A stretch of DNA of 42,492 bases, taken from NCBI GenBank assembly GCA_018658955.1, contig JABIPM010000012.1, positions 1 through 42,492 on the forward strand, given 5' to 3'. The notes beneath the pieces are model-generated. The model saw only the letters and a program-made list of their open reading frames with translations. It made no database searches and was not told the origin of the DNA. A program made the position numbers and the translations under genes. Numbering within the stretch: the first letter of the stretch is position 1; the number at the start of each line of letters is the position of its first letter. The DNA is from Candidatus Woesearchaeota archaeon (lineage in GTDB: Archaea > Nanobdellota > Nanobdellia > SCGC-AAA011-G17 > UBA489). This document shows positions 1 through 42,492 of this stretch, piece by piece.

Positions 1-420
1 AAAGTTCCAATTTTTTGTCCAGCAATAACTGACGGATCAATGGGGTTTCAACTTTACATGTTTCAGCAAGACAATCCAGAGTTCATAGTTGATGTTGTAA
101 AAGATTTCTCAAATATCTTATTTAGTGTATCTCAAGATGATAAAAAAGGAATTATTTCTTTAGGTGGAAGTATCTCAAAACACCATGCAATTTTAGCAGG
201 GGTTTTAAATGGTGGAATGGATTATGCAATTTATATGACGACAGCAAGACCAACTTCCGGAAGTATGAGTGGGGCAACAACCAACGAAGCAAAATCGTGG
301 GGTAAGGTAAAAGATGATTCTGACGTAGTTACAGTAGTTGGAGACGTTACAATTAACTTTCCTTTAATGATGACTGCAGCACTAGAAAAACTCTCTAGGG
401 AGGGATTAATCGATGAGTAG
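1..420 (+). CDS. dys: deoxyhypusine synthase, C-terminal part (5' end outside window)
   Basis: The frame is open from nt 1 (KVPIFCPAITDGS precedes the listed Met at 40). Motifs PAITDGSxG, LGGSISKHH and NEAKSWGK match the DHS family. The stop (418-420) overlaps the next start (413). Confidence 0.85.
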   Translation, partial: KVPIFCPAITDGSMGFQLYMFQQDNPEFIVDVVKDFSNILFSVSQDDKKGIISLGGSISKHHAILAGVLNGGMDYAIYMTTARPTSGSMSGATTNEAKSWGKVKDDSDVVTVVGDVTINFPLMMTAALEKLSREGLIDE

Positions 421-1441
421 GGCTAAATTTATCTTAAACAAGAGTAAAGTAATTGAACAGTTAAACAAAACATATGAATTAACAGATATAGTGTCTTATT
501 TTTTGAAAACAAACTATGAAGTTGGAAAAATATTGGAAAAAGAATCTAAGTGTCAATTTAGCGTACATTCTATGAAAGTTGCACACGAAATAGAGTCTCC
601 AGAAAGAATTTGGTTTTTTGCTCAAGCATGGAATAAAGAAGAATTAAAAAATTTACTAAAGAGAGAAATAACCTCATTTGTAGTAGATAATGAAAAAGAT
701 CTACAAGTTTTACTAGAAAACACAACTACCAAAGTAAATCTACTTCTAAGGATGAAATTACAAGAAAATACTGTTCATACAGGAAAACATTTCGTATTTG
801 GATTTTCTTCAAAAAGAGCAAATGAATTAATCGGCGAATTATCCACTCACAGAAAAATAAACAAGATAGGAATTCATTTTCACAGAAAGACGCAGAATGT
901 AAGTGAATGGGGAATAAAAGAAGAATTACAAGACTCATTAACACAAGAAACATTAGATCAAATAAGTTTCGTAAACATTGGGGGAGGACTTCCAAGCATT
1001 TACAAAAATTATAAATTAGAAGCATTAGATTCAATTTTTACAAAAATAAAAGAAGTAAAGGAATGGCTTAATCAAAACGAAGTAAAAATGATTATTGAAC
1101 CAGGAAGATTCATTGCTGCACCTTCAATAAAGTTAGAAACAAGTGTAAAAAATGTTTATAATGGAAATGTTATCGTTAATGCATCAGTATATAATTCTGC
1201 AATGGATACATTCATAGCAAATATCCGATTAAATGTAGCAGGAGAAACGACAGCAGAAGAAGGAAGACCATTCACAATTAAAGGAATAACTCCAGATTCC
1301 TTAGATATTTTTAGATATAGGGTATTTTTATCAAAAAAACCAAAGATTGGGGATCAGATAATCTTCCTAAATGCCGGAGCCTATAACTTTTCAACAGATT
1401 TTTGTAAATTGCCTAAAATACCTACAGAGGTAGTAGAATGA
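413..1441 (+). CDS. PLP-dependent fold-III decarboxylase (Orn/Arg/DAP decarboxylase family), short and atypical
   Basis: PLP-Lys context YFLKTNY, IGIHFHRKTQ, NIGGGLP, EPGRFIAAPS and GDQIIFLNAGAYN align with ODC/ADC motifs. The usual GPTCD cysteine reads GITPD here. ATGA overlap with the agmatinase start. Confidence 0.72.
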   Translation: MSRAKFILNKSKVIEQLNKTYELTDIVSYFLKTNYEVGKILEKESKCQFSVHSMKVAHEIESPERIWFFAQAWNKEELKNLLKREITSFVVDNEKDLQVLLENTTTKVNLLLRMKLQENTVHTGKHFVFGFSSKRANELIGELSTHRKINKIGIHFHRKTQNVSEWGIKEELQDSLTQETLDQISFVNIGGGLPSIYKNYKLEALDSIFTKIKEVKEWLNQNEVKMIIEPGRFIAAPSIKLETSVKNVYNGNVIVNASVYNSAMDTFIANIRLNVAGETTAEEGRPFTIKGITPDSLDIFRYRVFLSKKPKIGDQIIFLNAGAYNFSTDFCKLPKIPTEVVE

Positions 1442-2277
1442 ATTGGATGGATCTTCCAGAAGAATATACTAAAGAAAATTCTTATTTCAAAATTCTTCCA
1501 ATCTCATATGAACAAGCAACAACCTATGGGGATGGAGCTTCAAAAGGGCCAGAAGAAATAATTAAAGCATCTAAACACTTAGAATATTACGAAGATCAAT
1601 TCAATAATGAACCTTTCACAAAAGGAATACACATATTACCTGAATTAAAATTAAATTCAACACCAGAAGACATGGTTAAACAAGTATCAGAAACTGTTTC
1701 AAATCAAAAAGGATTTTTAGTTTCATTGGGTGGGGATCATGCAATAACCATTGGAACAGTTAAGGGTTTAGAAGAAGATTTTTCAGTAATAGTATTTGAT
1801 GCACATTCAGATTTTAGAAATGAATGGAACGGTTCAAAATTAAACCATGCATGCGTATCAAAACAAATTTCAAAAAACCATGATTTAGCATTAATTGGAA
1901 TTCGTTCTCAAGATATAGAAGAACATAATGAAATAACTAATAATTCCAACATCCACCAACTAAAATCATATGATTTTTCAGTTGAAAAATTAAAAGAACT
2001 GCTCCCTAAATTAAAAGAAAAAGTTTACATTTCAATAGATGTTGACGTATTTGATCCTCCATTTTTAAAAAATACTGGAACTCCTGAACCAGGAGGATTG
2101 CAATGGGACCAAATAATTAATTCATTAGAAGAAATATTCAAACAAAAAGAGGTAATTGGGGCAGATATAGTAGAATTTGCACCAAAAGAAAACTTCAGAA
2201 CAGAAGCATATTCTTTAGCAAGATTAGTTTACAAAATATTTTCACTCAAACTCAAAAATATCCTTAATAGGTCTTAA
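1438..2277 (+). CDS. speB: agmatinase / ureohydrolase family
   Basis: Arginase-fold Mn-binding motifs GGDHAITIG, DAHSDF, SIDVDVFDP, and the GADIVEFAP region. Confidence 0.85.
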   Translation: MNWMDLPEEYTKENSYFKILPISYEQATTYGDGASKGPEEIIKASKHLEYYEDQFNNEPFTKGIHILPELKLNSTPEDMVKQVSETVSNQKGFLVSLGGDHAITIGTVKGLEEDFSVIVFDAHSDFRNEWNGSKLNHACVSKQISKNHDLALIGIRSQDIEEHNEITNNSNIHQLKSYDFSVEKLKELLPKLKEKVYISIDVDVFDPPFLKNTGTPEPGGLQWDQIINSLEEIFKQKEVIGADIVEFAPKENFRTEAYSLARLVYKIFSLKLKNILNRS

Positions 2278-2697
2278 AATTTTATTATTTGCAGTAGTTA
2301 GATATTTTCCTTCTTTTAACAACCATAATCTACTACCAATTAAACTTTCAAGAGTCTCGAGATTCTCCATAGTACGATAATTCGTAGATTCATCCCTCAT
2401 AAATTCTTCGATAGAGATGCCATATCTTCCATTAATTAATTGAAATATATCTTCTTGAAAATCTTTAGTAAAATCTATTTCTTTAGGAATAAACCCAATA
2501 ACATTATACCATTTTTCTTCATAATTTCTCCCATTATGAAATCTTCTCCAGTGGTTATGGTATTTAGAGGGGTTAAATCTGTTTGCACCCAATTTTAATG
2601 GGATTTTAAATGCCCCATATTCATCTGGAGATTCACAATACTCCATATAGTATTTTTCATCCTTATCTGTAATTAATCCATATCTCTTAAAACTCAT
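2242..2697 (-). CDS. hypothetical protein
   Basis: 151-aa ORF filling an otherwise empty interval. No motif recognised. Its 3' end overlaps the agmatinase 3' end by 36 nt (convergent). Confidence 0.45.
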   Translation of the reverse strand: MSFKRYGLITDKDEKYYMEYCESPDEYGAFKIPLKLGANRFNPSKYHNHWRRFHNGRNYEEKWYNVIGFIPKEIDFTKDFQEDIFQLINGRYGISIEEFMRDESTNYRTMENLETLESLIGSRLWLLKEGKYLTTANNKILRPIKDIFEFE

Positions 2698-2758
2698 TTA
2701 AACTACCAATTAAAATATAATCCATAAGCTTATAATATTATTTAGAGACTTCAAAATA

Positions 2759-2968
2759 ATGGTTAAAATCAATGTTTACATAGAACGAGACGATGTAACA
2801 AAACAGGTAGAGATTTCTAAAAAAACAACAATCAAAGATATTCTAATTCAATTAAACATAAATCCAGTTACAGTAATTGTAACTAAAAACGATGAATTGT
2901 GTGATGAATCAGAAGAAATTAACTCAAAAGATAAACTAAAGATTATTTCAGTAGTTTCTGGCGGATAA
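2759..2968 (+). CDS. ThiS/MoaD/TtuB-like ubiquitin-fold sulfur-carrier protein (C-terminal Gly-Gly)
   Basis: 69 aa ending in VVSGG immediately before the stop. The pattern is beta-grasp-like. It lies 1 nt upstream of a tRNA-thiolation PP-loop ATPase gene. Confidence 0.62.
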   Translation: MVKINVYIERDDVTKQVEISKKTTIKDILIQLNINPVTVIVTKNDELCDESEEINSKDKLKIISVVSGG

Positions 2969-2969
2969 A

Positions 2970-3869
2970 ATGAAAAAAATAATTTACAGCGATCAAAGTG
3001 GAAAAAGTTATACTAAATCCGAATTTATTAGATATTTTGAAGCAAAGGTTTTCAGAACTATTAGAAAGTACGGCATGTTTGATAAAGGCGATAAAATAGT
3101 TGTTGCAATGTCTGGAGGTAAAGATTCGGTAGCAACAGCACATATTCTAAATCAAATAATTTCGAAAAGAGGAGAACAATTAGAGGCATTATTAATTGAT
3201 GAAGGAATACCTGGTTACAGAGACATTACAATAAAAGATGCCAAAAAATTCTGTAAAGATGAAGGGATTAAATTAACAATTGCAAGTCCAAAAAAAGAAT
3301 TTAAATTTACTTTAACTCAAGCATTAAACAAATTATCAAAAAACCCTTGTAATATGTGCGGAACACTTAGAAGATACCTTCTAAATTTATATGCTAAAAA
3401 ACTAAATGCGACGAAAGTAGCAACAGGCCATAACTTAGATGACGAAGCACAAACAGTTCTAATGAATCAATACAAGGGAAATGTTCAACTTTCTGCTAAA
3501 TTGGGGCCAGTAACGGGGGTAACTGAACATAAAAAATTCATAAGAAGAATTAAACCGCTGTATTTTATGACTGAAAAAGAAGTTGCAATTTACACAACTC
3601 TAAAGGGATTTCAAGTAATTTATACTGAATGCCCAAAAGCAAGAGACTCATTTAGATCAACAGTGAGGGATCAAATTAATGATTTAGAAAATAACTATCC
3701 AGGCATAAAAAATGGCATAATCAACTCATTTCTAGAAATGTTACCCAGATTAAGAAAAGAATTGGCTCCCAAAAGCAAGATTAGAGAATGTGAATCCTGC
3801 CAAGAACCTGCAGCTAAGAAAATATGCAGCATGTGTGAATTATTAGGCGAATATAGGCAAGCCAAATAG
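2970..3869 (+). CDS. TtuA/NcsA-family tRNA 2-thiolation PP-loop ATPase
   Basis: PP-loop VAMSGGKDS, central CNMCG plus a later ECP cysteine (Fe-S ligand pattern), GHNLDDEAQT, and a C-terminal CESC..x..CSMC zinc finger. Confidence 0.8.
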   Translation: MKKIIYSDQSGKSYTKSEFIRYFEAKVFRTIRKYGMFDKGDKIVVAMSGGKDSVATAHILNQIISKRGEQLEALLIDEGIPGYRDITIKDAKKFCKDEGIKLTIASPKKEFKFTLTQALNKLSKNPCNMCGTLRRYLLNLYAKKLNATKVATGHNLDDEAQTVLMNQYKGNVQLSAKLGPVTGVTEHKKFIRRIKPLYFMTEKEVAIYTTLKGFQVIYTECPKARDSFRSTVRDQINDLENNYPGIKNGIINSFLEMLPRLRKELAPKSKIRECESCQEPAAKKICSMCELLGEYRQAK

Positions 3870-3877
3870 GTAATAAT

Positions 3878-3890
3878 AACCTTTAAAACC
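3878..3890 (+). promoter_or_regulatory. TATA/BRE-like box (aacctttaaaacc) about 22 nt upstream of ATG 3913
   Basis: It matches the recurring aaCCTTTAwAA-type box seen upstream of several first-in-operon genes in this window. The spacing implies a leaderless or very short-leader mRNA. Confidence 0.4.
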
Positions 3891-3912
3891 TATTAAAATT
3901 CAAAATTTCACC

Positions 3913-4287
3913 ATGAAATTAGAAAATTTATTAGATAGAAAAGCCGAATTATCTAAATATTATGAATTAGGGTTAAAATTTGAAGACCATGAAAGAGGGC
4001 CAATAAATTCTCTTATTAAAGATTTTAACAAATCAATCAAAGAAGAAATAAACATAATTACTCTGTATGAACAAACAGTGAACGATAATCAAGAATTAAT
4101 TTCATTATTAGAAAGACAACATGAAACATTAAGAGATTTAGATGATATTTCCGAAAACCTAGGATATATTCATAGCAAAGAAAGGAATATTGAAAATAGA
4201 TTAAGAAAAGTGTTATGTCCAAAATCAGATACACATAGATTAATGTTTGATTTCTATGACAAATTAAGTAAAAAATATGGGAATTAA
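3913..4287 (+). CDS. hypothetical protein (helical, charged)
   Basis: 124-aa ORF with an upstream TATA-like box. It overlaps the downstream methyltransferase by 11 nt. Confidence 0.5.
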   Translation: MKLENLLDRKAELSKYYELGLKFEDHERGPINSLIKDFNKSIKEEINIITLYEQTVNDNQELISLLERQHETLRDLDDISENLGYIHSKERNIENRLRKVLCPKSDTHRLMFDFYDKLSKKYGN

Positions 4288-4783
4288 CATGGATGATTAT
4301 TACAACGAAATTGCGTTAACTTATAATGAACTTCATGGTGAAGAACAAAAGAAAAAAGCAAACATAATTCTAAAAGAACTGTTAAAACAAAAGAAATCAG
4401 GAAGGCTATTAGATATTGGTGGAGGAACAGGAATTGCAACAGAGTTATTCATTGAGCACTATGATTGTATTCTTATTGATCCTTCAGAAAGACTTCTTGA
4501 TGTGGGTTCATATAAAATGGAAAAAATACTTGCAGAAGCAGAACAATTACCCTTTGCAGAAAGTAAATTTGACATTATAATTTCATTAACTGCGTTACAC
4601 CACACAGAATTAGAAAAAGCACTGTCTGAATTAAAGAGAGTTGCAAAATCAGATGCATTAGTTGCAATTTCTTTTCTAAAGAAATCAGTAAAGCTAGAAA
4701 AATTTAGAGAATTATTCAAGAAAGATTTCCCGAAAACAAGAGAAATCGAAGAAGACAAAGATATTCTGTTCTTTAATTTCTAA
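4277..4783 (+). CDS. class I SAM-dependent methyltransferase
   Basis: Motif I LLDIGGGTG, acidic motif II (LIDPS), and the FDIIISLTALHH post-II pattern. Confidence 0.75.
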   Translation: MGINMDDYYNEIALTYNELHGEEQKKKANIILKELLKQKKSGRLLDIGGGTGIATELFIEHYDCILIDPSERLLDVGSYKMEKILAEAEQLPFAESKFDIIISLTALHHTELEKALSELKRVAKSDALVAISFLKKSVKLEKFRELFKKDFPKTREIEEDKDILFFNF

Positions 4784-4797
4784 AAACCTTTATATAG
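4783..4797 (+). promoter_or_regulatory. TATA/BRE-like box (aaaacctttatatag) with no ORF at the expected distance
   Basis: Same consensus as the other boxes, but the next plus-strand ATG ORF starts 184 nt downstream (4981). Confidence 0.3.
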
Positions 4798-4980
4798 TAA
4801 AATTAATTAAGAACATACATTAGGGTGATTAGTCGGCATCTTCTAAGCAGCCTTCATCACTAATTTCAGATGAATCTCCTTTGAAATTCCTTAACCATCT
4901 AGACACAATGTTTTCATTTGGCATACGGAAACTTTCCGGATTAGAATACTTAAAAGTATGCAATATACAGTATATACAAC

Positions 4981-6765
4981 ATGAAAAGATACAAACGAGA
5001 AGAAATTGATTTTAAATACAACCTAGGGATTTACTGGAGTATTTTGAAAAAGCATAAGCCGGTTATGTTTATTTTACTACTTCTAGTTCTATTCGTTGAA
5101 GCTAGTCACACTCTAACAAAATTTCTTTTCAAAGTATTAGTAGATAAGGGTGAATTATTAGTCAAATCAGAAATAACTAAAGACTATTTTGTTGGCATAC
5201 TTTTGATATTATTAAGTGTGTATTTGCTTTTAGTATTTTTAAGATCCATTTCTAATTGGTGGGACCATTATTTGTTAGCAAAATTGGATGGAGAATTAAT
5301 TTATGACATTAAAGAGAAATATTTTAACCACCTAGTAAATCTTTCACATAATTTTCATACTTCTAACAAAACAGGGTCAATAATTGCGAGATTAACTCGT
5401 GGAGGTAGGGCAATTGAATCTATGACTGACATAATTGTGTTTAATTTTTCTCCACTAATTTTTCAAACCTTGGTAGTTGGAGGTTCATTATTTTATATCG
5501 GTTGGATCCCTGCAGTTTCAGCAATGTCCACCATAGTTCTCTTCATAGGATTCAGCCTATATCTTCAATCTAAAACAAAAGACAAAAAGATGAATGCAAA
5601 TAATCAAGATGATTTTGAAAAAGGAATTATCGCAGACATTTTCACAAATATTGATTCTATTAAGTATTTTGGAAAAGAAAAAGCAATTATGAAGAAGTTT
5701 GCTAAAATTTCCAAAGATACAAAAACAAGACTAATTCTTCACTGGAATAGTTATAACTGGTTATCTGCCGGGCAAAGTTTTATTTTAGGATTGGGATCAC
5801 TAATCACAGTATTCTTCCCAATGGTTGAATTTGCAAATGGAAACCTCTCTTTGGGGCAGATTGTGTTTGTTTGGACAATTTATGGAAATTTGATAGGTCC
5901 TATGTTCTCTTTTGTACATGGAATCAAAGGGTACTACAAAATTATGGGGGATTTTGAATCATTGTTTAGATATGGTAAAGAAGAAAATGAAATCAAAGAA
6001 CCATCAAATGCTAAAAAATTAAAAATTAAAAAAGGAACAATAAACTTTGAAGATTTATCATTTAAATATCATAAAAGAAGAATATTCTCAAATTTCAATC
6101 TAGAAATAAAGAAAAATGAAAAAGTTGCATTTGTAGGTCATTCTGGATGTGGTAAGTCAACACTAATTAAATTACTTTACCGACTACATAATCTAGAAAG
6201 AGGAAGAATACTAATCGATAATAAAGATATCAGAGAGTTCAAACAAGATTCATTAAGATCGGAACTAAGCATTGTCCCTCAAGAATGTGTGTTGTTTGAT
6301 GATACTATTTACAACAACATTAAATTTTCAAATCCAAAAGCAACTAATCAAGAAGTTTGGAAAGCAATTAGATTCGCACAATTACACAAAGTAATTCAAA
6401 GTTTCCCAGAAAAAGAAAAAACTGTAGTGGGGGAGCGCGGAGTTAAATTATCTGGCGGAGAAAAACAAAGAGTTTCGATAGCAAGAGCAGTTTTAGCAAA
6501 TAAGAAAATTTTAGTTTTAGATGAAGCAACGTCTGCATTAGATTCAGAAACCGAACATGAAATTCAAAAAGATCTTGAAAAGTTAATGAAGGGGAGAACT
6601 AGCATAATAATCGCCCATAGATTATCAACAATTATGCATTCAGATAAGATTGTTGTAATGAAAAAAGGAAAGATAGTTCAAATGGGTACGCACAGACAGT
6701 TAATTAAAAAACCAGGGGAATACAAGAAACTTTGGAACCTTCAAAAAGGTGGATATATTAAATAA
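4981..6765 (+). CDS. ABC transporter, fused permease/ATPase (MsbA/MdlB-type exporter)
   Basis: N-terminal multi-TM region, Walker A GHSGCGKST, signature LSGGEKQR, Walker B ILVLDEATSALD, H-loop IIIAHRLST. Confidence 0.92.
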   Translation: MKRYKREEIDFKYNLGIYWSILKKHKPVMFILLLLVLFVEASHTLTKFLFKVLVDKGELLVKSEITKDYFVGILLILLSVYLLLVFLRSISNWWDHYLLAKLDGELIYDIKEKYFNHLVNLSHNFHTSNKTGSIIARLTRGGRAIESMTDIIVFNFSPLIFQTLVVGGSLFYIGWIPAVSAMSTIVLFIGFSLYLQSKTKDKKMNANNQDDFEKGIIADIFTNIDSIKYFGKEKAIMKKFAKISKDTKTRLILHWNSYNWLSAGQSFILGLGSLITVFFPMVEFANGNLSLGQIVFVWTIYGNLIGPMFSFVHGIKGYYKIMGDFESLFRYGKEENEIKEPSNAKKLKIKKGTINFEDLSFKYHKRRIFSNFNLEIKKNEKVAFVGHSGCGKSTLIKLLYRLHNLERGRILIDNKDIREFKQDSLRSELSIVPQECVLFDDTIYNNIKFSNPKATNQEVWKAIRFAQLHKVIQSFPEKEKTVVGERGVKLSGGEKQRVSIARAVLANKKILVLDEATSALDSETEHEIQKDLEKLMKGRTSIIIAHRLSTIMHSDKIVVMKKGKIVQMGTHRQLIKKPGEYKKLWNLQKGGYIK

Positions 6766-6797
6766 ATATTTAAAAACAAACAAAATAAAAAAATAAT

Positions 6798-7655
6798 ATG
6801 GGAATTTTTGATAAAGTTTTTAAATTATTTGAAAAGCACGAAGGCCATAAAGAACTTATAGAAACTTTTTCCGAATTAAATTCTATTGCATCTACCTTGA
6901 AGGAAGAATTAAAATCATTAATAGAGATGCAAAAAACAATAGTAAAATCCAGAATGGCTCGTGCAGAAAATGGACAACTTGTGGGCCCTACTGGCAACAT
7001 AGGATTGCAAAAAACATTGCTGATCAATGAAGAAGGTTCATTAAAACAGTATGATTTAATGACTAGATTAGGAGTATTAGAATCTGCTGCAGAAAAAAGT
7101 TTTGAAAAATCATTAGGAGAAAATGTTCAAACAGGCCCAATAACCCTTATAGATAAATGGGTGTTAAATGAAACTAAAATATTTTTACACAACATCAAAA
7201 AATTAATTCCTTCAATAGATGAATTGAGAAAAGAAACCAATGAACGAGAAAAATTAGCAAAAGTAGAATCTGTTCTTATAGAAATTGTAAAAATTTCTAA
7301 GGATTATCATAAAATAGTAGAAAGAGAAATAGATTTGATAAAAAGTATTGAGGAACATACTATTAGTCCATTATTAAAAAGAATTTTTTCTGCACCTCTA
7401 ACGAAAATCAATGGTGAAGAAATACGTTTATTCAAAATTACTCATAAAGAATTGGACTCATTAAATGAAGAGTCTGTAAAGATAAATCAATGTGAGGATC
7501 CAAATTATAGTGTAGAATGGAGAAGGTGGCATAGGGACGAAAGAGTCCTTGAAGTAGATAAAAAAACAACAATGGGAGATACACCCCACATAAATGTTAC
7601 AATTGGACTATTTGGTCAAAAGAAAAAGAACATCCATTTGGAGATGGTTGCCTAA
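6798..7655 (+). CDS. hypothetical protein (coiled-coil rich)
   Basis: 285-aa ORF with no recognisable motif. It converges on the RtcB-like gene with a 4-nt overlap. Confidence 0.5.
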   Translation: MGIFDKVFKLFEKHEGHKELIETFSELNSIASTLKEELKSLIEMQKTIVKSRMARAENGQLVGPTGNIGLQKTLLINEEGSLKQYDLMTRLGVLESAAEKSFEKSLGENVQTGPITLIDKWVLNETKIFLHNIKKLIPSIDELRKETNEREKLAKVESVLIEIVKISKDYHKIVEREIDLIKSIEEHTISPLLKRIFSAPLTKINGEEIRLFKITHKELDSLNEESVKINQCEDPNYSVEWRRWHRDERVLEVDKKTTMGDTPHINVTIGLFGQKKKNIHLEMVA

Positions 7656-8560
7656 ACTTTTCCAACATAACTTAAAATTTTAGATTCTGCAACAGGCACA
7701 ATGTATTTCCCCAAAGATTCAATAATTTTTTCAAATCCATTAAAGCAACTAGGGTGCTCGGTTCTCAATGAAGAGTCAGATATTCCTTCAGGAATATAAA
7801 TCAAATCCCTTAAAGAATTTGCATCTTCTAAAGAAACTTTTCCTTCCCCTCTTGGTTTAGATCTACCCGTAGCATGAGGCATAGAAGAGTAAGGCGGTAA
7901 ATTTTCTCCGTCTACAGTATAAAATAAAACTTCTTGACCAATACAAGCAGGTAAAAATTGTAATTTATTTGGTTCAACCTTAACTACGCCCTTCCTATAA
8001 ATGATATTTCCATTTTTTTCTGAAGTTTCAACACTATTGTGGGTCCAATTTCCCACAAGTTCTGAATTTGCACCAATGATTTCTGCTAAAGTATGTCCTA
8101 AATCTTCACGAAAAGTTTCTGCAGATTTTTGTTTAGTAATCGCATCTTCAACATTTGTAGGGATGCTGGGATCATATGATTTTCCATCAGAATGAACAAT
8201 TAACAAATTGCTATTGTGTCCAAATGAAACTTCTTGGTAAGGATTTTTCATTTCTGAAACAATATCAATGAAATGATTTCCTCTCCCTAGTATATTTTTA
8301 TTTTTGAGATGGGTGTATATTTTATCTGTTGCTTCTTTGACATCGACCCCATTAATTAGAAAAGCAGCAATACCACAACCAACGTCATTACTCAGGATAT
8401 TAGAATTATATTCATGGTTTTCACCATTAAATGACCAAACTGTACTATTTGGAATACTATTTCTTTTTACTTCTCCGTCTGGAAACCTTACAAGTTCCTC
8501 TAATCCTTCAAAATTAGTAGGATAATAGTGACTAGTTTCAAAACTTTTAATTTTTACCAT
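7652..8560 (-). CDS. RtcB-family RNA 3'-phosphate ligase-like protein, unusually short (302 aa)
   Basis: RtcB-like motif order is NDVGCGIA (cf. DIGCG), GRGNHFIDIV (cf. GSGNHFxE), IVHSDGKS, YRKGVV, MPHATGRS (cf. HGAGR), and C-terminal EHPSCFNGFEKII...YVGKV (cf. EAPxAYK...VKG). Confidence 0.68.
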   Translation of the reverse strand: MVKIKSFETSHYYPTNFEGLEELVRFPDGEVKRNSIPNSTVWSFNGENHEYNSNILSNDVGCGIAAFLINGVDVKEATDKIYTHLKNKNILGRGNHFIDIVSEMKNPYQEVSFGHNSNLLIVHSDGKSYDPSIPTNVEDAITKQKSAETFREDLGHTLAEIIGANSELVGNWTHNSVETSEKNGNIIYRKGVVKVEPNKLQFLPACIGQEVLFYTVDGENLPPYSSMPHATGRSKPRGEGKVSLEDANSLRDLIYIPEGISDSSLRTEHPSCFNGFEKIIESLGKYIVPVAESKILSYVGKV

Positions 8561-8628
8561 CAGATATCTAATAAATCCAATTTCATTTATAAATCTTTCT
8601 ATTAGTTACTACCGTCCAGTAACAAGAA

Positions 8629-10638
8629 TTAATCAAACATACTAAACATATTGCCTGTAGGTTCATCATCATCTTTTTTCTTCTTTTTTTCAGATTCAGT
8701 TTCATTAGTCCTATCTAAGTTAGAAATCCTATTTTGGTATTGTGGACTTTCGCTATAAGACCTTACTCCGTCATCTCTGGTCCATTCTTTTTTAACACCT
8801 CTAAACACATTATTTACCACTAAACTTTCACTAGAAACCTTCTGTTTCTTACTGAATATCCTTGAAAACAAACCTGATTTCTTAACCGGATTTACTCTTG
8901 CTCTTTCTTTAAATCCCCTAACTCTTTCCATATAAGCTTTATATTTCTTAACATGGTCTTCTTCACTAATAACTCTACTCATAGAAGCACCACCATATTC
9001 TCCTTGTTTTCCCTTAGGAACAATGTTTCTAGAGTGCATAGTTTTCATTATTCTTTTTCTCAATCTTTTTTTACTGCCTTTCCAAATCATCCACAACATG
9101 ATAATCACCCATACAACTGCAACGTAAATTAACCAACTATAACTCATCCTTTTTACACCCATGATTTCAACAGCTTCAAATGAATTTTCATTAACAACAA
9201 CATCATAAGTTCCAGTAATCATTCCAACACCTAGATCAATTCTTTCTTCTTGACCAACACCAAGATTAAGTTTATCGGAAATACTAGAAGTTTTAGCCAA
9301 ACTTTCTAACTCAATTTGTAACGGCCCTTCATAAGGGATATTTCCCACATTTTTAACTACTAAAGTTTGTCCATCTAAACTATACTCTAATTTCAAAACT
9401 TGTCCAACAACAAATATTTTTTCACCTTCGACATTACCATAGTATCCTCTAATAAAATAATTTCCAGGTTCAACATCTGCATCTAAAGTAATTGTAAATT
9501 GTTCACCTGAATTTTGAACACTATCAAAGAAAATATCTTCATCTTCATTCTCCACCTTAATTGTAATTGAATCCTCAATAACTTCACCCGCTTGATCTTT
9601 CAAAAAAGCCTTAATTTCCATACTTTCACCAGGGTTAATGGCTTCTTTTGCTCCTGCAATCGTTATTTTAGATGGAATCGCATCAACGATTATTGAAAAG
9701 GTATATGTGCCAAAATTACCAAATTCATCCTCTATTCTAACATTAATGTCCTGTTTTCCGCTAGTAATAGTATTTAATAAATAAAAGTCTAAATCAAAAT
9801 TACCATTTCTCAAGTCTTCTTCATACTTTTCTTCACCTATGCTAACATAAACAGTTCCTTTTTTCAACTTTCCACCAAGTACACTAGCAGTACCTTCCAT
9901 CTTTACTTTTTCTTTAGGTAAATAGTGCACTTTCGCAGTATGGGCGTTAACTTCAATTTTATTAATCAAAACAAAAGAACCAGCATTAATCAAAACAGAA
10001 TTTCCAAAACCATTTCTAATTTCAACAGTTACTAAATATTCACCACCTGGAACATCCCTGGTATTAATTTCAAAAACCACTTTACCTTCTTCAACCTCTA
10101 CAGAATCTGAGAAATAAATTCCACCCTCTTTTTTCAAAGTGATTATTGCAAATCCTTCAACAGGAGTTCCATCTTGTTTGAAACTTTTTCCGCTTATTTT
10201 AATTTCTTCACCAGCCTGAATATTTTCTTTATTTATTCCCACAGTTCCAGTCAGAGCAGTTGTAACCACAAAGTTACTTGAACTTTTAATTTCTAATACA
10301 CTTTCAAAATTATCTAAACTAACATCAACATTACAATTTCCTTCATTTAAAGAAACAATTGCAAACTCTTCACTGAAATCTTTTTTAACACCTGATTTCA
10401 AACTAACACTTCTAACCATTAATACATCTTTTTCAGAACCACATACCAATTCAAATTTTAATAATCCTAATGCATCATCGGTTCTAAGTACATAACCACT
10501 AATAGTAATGTCATCACCAATATTAACGGCAGTTTGTTCAGGACCATTTACAATAATCTCCGCATTAACAAAGCCAATACTAACTAATAAAAATAATCCT
10601 ACAAAAAGCCCAAAAACTCCCCTCTTTATACTTCCCAT
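8629..10638 (-). CDS. surface protein: signal peptide, repeated Ig/CARDB-like beta-rich modules, one C-proximal TM helix and a basic cytoplasmic tail
   Basis: N-terminal FGLFVGLFLLVSIGFVNA signal-like segment, a long beta-rich ectodomain, the TM WLIYVAVVWVIIMLWMIW, and a K/R-rich tail ending in KKKKKDDDE. Confidence 0.7.
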   Translation of the reverse strand: MGSIKRGVFGLFVGLFLLVSIGFVNAEIIVNGPEQTAVNIGDDITISGYVLRTDDALGLLKFELVCGSEKDVLMVRSVSLKSGVKKDFSEEFAIVSLNEGNCNVDVSLDNFESVLEIKSSSNFVVTTALTGTVGINKENIQAGEEIKISGKSFKQDGTPVEGFAIITLKKEGGIYFSDSVEVEEGKVVFEINTRDVPGGEYLVTVEIRNGFGNSVLINAGSFVLINKIEVNAHTAKVHYLPKEKVKMEGTASVLGGKLKKGTVYVSIGEEKYEEDLRNGNFDLDFYLLNTITSGKQDINVRIEDEFGNFGTYTFSIIVDAIPSKITIAGAKEAINPGESMEIKAFLKDQAGEVIEDSITIKVENEDEDIFFDSVQNSGEQFTITLDADVEPGNYFIRGYYGNVEGEKIFVVGQVLKLEYSLDGQTLVVKNVGNIPYEGPLQIELESLAKTSSISDKLNLGVGQEERIDLGVGMITGTYDVVVNENSFEAVEIMGVKRMSYSWLIYVAVVWVIIMLWMIWKGSKKRLRKRIMKTMHSRNIVPKGKQGEYGGASMSRVISEEDHVKKYKAYMERVRGFKERARVNPVKKSGLFSRIFSKKQKVSSESLVVNNVFRGVKKEWTRDDGVRSYSESPQYQNRISNLDRTNETESEKKKKKDDDEPTGNMFSMFD

Positions 10639-10673
10639 AGGGAAGATAAGTAAATTATTCTTTATATTAGTTA

Positions 10674-10892
10674 CTAAAAAGGAAGTATGCCTAATCTATA
10701 CAAAGAGTATCCAATCCAAGCCAAAAATCCAAAATAAAAGAAAGCCCAAAGCTTAGTAATTGGCAAATATTTTGACATTGTTTTAAATTTAGCTTTATAG
10801 CCCTTCTTCTTAAACCAAGCTATATAATTACATACAATACTATCTGCAATGAATAAAAACCAGATTATTGCCTCAATTTCCATATTAATCAT
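10674..10892 (-). CDS. small membrane protein (2 predicted TM helices)
   Basis: 72 aa with two hydrophobic segments (IIWFLFIADSIV; LWAFFYFGFLAWIGY). Confidence 0.45.
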   Translation of the reverse strand: MINMEIEAIIWFLFIADSIVCNYIAWFKKKGYKAKFKTMSKYLPITKLWAFFYFGFLAWIGYSLYRLGILPF

Positions 10893-10905
10893 TAGTCATA
10901 CTCAT

Positions 10906-10995
10906 TTATATTCTTTTTCTTCTTTCCGCAATTTTAGAAAAAAGCCCAACAATTAAACAAGCAATTAATATCATTACAATCCCTTCAGTTAACAT
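10906..10995 (-). CDS. possible 29-aa single-TM peptide (not in ORF track)
   Basis: Hand translation gives MLTEGIVMILIACLIVGLFSKIAERRKRI. A GAGGTGA Shine-Dalgarno-like motif ends 4 nt upstream of the ATG. It lies in the 135-nt gap between two same-strand genes. Confidence 0.3.
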   Translation of the reverse strand: MLTEGIVMILIACLIVGLFSKIAERRKRI

Positions 10996-11027
10996 TTAAT
11001 CACCTCAAAAAAATAAAATAAAGAGAT

Positions 11028-11609
11028 TTATTTAATCTCAATTATTTCAATTTCAAAACTTAAATCCTTTCCAGCTAGTGGATGATTCAAATCCAATACA
11101 AGAATTTCTTCTTTGATTTCCAATATTGTTACAATCCCGATACCTGACGGACTTTGTAATAACATTTTAGCACCTACTTCTGGTTCAGCACCTTCCGGAA
11201 GTCTTTCTTTTGGATATTCAGCCTTTAATTCCGGATTATATGCCCCATATGCTTCATCTGAAGGAATTGATAATGTTTTTTCATCTCCTTTTTTCAAACC
11301 AAGTAATCTAGATTCAAATCCCTTAATTATGCTTTCATCTCCAACAGTAAATTCCAGTGGATCTTTTCCTTCTGAAGAATCAAATACGCTACCATCTTCT
11401 AAAGTACCAATATAATGGAGCTTTACAATACTTCCATCTTCAATGACTGGTGCACCATTCATAATAATGAATAAAGCAACTAGTACAAAAGCTGCAAGAG
11501 TTAAAATTCCTTTATTGTTACTCTTCTTAGTAGTTTTAGAAACCTTCTTAGAAGTTTTTTTTGTTACCGCCTTTTTAGCAGTTTTTTTCTTTATTGTTTT
11601 TTTCACCAT
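11028..11609 (-). CDS. FKBP-type peptidyl-prolyl cis-trans isomerase with Lys-rich N-terminus and one TM anchor
   Basis: FKBP signature VKLHYIGTLEDGSVFDSS...PLEFTVG...IKGFE. Preceded by a KKTxKK-rich stretch and the TM LTLAAFVLVALFIIM. Confidence 0.85.
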   Translation of the reverse strand: MVKKTIKKKTAKKAVTKKTSKKVSKTTKKSNNKGILTLAAFVLVALFIIMNGAPVIEDGSIVKLHYIGTLEDGSVFDSSEGKDPLEFTVGDESIIKGFESRLLGLKKGDEKTLSIPSDEAYGAYNPELKAEYPKERLPEGAEPEVGAKMLLQSPSGIGIVTILEIKEEILVLDLNHPLAGKDLSFEIEIIEIK

Positions 11610-11671
11610 GTAAAAATCACCTAATCAACAAATCTTTCTCTAACTTATAAATATAACTATGCTAAAAACAC

Positions 11672-12253
11672 TTACTTTTCAAGCAAAATAAACTTTTTAT
11701 TTCCTTTTTGATGGCTAGCACCTTCATCCACAGTAGTCTCAACTTTAAATCCTGCAAATTTGAAACATTTAACCCATAATTCAAATTCCCCTTTAGATTG
11801 AGGATAGAATTGAATCACTCCCCTGCCTGTATTCTTTAACACTCTGAACATTTCTGAAGCAACCTTTTTGTAATTTTCAATCACTTCATCAACATTATTT
11901 CCATTAATCCATTGCATAGCGGAAATTGAAATTAAACCCTCAAAGTATTCATCACTATAATCTAAATCTAACATACTTCCTAACTTAACCTCAAAACCTT
12001 TTGACTTGGCAATCTTTACCATTTCTTCAGCGACATCAACACCACTAACCTCAAATCTGTTTTCTTTTAAAATTTCTAAAGAAAAACCAGTTCCACAACC
12101 AACATCCAAAACTTTTCCCGTTTTCAAACCTAACAATTCAATAGCTCTAGAAGTAATTTCGAACTGAACCTTTTTCATACCTGAACCTTTTTCATACTTC
12201 AAAGCTTCTTCTTTTCCATAATATTTGTTAGCATCTATTCCCAGAACATCCAT
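11672..12253 (-). CDS. Bud23/WBSCR22-like class I SAM methyltransferase
   Basis: The N-terminal YYGKEEALKYEKGSGMKKVQFEITSRAIELL resembles the Bud23 N-terminus. Motif I VLDVGCGTG. ISISAMQWI closely matches Bud23 ISISAIQWL. Confidence 0.65.
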   Translation of the reverse strand: MDVLGIDANKYYGKEEALKYEKGSGMKKVQFEITSRAIELLGLKTGKVLDVGCGTGFSLEILKENRFEVSGVDVAEEMVKIAKSKGFEVKLGSMLDLDYSDEYFEGLISISAMQWINGNNVDEVIENYKKVASEMFRVLKNTGRGVIQFYPQSKGEFELWVKCFKFAGFKVETTVDEGASHQKGNKKFILLEK

Positions 12254-12290
12254 ATTAATTCAAATTCTCCATAAAATTACACAAAATAAA

Positions 12291-12302
12291 CTTTATAAAT
12301 AT
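12291..12302 (+). promoter_or_regulatory. TATA box (ctttataaatat) 19 nt upstream of pheS ATG
   Basis: Consensus archaeal TATA with an A-rich upstream BRE-like stretch. The spacing implies a leaderless transcript. Confidence 0.45.
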
Positions 12303-12321
12303 ACACATTAACCTCAACACT

Positions 12322-13812
12322 ATGAAAAAATTGAATGAGGTGATAGAATCTCTCCACCCATTAGAAAGAAGTGTTCTTAAACATTTAACCAATAATTTAA
12401 CAGCAACAGAATTAGCTTCGCTAGCAAATTTAAAGGAAGTAGAAGTTATGCGTGCATTACAATGGTTGGAACAAAAAGGTGTTCTTGAACTTAATCAAAC
12501 TAAAACAGAAACAATCGAAATTGGTGAAAATGGTAAAAATTATTTAGAAAATGGTTTTCCTGAAAAAAGATTTCTAAAATCAATAACAGCTAAACCTCAA
12601 CCGATGAATAAAATAAAAGATCTAGCATGTTTAGATAATAATGAATTTTCAATTTCATTAGGATTACTAAAAAGAAATAATTGTATCAAATTAGGAAAAG
12701 AAGCAGAAATAACTAAAGATGGGTTAAACCTACTAAAAGATAAAACACAAGAAGACTTTCTTAAACAATTACCAAAATCTTTAGATAATCTAACAAAAGA
12801 ACAAATAGGAATAGAAATAGAATTATCAAAAAGAAAAGACATAATCAAAACAGAAACAAGAAAAATATTCACATTAAAACTTTTAAAATTCGGAAAAGAA
12901 ATTTTAAATTCTAAAATAAATTTAGATTTAATTGACACTTTAACTCCAGAAATAATCAAAACAGGCACATGGAAAAATAAAAAATTCAGAAGATATACAA
13001 TAGATGCTTCTGTAGGTGAAACTTATGCTGCAAAGAGGCACATGGTTGCCCAGGCAAGAAATTACATCAGACAAGTTTGGTTAGATATGGGTTTTAAAGA
13101 AATGTCTGGACCCATGGTTGAGTCATCATTCTGGAATTTTGATGCATTATTCACTCCTCAAGATCACCCAGCGAGAGAAATGCAAGACACTTTCTTCATA
13201 GAAGGTTCAAAAAAATCACCAGATAAGAAATTATTATCACAAATAAAAAAACAACATGAAACTAAATGGAATTACAAGTGGGAAGAAAAACCCTCAAAGG
13301 AATTAGTTCTAAGAACACATACAACATCAACAACAGCAAGAACATTAGCAAACTTAAAAGAATCAGATTTTCCTGCTAAATTCTTCTCAGTTAACAGAGT
13401 GTTTAGAAATGAAGCATTAGATTGGTCTCATTTATTTGAATTAAATCAAGTAGAAGGAATTGTAGTTGATCCAAATGCAACATTTCAAGATTTAATTGGA
13501 TATCTTAAACAATATTATAGTAAATTAGGTTATGACAAAATAAGAATCAGACCAGCTTATTTCCCTTATGTGGAACCAGGATTAGAAATTGATGCTTTCC
13601 ATCCAAAGAAAAAGAAATGGGTTGAGTTAGGTGGTGCAGGAATTTTAAGACCAGAAGTAGTAATTCCATTGCTAGGAAAAGACATTCCAGTTTTAGCATG
13701 GGGTCAAGGATTAGAAAGAGGAATATCAGAATATTATACCATAACAGATATTAGAGAATTATACAAAAATGATCTTAAACAATTAAGAAACTCAAAGGTA
13801 TGGTTGAAATAA
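12322..13812 (+). CDS. pheS: phenylalanine--tRNA ligase alpha subunit (archaeal/eukaryotic type)
   Basis: N-terminal winged-helix repeats. Class II motifs FDALFTPQDHPAREMQDTF, LRTHTTS, RVFRNE, YFPYVEPG, ELGGAGILRPEV. Confidence 0.93.
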   Translation: MKKLNEVIESLHPLERSVLKHLTNNLTATELASLANLKEVEVMRALQWLEQKGVLELNQTKTETIEIGENGKNYLENGFPEKRFLKSITAKPQPMNKIKDLACLDNNEFSISLGLLKRNNCIKLGKEAEITKDGLNLLKDKTQEDFLKQLPKSLDNLTKEQIGIEIELSKRKDIIKTETRKIFTLKLLKFGKEILNSKINLDLIDTLTPEIIKTGTWKNKKFRRYTIDASVGETYAAKRHMVAQARNYIRQVWLDMGFKEMSGPMVESSFWNFDALFTPQDHPAREMQDTFFIEGSKKSPDKKLLSQIKKQHETKWNYKWEEKPSKELVLRTHTTSTTARTLANLKESDFPAKFFSVNRVFRNEALDWSHLFELNQVEGIVVDPNATFQDLIGYLKQYYSKLGYDKIRIRPAYFPYVEPGLEIDAFHPKKKKWVELGGAGILRPEVVIPLLGKDIPVLAWGQGLERGISEYYTITDIRELYKNDLKQLRNSKVWLK

Positions 13813-13813
13813 A

Positions 13814-15424
13814 ATGCCAAAAATAACATTAAACAAAAAAGAAACATTGAAACTAGTTGGGAAAAACATTCCAGACAAACAATTAGAAGAATCAATCCCT
13901 TTATTGGGTACAGATTTAGAAAGAGTAACCAAAGACAAAATAGAAGTAGAAATTTTTCCCAATAGGCCAGATATGTTATCTGAAGAAGGGTTTGCAAGAG
14001 CACTTTCTTCATTCATGGGAATTAAAACAGGGCTAAAAAGTTACAAAGTAAACTCTTCAAAATACAAATATATAATAGATTCAAAAGTAAAATCTGTTAG
14101 GCCTTACTGTGGTGCTGCAGTAGTAAAGGGAGTTAAATTCACAGAAGCTTCTTTAACCGGTTTCATGAACTTACAAGACAAATTACACACAACTCACGGA
14201 AGAAATAGGGCTAAGGTTGCAATGGGCGCTCACGATTTAACGAATGTTTCTTTTCCAATAAAATACACTACTAAACCCAGAAGTTTCAAATTTCGAGCAT
14301 TAGGTGATTCTGAAGAAAATACAATTTCATACATACTACAAGAACATCCAAAAGGTTCAGCATATGCGCATATTTTAGACAAAAAAGAAGTACCTATTTG
14401 GATTGATTCAAAAAACCAAGTACTTAGTATGCCCCCAATTATTAATTCAGAACAAACTAAATTAACAATTAAATCAAAAGATATTTTATTAGATGTTACT
14501 GGAAGTTCTCAAGAATCGGTAGATCAAGCGTTGAATATATTAGTTACTGCCTTAGCAGACCGTAGTGGAAAAATTTATTCAGTAAATAACCAACCTAAAT
14601 TAAAACCGCACAAACTAAAAGTAAATATTAACAAAGTAAACAAATTACTGGGATTAAATTTAAAGAAATCAGAAATTTCAAAACTCTTAGCAAAAATGGG
14701 GATGAAGTATTCTCCTTCAACTTCAAGCGTTGAATATCCTGCATACAGAACAGATATTTTAAGTGAAGTAGACATTGTTGAAGAAATTGCAATTGCTTAT
14801 GGTTACAATAATTTTTCTTCAAGTATTCCCAATATTTCTACAATAGCTCAAGAAGATCCTTTTGAAAAATTCAAAAACATAATTGCAAATATTTGTACAG
14901 GTTTAGGATTACAAGAAGTTTCAAGTTATCATTTATCTAACTTAGAAGATGAAACAACAAAAATGAAACTAAACTTAAAACCAATCAAAATAAAGAATTC
15001 GATTAGTTCCGAATATAACGTGTTAAGGCCTACAATTACACCCTCATTACTAAATGTTCTAAAAATTAACAGGCACAACGAATATCCTCAAAATATTTTT
15101 GAAATGGGTAATGTCTTCCTAAAAAATGGAAATAATATTGAAGAACCTACAAGAATCGGTATAGCATTATGTCATTCAAAGGCAGACTACACAGAAGCAA
15201 AAAAAGCATTAGATTCAATTCTTTCTTCATTAGGACTAACCGGCAAATATGAATCAACAGATCATCCTTCATTTATACCTGGAAGAGTGGCAAGAGTTTC
15301 AATAAAGAACAAAAAGGTAGCATATGTTGGTGAACTTCACCCAGAAGTATTAAACAATTTTGACATCGATACTCCTACTGCAACAATAGAACTTAATTTA
15401 ACAGAAATATTTAGTTTAATCTAA
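13814..15424 (+). CDS. pheT: phenylalanine--tRNA ligase beta subunit (archaeal type)
   Basis: It starts 1 nt after the pheS stop. B3/4 and B5 domain patterns (FPNRPDMLSEEGFARAL, PPIINSE, YPAYRTDIL) and a C-terminal class-II-like fold. Confidence 0.9.
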   Translation: MPKITLNKKETLKLVGKNIPDKQLEESIPLLGTDLERVTKDKIEVEIFPNRPDMLSEEGFARALSSFMGIKTGLKSYKVNSSKYKYIIDSKVKSVRPYCGAAVVKGVKFTEASLTGFMNLQDKLHTTHGRNRAKVAMGAHDLTNVSFPIKYTTKPRSFKFRALGDSEENTISYILQEHPKGSAYAHILDKKEVPIWIDSKNQVLSMPPIINSEQTKLTIKSKDILLDVTGSSQESVDQALNILVTALADRSGKIYSVNNQPKLKPHKLKVNINKVNKLLGLNLKKSEISKLLAKMGMKYSPSTSSVEYPAYRTDILSEVDIVEEIAIAYGYNNFSSSIPNISTIAQEDPFEKFKNIIANICTGLGLQEVSSYHLSNLEDETTKMKLNLKPIKIKNSISSEYNVLRPTITPSLLNVLKINRHNEYPQNIFEMGNVFLKNGNNIEEPTRIGIALCHSKADYTEAKKALDSILSSLGLTGKYESTDHPSFIPGRVARVSIKNKKVAYVGELHPEVLNNFDIDTPTATIELNLTEIFSLI

Positions 15425-15780
15425 ATCAAACTGCCATATGCTCTTTGATCATTTTCACCATAAGAATAGAACCCTTTTACATCTGCTTTAAATGCAACCT
15501 CGCCTAAAAAATTCTTTAAACACTTGGCTTCTTCTGTAAGAATTGAATAAACATGTTCATTAAATGCATATTTTGGAATATTATTTGCCTTAATTAACAA
15601 TTCTTCATTTTCAGTTAGAATTTCCAAATAAGCAATTTCATTACCATTTTTTAAGCATCTTTGATAATTTAATATTAGATTGGAAGAATTTCTAAGTTTG
15701 GATTTCAGAGCACTTGATAAAATCAAATTATTATTTTCCTTATTGATTGAAGTTACTAAATATGACATAACCTTAAGCAA
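15421..15780 (-). CDS. hypothetical protein
   Basis: 119-aa ORF occupying the gap between pheT and the next operon. No motif recognised. Confidence 0.4.
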   Translation of the reverse strand: MLKVMSYLVTSINKENNNLILSSALKSKLRNSSNLILNYQRCLKNGNEIAYLEILTENEELLIKANNIPKYAFNEHVYSILTEEAKCLKNFLGEVAFKADVKGFYSYGENDQRAYGSLI

Positions 15781-15823
15781 AAATAAGCCTATATAAAATT
15801 ACCTAAATACAGTAGTAAAAAGG

Positions 15824-15836
15824 TACCTTTTTAAAC
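15824..15836 (+). promoter_or_regulatory. TATA/BRE-like box (tacctttttaaac) 20 nt upstream of ATG 15857
   Basis: Same recurring box. It marks the chorismate-mutase-like ORF as first gene of its operon. Confidence 0.4.
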
Positions 15837-15856
15837 AAATTCTCTAAAAAACAGTT

Positions 15857-16096
15857 ATGGATGAAATAAACAAATTAAGAGAAAAATTAGATAAAATAGA
15901 TCTAAAACTCCTAAAAACACTGTTTAAACGAAATAAAATAACTTCAAAAATAAAGAAAATAAAAAAAGAAAATGAACTGAAATTAGAGGATAAAACCAGA
16001 GAAAAAACCATATTAAACCGCTTAAATTCAAAAAAATTAATATCTAAAAAAACACTAGAAAATATCTACAAAGAAATATTCAAACAATCAAAATGA
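15857..16096 (+). CDS. AroQ-class chorismate mutase-like protein (79 aa)
   Basis: The all-helical pattern L-REKLDKIDLKLLKTLFKRNKI...K...DKTREKTILNRL...IFKQSK aligns from memory with MjCM/EcCM. It includes candidate catalytic Arg (LRE), Arg (KRN), Lys, Arg-Glu (REK) and C-terminal Gln. Confidence 0.6.
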   Translation: MDEINKLREKLDKIDLKLLKTLFKRNKITSKIKKIKKENELKLEDKTREKTILNRLNSKKLISKKTLENIYKEIFKQSK

Positions 16097-17421
16097 AAAC
16101 AGAATTATTAGCACCAGTAGGAGATTGGGAAACCATGCAGGCAGCAATAGATGCTGGTGCAGATGCAGTATACTTTGGAATCAAATGGATTAACATGCGT
16201 TCTTCTTCAGCAAGAAACTTTGACATAGAAGAATTACCCAAAGTTATGGAAAAATTACACAAAAATAATGTAAAGGGATTCATTGCATTAAACACCTTAA
16301 TTTATGATCACGAATTAAAAAAAGTCGAAGATATAATTGACGCAGCAAAAAAAGCAAAAGTTGATGCAGTTATTGCGGCAGATACTGCAATTCTTCAATT
16401 ATGTAATGATAAGGATGTTGAAGTTCATATTTCAACTCAAGAATCAGTCTCAAATTATCAGGCAGTAAAGTTTTTCTCAAATTTTTCACCAAGAATTGTT
16501 CTAGCAAGAGAATGTACTTTAGACCAAATCAAAGAAATAAAAAAGAAAATAAAACAAGACAAATTAAAATACAAAGGAAGAGAAATAGAATTAGAAACCT
16601 TCATCCATGGTTCTTTATGTGTGGCATATTCTGGAAGATGTTTCATGTCTCAACACCATAACAGACTTTCAGCAAACAGAGGGCAATGTTTACAAGAATG
16701 TAGAAAGAAATACAAAATCACAGATTTAGAAGATCCAAGAAGAGAATTTCACATAGAAGATAATTACATTCTTTCACCAAAAGATCTTTGTACTTTACCG
16801 ATTTTAGATAAATTAGTTGATGCAGGAATCAATGTTCTAAAAATAGAGGGGAGAGCAAAAGGACCAGAATATATTTACACAGTAACAAAAGCCTACAGAA
16901 CTGCACTAGATTTAATAGAAAATAAAGAATTCACCCAAGAAAAAGCAGTAACATTAACAGAAGAACTAAAAAAAGTATTCAATCGAGGATTTACAACGAA
17001 TTTTTATTTAGGAACACCAACTAATGATTCATGGACTAAATTCTATGGTTCATCTGCAACAGAGAAAAAAGTAAAATTGGGACAAGTAGATAATTATTTC
17101 ACCAAAACAAATATTGTTTCTTTCAAAATCGAACAAAACGAATTAAATCAAGGCGATGAAGTATGTTTTACTGGTCCCACGACAGGATTTTACAAAACCC
17201 AAGTAAATGAACTGTGGGTCAATGAAAAGCCTTCAAAAGAAGCTAAAAAAGGTGATGAAGTAACATTCAAAACAGAAAAGAGATTAAGAATTTCAGATAC
17301 GGCCTTCAAAATAGAAAAAAGAGATGTAAATAAAGAAGAACAAGAAATCAGAGAAAGATGTGAAAAAATAGGCATCCATAAACCATTCAAATTCTTAAAA
17401 AAAGACAAAGGAATGAAATGA
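16093..17421 (+). CDS. peptidase U32 family protein (RlhA/TrhP/UbiU-like Fe-S protein)
   Basis: N-terminal ELLAPVGDWETMQAAIDAGADAVYFG. Conserved Cys cluster HGSLCVAYSGRCFMS...NRGQCLQECR (C-x6-C-x15-C-x3-C). ATGA overlap with the upstream ORF. Confidence 0.85.
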   Translation: MKTELLAPVGDWETMQAAIDAGADAVYFGIKWINMRSSSARNFDIEELPKVMEKLHKNNVKGFIALNTLIYDHELKKVEDIIDAAKKAKVDAVIAADTAILQLCNDKDVEVHISTQESVSNYQAVKFFSNFSPRIVLARECTLDQIKEIKKKIKQDKLKYKGREIELETFIHGSLCVAYSGRCFMSQHHNRLSANRGQCLQECRKKYKITDLEDPRREFHIEDNYILSPKDLCTLPILDKLVDAGINVLKIEGRAKGPEYIYTVTKAYRTALDLIENKEFTQEKAVTLTEELKKVFNRGFTTNFYLGTPTNDSWTKFYGSSATEKKVKLGQVDNYFTKTNIVSFKIEQNELNQGDEVCFTGPTTGFYKTQVNELWVNEKPSKEAKKGDEVTFKTEKRLRISDTAFKIEKRDVNKEEQEIRERCEKIGIHKPFKFLKKDKGMK

Positions 17422-17497
17422 TTTATAAAAAAACTCAAATATAACAATAAAACTAAACAAATTTATTTAAACTAAAATCTCAGATTTCTAACACGCA

Positions 17498-18925
17498 ATG
17501 GATAAAATTAGAACAGGTTTAACCTTCTCGGATGTATTATTAGTTCCTAAAAGAACGCCATTGTCCTCTAGAAGTGAAGCAGATACTAAAACAAAGATAA
17601 CAAAAAACGTTTCTCTAAACAATCCATTGGTTAGTTCTAATATGGCCACAGTTACAGAACATAAAATGGCAATTGCCATGGCAAGAGAAGGAGGGATAGG
17701 CGTAATTCATCAATTTGAAACCATTGAATCCCAAGTAGCAGAAGTAAAAAAAGTAAAAAGAAGCACGAGTTACATAATTGAAGATCCAATAACTGCACCT
17801 TCAAATTTAACATTAAATGATGCAGAAGATTTGATGGAGAGAGAAGGAGTAAATAGTTTATTAGTAGTCGAAAATGAAAAACTAATAGGAATTTTATGTC
17901 ATCGAGATTATGTTTTTGAAACAAATAAACAACAAAAAATCTCAAAATTAATGACCCAAGAAAAAAACTTAATTGCGGCAGATCCAAAAATAACTTTAGA
18001 AGCTGCAAAAGAAGCATTGCACAAACATAAAATAGAAAAAATACCTTTATTAGAAAAAGGAAAAGTAGTAGGATTGATTACTGCAAAAGATATTCAAGTT
18101 TCAGAATATTGGCCAAATGCTTCAAGGGATAAAAAGGGAAGATTGAGAGTTGCTGCGGCAGTAGGTGTTAGAGATACATTAGAAAGAGCAACAGCATTAG
18201 TTAATGCAGGAGTTGATTTAATAGTTCTTGATGTTGCACATGCACATTCAGATTTTGTAATCAAACAATTAAAAAAAATTAAATCAAAATTAAAAGTAGA
18301 TGTTCTTGTAGGAAATATTGCAACCCAAACTGCAGCTAAAGATTTAATCAACGCGGGTGCAGACGGATTAAAGGTTGGAATCGGCCCAAGTCCAGTTTGT
18401 ACAACAAGGATTATTTCAGGTAGTGGAATACCTCAATTAACTGCAATAATGGACGTGGTTTCGGTAGCATCTAAACATAAAATTCCAGTTTGTGCAGACG
18501 GAGGAATGACTTACCCAGGAGATATTTCAAAAGCAATTGCTGCAGGCGCAGATACTATTTGTTCGGGTTCTTTTTTCGCAGGAACAGATGAAGCACCAGG
18601 ATATATCATCATGAAAGATGGAAAAAGGTACAAAAGATATATTGGGAGTGCATCATACGATTCAAATCATGAAAGAAAAGAAAAATTAACAAAAAGAAAA
18701 TACAAAAACAAAATAGATGTATTCGTTGAAGGAGTATCAAATTTAGTAGACTATAAGGGGTCAGTAGATCAAATAATCAAATCTTTACTCAAAGGATTGA
18801 GAAGCGGAATCAGCTATACCGGTGCAAAAAACATCAAAGAAATGCAAAAAAATTCTGAATTTATTCGAGTTACTTCTAGTGGCTGGCAAGAAAGCCTTTC
18901 AAGAGGTAAAAAACTTTCTGAATAA
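17498..18925 (+). CDS. guaB: IMP dehydrogenase (with CBS pair)
   Basis: GLTFSDVLLVP, SSNMATVTE, an inserted CBS-pair region, catalytic loop VGIGPSPVCTTR, ADGG, GSFFAG. Confidence 0.9.
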   Translation: MDKIRTGLTFSDVLLVPKRTPLSSRSEADTKTKITKNVSLNNPLVSSNMATVTEHKMAIAMAREGGIGVIHQFETIESQVAEVKKVKRSTSYIIEDPITAPSNLTLNDAEDLMEREGVNSLLVVENEKLIGILCHRDYVFETNKQQKISKLMTQEKNLIAADPKITLEAAKEALHKHKIEKIPLLEKGKVVGLITAKDIQVSEYWPNASRDKKGRLRVAAAVGVRDTLERATALVNAGVDLIVLDVAHAHSDFVIKQLKKIKSKLKVDVLVGNIATQTAAKDLINAGADGLKVGIGPSPVCTTRIISGSGIPQLTAIMDVVSVASKHKIPVCADGGMTYPGDISKAIAAGADTICSGSFFAGTDEAPGYIIMKDGKRYKRYIGSASYDSNHERKEKLTKRKYKNKIDVFVEGVSNLVDYKGSVDQIIKSLLKGLRSGISYTGAKNIKEMQKNSEFIRVTSSGWQESLSRGKKLSE

Positions 18926-18956
18926 GTTTTTAAACTCAAATTAAATCAATTATTCT

Positions 18957-19391
18957 ATGAAAACTGAAATTATCTGTGTAGGAAGAATAAAAGAGAACTA
19001 TATGAAATCGGCAATTGACACATACATAGAAAGATTAAGACCTTACTGCAAATTAGAGATAATTGAAGTTAAAGATTCAGATAAAGAAAAAGAATCAGAA
19101 AAAATATTAGAACTTTTAGAAAAAAGAAGTAACTCAAAAATAATCACTCTTTCCGAAGAAGGTGATCAATTTTCTTCAATAAATTTCTCAGAAAACTTCA
19201 AAAATCAAGAACAAGATTTAGTTTTCATAATTGGCGGTGCAGACGGATTAACTGATAAAGTTAAACAAGCATCAAACAAAGTATTGTCATTATCTGGGAT
19301 GACATTTTTACATGACATGGCAAGATTATTTTTAATTGAACAAATTTACAGATCATACAAAATAATTAAAGGAGAACCATACCACAAATGA
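18957..19391 (+). CDS. rlmH: 23S rRNA (pseudouridine-N3)-methyltransferase RlmH (SPOUT)
   Basis: It aligns along its length with E. coli RlmH from memory (VGRIK..Y..R, ITLSEEG, FIIGGADGL, LSLSGMTFLH, EQIYRSYKI..GEPYHK). Confidence 0.8.
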   Translation: MKTEIICVGRIKENYMKSAIDTYIERLRPYCKLEIIEVKDSDKEKESEKILELLEKRSNSKIITLSEEGDQFSSINFSENFKNQEQDLVFIIGGADGLTDKVKQASNKVLSLSGMTFLHDMARLFLIEQIYRSYKIIKGEPYHK

Positions 19392-20017
19392 TTGGAGAAT
19401 TATTAACCGCATTAGTGGCATTCTTAACATCTACAGTTGGTTCATGGGGATATTTAGGAATATTTTTATTAATGACTATTGAAAGTTCATTTATTCCCTT
19501 TCCTAGCGAAGTAGTTTTAGTTCCAGCAGGAATCTTAATTACTACTGGTGAAATGAGTTTAATACCTGTAGCATTAGCTGCACTTTTAGGAAGTGTATTA
19601 GGTGCATTCATAAATTATTTTTTAGCATTACATTTAGGAAGGAAATTCATTCACCAATCAGTCAAAAAATACGGAAAAGCATTATTATTAGCAGAATCAG
19701 CAATAGATAAATCTGAAAAGTATTTCAAAAAACATGGTGAATTAACCATTTTTATTGGAAGATTGATTCCAGGAATAAGACAATTAATTTCTCTTCCTGC
19801 AGGATTTGCAAGAATGAACTTATTCAAATTCACATTATTTACATTATTAGGGGCAGGAATTTGGGCAGGAATTTTGATTTATTTAGGAATAGTATTTGGC
19901 AATAACATGGACTTATTAAATGAAAATATTAAATTATTTTCTTCAGTAGTTCTAAGCATCGGTGCATTAGTAATTGGAACTTATTTCATTTGGCATCAAA
20001 AACACAAAAACTGCTGA
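19388..20017 (+). CDS. DedA family membrane protein
   Basis: DedA signature ESSFIPFPSEVVLVPAG and GRLIPGIRQLISLPAG. Multiple TM helices. ATGA overlap with rlmH. Confidence 0.85.
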   Translation: MIGELLTALVAFLTSTVGSWGYLGIFLLMTIESSFIPFPSEVVLVPAGILITTGEMSLIPVALAALLGSVLGAFINYFLALHLGRKFIHQSVKKYGKALLLAESAIDKSEKYFKKHGELTIFIGRLIPGIRQLISLPAGFARMNLFKFTLFTLLGAGIWAGILIYLGIVFGNNMDLLNENIKLFSSVVLSIGALVIGTYFIWHQKHKNC

Positions 20018-20055
20018 ACAGCAATACTTAATAATTTAGCCTTCTTCTTTAATTC

Positions 20056-20454
20056 ATGTCAGAATCAACAAAAAACGCATTAAAATTTAGAATTAATACT
20101 ATTTATCGCATATATCTCCTATTAAATTATTATCAATCAAGTCTTCTAAAAAATTCCCCACCAACACCCGAACATTTAGAAAAACTAAATCAAGTTAAAC
20201 AATTAATATTAACATCCACAGAACCACACGTTCAACAAATTTCTGCAATACAAGATAGGACCTTACATTCTAATGATTATATTGATCCACTAAAAATATC
20301 TGCAGATACATTAAGTACGGAATTCTTCTTTCAATCACAACCAAGAATCGAAGAAATATTAAAAATTTATGAAACTAACATCAGAGGATTAATAGATGAA
20401 TTTCAAATTAGTCCAATGGATCAAATGAAATTAACCAAAATTAGTTTTATTTAG
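20056..20454 (+). CDS. hypothetical protein
   Basis: 132-aa ORF with no recognised motif. Confidence 0.42.
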   Translation: MSESTKNALKFRINTIYRIYLLLNYYQSSLLKNSPPTPEHLEKLNQVKQLILTSTEPHVQQISAIQDRTLHSNDYIDPLKISADTLSTEFFFQSQPRIEEILKIYETNIRGLIDEFQISPMDQMKLTKISFI

Positions 20455-20805
20455 TTACTCAAATCTTCTTTCAGATTCCCAACTCTTAAATCCTTGATGA
20501 TATTTGCCTGCTTCTGAAGCATAACCATACTTGTAAGGATTTCCTCCATAAACATTTCTTCTAGCAGAATAATACTCTCCAGAATTCCAACCACTCCATT
20601 GATTGTAACTTCCACATCTACTATAATGTCCATGATAACCTGGGCAACTACCTACAGAATATCCGTAATTTCCACCATAATTATTTTGATAAGTATTAAC
20701 TCCATATGAAGGCCAAAAACCCCACCCGGACCAAGCACTAACTTCTGAAACACCAATTAGGCCAAAAACCATCAACATTCCAAGTAAAACTAATATTTTT
20801 TTCAT
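20455..20805 (-). CDS. small secreted Gly/Tyr/Trp/Asn-rich protein
   Basis: Signal peptide MKKILVLLGMLMVFGLIGVSEVSA, followed by low-complexity aromatic/Gly sequence (WSGWGFWPSYG, NNYGGNYGYS, YGGNPYKYGY). Confidence 0.55.
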   Translation of the reverse strand: MKKILVLLGMLMVFGLIGVSEVSAWSGWGFWPSYGVNTYQNNYGGNYGYSVGSCPGYHGHYSRCGSYNQWSGWNSGEYYSARRNVYGGNPYKYGYASEAGKYHQGFKSWESERRFE

Positions 20806-20878
20806 AATTGATAGTAGAAAAGCAATTATTTAAATCTTTCTTTTGTAACCACCAGTAAATGATAAATTAACAAAGATT

Positions 20879-21202
20879 TCAATTATTGATAATAATTTTA
20901 CCACTTACTTCTTTTACAGTTTCACTTTTAACAACTTTCCAATAAAAATCAATAAAATCATTAACAACTTTATTATTCTTATTTAATTTATACATCTTAG
21001 CCTTACCAACAACCCTATTTAACTCAACTATACCCAATTTTTCTAAGTCCTTCCACATTAATTGCAATGTAGAATAACTAACACCTGAATTTTTAGCAAT
21101 ATCAGTTAATGAGTAATCAAATTGATCATAAACTACTAAAAAATCAAGAATTTTATTTATAGGTGACTCTCCAAATATGTTTAAATATATTGTTTTACTC
21201 AT
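20879..21202 (-). CDS. winged-helix DNA-binding protein
   Basis: HTH segment SLTDIAKNSGVSYSTLQLMWKDLEKLGIV followed by a wing (GKAKMYKLN). Confidence 0.6.
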   Translation of the reverse strand: MSKTIYLNIFGESPINKILDFLVVYDQFDYSLTDIAKNSGVSYSTLQLMWKDLEKLGIVELNRVVGKAKMYKLNKNNKVVNDFIDFYWKVVKSETVKEVSGKIIINN

Positions 21203-21441
21203 TCTATTTTCTCCAAAATTTCTGCCATTTTTTTCTTATTCAATTGAATTGCATTTTTAGAACGGGAATACCATTGAATTAAATTTTTTCTTATCAGATT
21301 ATTAATTGCTTTTTTGATATTCCCTCGTTCACTTACAGGAAAGCCAGAACGTATCAACGTTTGAATTCTTTTATGATTTGATCCCCAAATTCGTTTAACA
21401 ACCATAACTCTAAGCACTGCTTTCTCATAATCTAAATTCAT
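21199..21441 (-). CDS. small winged-helix-like protein
   Basis: 80 aa, basic, with an IKKAINNLIRKNLIQW recognition-helix-like segment. 4-nt overlap with the downstream wHTH gene. Confidence 0.42.
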   Translation of the reverse strand: MNLDYEKAVLRVMVVKRIWGSNHKRIQTLIRSGFPVSERGNIKKAINNLIRKNLIQWYSRSKNAIQLNKKKMAEILEKIE

Positions 21442-21624
21442 TTTATTATATAAATATTGCTATTTTAACATAATATTATCTTAAGATTGAAATTTAACAA
21501 CCTTTCACTTTAATTATAGATAAAACAGATATTCTAAAATTTAAGAACTTCGCCCAGTTTTTTCCACAATACTTCCGAAAATCAATCTAAAAAACTATTT
21601 AAATCAAAAATAAAACTCAATTTT

Positions 21625-22209
21625 ATGAAAAAACAAACAATAACCTCATTATTATTCATATTTCTAACAGGATTAGTATTTTTAAACAATAAGCAACCAT
21701 TCAATATTGATTTAATCATTAATGCATTTCAATTTCCAATATCGATATTACCCTTTTTACAATTCATTAGCAACATAACAGAAACCATACCTATTGCAAT
21801 AGCCACACTACTCATTTTCTTTTATTTAAGAAAAAATAACAAAATAAAACAGTCTTTATTCGCATTAATTATTTTAATCGGTGCGATATTAGTAAAAACA
21901 CTAAAATTAACCATCTCAAGAGCAAGGCCAGAAAATATAGACTACCAAAGTTTTCCAAGTGGACATGTAACTATGACTACTGTATTTTGTTTAGTTCTTT
22001 ACCTAACAATAATTAAAGATATTAAAAACAAAACAAAAAAAACTATCTCAACAATACTAATCGTTTTATTGCCAATTTTAGTTGGGATCTCAAGGTTAGC
22101 ATTAAACCACCATTGGCTTACAGATGTAATTGCAGGATTATTACTAGGAATATCTGTATCATTAATTGGATATTCTTATATTTCCAACCCCCATAAGTTA
22201 TTTAAATAA
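21625..22209 (+). CDS. PAP2-family membrane phosphatase
   Basis: Tripartite PAP2 motif: KLTISRARP, PSGH, SRLALNHHWLTDV. Multiple TM helices. Confidence 0.8.
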   Translation: MKKQTITSLLFIFLTGLVFLNNKQPFNIDLIINAFQFPISILPFLQFISNITETIPIAIATLLIFFYLRKNNKIKQSLFALIILIGAILVKTLKLTISRARPENIDYQSFPSGHVTMTTVFCLVLYLTIIKDIKNKTKKTISTILIVLLPILVGISRLALNHHWLTDVIAGLLLGISVSLIGYSYISNPHKLFK

Positions 22210-22229
22210 TGCAATAGTAAATTCTACAC

Positions 22230-23942
22230 ATGAATACAAAAGGGATACAGGATTATGAACTAAGGCATAGTGCTTCTCATTTAATGGCTTCAGCAGTCAA
22301 AGAACTGTACCCCAATGTAAAAATAGCTATTGGCCCAGCAATTCAAGACGGTTTCTACTATGATTTTGACAATCTAGAAATCTCTGACTCTGATCTAAAG
22401 AAAATAGAGAAAAAAATGAGGCAGATAGCAGAAAAAAATCTTTCTTTTGAAAAATCAGAATCAAATTCAGCAGAAGCTAAAAAAATTCTAAAAGATGAAC
22501 CTTACAAATCCGAATTACTTAAATCTCTAAAAGGGAAAATCACATTCTATAAACATGGAGATTTCACAGATATGTGTGAAGGACCTCATGTAAAAACAAC
22601 CAAAGAAATTAGACATTTCAAATTAACTAAATTAGCAGGGGCATATTGGAAAGGAAATTCAGCTAACAAAATGCTTACTAGAATTTATGGAATAGTTTTC
22701 AAAACAGAAAAAGAACTAAAGGATTATTTACAGTTAATAGAAGAAGCTAAAAAAAGAGATCATGTGAAACTAGGAAAAGAACTAAACCTTTTCTCATTAC
22801 ATCCCGAGGGTCCAGGTTTTCCATTCTGGCATCCCAAAGGAACAATCCTATTTAATGAATTAAAAAATTATTTAACAAATCAAAATCATAAAAGAAACTA
22901 TGACGAAATCATGACTCCCCAGATTCTAAATGAAGAGTTATGGCATAAATCTGGACATTACGAAAATTTCAAAGAAAATATGTATTTTGTGGACATTGAT
23001 AATAAGTCTTACGCAGTTAAACCAATGAACTGTCCAGGAGGATTATTAATTTACAAAAAAGGCTTACATTCTTACAGACAATTACCAATTAAAAATGCAG
23101 AATTTGGATTAGTCCATAGACATGAACTTTCAGGAGTTTTACATGGCCTATTTAGGGCTAGATCATTCACACAAGATGATGCGCATGTTTTCTGTACACC
23201 TGAACAATTACAAACTGAAATTGAAGATTGTATCGAATACATTCAAGAGACATACAAAGACTTTGGATTCAAAGAAATATTAACATTTATTGCAACCCAA
23301 CCAGAAAAATCAATAGGTTCAAAACAAGATTGGGACTTAGCAACAAAATCATTAGAAAAATCATTAGATACATGTAAATTAAAATATAAAATAAAAGAAG
23401 GAGAAGGTGCATTCTATGGTCCTAAAATTGAATTTAACATCAAAGATGCATTAGGAAGATTGTGGCAATGTGGAACAATACAAATAGATTTTTCAATGCC
23501 AAGAAGATTTGAAGCAACTTACGAAGCAAAAGACAATTCAAAACAAACACCAATCATGATCCACCGAGCAGTTGTAGGTTCATTAGAAAGATTTACGGGG
23601 ATATTAATTGAGCATTACGCAGGAAAGTTCCCATTATGGTTAAGTCCTGAACAAGTAAGAGTATTAACAGTTACAGAAAAGAACGATAAATACGCTAAAG
23701 AAATATTCAAAGAATTAAAAGAAGCAGGGTTAAGAGTTTCTTTAGACATCAAACCAAATTCAATTAGTAAAAAAGTAAGAGAAGCACAACTAGAAAAAGT
23801 AAATTACATGGTTACTATTGGAGATAAAGAACAAGAAAAAAACACATTAGCAATTAGAACAAGAGAAGGAAAGGTTAAATTCGAAGTAAAAATTGATGAT
23901 TTCATCAAAGAACTAAAACAAGAAATAACTAAAAAACAATGA
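22230..23942 (+). CDS. thrS: threonine--tRNA ligase (bacterial/eukaryotic-type N2 editing domain, no TGS domain)
   Basis: RHSASHLMASAV..IGPAIQDGFYYDF and MCEGPHV (editing-domain HxxxH/CxxxH). Class II core FRARSFTQDDAHVFC, GEGAFYGPKIEF, QCGTIQIDF, HRAVVGSLERF. C-terminal anticodon-binding domain. Confidence 0.93.
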   Translation: MNTKGIQDYELRHSASHLMASAVKELYPNVKIAIGPAIQDGFYYDFDNLEISDSDLKKIEKKMRQIAEKNLSFEKSESNSAEAKKILKDEPYKSELLKSLKGKITFYKHGDFTDMCEGPHVKTTKEIRHFKLTKLAGAYWKGNSANKMLTRIYGIVFKTEKELKDYLQLIEEAKKRDHVKLGKELNLFSLHPEGPGFPFWHPKGTILFNELKNYLTNQNHKRNYDEIMTPQILNEELWHKSGHYENFKENMYFVDIDNKSYAVKPMNCPGGLLIYKKGLHSYRQLPIKNAEFGLVHRHELSGVLHGLFRARSFTQDDAHVFCTPEQLQTEIEDCIEYIQETYKDFGFKEILTFIATQPEKSIGSKQDWDLATKSLEKSLDTCKLKYKIKEGEGAFYGPKIEFNIKDALGRLWQCGTIQIDFSMPRRFEATYEAKDNSKQTPIMIHRAVVGSLERFTGILIEHYAGKFPLWLSPEQVRVLTVTEKNDKYAKEIFKELKEAGLRVSLDIKPNSISKKVREAQLEKVNYMVTIGDKEQEKNTLAIRTREGKVKFEVKIDDFIKELKQEITKKQ

Positions 23943-24508
23943 TAGAACCAAAAAAAGATATTGAAAGATTAAAGAATTCTAGTTTATACAAAGATTGGAA
24001 AGAAACACATAAAGAATCTTACCTTTCAGATTTCTTCTGTGTGTTAGATAAAGAATCCAGTGATGATAATCTCTGGCAAATAGACTATTACAACCCAAAA
24101 CAAGATACTATAACTTCATTTGAACTTCCTGCAGATAAAAGGAAAAGTCCAAAACTAAAAGAAGAAAATTCAAAAATATTCAAAAAAGAAGGAGATGCTG
24201 TTCAAGAATTATCATTATCAGAATTAGGATGGAGTGATGAAAACGTAATCCAAGTTGCAAAAGAATCATTAAATGAACAATTTCCTGGGGAAGCTCCAAT
24301 GAAAACAATCTTAATTCTACAACATAGTAGAGACTACGATAAACCCATCTGGAACCTAACTTTTATGACTTCAGCATTAAATATGTTCAATGCAAGAATA
24401 GATGCTAAGAACGGAAAGATAATTGATTCTTCACTCAAATCTGCAATGTCTTTAAAGAAAGAAATTTTACCCGGAACAACTAAAGACGATAGACCTAAAG
24501 CAAGTTAG
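23939..24508 (+). CDS. hypothetical protein (possibly PepSY-like repeats)
   Basis: 189 aa with an ATGA overlap with thrS. WQIDYYNP and WNLTFMT...ARIDAKNGKII resemble PepSY-type beta segments (weak). Confidence 0.45.
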   Translation: MIEPKKDIERLKNSSLYKDWKETHKESYLSDFFCVLDKESSDDNLWQIDYYNPKQDTITSFELPADKRKSPKLKEENSKIFKKEGDAVQELSLSELGWSDENVIQVAKESLNEQFPGEAPMKTILILQHSRDYDKPIWNLTFMTSALNMFNARIDAKNGKIIDSSLKSAMSLKKEILPGTTKDDRPKAS

Positions 24509-25146
24509 TTGCTTTTAGTCACATTATTTTTAGGACAAATCTTATTCAACACACACTCACTACAACTGGGTGTTGGTGCTTTGCAAACTGCACGCCCATG
24601 CAAAACTAAAACATGATTAAGTTCTAACCAATATTTGTTATCAATTATTTTCATTAGATCTTGTTCAATTTTATCTGGATTGATATTTTTAGTAAATCCT
24701 AATCTAAAACTTATTCTTTTAACATGCGTATCAACTGCAATGCCTGCTGCTATTCCAAACCAATTACTCAATACAATATTTGCAGTCTTTCTTGCAACTC
24801 CATGCAATTTCAAAAGATCTTTCATTTTGGAAGGAACTTTTCCGTTAAATTCTTCCACCAATAATTTACAAGTTTTTCTAATATTTTTAGCTTTATTTCT
24901 GAATAATCCAATGGATCTAATGTCATTTTGTAATTCTTCTAGCTTAGAATTAGCATAATTTTCCGCAGTTTTATATTTCTTAAATAAATTTTTAGTAACA
25001 ATATTAACTCTTTTATCTGTACATTGTGCAGACAAAATTGTAGATATTAATAATTCTAAAGAATTTTTATGGTTCAATGCCACCTTTTTCTCCGGGTATT
25101 CTTTATCTAAAATTCTAAGAACTTTTTTAACATATTTTTCATCCAT
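24505..25146 (-). CDS. nth: endonuclease III (HhH-GPD DNA glycosylase with Fe-S cluster loop)
   Basis: LISTILSAQCTD, HhH LLKLHGVARKTANIVL, VDTHV, and C-terminal C-x6-C-x2-C-x5-C (CKAPTPSCSECVLNKIC). Confidence 0.9.
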   Translation of the reverse strand: MDEKYVKKVLRILDKEYPEKKVALNHKNSLELLISTILSAQCTDKRVNIVTKNLFKKYKTAENYANSKLEELQNDIRSIGLFRNKAKNIRKTCKLLVEEFNGKVPSKMKDLLKLHGVARKTANIVLSNWFGIAAGIAVDTHVKRISFRLGFTKNINPDKIEQDLMKIIDNKYWLELNHVLVLHGRAVCKAPTPSCSECVLNKICPKNNVTKSN

Positions 25147-25268
25147 ATATCCTCAAATTCAACAACTTATTTAATTCTTTTGAATTCTAAATCTCAAAAA
25201 TATCGCATCCTTACACCAGTTACACACCATTTCAAAACACTTATATACTGGAGTATATATGTTATCGC

Positions 25269-25919
25269 ATGCCTACAAAACAAAAAAAAGAAAGGATGAC
25301 AGAATATCTTGCTAATAGTTTAACTGCTGCAGGACACAGTGTAAAAGACTTTGAAATAGCAATAGATAATGGAAATTTACCCATAAGATATTTAATATTA
25401 GATGACGAAAAAGAAAAAAGCGTATTCTTAATTGATGATTCAAAAAATTATAATGAAAGAAACACGGAACAATTAGTAGACACCATAAGAAGATCAGGTA
25501 TAAAAAAACCAGGTTTTGTGATTTACAAAGATGGAAAACAATTTTTTAGATGTCCTGAATCAAGTGATAATGATTTAATGGCATTGAATAAATTATTAAG
25601 ACCCAACAGAAGTTTAAAAAATTACATGGATAGGGCCCCTGGAGAATTTATTCTTCCAACAAAAGCAGAAAAAAGACTAAAGAAAAGTGGATTTTTACAA
25701 TACTATCAGCCAGAATCAGAAAGATTAGATGAAATGTTAGTAACTTTTGGTTTTGACATTCCCCTTTTAGATTATACTCATATTAATCCCAGAGATAGAA
25801 TTGGTCCAAGAACCAAACTTTCTGAAAAATATTTTTTAATTGAAAACAGATTCAACATGCCAGGTGCATTAGAATTAGATATTGAAAAAGACGGTTTTTT
25901 AAGAAATCCTAAAAACTAA
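25269..25919 (+). CDS. hypothetical protein
   Basis: 216-aa ORF with a TATA-like box about 20 nt upstream. No motif recognised. Confidence 0.5.
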   Translation: MPTKQKKERMTEYLANSLTAAGHSVKDFEIAIDNGNLPIRYLILDDEKEKSVFLIDDSKNYNERNTEQLVDTIRRSGIKKPGFVIYKDGKQFFRCPESSDNDLMALNKLLRPNRSLKNYMDRAPGEFILPTKAEKRLKKSGFLQYYQPESERLDEMLVTFGFDIPLLDYTHINPRDRIGPRTKLSEKYFLIENRFNMPGALELDIEKDGFLRNPKN

Positions 25920-26124
25920 TCACTTTTTTCTTGGATTTTAACCCTTTAATTATTTTTATTGGAGACTTATATTTTCTTGTAAAGAATTTAACAATTTCAA
26001 AATTAGCTTTACCATTCTCAGGAACACCCTTAACATTAACATAAAAAACATCTTCACTTTCAGAAATTATTTCGGTTTTTTTACAACCTGTTCGCTTAAC
26101 ATAAATTTCAACGGTTTTAACCAT
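25909..26124 (-). CDS. DUF167 (YggU)-like small protein
   Basis: VKGVPENGKANFEIVKFFTRKYKSPIKIIKGLKSKKKVI matches the DUF167 pattern (GKAN...G..S..K). Confidence 0.55.
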   Translation of the reverse strand: MVKTVEIYVKRTGCKKTEIISESEDVFYVNVKGVPENGKANFEIVKFFTRKYKSPIKIIKGLKSKKKVISF

Positions 26125-26214
26125 AACATAAAATTTAACTCAGATAAGCTTAAAATCTTTTCTAAAAAAATAAAACGAATAAGTTATTTAAACAATTAAA
26201 CACAATCAATATAC

Positions 26215-26460
26215 ATGGAATACAAACAATTAATTATTTCATCAGGTGATGAAACAGGTTCATTTAGATATAGGGTGATGGGCGAAGAAGATGTCTATTA
26301 CACAAAAGGATTAGCAGACTTAGTTGATCAAATTAAAGACGTAAATGTTGATTACTTATTTGAAACTCCAATTTATACTAGAATAACTAAAGAAGATAAA
26401 GAAATTTTAGAAGGTATACGGAACAGATTAGTAAACGACGATTTAGAATATAGGGTTTAA
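26215..26460 (+). CDS. hypothetical protein
   Basis: 81-aa acidic ORF with no motif. Confidence 0.4.
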   Translation: MEYKQLIISSGDETGSFRYRVMGEEDVYYTKGLADLVDQIKDVNVDYLFETPIYTRITKEDKEILEGIRNRLVNDDLEYRV

Positions 26461-26506
26461 AGTTTGTTTCGTAATCATTATAATTATAAGATTTAAACTT
26501 GAGTAG

Positions 26507-27754
26507 TTAGTTTTTAGAAATGCGGATATTACTTGTTTCATCAGTATTAAAATTATATAAAAAACTTAAATCATAATGCGGATATTCGCGTCCCCAAAAT
26601 CCTTGTATTACCCCACTAAGTTCAACGTCAAACTCAATATGAGAATCAGAGCTAGTAGGATTGATGTGTAACTTTTTAAATCTATTATAATAAAAATCAG
26701 GAAGGGAATTAAGTTTAATTATTTTTTCAGTTTTTTGCGGATCCTCATCAAATACATTATTATTAATAATTAACCTAAATTCTAAATCAGTTTCATACTC
26801 ATTTCTTCCAAAAGGCCGGTTTTTAAATCTAGCATCTGCAAATTCCCCGAATGCATAAAAAAGCATAAGTTCATCTTCATTAACAGGAGAATCTTTGAAA
26901 AGTAAGTGAGATATAGAGGACCAAGCCCCCCCTAAGGTCATCCCCCGTTTATCTTCAAAAGAAGGATCAAAATCACAAATTTTTTTTAAAAGCGCACCAC
27001 TTTCATTTAATCTCCAAAGTTCAGAAGTATGGGGATCATGCTCTGACAAAATTCCAAATTTTTCTTCTAAATTAGACTTAATAATCTCCGGACGGGTATA
27101 AGTTTTAGAATTTCCATCAAAATCAGAGACACAGATATTCCAATATAATGTATTAACTCCTTTTTTTTCTACTTCATAATAAAAATGTTTTCCATCTGCC
27201 AAAAATGAAGGTTTAACTTCATTTAATTCAGGAGTATAAGTTAATTTTCTAACTTTTTCCCATTCATAATTTTCATTTTCTATTGCAGAATAAATATCTT
27301 TTTGGCCATTGAAATCTAAACAAAACAATAACTTATTTCCAGCTCTTGATACATCTGATACACGCGAATCAAACCTTAAATTATTAGCATCTACGGCCAT
27401 TTCTTTTTCAACAATAATTGGTTGATTATTCCCAGAATTTCCTCCACCATATACATTAACATTTGGTGCACCCATTTTAGCACGATTATTTTCTGAAATA
27501 GAATTTGATAAGGACATAACTCCGCTCAATCCAGCGGCTTGTTCAGCAGTCTTAGCTAACCCTCCTGCACCAGCCATAGAAGCTACAGCGTGCACATAAT
27601 CGGAAGTTTGTGCCCCTTGACAAGAATATAAAGGAAATAATAAAGAACTTCCAATTAAAACATTTTTACAAGTATTTTTAATTTTTTGTTCCAAACCCAT
27701 GTCTAAAATAGAGGTTAAAGGATATATAAGCGTTCCTACTTTATAAGCAATCAA
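26507..27754 (-). CDS. hypothetical secreted/lipoprotein-like protein
   Basis: N-terminal hydrophobic segment ending LLFPLYSC (lipobox-like), Gly/Ala/Asn-rich linker, then a beta-rich domain. 4-nt overlap with dph5. Confidence 0.5.
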   Translation of the reverse strand: MIAYKVGTLIYPLTSILDMGLEQKIKNTCKNVLIGSSLLFPLYSCQGAQTSDYVHAVASMAGAGGLAKTAEQAAGLSGVMSLSNSISENNRAKMGAPNVNVYGGGNSGNNQPIIVEKEMAVDANNLRFDSRVSDVSRAGNKLLFCLDFNGQKDIYSAIENENYEWEKVRKLTYTPELNEVKPSFLADGKHFYYEVEKKGVNTLYWNICVSDFDGNSKTYTRPEIIKSNLEEKFGILSEHDPHTSELWRLNESGALLKKICDFDPSFEDKRGMTLGGAWSSISHLLFKDSPVNEDELMLFYAFGEFADARFKNRPFGRNEYETDLEFRLIINNNVFDEDPQKTEKIIKLNSLPDFYYNRFKKLHINPTSSDSHIEFDVELSGVIQGFWGREYPHYDLSFLYNFNTDETSNIRISKN

Positions 27755-28485
27755 ACCTTAAACCGTTCTACGCATTCTTCTTCCATGAAGTGCATATCCC
27801 CCGGGACAATTATACATTGAGGTTTTTTTTCAACAAAAATAGTTCCGACACCACCATATTTAATTTCTGGTTTAGCTCCGCCTAATCCTCCACAAACAAC
27901 CACCATTTCACTAGTACTTAATCCATGTTTAATTAAATAATCTAAACCCTTTCTTGCAGTCATTAAATTAAATTCTTCATTTTCATTTTTTACATCTAAC
28001 AAAATTAAAGTATGTAATCCCATTTTTTGATTTTCCACCATCATTTCATAAGGGCTAGAAATTCCTTCATTTTCTTTGGGAATAGTTATAACTCTTCCAT
28101 ATTTATACAAACTCATTCCAACAATACCAACTGCACCTAAAATTCCTGCATTATCAATTACTGTAGATTCTACATCAAGATCATCTGCTCTTCTAAGAAT
28201 ATCCAAATGTGTAGTTGCACCCAATGGACTTCCAACAATCAATAACGCAACATTACCCTCTCTCGCAGGCATTATCATCTCATCTTCACAATTTTTTTCG
28301 ACCATGTCTCTGTCTGCAAAGATAATTTCCTTACCATAAAATTCCTGCATTTTATCAATATCAAAATCAACTTGTTTACTCGTATAACATTCTAAGAAGA
28401 CTTTATCGCAACTTTTTACTGCTTCTAAACCTTTCACAGTAATATCTTTCTCATCACCCATCCCAATACCTATTAAGTAAAACAT
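27751..28485 (-). CDS. dph5: diphthine synthase
   Basis: Tetrapyrrole-methylase fold with the Dph5 N-terminus MFYLIGIGMGDEKDITVKGLEAVKSCDKVFLECYTS and GSPLGATTH. Confidence 0.9.
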   Translation of the reverse strand: MFYLIGIGMGDEKDITVKGLEAVKSCDKVFLECYTSKQVDFDIDKMQEFYGKEIIFADRDMVEKNCEDEMIMPAREGNVALLIVGSPLGATTHLDILRRADDLDVESTVIDNAGILGAVGIVGMSLYKYGRVITIPKENEGISSPYEMMVENQKMGLHTLILLDVKNENEEFNLMTARKGLDYLIKHGLSTSEMVVVCGGLGGAKPEIKYGGVGTIFVEKKPQCIIVPGDMHFMEEECVERFKV

Positions 28486-28519
28486 ATATGTTGGAGAATT
28501 CTACAGTATAAAAAGTTAG

Positions 28520-29143
28520 CTAAATTTCAAATTCAAGCTTATTATACGCCCTAGCCATTAAAGAGTCAACATCGCATTGTAAATATGCAAGTTCCGATAA
28601 AATATCATCTCTATCTTCAGCATAAATACAATAAGGAGATTCAATTAATTCCTCAATGTCCCTCTGGGCCAAAGCAAGTACTTTATGTGAAAAGAATGGT
28701 TTTGTTTCTACATGAGGTTTAATAATTTTAATAGTTCCACCAATATAATCAAAATCTCCCCTCAATTCTTCAAAAGCGTGAAAATCCTTAAATTCAATTC
28801 CATGATATGCTTTTTCAGAATAATCTTCAAGTGTAAGGTGTACATCACTCAAAATTTCTTGCATTTTTAATTTATCCTCACCATTAGAATGAATAAAATA
28901 AACTGAATTATTAAGTGATTCGACTCCTTTTTTTACTAAAACTATTTGATCTAAAGCAAAATAAGGTTTATCGTTTAAATGTGGCATAATTTCTTTTATT
29001 TGAGCATATAATCCAAATAATTCATCTTCGTGGAATTTATAACCGTCAAATCCCGACGCCATAAAATTAAGATCAGTTTTACTAAATTGATAGTTTTCCT
29101 CATCATTATTTTCAAAATTTCTTCTCATTTTAGTTGATAACAT
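28520..29143 (-). CDS. hypothetical protein
   Basis: 207-aa acidic ORF with no motif recognised. Confidence 0.5.
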   Translation of the reverse strand: MLSTKMRRNFENNDEENYQFSKTDLNFMASGFDGYKFHEDELFGLYAQIKEIMPHLNDKPYFALDQIVLVKKGVESLNNSVYFIHSNGEDKLKMQEILSDVHLTLEDYSEKAYHGIEFKDFHAFEELRGDFDYIGGTIKIIKPHVETKPFFSHKVLALAQRDIEELIESPYCIYAEDRDDILSELAYLQCDVDSLMARAYNKLEFEI

Positions 29144-29212
29144 ATATACTCTAGGATATACTTTATAGTCTCAGAAACCCTTCAACCACTTATAAGGTTA
29201 ACTATTAGAAAA

Positions 29213-30676
29213 TTAATGTGTTTTAACCACTTTTCCAACCACGCTTCTCAGCATATGGTCAACTATCTCAAGATCATATAATTTGCCGATTTCAATCCTG
29301 TCTTTAACGCCAACAATCAAGGGATAACTCCCCATTTGTCTTCCAAATGTATGATTTCCATCGTGAACTTCCATTTTAACATTTTTCAAAATAGTTCCGC
29401 TAGGCACAAGATTTTTTAACATCTCAAAATCAACTTCTTTCCTAATCTTATTTCTCCATTTCCAATAATATTTCTTATTCTTCTTCAAGAATTTAGTTCC
29501 AACATCCCACATAGCAGTTCCAGGTAATGGTGTAACTTGTCTAATATTAATTCTTCTCAACAACAATCCTTCATCCAATATTTTTTTCAAATATTCATAA
29601 TTTAATTCACCAGTTTTTTTACTTTCACCTTTTAAACCAAATACTAAATTCAAACCGGGCAATAAGTAATGCATTCCATTTGGTCCTCGTTTAGCTCCAA
29701 ACTTATTAATAATCTTAACTGCATTCAATGCAACATCTGGAGAGGTATTCAAAGTATTTTGTTTTACAACTTCCATATCAAAACTTTCAACACCAAATGC
29801 AGCAATATTTCCTTCAGTACAATGTTTCACAATACATTTAGTTCTTTCCTCATTAACTAAAGAAGGAATCATATTATCTATATGTAAACAATCTAAGTTC
29901 AATTTACTTTCTCTTCCAATTGGTTTCAATAATTTATCTAACTCTTTAACATCCATTCCCTTATAACTTAAAATACAAGTTTGTTTACCTAATCTAAAAT
30001 TTCTTTCACCCATATCATAAAATGTTTTAATTTCTTTATGAATATCTTTTTGATCTCTCCATTCAACTTTTGATTTTAACGGTTCAGTACAAAAACTACA
30101 TTTACCCATTATACATCCCCTACCAGTTTCAATTTCAATCATTTTCCCCCAAGGAATCTGTTTAGCAATAGAAGCCCCCTTAACTGCATATTCACGCATC
30201 TCAGCATAATCTCCATAAACTTCTTTCATTTCTTCAACAAATAAACCAGAAGGAATCTTTTCAGCCATCTTTCCACCTTCTAATTGAGTTCCAGTGCTAA
30301 CAACAGGACCATAAAGAATTTTATCTGCCTTAATATTTTTAGTTAAAATTTCTATTTCTTTTACAGTTCCAGGTAAAGCACTCAAATATTTCCCGGGAGT
30401 TTGCATTCCAACTACACAAAATAATCTTTTTGTTTTTTCTAAAATTTCTCCAATATTATTTCTAGTTAAATTATAAATTTTAATATTGGTTTTTTGTCCA
30501 TCTTTTTTCTTATTTTTGTATTTAACATAAAATCTTAGATCATCAATAGTAACATAATTTACTTTTCCTTCCAAATAGCCTGCGAGATATCTCGGATGCA
30601 CTCCCAAATATGGAGGGACACCTAAACCAGAAGGTTCATCAGTATAACAATCCAAGATAGTATCTTCATATATCAT
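29213..30676 (-). CDS. radical SAM protein with C-terminal TRAM-like domain
   Basis: Cluster motif GRGCIMGKCSFC (C-x4-C-x2-C spacing). C-terminal GTILKNVKMEV...GRQMGSYPLIVGV...IGKLYDLEIVDHMLRSVVG resembles TRAM. Confidence 0.78.
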   Translation of the reverse strand: MIYEDTILDCYTDEPSGLGVPPYLGVHPRYLAGYLEGKVNYVTIDDLRFYVKYKNKKKDGQKTNIKIYNLTRNNIGEILEKTKRLFCVVGMQTPGKYLSALPGTVKEIEILTKNIKADKILYGPVVSTGTQLEGGKMAEKIPSGLFVEEMKEVYGDYAEMREYAVKGASIAKQIPWGKMIEIETGRGCIMGKCSFCTEPLKSKVEWRDQKDIHKEIKTFYDMGERNFRLGKQTCILSYKGMDVKELDKLLKPIGRESKLNLDCLHIDNMIPSLVNEERTKCIVKHCTEGNIAAFGVESFDMEVVKQNTLNTSPDVALNAVKIINKFGAKRGPNGMHYLLPGLNLVFGLKGESKKTGELNYEYLKKILDEGLLLRRINIRQVTPLPGTAMWDVGTKFLKKNKKYYWKWRNKIRKEVDFEMLKNLVPSGTILKNVKMEVHDGNHTFGRQMGSYPLIVGVKDRIEIGKLYDLEIVDHMLRSVVGKVVKTH

Positions 30677-30682
30677 AAAATC

Positions 30683-31189
30683 CTAATTCTTCAAAGACTT
30701 ATAAGCATATGCCCAACAGAACCCTGAAACTAAAGCTAAAACGTAATTAGCATCAAAATATTTCCCAAAACTTATCCCTAAAATTAACAGTGCAACATAT
30801 GGTAAACTCACAAAAAATAATCCACTTTCTTTCCACCTAATTCCACTCTCAAACATAAATATCAAAAACACCAAAGTTCCCAAAACCAATCCAAGATTAC
30901 CACTAACTACTCCGACACCCAATCCTAAAACTGAAAACAAATTATTCAACAATTTTCCCATCAACATTCCAAAAACAACTAGTAATGCCAACTCAGTTAC
31001 AAAGTTAACATTAAAAAACCAAAAAATACCAATCAAAAACAAACAAACATTTCTTCCTAATTTAAACAGTCTTTCACCAACTTCCATTTCTTCCGGTGCA
31101 ATTCTAGTTAAAATATAACCAAAGACCAATCCAAGAAATCCATATAATCCAATCCATAAAGATTCACCCCAAACCATATATCTTAACAA
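30683..31189 (-). CDS. integral membrane protein
   Basis: 168 aa, about 5 hydrophobic helices, Gly-rich. Confidence 0.55.
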   Translation of the reverse strand: MLRYMVWGESLWIGLYGFLGLVFGYILTRIAPEEMEVGERLFKLGRNVCLFLIGIFWFFNVNFVTELALLVVFGMLMGKLLNNLFSVLGLGVGVVSGNLGLVLGTLVFLIFMFESGIRWKESGLFFVSLPYVALLILGISFGKYFDANYVLALVSGFCWAYAYKSLKN

Positions 31190-31254
31190 TCAGTTTCTTA
31201 TAAAAAACCTTCCATCAAAACGTTTAAAAGCCTAAAATCAGGCAAAAAACCACA

Positions 31255-31644
31255 ATGAAACACCTAAAACAAGATTTATACATGGTAAGAATTAGTGATA
31301 CGAAGCCATATTTTGCACCAATTCAATCACTTTCGGCTAGATTAGTTGAAGAAGAAAAAATACCCAGTTTAGTAGAAAGAGTGAGATCCAAAGAAGATTT
31401 ACATAACCCTCGAGATGGATCCATACACCTAGCATCCGTGTATTTTACAAAGAAAGAAAATGCAGAAAATTTCAAAGAAGAGTTAAAATTTGCAAATTTA
31501 TATGAAGGCATAGAAATTGAGTATCTTGGAACAGTTAAAGACCATTATGAAAATATAGTAAAATTGGCATATGAAAAATCAAACAACAATTCTTTAAATT
31601 CAGAAGCCTTCCTAGGGCATCAACAGATTAGGAAGCTTATTTAA
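31255..31644 (+). CDS. hypothetical protein
   Basis: 129-aa ORF with no motif. Confidence 0.45.
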   Translation: MKHLKQDLYMVRISDTKPYFAPIQSLSARLVEEEKIPSLVERVRSKEDLHNPRDGSIHLASVYFTKKENAENFKEELKFANLYEGIEIEYLGTVKDHYENIVKLAYEKSNNNSLNSEAFLGHQQIRKLI

Positions 31645-31669
31645 ATTTTAATTTTATATTTATATTAAA

Positions 31670-33724
31670 ATGTGTGGAATAACTGGAGCAATAAACCTAG
31701 AAAATCACAAAGAAATAGCTAGCAACGCATTAAATAAAATTCTTTATAGAGGAATAGATAATAAAAAAATACATTCAGAAAATAATTTTACTTTTGCACA
31801 TTGTTTACATTCTATTGTGGGAAACAAACCACAACCACTAATAAAAGGAAATTTCATTTTTGGTTCTAATTGTGAAATCTACAATTGGAAAGAACTAAAA
31901 GAAAAATACAACTTAAATTCAGAAAATGATGCAGAATTATTATTTGATTTACTAATTAAAAAACTAAACAAGCCAGAAGAACTAAACTCAATTCTAAAAG
32001 AAGTAAGTGGAGTATTTGCTTTCTTCTTACATAATAAAAAAGAAAATTACACAATACTGGCAAGAGACCTATTAGGAGAAAAACCATTATGGTTTTACAA
32101 TAAAGATTCCTTAATATTTGCATCAGAAAGAAAGGCAATAGCTTCAAAGGAAATAGAACCAGAAGAACTAAATCCTAGAAAAATATTATTATTTAATCAC
32201 AAAACAAACAAATTAACATTCTTACATCAAGATTTCTTCAAAATAGAACCAGAAAAGTTAAACAAAGAAAACCTAAAACGATTAATAAAATCTTCAATTT
32301 TACAAAGAGTTCCAAACAAACACCTAGGAATACTGTTCTCAGGAGGTTTAGACTCAACACTATTAGCACATATCTTAACAAATAACAATATTCCATTCAC
32401 TGCATATATGACCGTCTCAGAAACAAAAACAAAAGAAATAGAAAACGCAGAAAAGATTGCAAAAGAACTAAACTTCAAATTAAAGTTAGTAAAAACAAAC
32501 AAAGAACAGATTATCAAAGAATTACCAAAAATAGTTAATTTAATTGAAACTGCAGACCCAGTTAAAGTGGAAGTAGCAACCACACTATATTTTTCTCTAC
32601 AGGCAGCCCAAAAAGACAACATTAAAGTAATTTTCTCAGGGGTTGGTGCAGACGATATTTTTGGGGGTTACAAAAGAATGCATCAATCTCAAAACATAAC
32701 CTTAGATTCATTATCTAACCTAAGAAGGATTTATGAAAGAGATCTTTACAGAGATGATGTTCTTTCAATGGCACACAACATAGAACTCAGATTACCGTAC
32801 TTAGACAAAAAATTAGTTCAAGCTTGTCTTAATACTCCGGATGAACATAAAGTCTCTGAAACTCCAAAGAAATTAATGAGAGAACTATCTCGAGAATTAG
32901 GATTATCAAAAGAACTATCTCAACTAAAAAGAAATGCTGCACAATACAGTAGTGGAATAGGAAAAGTAATTTCAAAAATTGTAAAAGAAAAGGGCCAATA
33001 CAAGGCAGAATACTTTTCAAACATTCTAAAAAGGAAAAATATCAAACTAGGTGCATTATTTTCTTCTGGTAAGGACAGCGTATACGCATTACATATCCAA
33101 CATAGACTAAATTATGAAGTTTCCTGTTTGATCACTATAGACAGTCAAAACAAAGACTCATTCATGTTTCACACGCCAACAATAGAATTGGCAGAAACAC
33201 AGGCAGAATGTTTAGATATTCCAATCATTCTACAAAAAACAAAGGGGGAAGAAGAAAAAGAACTAACAGATTTAGAAGTAGCACTAACAAGAGCAAAGGA
33301 AAAATATCAAATACAGGGAATAATTACTGGTGCAATTTTTTCAAACTATCAAAGAACAAGGATTGAAGAAATCTGTGACAAACTAAATCTAAAATGTTAC
33401 TCCCCATTATGGCACATGGATCAAGAAACTGAAATGAAAAACTTAATTCAAAAGGATTACAAATTTATCATGACTAAGGTTGCTGCAGAAGGATTAGATA
33501 AATCATTCCTAAATAAAATTGTAACACAAACAGAATTAGACAAGTTAGTTAAATTAAATAAAAAATTACATATTAATGTTGCAGGAGAAGGAGGGGAATT
33601 TGAAACTCTAGTTTTGGATGCACCATTGTTCAAATCAAAATTAAAGATAGAAGAATCAGAAATTATTGAAGAAAAAGATGGTTCTGCAACATTAATCATA
33701 AAGAAAATTTCAAAACAAGAATAA
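31670..33724 (+). CDS. fusion protein: class II glutamine amidotransferase + asparagine-synthetase-like PP-loop domain + Dph6-type (MJ0570/DUF71) diphthine-ammonia ligase domain
   Basis: N-terminal MCGI (Ntn Cys), SNCEIYNW, DAELL. AsnB synthetase motifs GILFSGGLDS and FSGVGADDIFGGY. From about aa 455 (nt about 33031), GALFSSGKDSVYAL, GAIFSNYQRTRIEEIC, SPLWHMDQ and AGEGGEFETLVLDAPLF match the Dph6 N-terminal domain. Confidence 0.8.
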   Translation: MCGITGAINLENHKEIASNALNKILYRGIDNKKIHSENNFTFAHCLHSIVGNKPQPLIKGNFIFGSNCEIYNWKELKEKYNLNSENDAELLFDLLIKKLNKPEELNSILKEVSGVFAFFLHNKKENYTILARDLLGEKPLWFYNKDSLIFASERKAIASKEIEPEELNPRKILLFNHKTNKLTFLHQDFFKIEPEKLNKENLKRLIKSSILQRVPNKHLGILFSGGLDSTLLAHILTNNNIPFTAYMTVSETKTKEIENAEKIAKELNFKLKLVKTNKEQIIKELPKIVNLIETADPVKVEVATTLYFSLQAAQKDNIKVIFSGVGADDIFGGYKRMHQSQNITLDSLSNLRRIYERDLYRDDVLSMAHNIELRLPYLDKKLVQACLNTPDEHKVSETPKKLMRELSRELGLSKELSQLKRNAAQYSSGIGKVISKIVKEKGQYKAEYFSNILKRKNIKLGALFSSGKDSVYALHIQHRLNYEVSCLITIDSQNKDSFMFHTPTIELAETQAECLDIPIILQKTKGEEEKELTDLEVALTRAKEKYQIQGIITGAIFSNYQRTRIEEICDKLNLKCYSPLWHMDQETEMKNLIQKDYKFIMTKVAAEGLDKSFLNKIVTQTELDKLVKLNKKLHINVAGEGGEFETLVLDAPLFKSKLKIEESEIIEEKDGSATLIIKKISKQE

Positions 33725-33891
33725 TGACATTAATTATTGACATACGCTGTCCAAAATGTGGGAAATACCAGAAAATGGAGATCAGAAATCCCAAAATGAC
33801 AGTGTTTAACAAACCAGATTTAACAGGAAAAAGAAAAGTTTGTATTTGGTGTGAAAAATCATTCAAAGTTGGGAAAGATACGGTTCAATAG
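33724..33891 (+). CDS. 55-aa zinc-ribbon protein (not in ORF track)
   Basis: Hand translation gives MTLIIDIRCPKCGKYQKMEIRNPKMTVFNKPDLTGKRKVCIWCEKSFKVGKDTVQ, with a CxxC...CxxC pattern. Its ATG overlaps the upstream stop (TAATG). Confidence 0.55.
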   Translation: MTLIIDIRCPKCGKYQKMEIRNPKMTVFNKPDLTGKRKVCIWCEKSFKVGKDTVQ

Positions 33892-33960
33892 CTCAATTAT
33901 AAATAACACCCACTAAATCCTCTAATTCTTTAAAAATATAATACCTTTAGGATTAATACG

Positions 33961-34965
33961 ATGATTAAATGGAGCGCTACAAAACTAAAAGATGCAACAG
34001 AATGCATGTTTAAAATTTATTTAAAATATGAAGAAAAAATCAAATCTAAAGAAAACTACGCCCTCGCTTCAGGAAAACACGTTCACTCTTTCTGTGAAAA
34101 ATTTAATGATCACAGACTAAAGAGAAATAATTATGAATCTGCAGAAAGTTTTGCAAAACAAGGAGCATATATGTGGAATAATTTAGTTCTTCCACCGAAA
34201 AATTTAGAAGAAAAATTTGAAGGAGAAAAATGGGCAACTTACAACATAATGAAAAACTGCCTTACAAATTTCTACGAATTCTATGGCGATAGGGAAAAAC
34301 CACTAGATGTTGAAAGAAGATTTGTATTAGGTATTGAAGATTACTTAATTGAAGGGTACATAGACATCATAGACAAACCATTCAAACATATCGATCTTAA
34401 AACTGGTTATCATTTACCCACAGAACAAGAATTAAAGAATGATTATCAATTTACAATTTATGCAGCGGCAATACCTTTCTTAGCACAAAGAGATCAAAGA
34501 TTACGGGAAATGTTTCAATTAACTAAAGCTCAAGAAAAAACACTGGACAATAATCCTTTGGAATTAATGGAAGAAGTTACTGGTGAATTCTATCACATGC
34601 GTTCAGGAACATTTGTTCCAATCAAAAAAACAAAAAACGATTTACTCGAATTATTAAACACTATTGAATCAGTATCTCACAGAGCAGAACAAGGAGATTT
34701 TACTCATCATAGAGGCAGGCACTGTGATTGGTGCTTATATGGAGATAAGTGTAACGAATATAGAAATAATGACCAGATAATTCTTCCAGAACCAATCAGA
34801 GAAAAGAAAAGTAAAGGATTATTATTTGACATTCATAACAATCCACTAAAACTACATTCAGAATTACCTCAAATCAAATCAATTAGAACTCCTGCAAAAG
34901 GTGGTAAAAAGAAAAAACCTAAAAAATTAACCAAAAAAGATACACCATTATTCAATGACCTTTAA
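33961..34965 (+). CDS. Cas4/RecB-like PD-(D/E)xK nuclease with 4-Cys cluster and Lys-rich C-terminal tail
   Basis: N-terminal WSATKLKDATECMFKIYL (first Cys), GYIDIID, IDLKTG (D/ExK), QFTIYAAA (QxxxY), C-terminal HCDWCLYGDKC, and the tail KGGKKKKPKKLTKK. Confidence 0.72.
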   Translation: MIKWSATKLKDATECMFKIYLKYEEKIKSKENYALASGKHVHSFCEKFNDHRLKRNNYESAESFAKQGAYMWNNLVLPPKNLEEKFEGEKWATYNIMKNCLTNFYEFYGDREKPLDVERRFVLGIEDYLIEGYIDIIDKPFKHIDLKTGYHLPTEQELKNDYQFTIYAAAIPFLAQRDQRLREMFQLTKAQEKTLDNNPLELMEEVTGEFYHMRSGTFVPIKKTKNDLLELLNTIESVSHRAEQGDFTHHRGRHCDWCLYGDKCNEYRNNDQIILPEPIREKKSKGLLFDIHNNPLKLHSELPQIKSIRTPAKGGKKKKPKKLTKKDTPLFNDL

Positions 34966-35663
34966 CGTTCACTTTCTTTGATTATATTTTCTAATTCAGT
35001 ACGTACTGCTTTTCGTGCAGCCCTTCTTAATTTAGCACCATAACTATTAACAGAATCTTGTTTTAGAACAACAATTTCAATTGGCCCGCCAGTATACAAA
35101 TCATCGGTTTGTTCAATTGCTTCGTAAGCATATCTTAATGCATTTGCATGACTAATCCCTTCCTGATCTAAATATTTAGTATCCATTCTTTTTTCTAAAT
35201 AACTCCTAGCAGAGTCACTGCCAGAACCAATAGTCAAATAATCTGTAGTTTCATCTTCATAGACTGGACGTTCTAAAACATTGCCCATTTTATCTACAAA
35301 ATACATTCCTACTTCCGGTTTAGAAGATGCTAACAAAAAGTGTGCAGAACAATCATCACCGTATTTTTTAGCAATTTTGGTATTGAGTTCATTAACTTCT
35401 GCAAAATATTTATTATTAACTGCATTCTCAATTAAATTACTAGAACTGCTTTCACTTCTCAAATTTTTAAAAAAACTTCTCAAAGGAGGACAATAAATGC
35501 CTGCAAAACCCATTGCCCAATCTTTTCCAGTTGCAATTTTATTAAATCCAGTAACTTTCGAAACAGGTATTCTATTGTCTTCAACATCAGTCATTTGACT
35601 ATCTGCTGCAAAAATTATTTCTTTAGCTCCAGAATATGCTTTAATTCCTATAATTGCTGTCAT
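34962..35663 (-). CDS. proteasome beta / HslV-type Ntn-hydrolase homolog without propeptide
   Basis: It starts MT-AIIGIK (Thr directly after the initiator Met), then FAADSQ (Asp), NKI (Lys), GFAG and TIGSGSDSA, in the order of proteasome beta-subunit catalytic motifs. Confidence 0.65.
   Translation of the reverse strand: MTAIIGIKAYSGAKEIIFAADSQMTDVEDNRIPVSKVTGFNKIATGKDWAMGFAGIYCPPLRSFFKNLRSESSSSNLIENAVNNKYFAEVNELNTKIAKKYGDDCSAHFLLASSKPEVGMYFVDKMGNVLERPVYEDETTDYLTIGSGSDSARSYLEKRMDTKYLDQEGISHANALRYAYEAIEQTDDLYTGGPIEIVVLKQDSVNSYGAKLRRAARKAVRTELENIIKESER
35627..35659. repeat. direct repeat copy A (33 nt), inside the 5' end of the proteasome-beta-like gene
   Basis: ctccagaatatgctttaattcctataattgctg. 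The 28-nt core matches 36354-36381 with 1 mismatch. A 1-nt indel precedes the shared ctcc. Confidence 0.85.
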
Positions 35664-35761
35664 TGCTTTCTAAACTAATCAAGAGGCATATTTAACCTTT
35701 ATTGCAGTTAATCATCAGAACTTATAAAGAAACAAAAAATTTCCGAATTTTTCAAAGAAAG

Positions 35762-35773
35762 ATTTATAAATAT
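35762..35773 (+). promoter_or_regulatory. TATA box (atttataaatat) 26 nt upstream of the antitoxin ATG
   Basis: Consensus TATA in the intergenic region upstream of the TA pair. Confidence 0.4.
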
Positions 35774-35799
35774 GAAAAATATGATTAATCATATTAAAA

Positions 35800-36078
35800 A
35801 TGAACTTAGATATTACCAAAATGGGAGAAAGAGGGCAAATAGTTATTCCTCAAGAAATTAGAGAAAAATTAAAGCTCAAACAAGGAGAAAAATTTTTAAT
35901 TATTAATGATGGAGAAGATATAATTTTTAGACCTTCAAATAAAATAAAATCATTAAAACAATTAGAAGAAGATATAATAGATATGCAAATAGCAAGTAAA
36001 CGGTGGAAAGAAATAGAAGAAGGTAAATTCTCTAAATCAAAAGAAAAAGAATTCTTGAAAGAACTAAAGAATTGGTAA
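35800..36078 (+). CDS. AbrB/SpoVT/MazE-family antitoxin
   Basis: Swapped-hairpin motif MGERGQIVIPQEIREKLKLKQGEKFLI. It lies directly upstream of a RelE/ParE-like ORF. Confidence 0.8.
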   Translation: MNLDITKMGERGQIVIPQEIREKLKLKQGEKFLIINDGEDIIFRPSNKIKSLKQLEEDIIDMQIASKRWKEIEEGKFSKSKEKEFLKELKNW

Positions 36079-36082
36079 AATA

Positions 36083-36340
36083 ATGGAAATAATTCAAACC
36101 AATTCCTTCAAAAAATCAATTAAAAGATATAAAAAAGATAAATTGTTAATTAAAAGATTAAAAAATCAAATTAAAAAAATAATTAAAAATCCTGAAATTG
36201 GAGATTTCTTAAAAAATAATAAAAAAGGAGAAAGAAAACTATACGTTCCACCATTTAGACTATTATATTCTTTAAATTCAAATAAAAATACTATCTATCT
36301 TTTAGATTTTGATAATAGGGACAAAATATATAGAAAGTAA
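36083..36340 (+). CDS. RelE/ParE-family toxin
   Basis: 85 aa. F.K..K.....L..R....I..I..NPEIGDFLK, FRLLYSL....IYLLDFDNRDKIYR matches the RelE/ParE consensus. 4-nt spacer after the antitoxin. Confidence 0.7.
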   Translation: MEIIQTNSFKKSIKRYKKDKLLIKRLKNQIKKIIKNPEIGDFLKNNKKGERKLYVPPFRLLYSLNSNKNTIYLLDFDNRDKIYRK

Positions 36341-36664
36341 TTAAAAATCCTCCGAATATGCTTTAATTCCTATGATTGCTGGACCTTCATTTTCTACAAT
36401 AAATCTATAGGCATATTCGGGATAGTCATTTTCTTTAGTTACAAGTTCCCCTTCTTTAAAATCAGCAAGTACAGATTCTGCCTCAAGATTCACAAAATTA
36501 TACAAATCTTCATAATTGTAAATATAATCATCTTGATCTTTAATTTCAAAAACATAAATACTTGGATCAGAAAAAACTCGATATTTTTCAGTTTCATAAT
36601 CTAAATTTGCCCTAAGATCCCTACCAAAAACTGTTTTAAATGACTGTAAAACTATCCATTTACA
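36341..36664 (-). pseudogene. start-less 107-codon open frame ending in a duplicated proteasome-beta-like N-terminus (gene remnant)
   Basis: Hand translation gives CKWIVLQSFKTVFGRDLRANLDYETEKYRVFSDPSIYVFEIKDQDDYIYNYEDLYNFVNLEAESVLADFKEGELVTKENDYPEYAYRFIVENEGPAIIGIKAYSEDF*. No in-frame ATG/GTG/TTG gives more than 54 aa. The nearby ATGs (36665, 36659) are out of frame. Confidence 0.45.
36350..36381. repeat. direct repeat copy B (32 nt), at the 3' end of the start-less frame
   Basis: ctccgaatatgctttaattcctatgattgctg. See copy A at 35627-35659. Confidence 0.85.
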
Positions 36665-36722
36665 TCAAAAAATAACCTCTCCTCCGATGAATCAAATAAT
36701 ACAAACCCCGCAATTGCGTATA

Positions 36723-37580
36723 TTATAATTTAATCCTTTTTTTATGAATGGATAAATATCTTCTAAAATAATAATTAACAAAATGTTCTTCATCTTGGGT
36801 AAATGCCTTGTAATAAGATGCTCTTTTTTTATATTCAATTATCAGCATAGGATAACCTGCATGCCACAATAGATGATTCATTAATAATCTTCCAATTCTA
36901 CCATTTCCATCCCCAAATGGATGAATGATTTCAAATCTATAATGTGCTCTCGCAGATAATTCAACAGGATTCATTTGTTTATTTTTATCAATAAATTTTA
37001 CAAATTCATTCATACGCCCCATTACCTCTTGCCAATCGGGAGCAACGTAAGGGCCAATACGGACCAGATAGTCTCTAAATTTCCCGGCAACATCTTCTTT
37101 AGTAAATTTAAAAACATCTTCATGCCATCTCAATAATAATTTCTTTGTTAATTTTTCTTTTTTCTTTAATAATTTTAAAAAAACTTTATTATGCTCCTCT
37201 GTTTCTTTAATTTCATTTAATTCTTTATTTGGAGCAATTCTATTATGAACTATTTCTCTTGTTTCTTCGAGAGTGATTGTTGATCCTTCAATAGCATTGG
37301 TGTTATATGTAAATGCTATCGCAATTTCTTCAAGTTCCTTTTCCTTCATACTTTTTGGAAGTTTTTCCCACTCTTGTTGAAATTGAGATTTAATAGATTC
37401 TAATTTTTGATATAACTGTCGATTACATTCTTTTTTGAATTTAGATTTTATAACTTCAATATCATCAGGAATAATTTTTCCTAGATATTTCTCTCTTGTA
37501 ATTGATTTACCCCCTTCCCTATATGAATGCTGTAAATAAAAATATTCTTTATTTCCCTTTTTTCTTGTTATAATTCTCAC
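36723..37580 (-). CDS. Fic-domain protein (putative AMPylase) with N-terminal inhibitory motif
   Basis: Canonical Fic motif HPFGDGNGRIGR. The upstream TNAIEG matches the (S/T)xxxE(G/N) autoinhibitory helix. Confidence 0.9.
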   Translation of the reverse strand: MRIITRKKGNKEYFYLQHSYREGGKSITREKYLGKIIPDDIEVIKSKFKKECNRQLYQKLESIKSQFQQEWEKLPKSMKEKELEEIAIAFTYNTNAIEGSTITLEETREIVHNRIAPNKELNEIKETEEHNKVFLKLLKKKEKLTKKLLLRWHEDVFKFTKEDVAGKFRDYLVRIGPYVAPDWQEVMGRMNEFVKFIDKNKQMNPVELSARAHYRFEIIHPFGDGNGRIGRLLMNHLLWHAGYPMLIIEYKKRASYYKAFTQDEEHFVNYYFRRYLSIHKKRIKL

Positions 37581-37643
37581 AAAATCATTACCATTACAAA
37601 CTATTTAAATCTTTACATTTAATCAAAATTGTAATGGCAAGAA

Positions 37644-37726
37644 CGCCACGACCCGGATTTGAACCGGGATGTCCAGAAGGACCTGGATTAGCAGTCCAGT
37701 GCAATACCAAATTATGCGATCGTGGC
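37644..37726 (-). tRNA. tRNA-Ser (anticodon GCU), 83 nt, no encoded CCA
   Basis: Hand-folded. Acceptor GCCACGA/UCGUGGC, anticodon arm CUGGA-CUGCUAA-UCCAG, long variable arm GUCC-UUCU-GGAC, T arm CCCGG-UUCAAAU-CCGGG, discriminator G. Confidence 0.9.
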
Positions 37727-37770
37727 TTAATCATTTTCTTATAATCCTAATTTATAAGCGTTATCAAAAA

Positions 37771-37852
37771 CGCCGCGAGTAGGATTTGAACCTACATATC
37801 CGAAGAAATCGGTTTTCGAGACCGACGCAATACCAAATTATGCGATCGCGGC
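37771..37852 (-). tRNA. tRNA-Ser (anticodon CGA), 82 nt, no encoded CCA
   Basis: Hand-folded. Acceptor GCCGCGA/UCGCGGC, anticodon arm UCGGU-CUCGAAA-ACCGA, long variable arm, T arm GUAGG-UUCAAAU-CCUAC. The 5' 26 nt are nearly identical to the neighbouring tRNA-Ser. Confidence 0.9.
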
Positions 37853-37932
37853 ACAATGTTTCATTCAATTGATAATTAATAAACCTAACCAAATATTTAA
37901 ATATCATTTATAACCTCTATTTAAACAATAAA

Positions 37933-38730
37933 ATGCCCCATTCTGAACTACAAAAAGCCTATGAAAGGATAAATAACTTAGAAAAAACTATTAACAACCC
38001 CTCACAGACCCAAGAAATTAGAGATTTGAGACAAACATTAAAAGAAATAGAACTAAAATTAAACACAGACGAAAAAACAGGAATTCTTTCAAAAACAGGT
38101 TTAGAAAAATTATTAACAACAACGACAAATTCTCAATGGCCTAGCGGAATAATTTACATAGATATGATGGGATTAAAAGAAATTAATGATAAATACGGCC
38201 ATAATGTTGGAGATATTCAAATTAATCAAGTGGCTTATGGGTTAAAACATGTCTTACGTTCGAGTAAAGAAGCACATGGAAATGAAAGAAGAATGGCAGA
38301 AAAAGAAAATATTGGAAGTCCAGATTTAATTTTTGATTTAAGATCTCAAAATTCAGATGTGGGAAGAATGTATTCTGGAGGAGATGAATTCATAGGTGTC
38401 CTACAAAACATAGAAGGATATAATGGTTTAAGGACAGCAATGGAAAGATTATCGGAACATTTTAATTCAGAAGATTTACCTGCAATATCAATTGGTGGAA
38501 CAGTTCACGCTCCAAATAGTTCAATTGAAGATTCGATAAGGTTAGCAGAAGAAGCAATGTATGAATCTAAAAACGCACTAAAAACAAGAAGAGATAATTT
38601 TAGCTTAGAATCATATGACACAGGATATGCAATAAATTATCCAAATATAGGCATAAACATTTACTTACCTAAAACAGATTTCTTAACACCAATTAAGGCA
38701 GAAATAGCAAAACTAAAAAAAGTTAATTAA
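37933..38730 (+). CDS. GGDEF-domain protein (putative diguanylate cyclase) with N-terminal coiled-coil
   Basis: It aligns with PleD-type GGDEF: DEKTGILSKTGL, IIYIDMMGLKEINDKYGHNVGD, SGGDEFIGVL (GGDEF codons 38377-38391), ISIGGTV, LAEEAMYESKN. There is an insertion of about 30 aa before the GGDEF hairpin. Confidence 0.85.
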   Translation: MPHSELQKAYERINNLEKTINNPSQTQEIRDLRQTLKEIELKLNTDEKTGILSKTGLEKLLTTTTNSQWPSGIIYIDMMGLKEINDKYGHNVGDIQINQVAYGLKHVLRSSKEAHGNERRMAEKENIGSPDLIFDLRSQNSDVGRMYSGGDEFIGVLQNIEGYNGLRTAMERLSEHFNSEDLPAISIGGTVHAPNSSIEDSIRLAEEAMYESKNALKTRRDNFSLESYDTGYAINYPNIGINIYLPKTDFLTPIKAEIAKLKKVN

Positions 38731-38733
38731 AAC

Positions 38734-38747
38734 AAACCTTTATAATT
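38734..38747 (+). promoter_or_regulatory. TATA/BRE-like box (aaacctttataatt) 20 nt upstream of the MetRS start
   Basis: Same recurring box. The start codon is TTG 38767 (or GTG 38770). Confidence 0.45.
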
Positions 38748-38766
38748 CTCCTAATTCTCAATAAAT

Positions 38767-40458
38767 TTGGTGGTCAAAGTAACAGAAAAACGACTAATAA
38801 CAGCGGCATTGCCTTATGTAAACAACATCCCTCATTTGGGACACATAGTTGGATCTCACCTACCAGGTGATATTTTTGCAAGATTCTGTAGACTAAAAGG
38901 ATATGATACATTATACATCGGAGGAACAGATGAACATGGAACTCCAGCATTACTAGAGGCGAAAAAACAAAAAATCCCATTAGACAAATTCTGTACAACA
39001 ATTTACAAAGAACATAAAAAAATATATGATTGGTTCAATATTTCGTACGATAATTTTTCAAGAACTTCAAAACCAATCCATCATGAATTAACTCAGGAAT
39101 TTTTTCAAAAAATAAAAGATAATGGTTACATCAAAGAAGCGAAAATAAAGCAATTCTACTGCGAACAAGATAAAATATTCTTACCAGATAGATTCGTAGA
39201 AGGTACATGTAAAAGTTGCGGATATGAGCACGCAAGAGGTGATCAGTGTGAAAAATGTACAAAGATATTAGACACCTTAACATTAATCAACGCAAAATGT
39301 ACTCTTTGTTCAAACACTCCAGAAATCAAAGAGTCAAACCATCTTTTCTTAAAATATGATAAACTATCAAGTAAACTAGAAACTTGGTTGAAAAAACAAA
39401 CTCATTGGAGACCTCAAGTATTAAACCTAGCATTAGCATGGGTAAAAGAAGGTATAAAAGAAAGAGGAATAACAAGAGATATTGAAAATGGGGTTAAGGT
39501 GCCCTTAGAAGGTTTTGAAGATAAGGTATTTTATGTATGGTTTGATGCACCAATCGGATATATTTCATCAACTAAAGAACATACAAAAAATTGGGAATCC
39601 TATTGGAAAGAAGATTCTAAGATTTATCATTTCATTGGAAAAGACAACATTCCTTTCCATTCAATATTCTGGCCATCATCTCTAATTGCAAATGGAGAAT
39701 ATAACTTACCTTACAACGTAGTAGGGCTTCAATATCTAAATTACGAAGGTGGAAAATTTTCAAAAACACATAAGAGAGGAGTTTTCTGTGAAAACATTCC
39801 TAAAACAGGAATAAATCCGGATGTTCTAAGAGCATATCTAACCTTCGTAATTCCTGAAACAGATGATACTGAATTCAAATGGTCTGAATTTGAATCAAGA
39901 GTCAATTCAGATTTAATTGGAAATTTTGGAAATTTCATTAATAGAACATTAACATTCGCACATTCAAAATTAAATGGGGAAATTACTCAACCTAAAGATT
40001 TAGAAGAATATTCAGAATTCAATCAACAAGTTTTAGAAAAAATAAACAAAGTCGAAGAGTTATTAGAAAAAGCAGAATTAAGACATGCTTTCCAAGAGAT
40101 ATTATCTCTATCAGATTTAGGAAATAAATTCTTTAATGATCAAGAACCATGGGTGGTTCTAAAACAAGATGAAAATAAAGCAAGAGAAATTCTTTACATC
40201 TGTTCAGATTTATGTAGGAAATTAGCAATTCTTTCATCACCATACATCCCTCAAAGTTCAGAAAAAATATTTAACATATTAAACTTAAAAGAAAATCCCA
40301 CCAAACAAGCAATTTGGGAAACATCAAAAGAAATCAAAATACCAAAAAAACATAAAATAAACAAGCCAGAAGTTCTTTTTGAAAAATTAACACCAGAATT
40401 CGTAGAAGAATTCAAGAAAACCGTTGCTGAAACAAGCGACTTAAAAGACTTATTCTAG
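38767..40458 (+). CDS. metG: methionine--tRNA ligase (no C-terminal tRNA-binding appendix)
   Basis: HIGH-type PHLGHIVG, zinc knuckles CKSCGYEHARGDQCEKC and CTLC, WFDAPIGY, KMSKS-type KFSKT. Non-ATG start (TTG/GTG). Confidence 0.93.
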   Translation: MVVKVTEKRLITAALPYVNNIPHLGHIVGSHLPGDIFARFCRLKGYDTLYIGGTDEHGTPALLEAKKQKIPLDKFCTTIYKEHKKIYDWFNISYDNFSRTSKPIHHELTQEFFQKIKDNGYIKEAKIKQFYCEQDKIFLPDRFVEGTCKSCGYEHARGDQCEKCTKILDTLTLINAKCTLCSNTPEIKESNHLFLKYDKLSSKLETWLKKQTHWRPQVLNLALAWVKEGIKERGITRDIENGVKVPLEGFEDKVFYVWFDAPIGYISSTKEHTKNWESYWKEDSKIYHFIGKDNIPFHSIFWPSSLIANGEYNLPYNVVGLQYLNYEGGKFSKTHKRGVFCENIPKTGINPDVLRAYLTFVIPETDDTEFKWSEFESRVNSDLIGNFGNFINRTLTFAHSKLNGEITQPKDLEEYSEFNQQVLEKINKVEELLEKAELRHAFQEILSLSDLGNKFFNDQEPWVVLKQDENKAREILYICSDLCRKLAILSSPYIPQSSEKIFNILNLKENPTKQAIWETSKEIKIPKKHKINKPEVLFEKLTPEFVEEFKKTVAETSDLKDLF

Positions 40459-40462
40459 ACTG

Positions 40463-40476
40463 AAACCTTTAAAAAC
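40463..40476 (+). promoter_or_regulatory. TATA/BRE-like box (aaacctttaaaaac) 22 nt upstream of the tRNA 5' end
   Basis: Same box consensus as the protein-gene promoters, with correct spacing for initiation at or near tRNA position 1. Confidence 0.45.
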
Positions 40477-40497
40477 AGACCAAAACACAAATAGCGT

Positions 40498-40602
40498 AGC
40501 GAGGTAGGACAGAATAAGTGTCAAACCAGAGCTTATGTCCAATTAGGAGTGTCCGTCGGGCTCATAACCCGGAGGTCGCTGGTTCAAATCCAGCCCTCGC
40601 TA
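40498..40602 (+). tRNA. initiator-type tRNA-Met (CAU) with a 30-nt insertion/intron in the D-loop (105 nt precursor, 75 nt mature)
   Basis: Hand-folded. A1:U72 acceptor AGCGAGG/CCUCGCU+A. Anticodon arm UCGGG-CUCAUAA-CCCGG with three G:C pairs next to the loop. T arm GCUGG-UUCAAAU-CCAGC. The D stem GGAC...GUCC only closes a normal 10-nt loop (AAUUAGGAGU) if about 40511-40540 is removed. Confidence 0.8.
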
Positions 40603-41480
40603 TTAGGACCTCCACCCCTCGCAATTAAAGGCTTAATCGCCTTTTCTATTCCTTTTTTAAATTCATCGAATGAAAACACCACTATCTCCTCATCAAGATA
40701 ATTAGAGTATTTTTCCTTTAGAATTTCAGTAGTCACAACAATAAAATCAGCTGAAAGATTTAGAGACTTATAAAACTTAAATTTCTTATTTAACTTATTG
40801 CTTTTTTCTTCAGGTTTATCCCAATAAGTTGTTTCAATAAAAAAACATCTTTCAAAAAATTCACAAAAAAAATCGCAACTAAAATACCCATTACCTTTAC
40901 CAGTAATAAATCTTTTCTCGTATTCATAATTTATATTTAATTTTTTTAGAACGCCTGCAACCTCAAGCTCTAAACCATTATACATTTTTTCTCCAAGTGG
41001 ACCAATCACCATTTTACCCATATTTTTAATCCCTCTCAAAGAACCTCTTCTCCGTTTATCTAAATTTTTTGGATCCCAAAACCCCTTTTGATTATTAAAT
41101 GTGGATAAACCTCCTTTTCTACAATTAGTTAACCAATTCTGTTTAAATTCAGCATTATTATTCAATAACGTTCTAACTTTTTTACGTGCAAGTTTAGAAG
41201 CATTTTTAGCTTTTAATTTCCATTGTATTGAATATGAATCATCTTTAGCCATTTTGGATCTAACAGAATTGCTGATTGTTTTACCCAGCTTAACATAATC
41301 TAAATTCTTATTAGTCTTAATTGCAGCATTACTTTGAGCGATTCTCTTTAGTTTAGTACTTCCTAATTCATCCCTCAAATAATCTAAAACTTCCTTTTTG
41401 CTAACATTGTATTTTGAAGCAATATCTGTGCTATTCAAACGATTTTCTAAAAATTCCCTCAAAACAACCTCTTTTTCCAT
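40584..41480 (-). CDS. HTH protein with basic middle region and C-terminal PD-(D/E)xK-like (restriction-endonuclease-fold) module; possible homing/mobile nuclease
   Basis: N-terminal HTH-like STDIASKYNVSKKEVLDYL. C-terminal LELEVAGVLKKLNINYEYEKRF...YFSCDFF...CFFIETTYW resembles the E...D...E(x)K nuclease core (weak). The last 6 codons plus the stop overlap the tRNA 3' end by 19 nt. Confidence 0.5.
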   Translation of the reverse strand: MEKEVVLREFLENRLNSTDIASKYNVSKKEVLDYLRDELGSTKLKRIAQSNAAIKTNKNLDYVKLGKTISNSVRSKMAKDDSYSIQWKLKAKNASKLARKKVRTLLNNNAEFKQNWLTNCRKGGLSTFNNQKGFWDPKNLDKRRRGSLRGIKNMGKMVIGPLGEKMYNGLELEVAGVLKKLNINYEYEKRFITGKGNGYFSCDFFCEFFERCFFIETTYWDKPEEKSNKLNKKFKFYKSLNLSADFIVVTTEILKEKYSNYLDEEIVVFSFDEFKKGIEKAIKPLIARGGGPNSEGWI

Positions 41481-41546
41481 AACTCAAAATAATAAATCTA
41501 ATTTATAAAGAATTGTCGCACACTCGGTTAATAGAGTAAGTGCAAA

Positions 41547-42458
41547 ATGGAATTCCCGAAGCTCAAAAACAAACTAATACTGGCTCCAATGGCAGAAGTC
41601 ACTTCACTACCTTTTAGGCTCTTATGTAGGAACTATGGTGCTTCTATGACCTATACTGAACAACTTTCAGCCTTAGCAATAACAAGAGATTCTGCAAAAA
41701 CATTAGATATGGCTGAAACTAATTCAACTGATTCTCCAGTAGGATTACAACTATTTGGAAGAAATCCAGATATATTACTAAAGGCAGCTAAAAAATTATA
41801 CAAGCCATTTGATGTAATTGATATTAATATGGGGTGCCCTTCTAAAAAAATAGTAAAAGAAGGCTACGGGTCTGCATTACTAAAAGAAAAAGATAGAATA
41901 AAAAAAATAATATCTATTTTATCTAAAAACATTCCAAGACCAATCACTGTAAAAATGAGATCAGGATTCAAAAAAGTAGAAGCATTAGAATTAATTGAAA
42001 TAATGGAAAATGCTGGTTGTTCTGCAATTACTATTCACGCAAGAACTCAAGAACAAGGTTATTCTGGAAAATCTGATTGGGAGTTAATTAGAAAAGTAAA
42101 AGAAAAATCATCCATACCAATTATTGGAAATGGGGATGTAGTTGATCCAATTTCAGCCAAACAAATACTAAAACAAACAAAATGTGATTATATCATGATT
42201 GGACGTGCTGCAAGAAATAATCCTTGGATTTTCAAACAAATTAATACATATTTTAAAACCGGAAAAATTATTGAACAAACTTTTAAAGAAAAATTAAATT
42301 TATTTCAAACATACTTAAATCAAGGAGAAACCAACTTCAAGTTATTAAGAATGAGGGCATTAGACTTTACCAAAGGCTTACCAGATTCTCATAATTTAAG
42401 AAATACTCTTTCTAGAGCAAAAAATATTCAAGAAATTAATTCTATATTAAAAAAATAA
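41547..42458 (+). CDS. dus: tRNA-dihydrouridine synthase
   Basis: LAPMAEVTSLPFRLLC, DINMGCP (catalytic Cys), VKMRSG, TIHARTQEQGYSG, GNGDV, IGRAA. Confidence 0.9.
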   Translation: MEFPKLKNKLILAPMAEVTSLPFRLLCRNYGASMTYTEQLSALAITRDSAKTLDMAETNSTDSPVGLQLFGRNPDILLKAAKKLYKPFDVIDINMGCPSKKIVKEGYGSALLKEKDRIKKIISILSKNIPRPITVKMRSGFKKVEALELIEIMENAGCSAITIHARTQEQGYSGKSDWELIRKVKEKSSIPIIGNGDVVDPISAKQILKQTKCDYIMIGRAARNNPWIFKQINTYFKTGKIIEQTFKEKLNLFQTYLNQGETNFKLLRMRALDFTKGLPDSHNLRNTLSRAKNIQEINSILKK

Positions 42459-42461
42459 AAG

Positions 42462-42483
42462 GTAAGGGGATTTTACCCCTTAC
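42462..42483 (+). terminator. stem-loop (8-bp perfect stem gtaagggg/ccccttac, 6-nt loop) followed by aatttt
   Basis: Perfect inverted repeat 4 nt after the dus stop. This is the only GC-rich hairpin I noticed at a gene end. Its function as a terminator in an archaeon is inferred. Confidence 0.4.
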
Positions 42484-42492
42484 AATTTTAAA

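Follow-up and report, generated by a model that had tools for sequence, protein, structure and literature searches.

The window analysed, a 42,492-nucleotide stretch of DNA from a Candidatus Woesearchaeota archaeon, encodes a diphthine-ammonia ligase of the AsnB-DUF71 type in its Woesearchaeota form, in which a glutamine amidotransferase-like domain, an AsnB-like PP-loop domain designated Syn, and a Dph6 domain are joined in one polypeptide (Table 1). We see an even chance that the AsnB-like module of this three-domain diphthine-ammonia ligase is a dedicated partner of Dph6 that feeds ammonia to the amidation of diphthine.

The fusion is a correct rediscovery of a known enzyme type and not a new system. 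The first-pass annotation did not recall the architecture as having been described, but AsnB-DUF71 fusions were reported in 2012 in Methanohalophilus, Methanosalsum and Nanosalinarum (de Crécy-Lagard et al., Biol Direct 7:32, PMC3541065). The same paper proposed glutamine-derived ammonia as the supply for Dph6, and the puzzle of the two PP-loop domains was raised in it by the reviewer Aravind. NCBI and JGI already name the fusion proteins diphthine-ammonia ligase. The annotation had also held that its proposal would fall if the architecture proved to be both catalogued and functionally explained; it is catalogued and a hypothesis on its role has been published, which goes part of the way to that refutation. 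No later paper on a fusion of Dph6 with asparagine synthase was found beyond that of 2012, nor were biochemical data on any member of the fusion family found in the literature, and the accessible part of the survey of dph genes in DPANN by Narrowe et al. 2018 does not mention the fusion. The present analysis adds the non-canonical residues of the AsnB-like module, the existence of relatives that lack the glutaminase (GATase) domain, and the merely local synteny of a zinc-ribbon gene and dph5.

Diphtheria toxin targets diphthamide, a modification of EF-2 that is conserved in archaea and eukaryotes. To our knowledge, the nitrogen source of the last step of diphthamide formation has never been settled. 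The fusion family bears on whether the amidation of diphthine can depend on glutamine and on what a second PP-loop domain adds. Moreover, the family is large, its predicted structure is confident, and the residue differences and GATase-less variants suggest concrete mutants and constructs.

Table 1. Position and strand of the features discussed (nucleotide positions in the window)
Feature	Position	Strand	Remarks
Three-domain fusion gene	31670-33724	+	684 aa plus stop; ATG start; protein begins MCGI
Class II (Ntn) glutamine amidotransferase-like domain	31670-32239	+	aa 1-190; GATase_7 and GATase_6 matches
AsnB-like PP-loop ATP-pyrophosphatase domain (Syn)	32267-32989	+	aa about 200-440; Asn_synthase match
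Syn/Dph6 junction	32957-33043	+	aa 430-458; modelled as two helices
Dph6 (DUF71/MJ0570-type) diphthine-ammonia ligase domain	33044-33721	+	aa 459-684; PF01902, TIGR03679
55-aa CxxC...CxxC zinc-ribbon gene	33724-33891	+	start overlaps the stop of the fusion gene (TAATG)
dph5 (diphthine synthase)	27751-28485	-	3 kb upstream of the fusion gene; TIGR00522

The ORF, Pfam and NCBIfam matches bore out the initial description of one 684-aa ORF in three parts, with GATase_7 at aa 53-158 (2e-19), Asn_synthase at aa 215-344 (2.5e-38) and Diphthami_syn_2 at aa 459-679 (1.8e-61). The PP-loop motifs were SGGLDS in Syn (nt 32339-32356) and SSGKDS in the Dph6 domain (nt 33062-33079), and the translation also contained GADDIFGGY, YQRTRIE, PLW and GEGGEFETLVLDAPLF. 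The AF2 model had a pLDDT of 93.7 and a pTM of 0.91, values that indicate a fixed arrangement of the domains in a predicted rigid three-domain body.

A 100% identical protein (P0001) is present in ENA, more than 120 full-length homologues were found, and the closest genome, that of Ca. Woesearchaeota BH21, encodes a protein that is 91% identical. Relatives are encoded in at least 544 species genomes (GTDB); locus counts given below out of 80 refer to the best 80 GTDB species loci among these, and residue columns to 119 family members, plus 81 GTDB proteins. DPANN archaea and a few Methanosarcinaceae carry the three-domain form. Many TPA records are labelled "Uncultured Methanosarcinales archaeon", a taxonomy that is probably unreliable (GC 28-48%), and the methanogen members were counted from Methanosarcinaceae and Methanolobus records only.

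The Dph6 domain and the AsnB-like module

The C-terminal domain is, to judge by its family membership, a canonical Dph6. It scored 268.4 bits against TIGR03679 (Dph6_archaeal, cutoff 197.3; profile positions 2-217 of 218), so that the MJ0570/Dph6 signatures noticed in the second PP-loop domain were upheld at the level of an equivalog family, and it matched PF01902 end to end (1.8e-61, positions 2-216 of 219). The PDB entries 3rjz and 2d13 were matched at E about 1e-50, and Foldseek aligned the modelled domain to PF0828 (3rk1) and PH1257 (2d13) with TM 0.94-0.95 and rmsd 1.2-1.3 Å. The residues of PF0828 that are predicted to face EF-2 are Ser44, Tyr45, Glu78, Tyr103, Gln104, Ala149, Glu183, Glu186 and Glu188 (PMC3541065). 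SxGKDS, Ser44, Glu78, Tyr103, Gln104, Arg105, Arg107 and EGGExE were invariant in the 119 members, as were the equivalents of Glu183, Glu186 and Glu188, and the Ala149 equivalent was nearly so. The window protein has SSGKDS and GEGGEFE, with Phe as the Tyr45 equivalent. The variants EGGEAE or EGGETE occurred in 7 of the 80 loci, all of them intact fusions.

By orthology, the Dph6 domain would use ATP to adenylate the carboxylate of diphthine on aEF-2 and yield the amide, diphthamide. ATP-dependent amidation of diphthine on EF-2 has been shown for yeast Dph6 only, and in 2021 the activity of archaeal Dph6 was still described as unconfirmed by experiment. M. mahii and M. zhilinae both carry the fusion, and for each complete genome a single DUF71 homologue is listed, so the fusion is the only Dph6 there. 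The presence in the window of dph5, a gene of the same pathway, is in keeping with the Dph6 identity. Within the 42-kb window there was no second copy of dph6 or asnB, and tblastn found no Dph2.

The N-terminal module adopts the AsnB fold in the model (Foldseek to 1CT9: TM 0.80, target-normalised; rmsd 3.2 Å), but it scored below the cutoffs of both TIGR01536 (227.7 bits; cutoff 267.1) and NF006949 (207.3 bits; cutoff 499), which places it in the AsnB-like superfamily (PF00733) and outside the AsnB equivalog. In AsnB the glutamine site is formed by a network of Cys1, Arg49, Asn74, Gly75, Glu76 and Asp98, in which Arg49 binds the α-carboxylate of glutamine (the role of Arg48/49 is described in PMC6748925). 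Cys1 was present in 118 of the 119 members, and the equivalents of Arg30, Asn74, Glu76 and Asp98 were invariant or nearly invariant. Three substitutions were found in the domain (E. coli AsnB numbering), Arg49 to Leu, Leu50 to His and Gly75 to Cys, the first in 119/119 members and the last in 115/119. Because the α-carboxylate-binding Arg49 is Leu in every member and Gly75 is Cys, the use of glutamine is not assured.

The Syn domain has kept its ATP site, with SGGxDS, Ser346, Gly347, an Asp351-like residue, Lys429, a Lys449-like residue and many invariant charged residues. The column of Lys449 (human Lys466, which binds phosphate) held Lys in 94 of the 119 members and Arg in 24, with Arg in the window protein. 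Thr322 is replaced by Lys. Glu348 was never Glu in the fusion family; its column held Leu (102), Val (14), Ile (2) and Thr (1) among the 119 members, with Val in the window protein, and Ser in a few GTDB members. The corresponding residue in human ASNS, Glu364, is required, since E364A and E364Q are inactive. Judged by these residues, the N-terminal module is probably not a canonical asparagine synthetase, and the asparagine-synthetase domain of the first-pass annotation was reduced to an AsnB-like fold without Glu348 and Arg49 that falls below the TIGR01536 cutoff.

Proposed supply of ammonia and possible role of the Syn domain

If the AsnB-like module serves Dph6, the Cys1 Ntn domain would most likely hydrolyse an amide donor that is probably glutamine and binds in a non-canonical way, and the ammonia released would be used for the amidation of diphthine inside one rigid three-domain body. 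Channelling of ammonia from glutamine to Dph6 is plausible. Syn may contribute ATP-dependent coupling or the handling of ammonia, for example; its intact ATP site and its partnership with Dph6 where there is no glutaminase suggest that it is more than a passive tunnel.

The other architectures in which Syn occurs bear on this proposal. Syn is fused to Dph6 without a GATase in three loci (L151, L152, L164), and genes for Syn only abut a Dph6 gene or lie 1 kb from it in three others (L134, L149, L142). GAT-Syn genes adjoin a gene for Dph6 (L106) or for a Dph2 half (L086, L088). Syn alone is a highly conserved protein of roughly 302 aa in many Woesearchaeota, stand-alone GAT-Syn also occurs with no dph gene nearby, and in most loci of the Syn-only and GAT-Syn types dph genes are absent within 5 kb. 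The pairing of Syn with Dph6 where there is no GATase implies that the conserved link joins the two PP-loop domains, with the glutaminase optional, and the GATase-less fusions in particular show that the association is not chiefly due to the glutaminase. The gene neighbourhoods of Syn-only and GAT-Syn genes contained no conserved neighbour that would hint at an acceptor substrate. A PPDK-like "recurrent neighbour" of the Syn-only genes was rejected, as it proved to be the Syn gene itself read in an antisense frame.

A different explanation, possible but leaning to the unlikely, is that the protein carries out two separate amidations. GAT-Syn would then be a self-contained amidoligase, using glutamine or ammonia, with its own carboxylate acceptor, not aspartate, which might lie on aEF-2 or on another component of translation, while Dph6 would use free ammonia. 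The fusion would thus reflect a shared macromolecular substrate or pathway and not shared ammonia. The ammonia tunnel of AsnB-type enzymes ends at the cognate PP-loop site, here that of Syn, and not at a third domain. Syn retains the residues of the ATP site and many invariant charged residues and is as constrained as Dph6, and the Syn-only and GAT-Syn proteins mirror the ammonia-dependent and glutamine-dependent NAD synthetases. Indeed, the complete ATP site, the solo Syn proteins and the GAT-Syn genes remote from dph genes fit an enzyme with a substrate of its own at least as well as an accessory of Dph6. Two amidations were also raised in 2012 by Aravind as a reviewer (PMC3541065). Against them stand the lack of any known second amidated residue on aEF-2, the failure of the gene neighbourhoods to yield a candidate acceptor, and the repeated independent linkage to Dph6 or Dph2 which, with the rigid model, points to the diphthamide reaction.

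A further proposal, offered tentatively and in our judgement unlikely, is that Syn and not the glutaminase is the real partner of Dph6, either as a second ATP-using component of diphthamide formation or as the amidoligase for a second modification of aEF-2 or a related translation factor. If true, this would account for the occurrence of Syn by itself, together with a GATase, in GATase-less fusions to Dph6, and beside dph6 or dph2. The GATase would be dispensable, adding glutamine dependence where it occurs, and on the first reading Syn would be a previously unrecognised component of the pathway in DPANN archaea and in a few methanogens.

It is improbable that the protein is a bifunctional enzyme whose N-terminal domains make Asn as a glutamine-dependent asparagine synthetase, mechanistically unconnected to the Dph6 to which they are fused. 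The module finds its best matches in the PDB and among HMMs in AsnB and ASNS, it has Cys1, the PP-loop and a Lys449-like residue, and JGI labels some members asparagine synthase. These points are outweighed by the replacement of Glu348 by Leu, Val or Ile (Ser in a few), of Thr322 by Lys and of Arg49 by Leu, by the scores under the TIGR01536 and NF006949 cutoffs, and by the poor fit of such an enzyme to the GATase-less Syn-Dph6 fusions and the adjacency of Syn and Dph6 genes.

Gene neighbourhood and integrity of the fusion

The 55-aa CxxC...CxxC ORF and the dph5 gene pointed out by the first-pass annotation were both located as described, the former in the sequence itself, where its start codon ATG overlaps the TAA stop of the fusion gene by a single base, and the latter by TIGR00522 (200.4 bits; cutoff 114.3). 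The suggested linkage of the two to the fusion did not hold up. Orthologues of the zinc-ribbon protein (65-89% aa identity) were found downstream of the fusion in 6 of the 80 loci only (L001, L003-L006, L009), starting no more than 30 nt from the fusion stop in five of them; in L009 the start lies about 200 nt past the stop. In 4 of the 80 loci (L004, L005, L006, L009) the fusion gene had a dph5 gene no more than 4 kb away. All of these are the closest relatives, so the check for co-conservation was negative; the adjacency of the zinc-ribbon gene and dph5 is clade-level synteny. The proximity of dph5 was accordingly rejected as evidence for an operon, since it is nearby only in four syntenic close relatives.

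The small zinc-ribbon ORF is a genuine gene confined to one clade, and an identical NCBI protein is named "hypothetical protein". The overlap of its start with the fusion stop, and the retention of all four Cys in the ORF downstream of the fusion in six related loci, would suit a translationally coupled subunit of the enzyme, such as a metal-binding partner resembling Dph3/Kti11. This is nonetheless highly improbable. The ORF is missing from the other 74 of the 80 loci, including three (L002, L007, L008) at 58-67% identity, and it forms merely four clusters in a collection of 5.8 billion proteins. It matched no Pfam or NCBIfam family above cutoff and gave no zf-CSL match at E up to 0.1. Its AF2 model (pLDDT 84) had no significant Foldseek match in the PDB, where the best E was 0.88, to eS27-type ribbons, and Kti11 was absent among the best 50 matches. 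Archaea, moreover, are without Dph3 according to the accessible part of Narrowe et al. 2018. A Dph3-like partner was discarded on the lack of a family, the four clusters and the lack of a structural match.

The check for a frameshift at about 33000-33040 gave none, and the comparison of domain architectures across archaeal genomes showed the fusion to be genuine. The reading frame runs unbroken across the Syn/Dph6 junction, which AF2 modelled with helices at residues 430-440 and 445-453; the 10-residue blocks over aa 431-490 had mean pLDDT values of 93-96. No column of the junction was at least 95% conserved and its mean pairwise identity was 46%. The corresponding values for the GAT, Syn and Dph6 domains were 52%, 57% and 59%, so that the three domains are about equally constrained. 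Nothing was found in favour of an artefact, the caveat raised by the first-pass annotation. The probability that an assembly or sequencing artefact joined two adjacent genes is negligible, given the same three domains in one intact, continuous ORF in 80/80 of the best GTDB species loci, which are independent assemblies, and in about 30 metagenome contigs, the identical protein in ENA, and the confidently structured junction.

Comparison with known systems

The AsnB(COG0367)-DUF71 proteins of 2012 (M. mahii, M. zhilinae and "Ca. Nanosalinarum") have the same order of domains, GAT-II, Asn_synthase PP-loop and DUF71/Dph6, and the role proposed for them is alike, while the host here is a member of the Woesearchaeota. 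They were compared through the related proteins of a Methanosarcinaceae genome (L067) and two Methanolobus genomes (L070, L072). These relatives were 43% identical over residues 1 to about 677 and shared Leu49, His50, Cys75 and Lys322, with Ser at the position of Glu348. The 2012 paper spoke of "a few Archaea", whereas the family is now represented in at least 544 species genomes, and it did not report the non-canonical active site residues or the GATase-less relatives.

A stand-alone Dph6 is the archaeal norm, as the first-pass annotation had it and the literature agrees. The C-terminal 226 aa here were 35-40% identical to the stand-alone archaeal enzymes PF0828, PH1257 and MJ0570 in structural alignments. 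The PP-loop, EGGExE and the residues predicted to contact EF-2 are common to both, except that Tyr45 is Phe here. The fusion has about 458 extra N-terminal residues, which form two domains packed on Dph6 in the model.

The annotation was also right that yeast Dph6 carries a different partner, which the literature gives as RidA-type domains. In yeast and plant Dph6 (DUF71 and two RidA/YjgF domains) a Dph6 core is likewise fused to a possible ammonia generator; the yeast enzyme needs these domains in vivo, and they have also been proposed as an ammonia source. The partner in these proteins is C-terminal and has a RidA deaminase fold, and, unlike the fusion here, they lack a second PP-loop domain.

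E. coli AsnB and human ASNS (EC 6.3.5.4) have the two-domain fold in common with the fusion (TM 0.78-0.81, target-normalised), together with Cys1, Asn74, Glu76, Asp98, SGGxDS, Ser346, Gly347, Lys429 and a Lys449-type residue. The fusion differs from them in Leu49, His50, Cys75, Leu, Val or Ile at 348, and Lys322, and it is without the last roughly 90 residues of AsnB.

A PP-loop amidoligase core that occurs with and without a fused glutaminase across lineages is likewise seen in GAT-QueC of Crenarchaeota. The ligase core of NAD synthetase is also found with or without a fused glutaminase according to lineage (PMC3376133), as is the case for GAT-Syn and Syn. NAD synthetase and GAT-QueC, however, are enzymes with a single PP-loop domain whose acceptor is known, whereas the fusion described here has two PP-loop domains.

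Domain composition and conserved residues

The first-pass annotation had placed a class II glutaminase (GAT), an AsnB-like PP-loop domain (Syn) and a Dph6 domain in one ORF, and this was confirmed by the ORF itself, Pfam and NCBIfam (see table). Pfam assigned residues 53-158 to GATase_7, residues 215-344 and a second stretch to Asn_synthase, and residues 459-679 to Diphthami_syn_2 (1.8e-61). The C-terminal part matched the archaeal Dph6 equivalog TIGR03679 with 268.4 bits (cutoff 197.3). The PP-loops SGGLDS (nt 32339-32356) and SSGKDS (nt 33062-33079) were located, as were the remaining motifs that had been quoted.

The AlphaFold2 model of the protein (118 sequences) had a pLDDT of 93.7 and a pTM of 0.91. 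The Syn/Dph6 junction consisted of two helices, with 10-residue blocks between residues 431 and 490 averaging a pLDDT of 93-96, and the Dph6 domain superposed on PF0828 and PH1257 with TM scores of 0.94-0.95. A structure search with the model found no solved structure spanning all three domains.

Residues were compared by aligning 119 members of the family to the segments of E. coli AsnB and PF0828 from the PDB search, and the analysis was repeated with 81 proteins from GTDB loci. In the Dph6 domain (PF0828 numbering) SxGKDS, Ser44, Glu78, Tyr103, Gln104, Arg105, Arg107 and E183-G-G-E186-x-E188 were invariant among the 119 members, and the domain is fully canonical. The glutaminase domain (E. 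coli AsnB numbering, as for Syn) had Cys1 in 118 of the 119 members and retained Arg30, Asp33, Asn74, Glu76 and Asp98. Arg49 was replaced by Leu in every member, Leu50 by His and Gly75 by Cys; the human ASNS residue equivalent to Arg49, Arg48, is positioned for glutamine contact and is part of a conserved substrate network (PMC6748925). The amide donor site of the N-terminal module is non-canonical. The Syn domain retained the ATP-site residues SGGxDS, Ser346, Gly347, an acidic equivalent of Asp351, Lys429 and a Lys449-type Lys or Arg, and had Lys in place of Thr322. Mean pairwise identities of 52%, 57% and 59% by domain indicated that constraint on the three domains is about equal, so that Syn cannot be a remnant in decay. 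The polypeptide is rigid and under selection, and combines a bona fide Dph6, an Ntn domain bearing Cys1 and an AsnB-like domain bearing an ATP site.

Genes of the window and architectures of the family in other loci
Feature	Position or loci	Strand	Remarks
GAT-Syn-Dph6 fusion gene	31670-33724	+	single ORF, 684 aa, N-terminus MCGI
Zinc-ribbon ORF	33724-33891	+	55 aa, CxxC...CxxC; one-base overlap with fusion stop (TAATG)
dph5 (diphthine synthase)	27751-28485	-	TIGR00522, 200 bits vs 114
Radical-SAM protein gene	29213-30676	-	487 aa
PD-(D/E)XK nuclease gene (PF12705)	33961-34965	+	immediately 3' of zinc-ribbon ORF; C-terminal Cys cluster CDWCLYGDKC
Decarboxylase-like and arginase-family gene pair	413-2277	+	overlapping
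ORF without Pfam match	8629-10638	-	669 aa
Fic/DOC-domain gene	36723-37580	-	
tRNA-Ser (GCT)	37644-37726	-	
tRNA-Ser (CGA)	37770-37853	-	
GGDEF-domain gene	37933-38730	+	
GAT-Syn-Dph6, other loci	~30 loci		form of the window gene (metagenome scan)
GAT-Syn	L081, L082, L083, L085, L087		without Dph6 domain
Syn-Dph6	L151:1304-2809, L152:3450-5009, L164:3797-5299		~500 aa; Asn_synthase + Diphthami_syn_2, without GATase domain
Syn-only	~30 loci, e.g. L135:4875-5789		~300 aa (about 302); proteins P0288-P0407

Architectures of the Syn family and possible function

When the N-terminal 455 residues of the fusion protein were used in an exhaustive HMMER search, many proteins of ~440-520 aa were returned that had the signature HxLH, NCE, Lys322, SG-L-GEE and YRDR and lacked a Dph6 domain. 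Several of the GAT-Syn genes lay deep within long contigs and are therefore true stand-alone genes. A metagenome scan was seeded with GAT-Syn proteins; its results, sorted by HMMs of the family and checked against Pfam, comprised four architectures (see table; L-numbers are loci of relatives, P-numbers homologous proteins). No GATase ORF was found in the flanks of the three Syn-Dph6 genes. The Syn-only group comprised more than 120 clusters at 78-91% identity with the signature residues of the window protein; those with a named source came from Woesearchaeota and Nanoarchaeota and were annotated 'asparagine synthase C-terminal domain-containing protein'.

A separate Dph6 gene abutted the Syn-only gene in two loci (L134, L149) and lay 1 kb away in a third (L142), and in L106 Dph6 was 1.5 kb from a GAT-Syn gene. 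A split Dph2 half of 231 aa (PF01866; L086:5582-6274) followed a stand-alone GAT-Syn gene at a distance of 22 nt, and Dph2 halves were also near family members in L088, L151, L079 and L094; Narrowe et al. 2018 reported split Dph1/2 in DPANN. Most Syn-only and GAT-Syn loci lacked any dph gene within 5 kb; association with dph genes is therefore frequent and not obligatory. The link that recurs is the one joining Syn to Dph6, both of them PP-loop domains, whereas the glutaminase is optional. The absence of Glu348 and of Arg49, the Syn-Dph6 proteins lacking a GATase and the Syn-only relatives suggest that the key partner of Dph6 is Syn rather than the glutaminase.

In the most likely mechanism the Dph6 domain would adenylate and amidate diphthine on aEF-2, the Ntn domain would split glutamine or a related amide to free ammonia, and the ammonia would be consumed inside the complex, while Syn would serve in ATP-dependent coupling or ammonia handling instead of asparagine synthesis. 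The main alternative, which is less likely, is that GAT-Syn is an independent amidoligase with its own acceptor, fused to Dph6 through a common target or pathway. A plain asparagine synthetase is unlikely. GAT and Syn of the model superposed on E. coli AsnB (TM 0.80), but the N-terminal part fell below the asparagine-synthase equivalog cutoffs (TIGR01536, 227.7 vs 267.1; NF006949, 207 vs 499), and Glu348 of Syn was replaced by Leu, Val or Ile, rarely by another residue, with Glu in no member examined; the corresponding human ASNS mutants, E364A and E364Q, are inactive. The module is AsnB-like by fold and is not an asparagine synthetase.

Occurrence of the fusion and its gene neighborhood

More than 120 full-length homologues (~670-720 aa, 44-70% identity) had the same Pfam set as the fusion protein; their sources were mostly MAGs of Woesearchaeota and Nanoarchaeota, and NCBI or JGI gives many of them the name 'diphthine--ammonia ligase'. 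When one genome per GTDB species was scanned, at least 544 loci encoded a relative, the closest being that of Ca. Woesearchaeota BH21 (91% identity, with synteny). The best 80 of these loci aligned over residues 1 to ~680. A break suspected at the Syn/Dph6 junction was not borne out, the ORF being continuous in all 80, and an assembly artefact is excluded by these uninterrupted loci, by an identical protein already present in ENA and by the confidently modelled junction.

Genuine Methanosarcinaceae and Methanolobus records were among the fusion loci (L067, L070, L072). Many MAGs with the fusion, among them the TPA records L016, L017 and L019, are labelled 'uncultured Methanosarcinales archaeon', yet have a GC content of 28-48% and Woesearchaeota-like fusion proteins; the label looks like placeholder taxonomy.

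The 55-residue zinc-ribbon ORF is a real gene. Six loci (L001, L003-L006, L009) had an orthologue, at 65-89% identity and with all four Cys, downstream of the fusion gene; it started no more than 30 nt from the fusion stop in five of them and ~200 nt downstream in L009. The identical protein has an NCBI annotation and occurs on 194 contigs. The ORF was missing from the other 74 of the best 80 fusion loci. Its protein formed only four clusters in the whole protein collection, had no family above cutoff in Pfam or NCBIfam and, in a Foldseek search with its model, no significant structural neighbor. Similarly, dph5 was within 4 kb of the fusion gene in only 4 of the best 80 loci, in the same clade as the zinc-ribbon loci. 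Both genes are indeed close to the fusion gene in the window, as first noted, but the few close-clade loci amount to local synteny, not functional co-conservation.

The remaining window is ordinary archaeal chromosome of low GC (~30%) that also carries genes for PheRS α and β, ThrRS, MetRS, IMPDH and Dus as well as two tRNA-Ser genes; neither a second Dph6 nor a second AsnB is present within its 42 kb. The radical-SAM protein, whose gene shows synteny with the fusion gene in six close relatives, weakly resembles B12-binding radical SAM methyltransferases (scores for TIGR04014 and TIGR04013 far under cutoffs), and the nuclease gene was syntenic in L001, L004 and L005. The Fic/DOC-domain and GGDEF-domain genes flank the tandem tRNA-Ser pair; a GGDEF domain is probably unusual in an archaeon. 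The PLP-dependent Orn/Arg decarboxylase-like gene and the overlapping agmatinase-like gene suggest that this reduced genome has an agmatine or polyamine route. At the ORF without a Pfam match the GC skew was strongly negative (-0.35 to -0.41).

Comparison with the published hypothesis

The first-pass interpretation was partly supported: the domain identities and the reality of the fusion stood, and the claim of an undescribed architecture was wrong. A COG0367/AsnB domain N-terminal to DUF71 was published by de Crécy-Lagard et al. 2012 (Biol Direct 7:32, PMC3541065) in Methanohalophilus mahii, Methanosalsum zhilinae and 'Ca. Nanosalinarum', its AsnB part comprising two subdomains, GAT-II and an Asn_Synthase_B_C PP-loop. 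Table S1 of that paper lists one DUF71 homologue each for M. mahii and M. zhilinae; these complete genomes therefore have no Dph6 other than the fusion. It was proposed there that NH3 from glutamine hydrolysis passes to the DUF71 and Asn-synthase domains, and the reviewer Aravind asked which PP-loop domain consumes the ammonia and what reaction the Asn-synthetase-like domain catalyzes. The central idea of the first-pass annotation thus coincides with a published hypothesis. No later literature extending the AsnB-DUF71 hypothesis was found, and experimental confirmation of archaeal Dph6 function was still awaited as of 2021.

The architecture and the hypothesis are already known from the literature and from database annotation. 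The 2012 paper does not mention Syn-Dph6 without a GATase, and this form, the missing Glu348 and Arg49 and the Syn-only relatives are new constraints added here.

Follow-up and report, generated by a model that had tools for sequence, protein, structure and literature searches.

Genes at the GGDEF locus

The window analysed here is the entire 42,492-nucleotide stretch of contig JABIPM010000012.1 (assembly GCA_018658955.1, Candidatus Woesearchaeota archaeon). In it, a gene encoding a GGDEF-domain protein lies between a pair of serine tRNA genes and a group of translation genes:

37644..37726, minus strand: tRNA-Ser(GCT), conserved in the clade
37770..37853, minus strand: tRNA-Ser(CGA), a conserved neighbour transcribed away from the GGDEF gene
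37933..38730, plus strand: GGDEF-domain gene, 265 aa, ATG start (ORF, Pfam, NCBIfam, AlphaFold, Foldseek)
38767..40458, plus strand: methionyl-tRNA synthetase (MetRS), same strand as the GGDEF gene and 36 nt 3′ of it (Pfam)
40498..40602, plus strand: initiator tRNA-Met (A1:U72), its D-loop split by a 30-nt insert (40513-40542)
41547..42458, plus strand: tRNA-dihydrouridine synthase (Dus), the conserved end of the syntenic block

The strand opposite 37933..38730 contains no ORF of at least 40 aa. The variable genes of the region (Fic, MazE/ParE) are located farther upstream than the tRNA-Ser pair.

The contig is archaeal, as the sequence-only reading that preceded this analysis had judged from the neighbouring genes. 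It encodes deoxyhypusine synthase, a Dph6 diphthamide-synthase fusion, a Dph5-like methylase and a PheRS of archaeal type (alpha subunit 496 aa; beta subunit 536 aa, with a B1 domain). Comparison by blastn with the uninterrupted copy in loci L003 and L017 identified the insert of the initiator tRNA gene as an intron; the interrupted gene gave a partial Rfam match and was missed by ARAGORN. The genome closest to the contig is the MAG 'Ca. Woesearchaeota archaeon BH21'.

GGDEF domain and predicted fold

The 265-aa protein consists of a helix (residues 2-18), a stalk helix (23-44), a GGDEF domain (approximately 46-223) and a C-terminal tail (228-265). It matched PF00990 with E=7.4e-18 (65.3 bits, gathering threshold 23.8) and TIGR00254 with 52.7 bits (cut-off 37.4). 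The PF00990 match is broken into two stretches because of the insertion described below. When a profile of the family was compared with the PDB, the best match was DosC (E=2.5e-16), and each of the 44 matches contained a GGDEF domain, all but a few of them under the name diguanylate cyclase. Judged by these profile scores, membership in the GGDEF family is far above the chance level.

The AlphaFold model (pLDDT 87.4, pTM 0.82) was obtained with an input of 67 sequences; with 10 sequences the pLDDT was 61, insufficient to model the hairpin and the tail. The best 50 PDB matches of the model in Foldseek were all GGDEF-domain structures, again nearly all diguanylate cyclases, with a probability of 1.00 and TM-scores, normalised to the GGDEF domains, of up to 0.78-0.80. 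The GGDEF domain of SadC is an example (TM 0.78, rmsd 2.2). The predicted fold is the palm-like fold of diguanylate cyclases. The palm domain of Cas10/Cmr2 was rejected as an assignment: PF22335 gave only 16.3 bits against a threshold of 27, which indicates generic, distant palm homology.

Active-site residues

The residues expected to form the active site are found in two segments:

38161..38214, plus strand: IDMMGLKEINDKYGHNVGD, with D77 (metal), K82, and N85 and D94 (guanine recognition), assigned from alignments with DosC and PleD
38377..38391, plus strand: GGDEF active-site motif, G149 to F153, preceded by the invariant R145 (read from the sequence)

D77, part of the segment YIDMMG, corresponds to the leading D in the 'DVD' of DosC, and N85 and D94 are both contained in INDKYGHNVGD. 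The PleD counterparts we take to be D327 (D77), N335 (N85), D344 (D94) and K442 (K213). D77, N85, D94, R145, G150 to F153 and K213 are invariant in 12 family members of 28-83% identity; across 67 short GGDEF proteins the same positions vary hardly or not at all.

Some features of the site depart from the canonical pattern. The position of PleD R446 is occupied by K217, and by K, R or H across the family; further basic residues follow at 219-220. SK(T/K)G stands where the canonical 'NRR' follows DxLTG. In the closer subclade the hairpin has two extra residues (R-M-Y-S-GGDEF), and in one distant orthologue GGDEF is replaced by KGDEF. Going by the conserved residues, the protein is apparently active.

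Stalk helix, insertion and C-terminal tail

Three further segments of the protein lie outside the catalytic motifs:

37999..38064, plus strand: stalk helix, residues 23-44, leading straight into the GGDEF domain (predicted helix, pLDDT ~90)
38263..38355, plus strand: lineage-specific insertion, residues ~111-141, at the usual place of the RxxD I-site loop (alignment gap)
38614..38727, plus strand: family-specific C-terminal tail, made up of a beta-hairpin (231-244, TGYAINYPNIGINIYLP) and a helix (251-263)

AlphaFold predicted both 2-18 and 23-44 to be helical. In the stalk helix the hydrophobic residues I29, L32, L36, I39 and L43 follow the 3-4 spacing of heptads, and Foldseek superposed the helix on the stalks of SadC, GCN4-WspR, DgcB and SiaD. 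From the model, the stalk helix is presumed to be a parallel coiled-coil dimerisation element.

The insertion of about 30 aa has no counterpart in DosC and, presumably, none in PleD. Its residues 112-132 have pLDDT values below 50 and are predicted to be disordered. Conserved within the insertion are a [DE]RR motif (E118, R119, R120), E125 and D131. In I-site-regulated cyclases of the PleD/WspR/DgcA type, the RxxD motif is located five residues upstream of GGDEF. None of the 12 aligned family members has this motif (R and D at -9 and -6 of the GGDEF motif). The tail hairpin was predicted with pLDDT values of 87-96, and the tail motif is kept even in the syntenic orthologues P0013, P0014, P0019 and P0016, which are only 28-30% identical.

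Most of what the sequence-only reading had said about the protein held up under these comparisons. The ORF is as described, with a full GGDEF domain (PF00990 HMM), and the N-terminal coiled-coil is matched by the predicted helices with their heptad-spaced hydrophobic residues. The insertion before the active-site hairpin reappears as a gap in the DosC alignment, and the lack of an RxxD I-site extends to all aligned family members. The metal and guanine positions that it had called conserved align with DosC and are invariant in the family; the alignments retained all catalytic residues.

Conservation and descent of the locus

The gene order tRNA-Ser, GGDEF, MetRS, tRNAi-Met, Dus, with the tRNA-Ser gene divergent from the rest, was found in at least six independent assemblies, drawn from NCBI MAGs, TARA, JGI and Logan. 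On every long contig with a MetRS-linked orthologue, the GGDEF gene lies between tRNA-Ser(CGA) and MetRS/tRNAi-Met/Dus. tRNA-Ser(CGA) occupies the equivalent position in L001, L003 and L010; in L017 and L022 a tRNA gene whose anticodon type was not assigned is located upstream of the GGDEF gene, at a distance of about 830 and about 90 nt, respectively. In some relatives variable insertions separate the two tRNA-Ser genes.

MetRS is conserved downstream of the GGDEF gene with 73-96% identity between loci. The GGDEF gene evolves much faster than its neighbours (51-54% identity versus 81-85% for MetRS). Distant relatives keep the locus even where the GGDEF protein is 30% identical, compared with 74% for Dus, 69% for Dph6 and 73% for MetRS. 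The dN/dS value of 0.13 relative to the nearest orthologue indicates purifying selection. The GC content (0.307), GC3 (0.173) and codon-usage distance of the gene are ordinary for the window.

In a neighbour-joining tree the GGDEF family forms one clade. The next matches, outside the family, are generic GGDEFs, with scores that drop from 123 bits to at most about 100. In a representative search, nothing bridged the gap from the family, whose members score at least 96 bits in a single stretch and are syntenic, to generic GGDEFs, and among the approximately 159,000 GGDEF matches of that search, which carry no taxonomy labels, no donor lineage was identifiable. The domain phylogeny that the sequence-only reading had proposed gave a monophyletic family and no donor.

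We conclude that the GGDEF gene is native to, and vertically inherited in, a marine Woesearchaeota (DPANN) clade, its residence being established by synteny. An ancient bacterial origin is possible. The fixed locus, the 30%-identical relatives, the native composition and the purifying selection do not support the earlier idea that the gene had been acquired horizontally at an accessory site. The tandem tRNA-Ser genes, which had been counted as accessory, are both conserved in the clade. A chimeric or bacterial contig, which it had been suggested to check for, is disfavoured by the archaeal markers and by the sharing of the locus among the six or more assemblies.

A possible second paralogue was seen beside a TrmB-type regulator, unlinked to translation genes.

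Search for c-di-GMP partners and defence genes

Pfam analysis of the approximately 41 ORFs of the 42-kb window detected no EAL, HD-GYP, PilZ or MshEN domain, in agreement with the sequence-only reading, which had seen no EAL, HD-GYP or PilZ partner. EAL, HD-GYP and PilZ were also absent from the related loci, about 80 kb covered by precomputed Pfam annotations and by a Pfam run on 10 ORFs, and Pfam found no EAL, HD-GYP, PilZ or MshEN domain among the unassigned ORFs beside the paralogues. Rfam revealed only tRNAs and no c-di-GMP-I/II riboswitch in the window and seven related loci.

PADLOC gave no match for the GGDEF protein; among the neighbours only the Fic protein matched (SoFic/PDC-S04). 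The viral contigs of IMG/VR contained no family member, only generic GGDEFs of 23-29% identity. An antiviral-defence role was dropped on the PADLOC result, and the earlier speculation about host manipulation or defence gained nothing from either search.

Relation to known GGDEF proteins

The GGDEF protein is best read as a diguanylate cyclase to which its lineage has added the insertion and the C-terminal beta-hairpin. It resembles the bacterial stand-alone stalk GGDEFs P. aeruginosa SadC (cytoplasmic part, 4wxo/4wxw), SiaD (7e6g), C. crescentus DgcB (6ttr) and WspR (3i5c) in its fold, in the helix that runs into the GGDEF domain, in the metal and guanine residues, in the lysine assigned to phosphate binding (K213) and in the intact GGDEF motif. 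Its host, by contrast, is archaeal, the insertion, predicted to be disordered, occupies the position of the I-site loop, RxxD is lacking and NRR has given way to SK(T/K)G. At the C-terminal end, a longer helix, the conserved beta-hairpin and a terminal helix take over from the canonical 'GRN + last strand'. The best sequence match among solved structures, the GGDEF domain of E. coli DosC (4zve-4zvh), is 24-25% identical, and all catalytic motifs align; DosC is a globin-coupled sensor, whereas a sensor domain is lacking from the window protein.

Hypr GGDEFs, such as Geobacter GacA (6d9m), share the fold. Those that make cGAMP reportedly carry a Ser at the position of PleD D344. This signature Ser is absent from the window family, in which the corresponding D94 is invariant.

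Diguanylate cyclases are almost exclusively bacterial (PMC10249747), and c-di-GMP had never been detected in any archaeon according to reviews up to 2023 (PMC10249747, PMC8646023). Earlier archaeal GGDEFs include Methanocella arvoryzae CAJ37382 and a protein of Ca. Micrarchaeum with REC and an inactive GGDEF (PMC5847659); Asgard and DPANN MAGs gave more than 300 uncurated GGDEF BLAST hits (PMC8646023). Whether GGDEF genes found on archaeal contigs are genuine or stem from contamination is a question that specialists have raised explicitly (PMC5847659, PMC10086821). For those earlier proteins, which we compared by description only, the question was left open, whereas here synteny establishes residence. 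It is answered for one lineage by a conserved housekeeping locus, by divergence along with the host genomes and by the retained catalytic residues.

Possible mechanism and alternative explanations

The best explanation of these data, to which we assign a probability of roughly 0.6, is that the product of the gene is a stand-alone diguanylate cyclase, native to the marine Woesearchaeota clade and passed on vertically within it. Two chains would pair through the stalk helix (residues 23-44). Each GGDEF domain would bind one Mg-GTP, with D77 and E152 as metal ligands and N85 and D94 contacting the guanine, and the phosphates would be held by K213 and a basic residue at 217-219. The two GTPs would then condense into c-di-GMP. 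Classical product shut-off is not expected because the RxxD I-site is absent family-wide; control might come from expression, from the charged insertion with its [DE]RR motif or from the C-terminal beta-hairpin. Counting against a diguanylate cyclase are the non-fixed R446 position, the replaced NRR, the two-residue hairpin bulge, the single KGDEF, the fast evolution, the lack of EAL, HD-GYP, PilZ and riboswitch partners in the window and related loci, and the fact that no archaeon has so far yielded c-di-GMP.

The palm site might perform another reaction, yielding a mixed or other cyclic dinucleotide or linear pppGpG, or transferring GMP, for example to an RNA 3′-OH, an acceptor that comes to mind because tRNA-Ser, MetRS, tRNAi-Met and Dus are constant neighbours. 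Such a reaction would fit the strict clade-wide synteny with tRNA and translation genes, the presence of the insertion, the hairpin bulge and the C-terminal hairpin, which are specific to the family and adjoin the active site, and the lack of c-di-GMP partners in the window and related loci. However, D94 is invariant, unlike the Ser of the Hypr enzymes, and the two retained guanine-recognition residues fit GTP as both donor and acceptor. Moreover, in genomes that are small and streamlined the adjacency of genes says little about function, no translation genes are linked to the candidate second paralogue and MetRS may own a TATA-like box (picked by eye) in the 36-nt spacer. We consider a different reaction unlikely. 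In GGDEFs that have degenerated, the motif or the metal and base residues are normally gone; here they are kept across 28-83% identity, and the RxxD I-site that the usual receptor role of such domains needs is absent. This makes it improbable that the protein is catalytically dead or nearly so and serves as a scaffold or as a sensor that binds nucleotides, in the manner of many degenerate GGDEFs of bacteria, although rapid evolution relative to the neighbours, the non-canonical NRR turn and R446 position, the orthologue with KGDEF and the lack of signalling partners in the window and related loci would all suit such a protein.

A second-messenger cyclase of antiviral defence, or a tool of host-cell manipulation, could be imagined from the nearby Fic gene (PADLOC SoFic/PDC-S04 models), the toxin-antitoxin pair and the episymbiotic life of many DPANN archaea. 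We consider this very improbable: the GGDEF protein has no PADLOC match, no conserved effector gene adjoins its gene, the Fic and toxin-antitoxin genes are not conserved neighbours, no secretion signal was evident by eye and no family member occurs on IMG/VR viral contigs. Hardly credible, and already contradicted, is the idea that the gene reached an accessory island by recent transfer from bacteria, or that this part of the contig is bacterial or chimeric. The identical position in at least six independent assemblies from different projects, GGDEF divergence that tracks the flanking housekeeping genes, native GC and codon use and the monophyly of a family with no close bacterial relative speak against it, even if GGDEF domains are overwhelmingly bacterial (PMC5847659, PMC10249747) and, within a few kb, the gene is accompanied by Fic, MazE/ParE and homing-endonuclease-like ORFs.

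Should the stand-alone diguanylate cyclase prove active, its phosphodiesterase and receptors, not found in the window and related loci, would have to be new. A more tentative proposal, to which we give somewhat less than even odds, is that the clade has long used c-di-GMP or a close GTP-derived dinucleotide as a native messenger, made by an I-site-less, vertically inherited and possibly duplicated GGDEF family and acting on effectors unrelated to the PilZ, EAL or riboswitches of bacteria. If true, this would give archaea their first bona fide c-di-GMP system. With a small (265 aa), soluble and sensor-less candidate, archaeal c-di-GMP becomes directly assayable.

Putative promoter

One further feature was noted upstream of the GGDEF gene:

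37896..37903, plus strand: candidate archaeal TATA box TTTAAATA, about 30 nt 5′ of the ATG

The TATA-like boxes were picked by eye. A/T-rich TATA-like blocks occur at a comparable distance in the orthologous loci. A TATA box at 37896..37903 could possibly yield a leaderless or near-leaderless mRNA.

The GGDEF gene and its catalytic residues

The ORF at 37933-38730 (+) starts with ATG, encodes 265 aa and has no competing ORF of at least 40 aa on the opposite strand. The Pfam GGDEF model PF00990 matched the product with 65.3 bits (E=7.4e-18; gathering score 23.8) in two segments, residues ~44-111 and ~141-220, and the NCBIfam model TIGR00254 was also above its cut-off. Searches of solved structures, made with the single sequence and with a 10-member family profile, gave GGDEF-domain proteins exclusively, and almost all of these are named diguanylate cyclases; the best match was DosC (1.4e-07 and 2.5e-16, respectively). 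The sequence-only reading had described a full GGDEF domain in this ORF and proposed PF00990 as a check; the profile and structure matches agree with it.

In alignments to solved structures D77 falls on the first Asp of 'DVD/DID', the equivalent of D327, a metal ligand in PleD. N85 and D94 align with the guanine-recognizing Asn and Asp (PleD N335 and D344), the GGDEF motif is G149-F153 (nt 38377-38391), and K213 is the counterpart of PleD K442. BLASTP against the PleD domain gave the same registration. Residues invariant in 12 family members (28-83% identity) include D46, T49, D77, N85, G89, H90, G93, D94, R145, G150, D151, E152, F153, G188 and K213, a set spanning metal, base and phosphate ligands. 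The conserved metal and substrate positions and the intact GGDEF motif seen at first reading thus hold, all but G149 being among the invariant residues listed. The lack of an I-site, the RxxD product-inhibition motif, was also correctly noted: RxxD is absent upstream of the GGDEF motif in the window protein and in every family member. What the sequence-only reading described is thus confirmed on every point.

The enzyme itself is conventional, with modest subfamily-specific features. The position of PleD R446 is occupied by K217, SKTG replaces the 'NRR' following DxLTG, and the active-site hairpin has two additional residues (R-M-Y-S-GGDEF). The most divergent syntenic orthologue, P0016 (L022 2423-3205; 30% identity), located immediately upstream of MetRS, has KGDEF in place of GGDEF, and its insertion is longer; this member is perhaps on its way to losing activity.

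Insertion, tail and predicted structure

Residues ~112-140 are without counterpart in DosC or PleD, which confirms the insertion of about 30 aa reported earlier. A [DE]RR motif and acidic residues are kept in it across the 12-member alignment. The tail beyond the GGDEF domain is also conserved, its motif TG[YFL]A...[IF]xIYxP being kept even in orthologues of 28-30% identity. The insertion stands where canonical GGDEF proteins have the I-site loop, and the tail where they have a C-terminal strand. One may speculate that insertion and tail are lineage-specific regulatory or partner-binding elements.

An AlphaFold model built from a 67-sequence alignment had a pLDDT of 87.4 and a pTM of 0.82, and contains the following elements.

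Elements of the AlphaFold model
Residues 2-18: helix
Residues 23-44: stalk helix, continuing into the GGDEF domain
GGDEF core
Residues 112-132: insertion, low-confidence segment
Residues 198-223: long helix
Residues 231-244: beta-hairpin, confident
Residues 251-263: terminal helix

The 50 best Foldseek matches in the PDB were all GGDEF-domain structures, nearly all of them diguanylate cyclases (SadC, WspR, DgcZ, DgcB, PleD, DosC and SiaD among them), with TM-scores of up to 0.78-0.80 when normalized to the isolated GGDEF domains.

Archaeal context and descent

The contig is archaeal throughout, as had been supposed. This is indicated by the initiator tRNA-Met, by the genes listed below and by the only genome with a relative in a collection of 185,579 species, 'MAG: Candidatus Woesearchaeota archaeon isolate BH21'.

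Archaeal features of the window
Deoxyhypusine synthase, C-terminal part
Asn-synthase-like + Dph6 diphthamide synthase fusion, and a Dph5-like methylase
PheRS alpha (496 aa) and PheRS beta (536 aa, with B1 domain): archaeal/eukaryotic type
Proteasome-like subunit

GC content is flat across the window (0.27-0.32), and the GGDEF gene (GC 0.307, GC3 0.173, codon-usage distance 0.072) cannot be told apart from the genes around it. The Dph6 fusion (31670-33724, +; 684 aa) joins a glutamine amidotransferase/asparagine-synthase-like module to Dph6 and is conserved in the related loci L001, L003 and L017 at 69-91% identity; it is an unusual one-polypeptide layout for the final step in making diphthamide.

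The family is small. Among 5.8 billion proteins only 10 related clusters were found at 45-100% identity, and a profile search run exhaustively over 1.84 billion representatives gave five at E<=1e-30 and a handful more with a single full-length match, after which the scores merge with those of generic GGDEFs. All sufficiently long contigs have the order tRNA-Ser(CGA) <-, -> GGDEF -> MetRS -> tRNAi-Met -> Dus. These contigs come from the NCBI MAGs JAERTB01 and CAZVVB01, a Logan assembly, several TARA and other ENA marine assemblies and a JGI metagenome. In L016 a small ORF lies between GGDEF and MetRS; L017 (GCA_018655015.1) has the L003/L004 order minus MetRS (GGDEF -> tRNAi-Met -> Dus -> RNase HII ... 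SMC).

Identity of GGDEF proteins and their neighbours in related loci to those of the window
L001: GGDEF 83%; MetRS 96%, Dus 92%
L003: GGDEF 54%; MetRS 81%, Dus 80%
L010: GGDEF 51%; MetRS 85%
L022: GGDEF 30%; MetRS 73%
L017: GGDEF 30%; Dus 74%, Dph6 69%

Across loci the GGDEF protein and its neighbours lose identity together, the GGDEF protein more quickly. Measured against the closest orthologue, dN/dS was 0.13 for the GGDEF gene and 0.05 for MetRS. All sequences of these loci group as one clade in a neighbour-joining tree built from 67 short GGDEF proteins. What varies between genomes is the upstream stretch from the proteasome-like gene to the tRNA-Ser genes, which holds Fic and MazE/ParE in the window and unrelated ORFs elsewhere. 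The GGDEF gene is hence a resident, vertically transmitted part of the conserved side of the locus and no newcomer to an accessory island. Chimerism, a concern at first reading, is excluded because independent assemblies agree on the order.

In the variable stretch two PADLOC models, SoFic and PDC-S04, recognized the Fic protein (36723-37580, -), with E-values around 1e-30 to 1e-32. The adjoining pair of MazE-type antitoxin and ParE-type toxin (35800-36340, +) recurs in L010 (MazE 100% over the first 69 residues, ParE 82%) among different variable genes. In the window 43 nt lie between the two tRNA-Ser genes; in some relatives the gap is 1.8-2.4 kb (L003 7945-9927; L010 1056-3582). This longer spacer encodes a 508-aa ORF with no Pfam match and, in L010, also a 183-aa ORF.

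Proposed mechanism and alternatives

A canonical diguanylate-cyclase mechanism is the best-supported reading. The comparisons and the predicted model show the fold, the presence of every catalytic residue, purifying selection and vertical descent in archaea. Homodimerization through the stalk would pair two GTP-loaded GGDEF domains, which would then form c-di-GMP from GTP; lacking an I-site, the enzyme would probably not be inhibited by its product.

That the protein is an inactive scaffold or receptor is unlikely, since the residues invariant here are exactly the catalytic and ligand residues that degenerate GGDEFs lose, and the I-site on which receptor GGDEFs depend is absent from the family. 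A different product or acceptor is hinted at by the unbroken association with tRNA-Ser, MetRS, tRNAi-Met and Dus, but this is weak evidence, and a Hypr-type cGAMP synthase is made less likely by the invariance of D94. A role in antiviral defence or host manipulation is opposed by the lack of a PADLOC match to the GGDEF protein, of a conserved effector and of viral relatives. Recent transfer or contamination is contradicted by synteny and native composition. Of the sequence-only reading, the cyclase that looks active and its genuinely archaeal context stand, the former given the invariant catalytic residues; horizontal acquisition into an accessory spot was not borne out, in view of the fixed order, the parallel divergence of the neighbours, the composition and the single clade.

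The window and ~80 kb of related loci, which cover little of the genomes, were examined by Pfam searches of ~41 window ORFs and 10 related-locus ORFs, by precomputed annotations of the other called genes, and by Rfam. Neither an EAL, HD-GYP, PilZ or MshEN protein nor a c-di-GMP riboswitch turned up in them; for the window, this agrees with the missing EAL, HD-GYP or PilZ partner noted before.

DPANN GGDEF genes are already known from the literature as database hits, and the JGI label of these proteins is 'GGDEF domain-containing protein'. Galperin et al. (2018) knew one archaeal GGDEF (Methanocella) and queried others as contamination (PMC5847659). Braun et al. (2021) did not find c-di-GMP in Haloferax or Sulfolobus, and noted that BLAST gives >300 hits among MAGs of Asgard and DPANN archaea (PMC8646023). 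According to Romling (2022), GGDEF proteins found on archaeal contigs 'need to be confirmed' (PMC10086821), a 2023 review has c-di-GMP as undetected in archaea (PMC10249747), and in metagenome surveys a few percent of the archaeal MAGs carry GGDEF genes of this kind (PMC12781772). New here is the evidence that one such family is genuinely archaeal and old, is under selection and has kept its catalytic residues, which makes the protein a clean, testable entry point to the question of archaeal c-di-GMP signalling.

Another branch of the GGDEF family

A second GGDEF branch, with a truncated tail, comprises the proteins P0009, P0010 and P0011 (loci L025 1411-2145, L026, L027 and L013-L015). Its gene adjoins a divergent TrmB-type regulator. 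Downstream, the P0011 contigs (L025-L027) carry two small ORFs and then a 706-aa protein with CarboxypepD_reg repeats; the short P0009 contigs have other small ORFs there. The branch shares samples with the MetRS-linked form, the two having comparable coverage (5.6x vs 5.1x in ERZ11848503), and differs slightly in GC (0.30 vs 0.33). Two GGDEF paralogues per genome are plausible.

Initiator tRNA and insertions in the flanks

40498-40602 (+): initiator tRNA-Met, downstream of MetRS
40513-40542: 30-nt insert in its D-loop, between tRNA positions 15 and 16
40584-41480 (-): 298-aa ORF between tRNAi-Met and Dus

The tRNA was recognized by eye as the initiator from its A1:U72 pair and three G-C anticodon-stem pairs (GGG/CCC). 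ARAGORN misses it because of the insert, and Rfam gave only a partial match. Identical, uninterrupted copies are present in L003 (12638-12713) and L017 (10836-10910); the copy in L001 is apparently interrupted elsewhere, with a contiguous match only at tRNA positions 8-40. Possibly, the insert is a non-canonical archaeal tRNA intron, polymorphic within the clade. The 298-aa ORF had no match in Pfam or PADLOC. Its site is occupied in L001 by an unrelated LAGLIDADG_3 ORF (12641-13399, -), and in the distant relatives L018 (1993-2751, -) and L019 a LAGLIDADG_3 ORF lies immediately upstream of the GGDEF gene. The regions flanking this tRNA-rich locus resemble a hot spot of selfish insertion.
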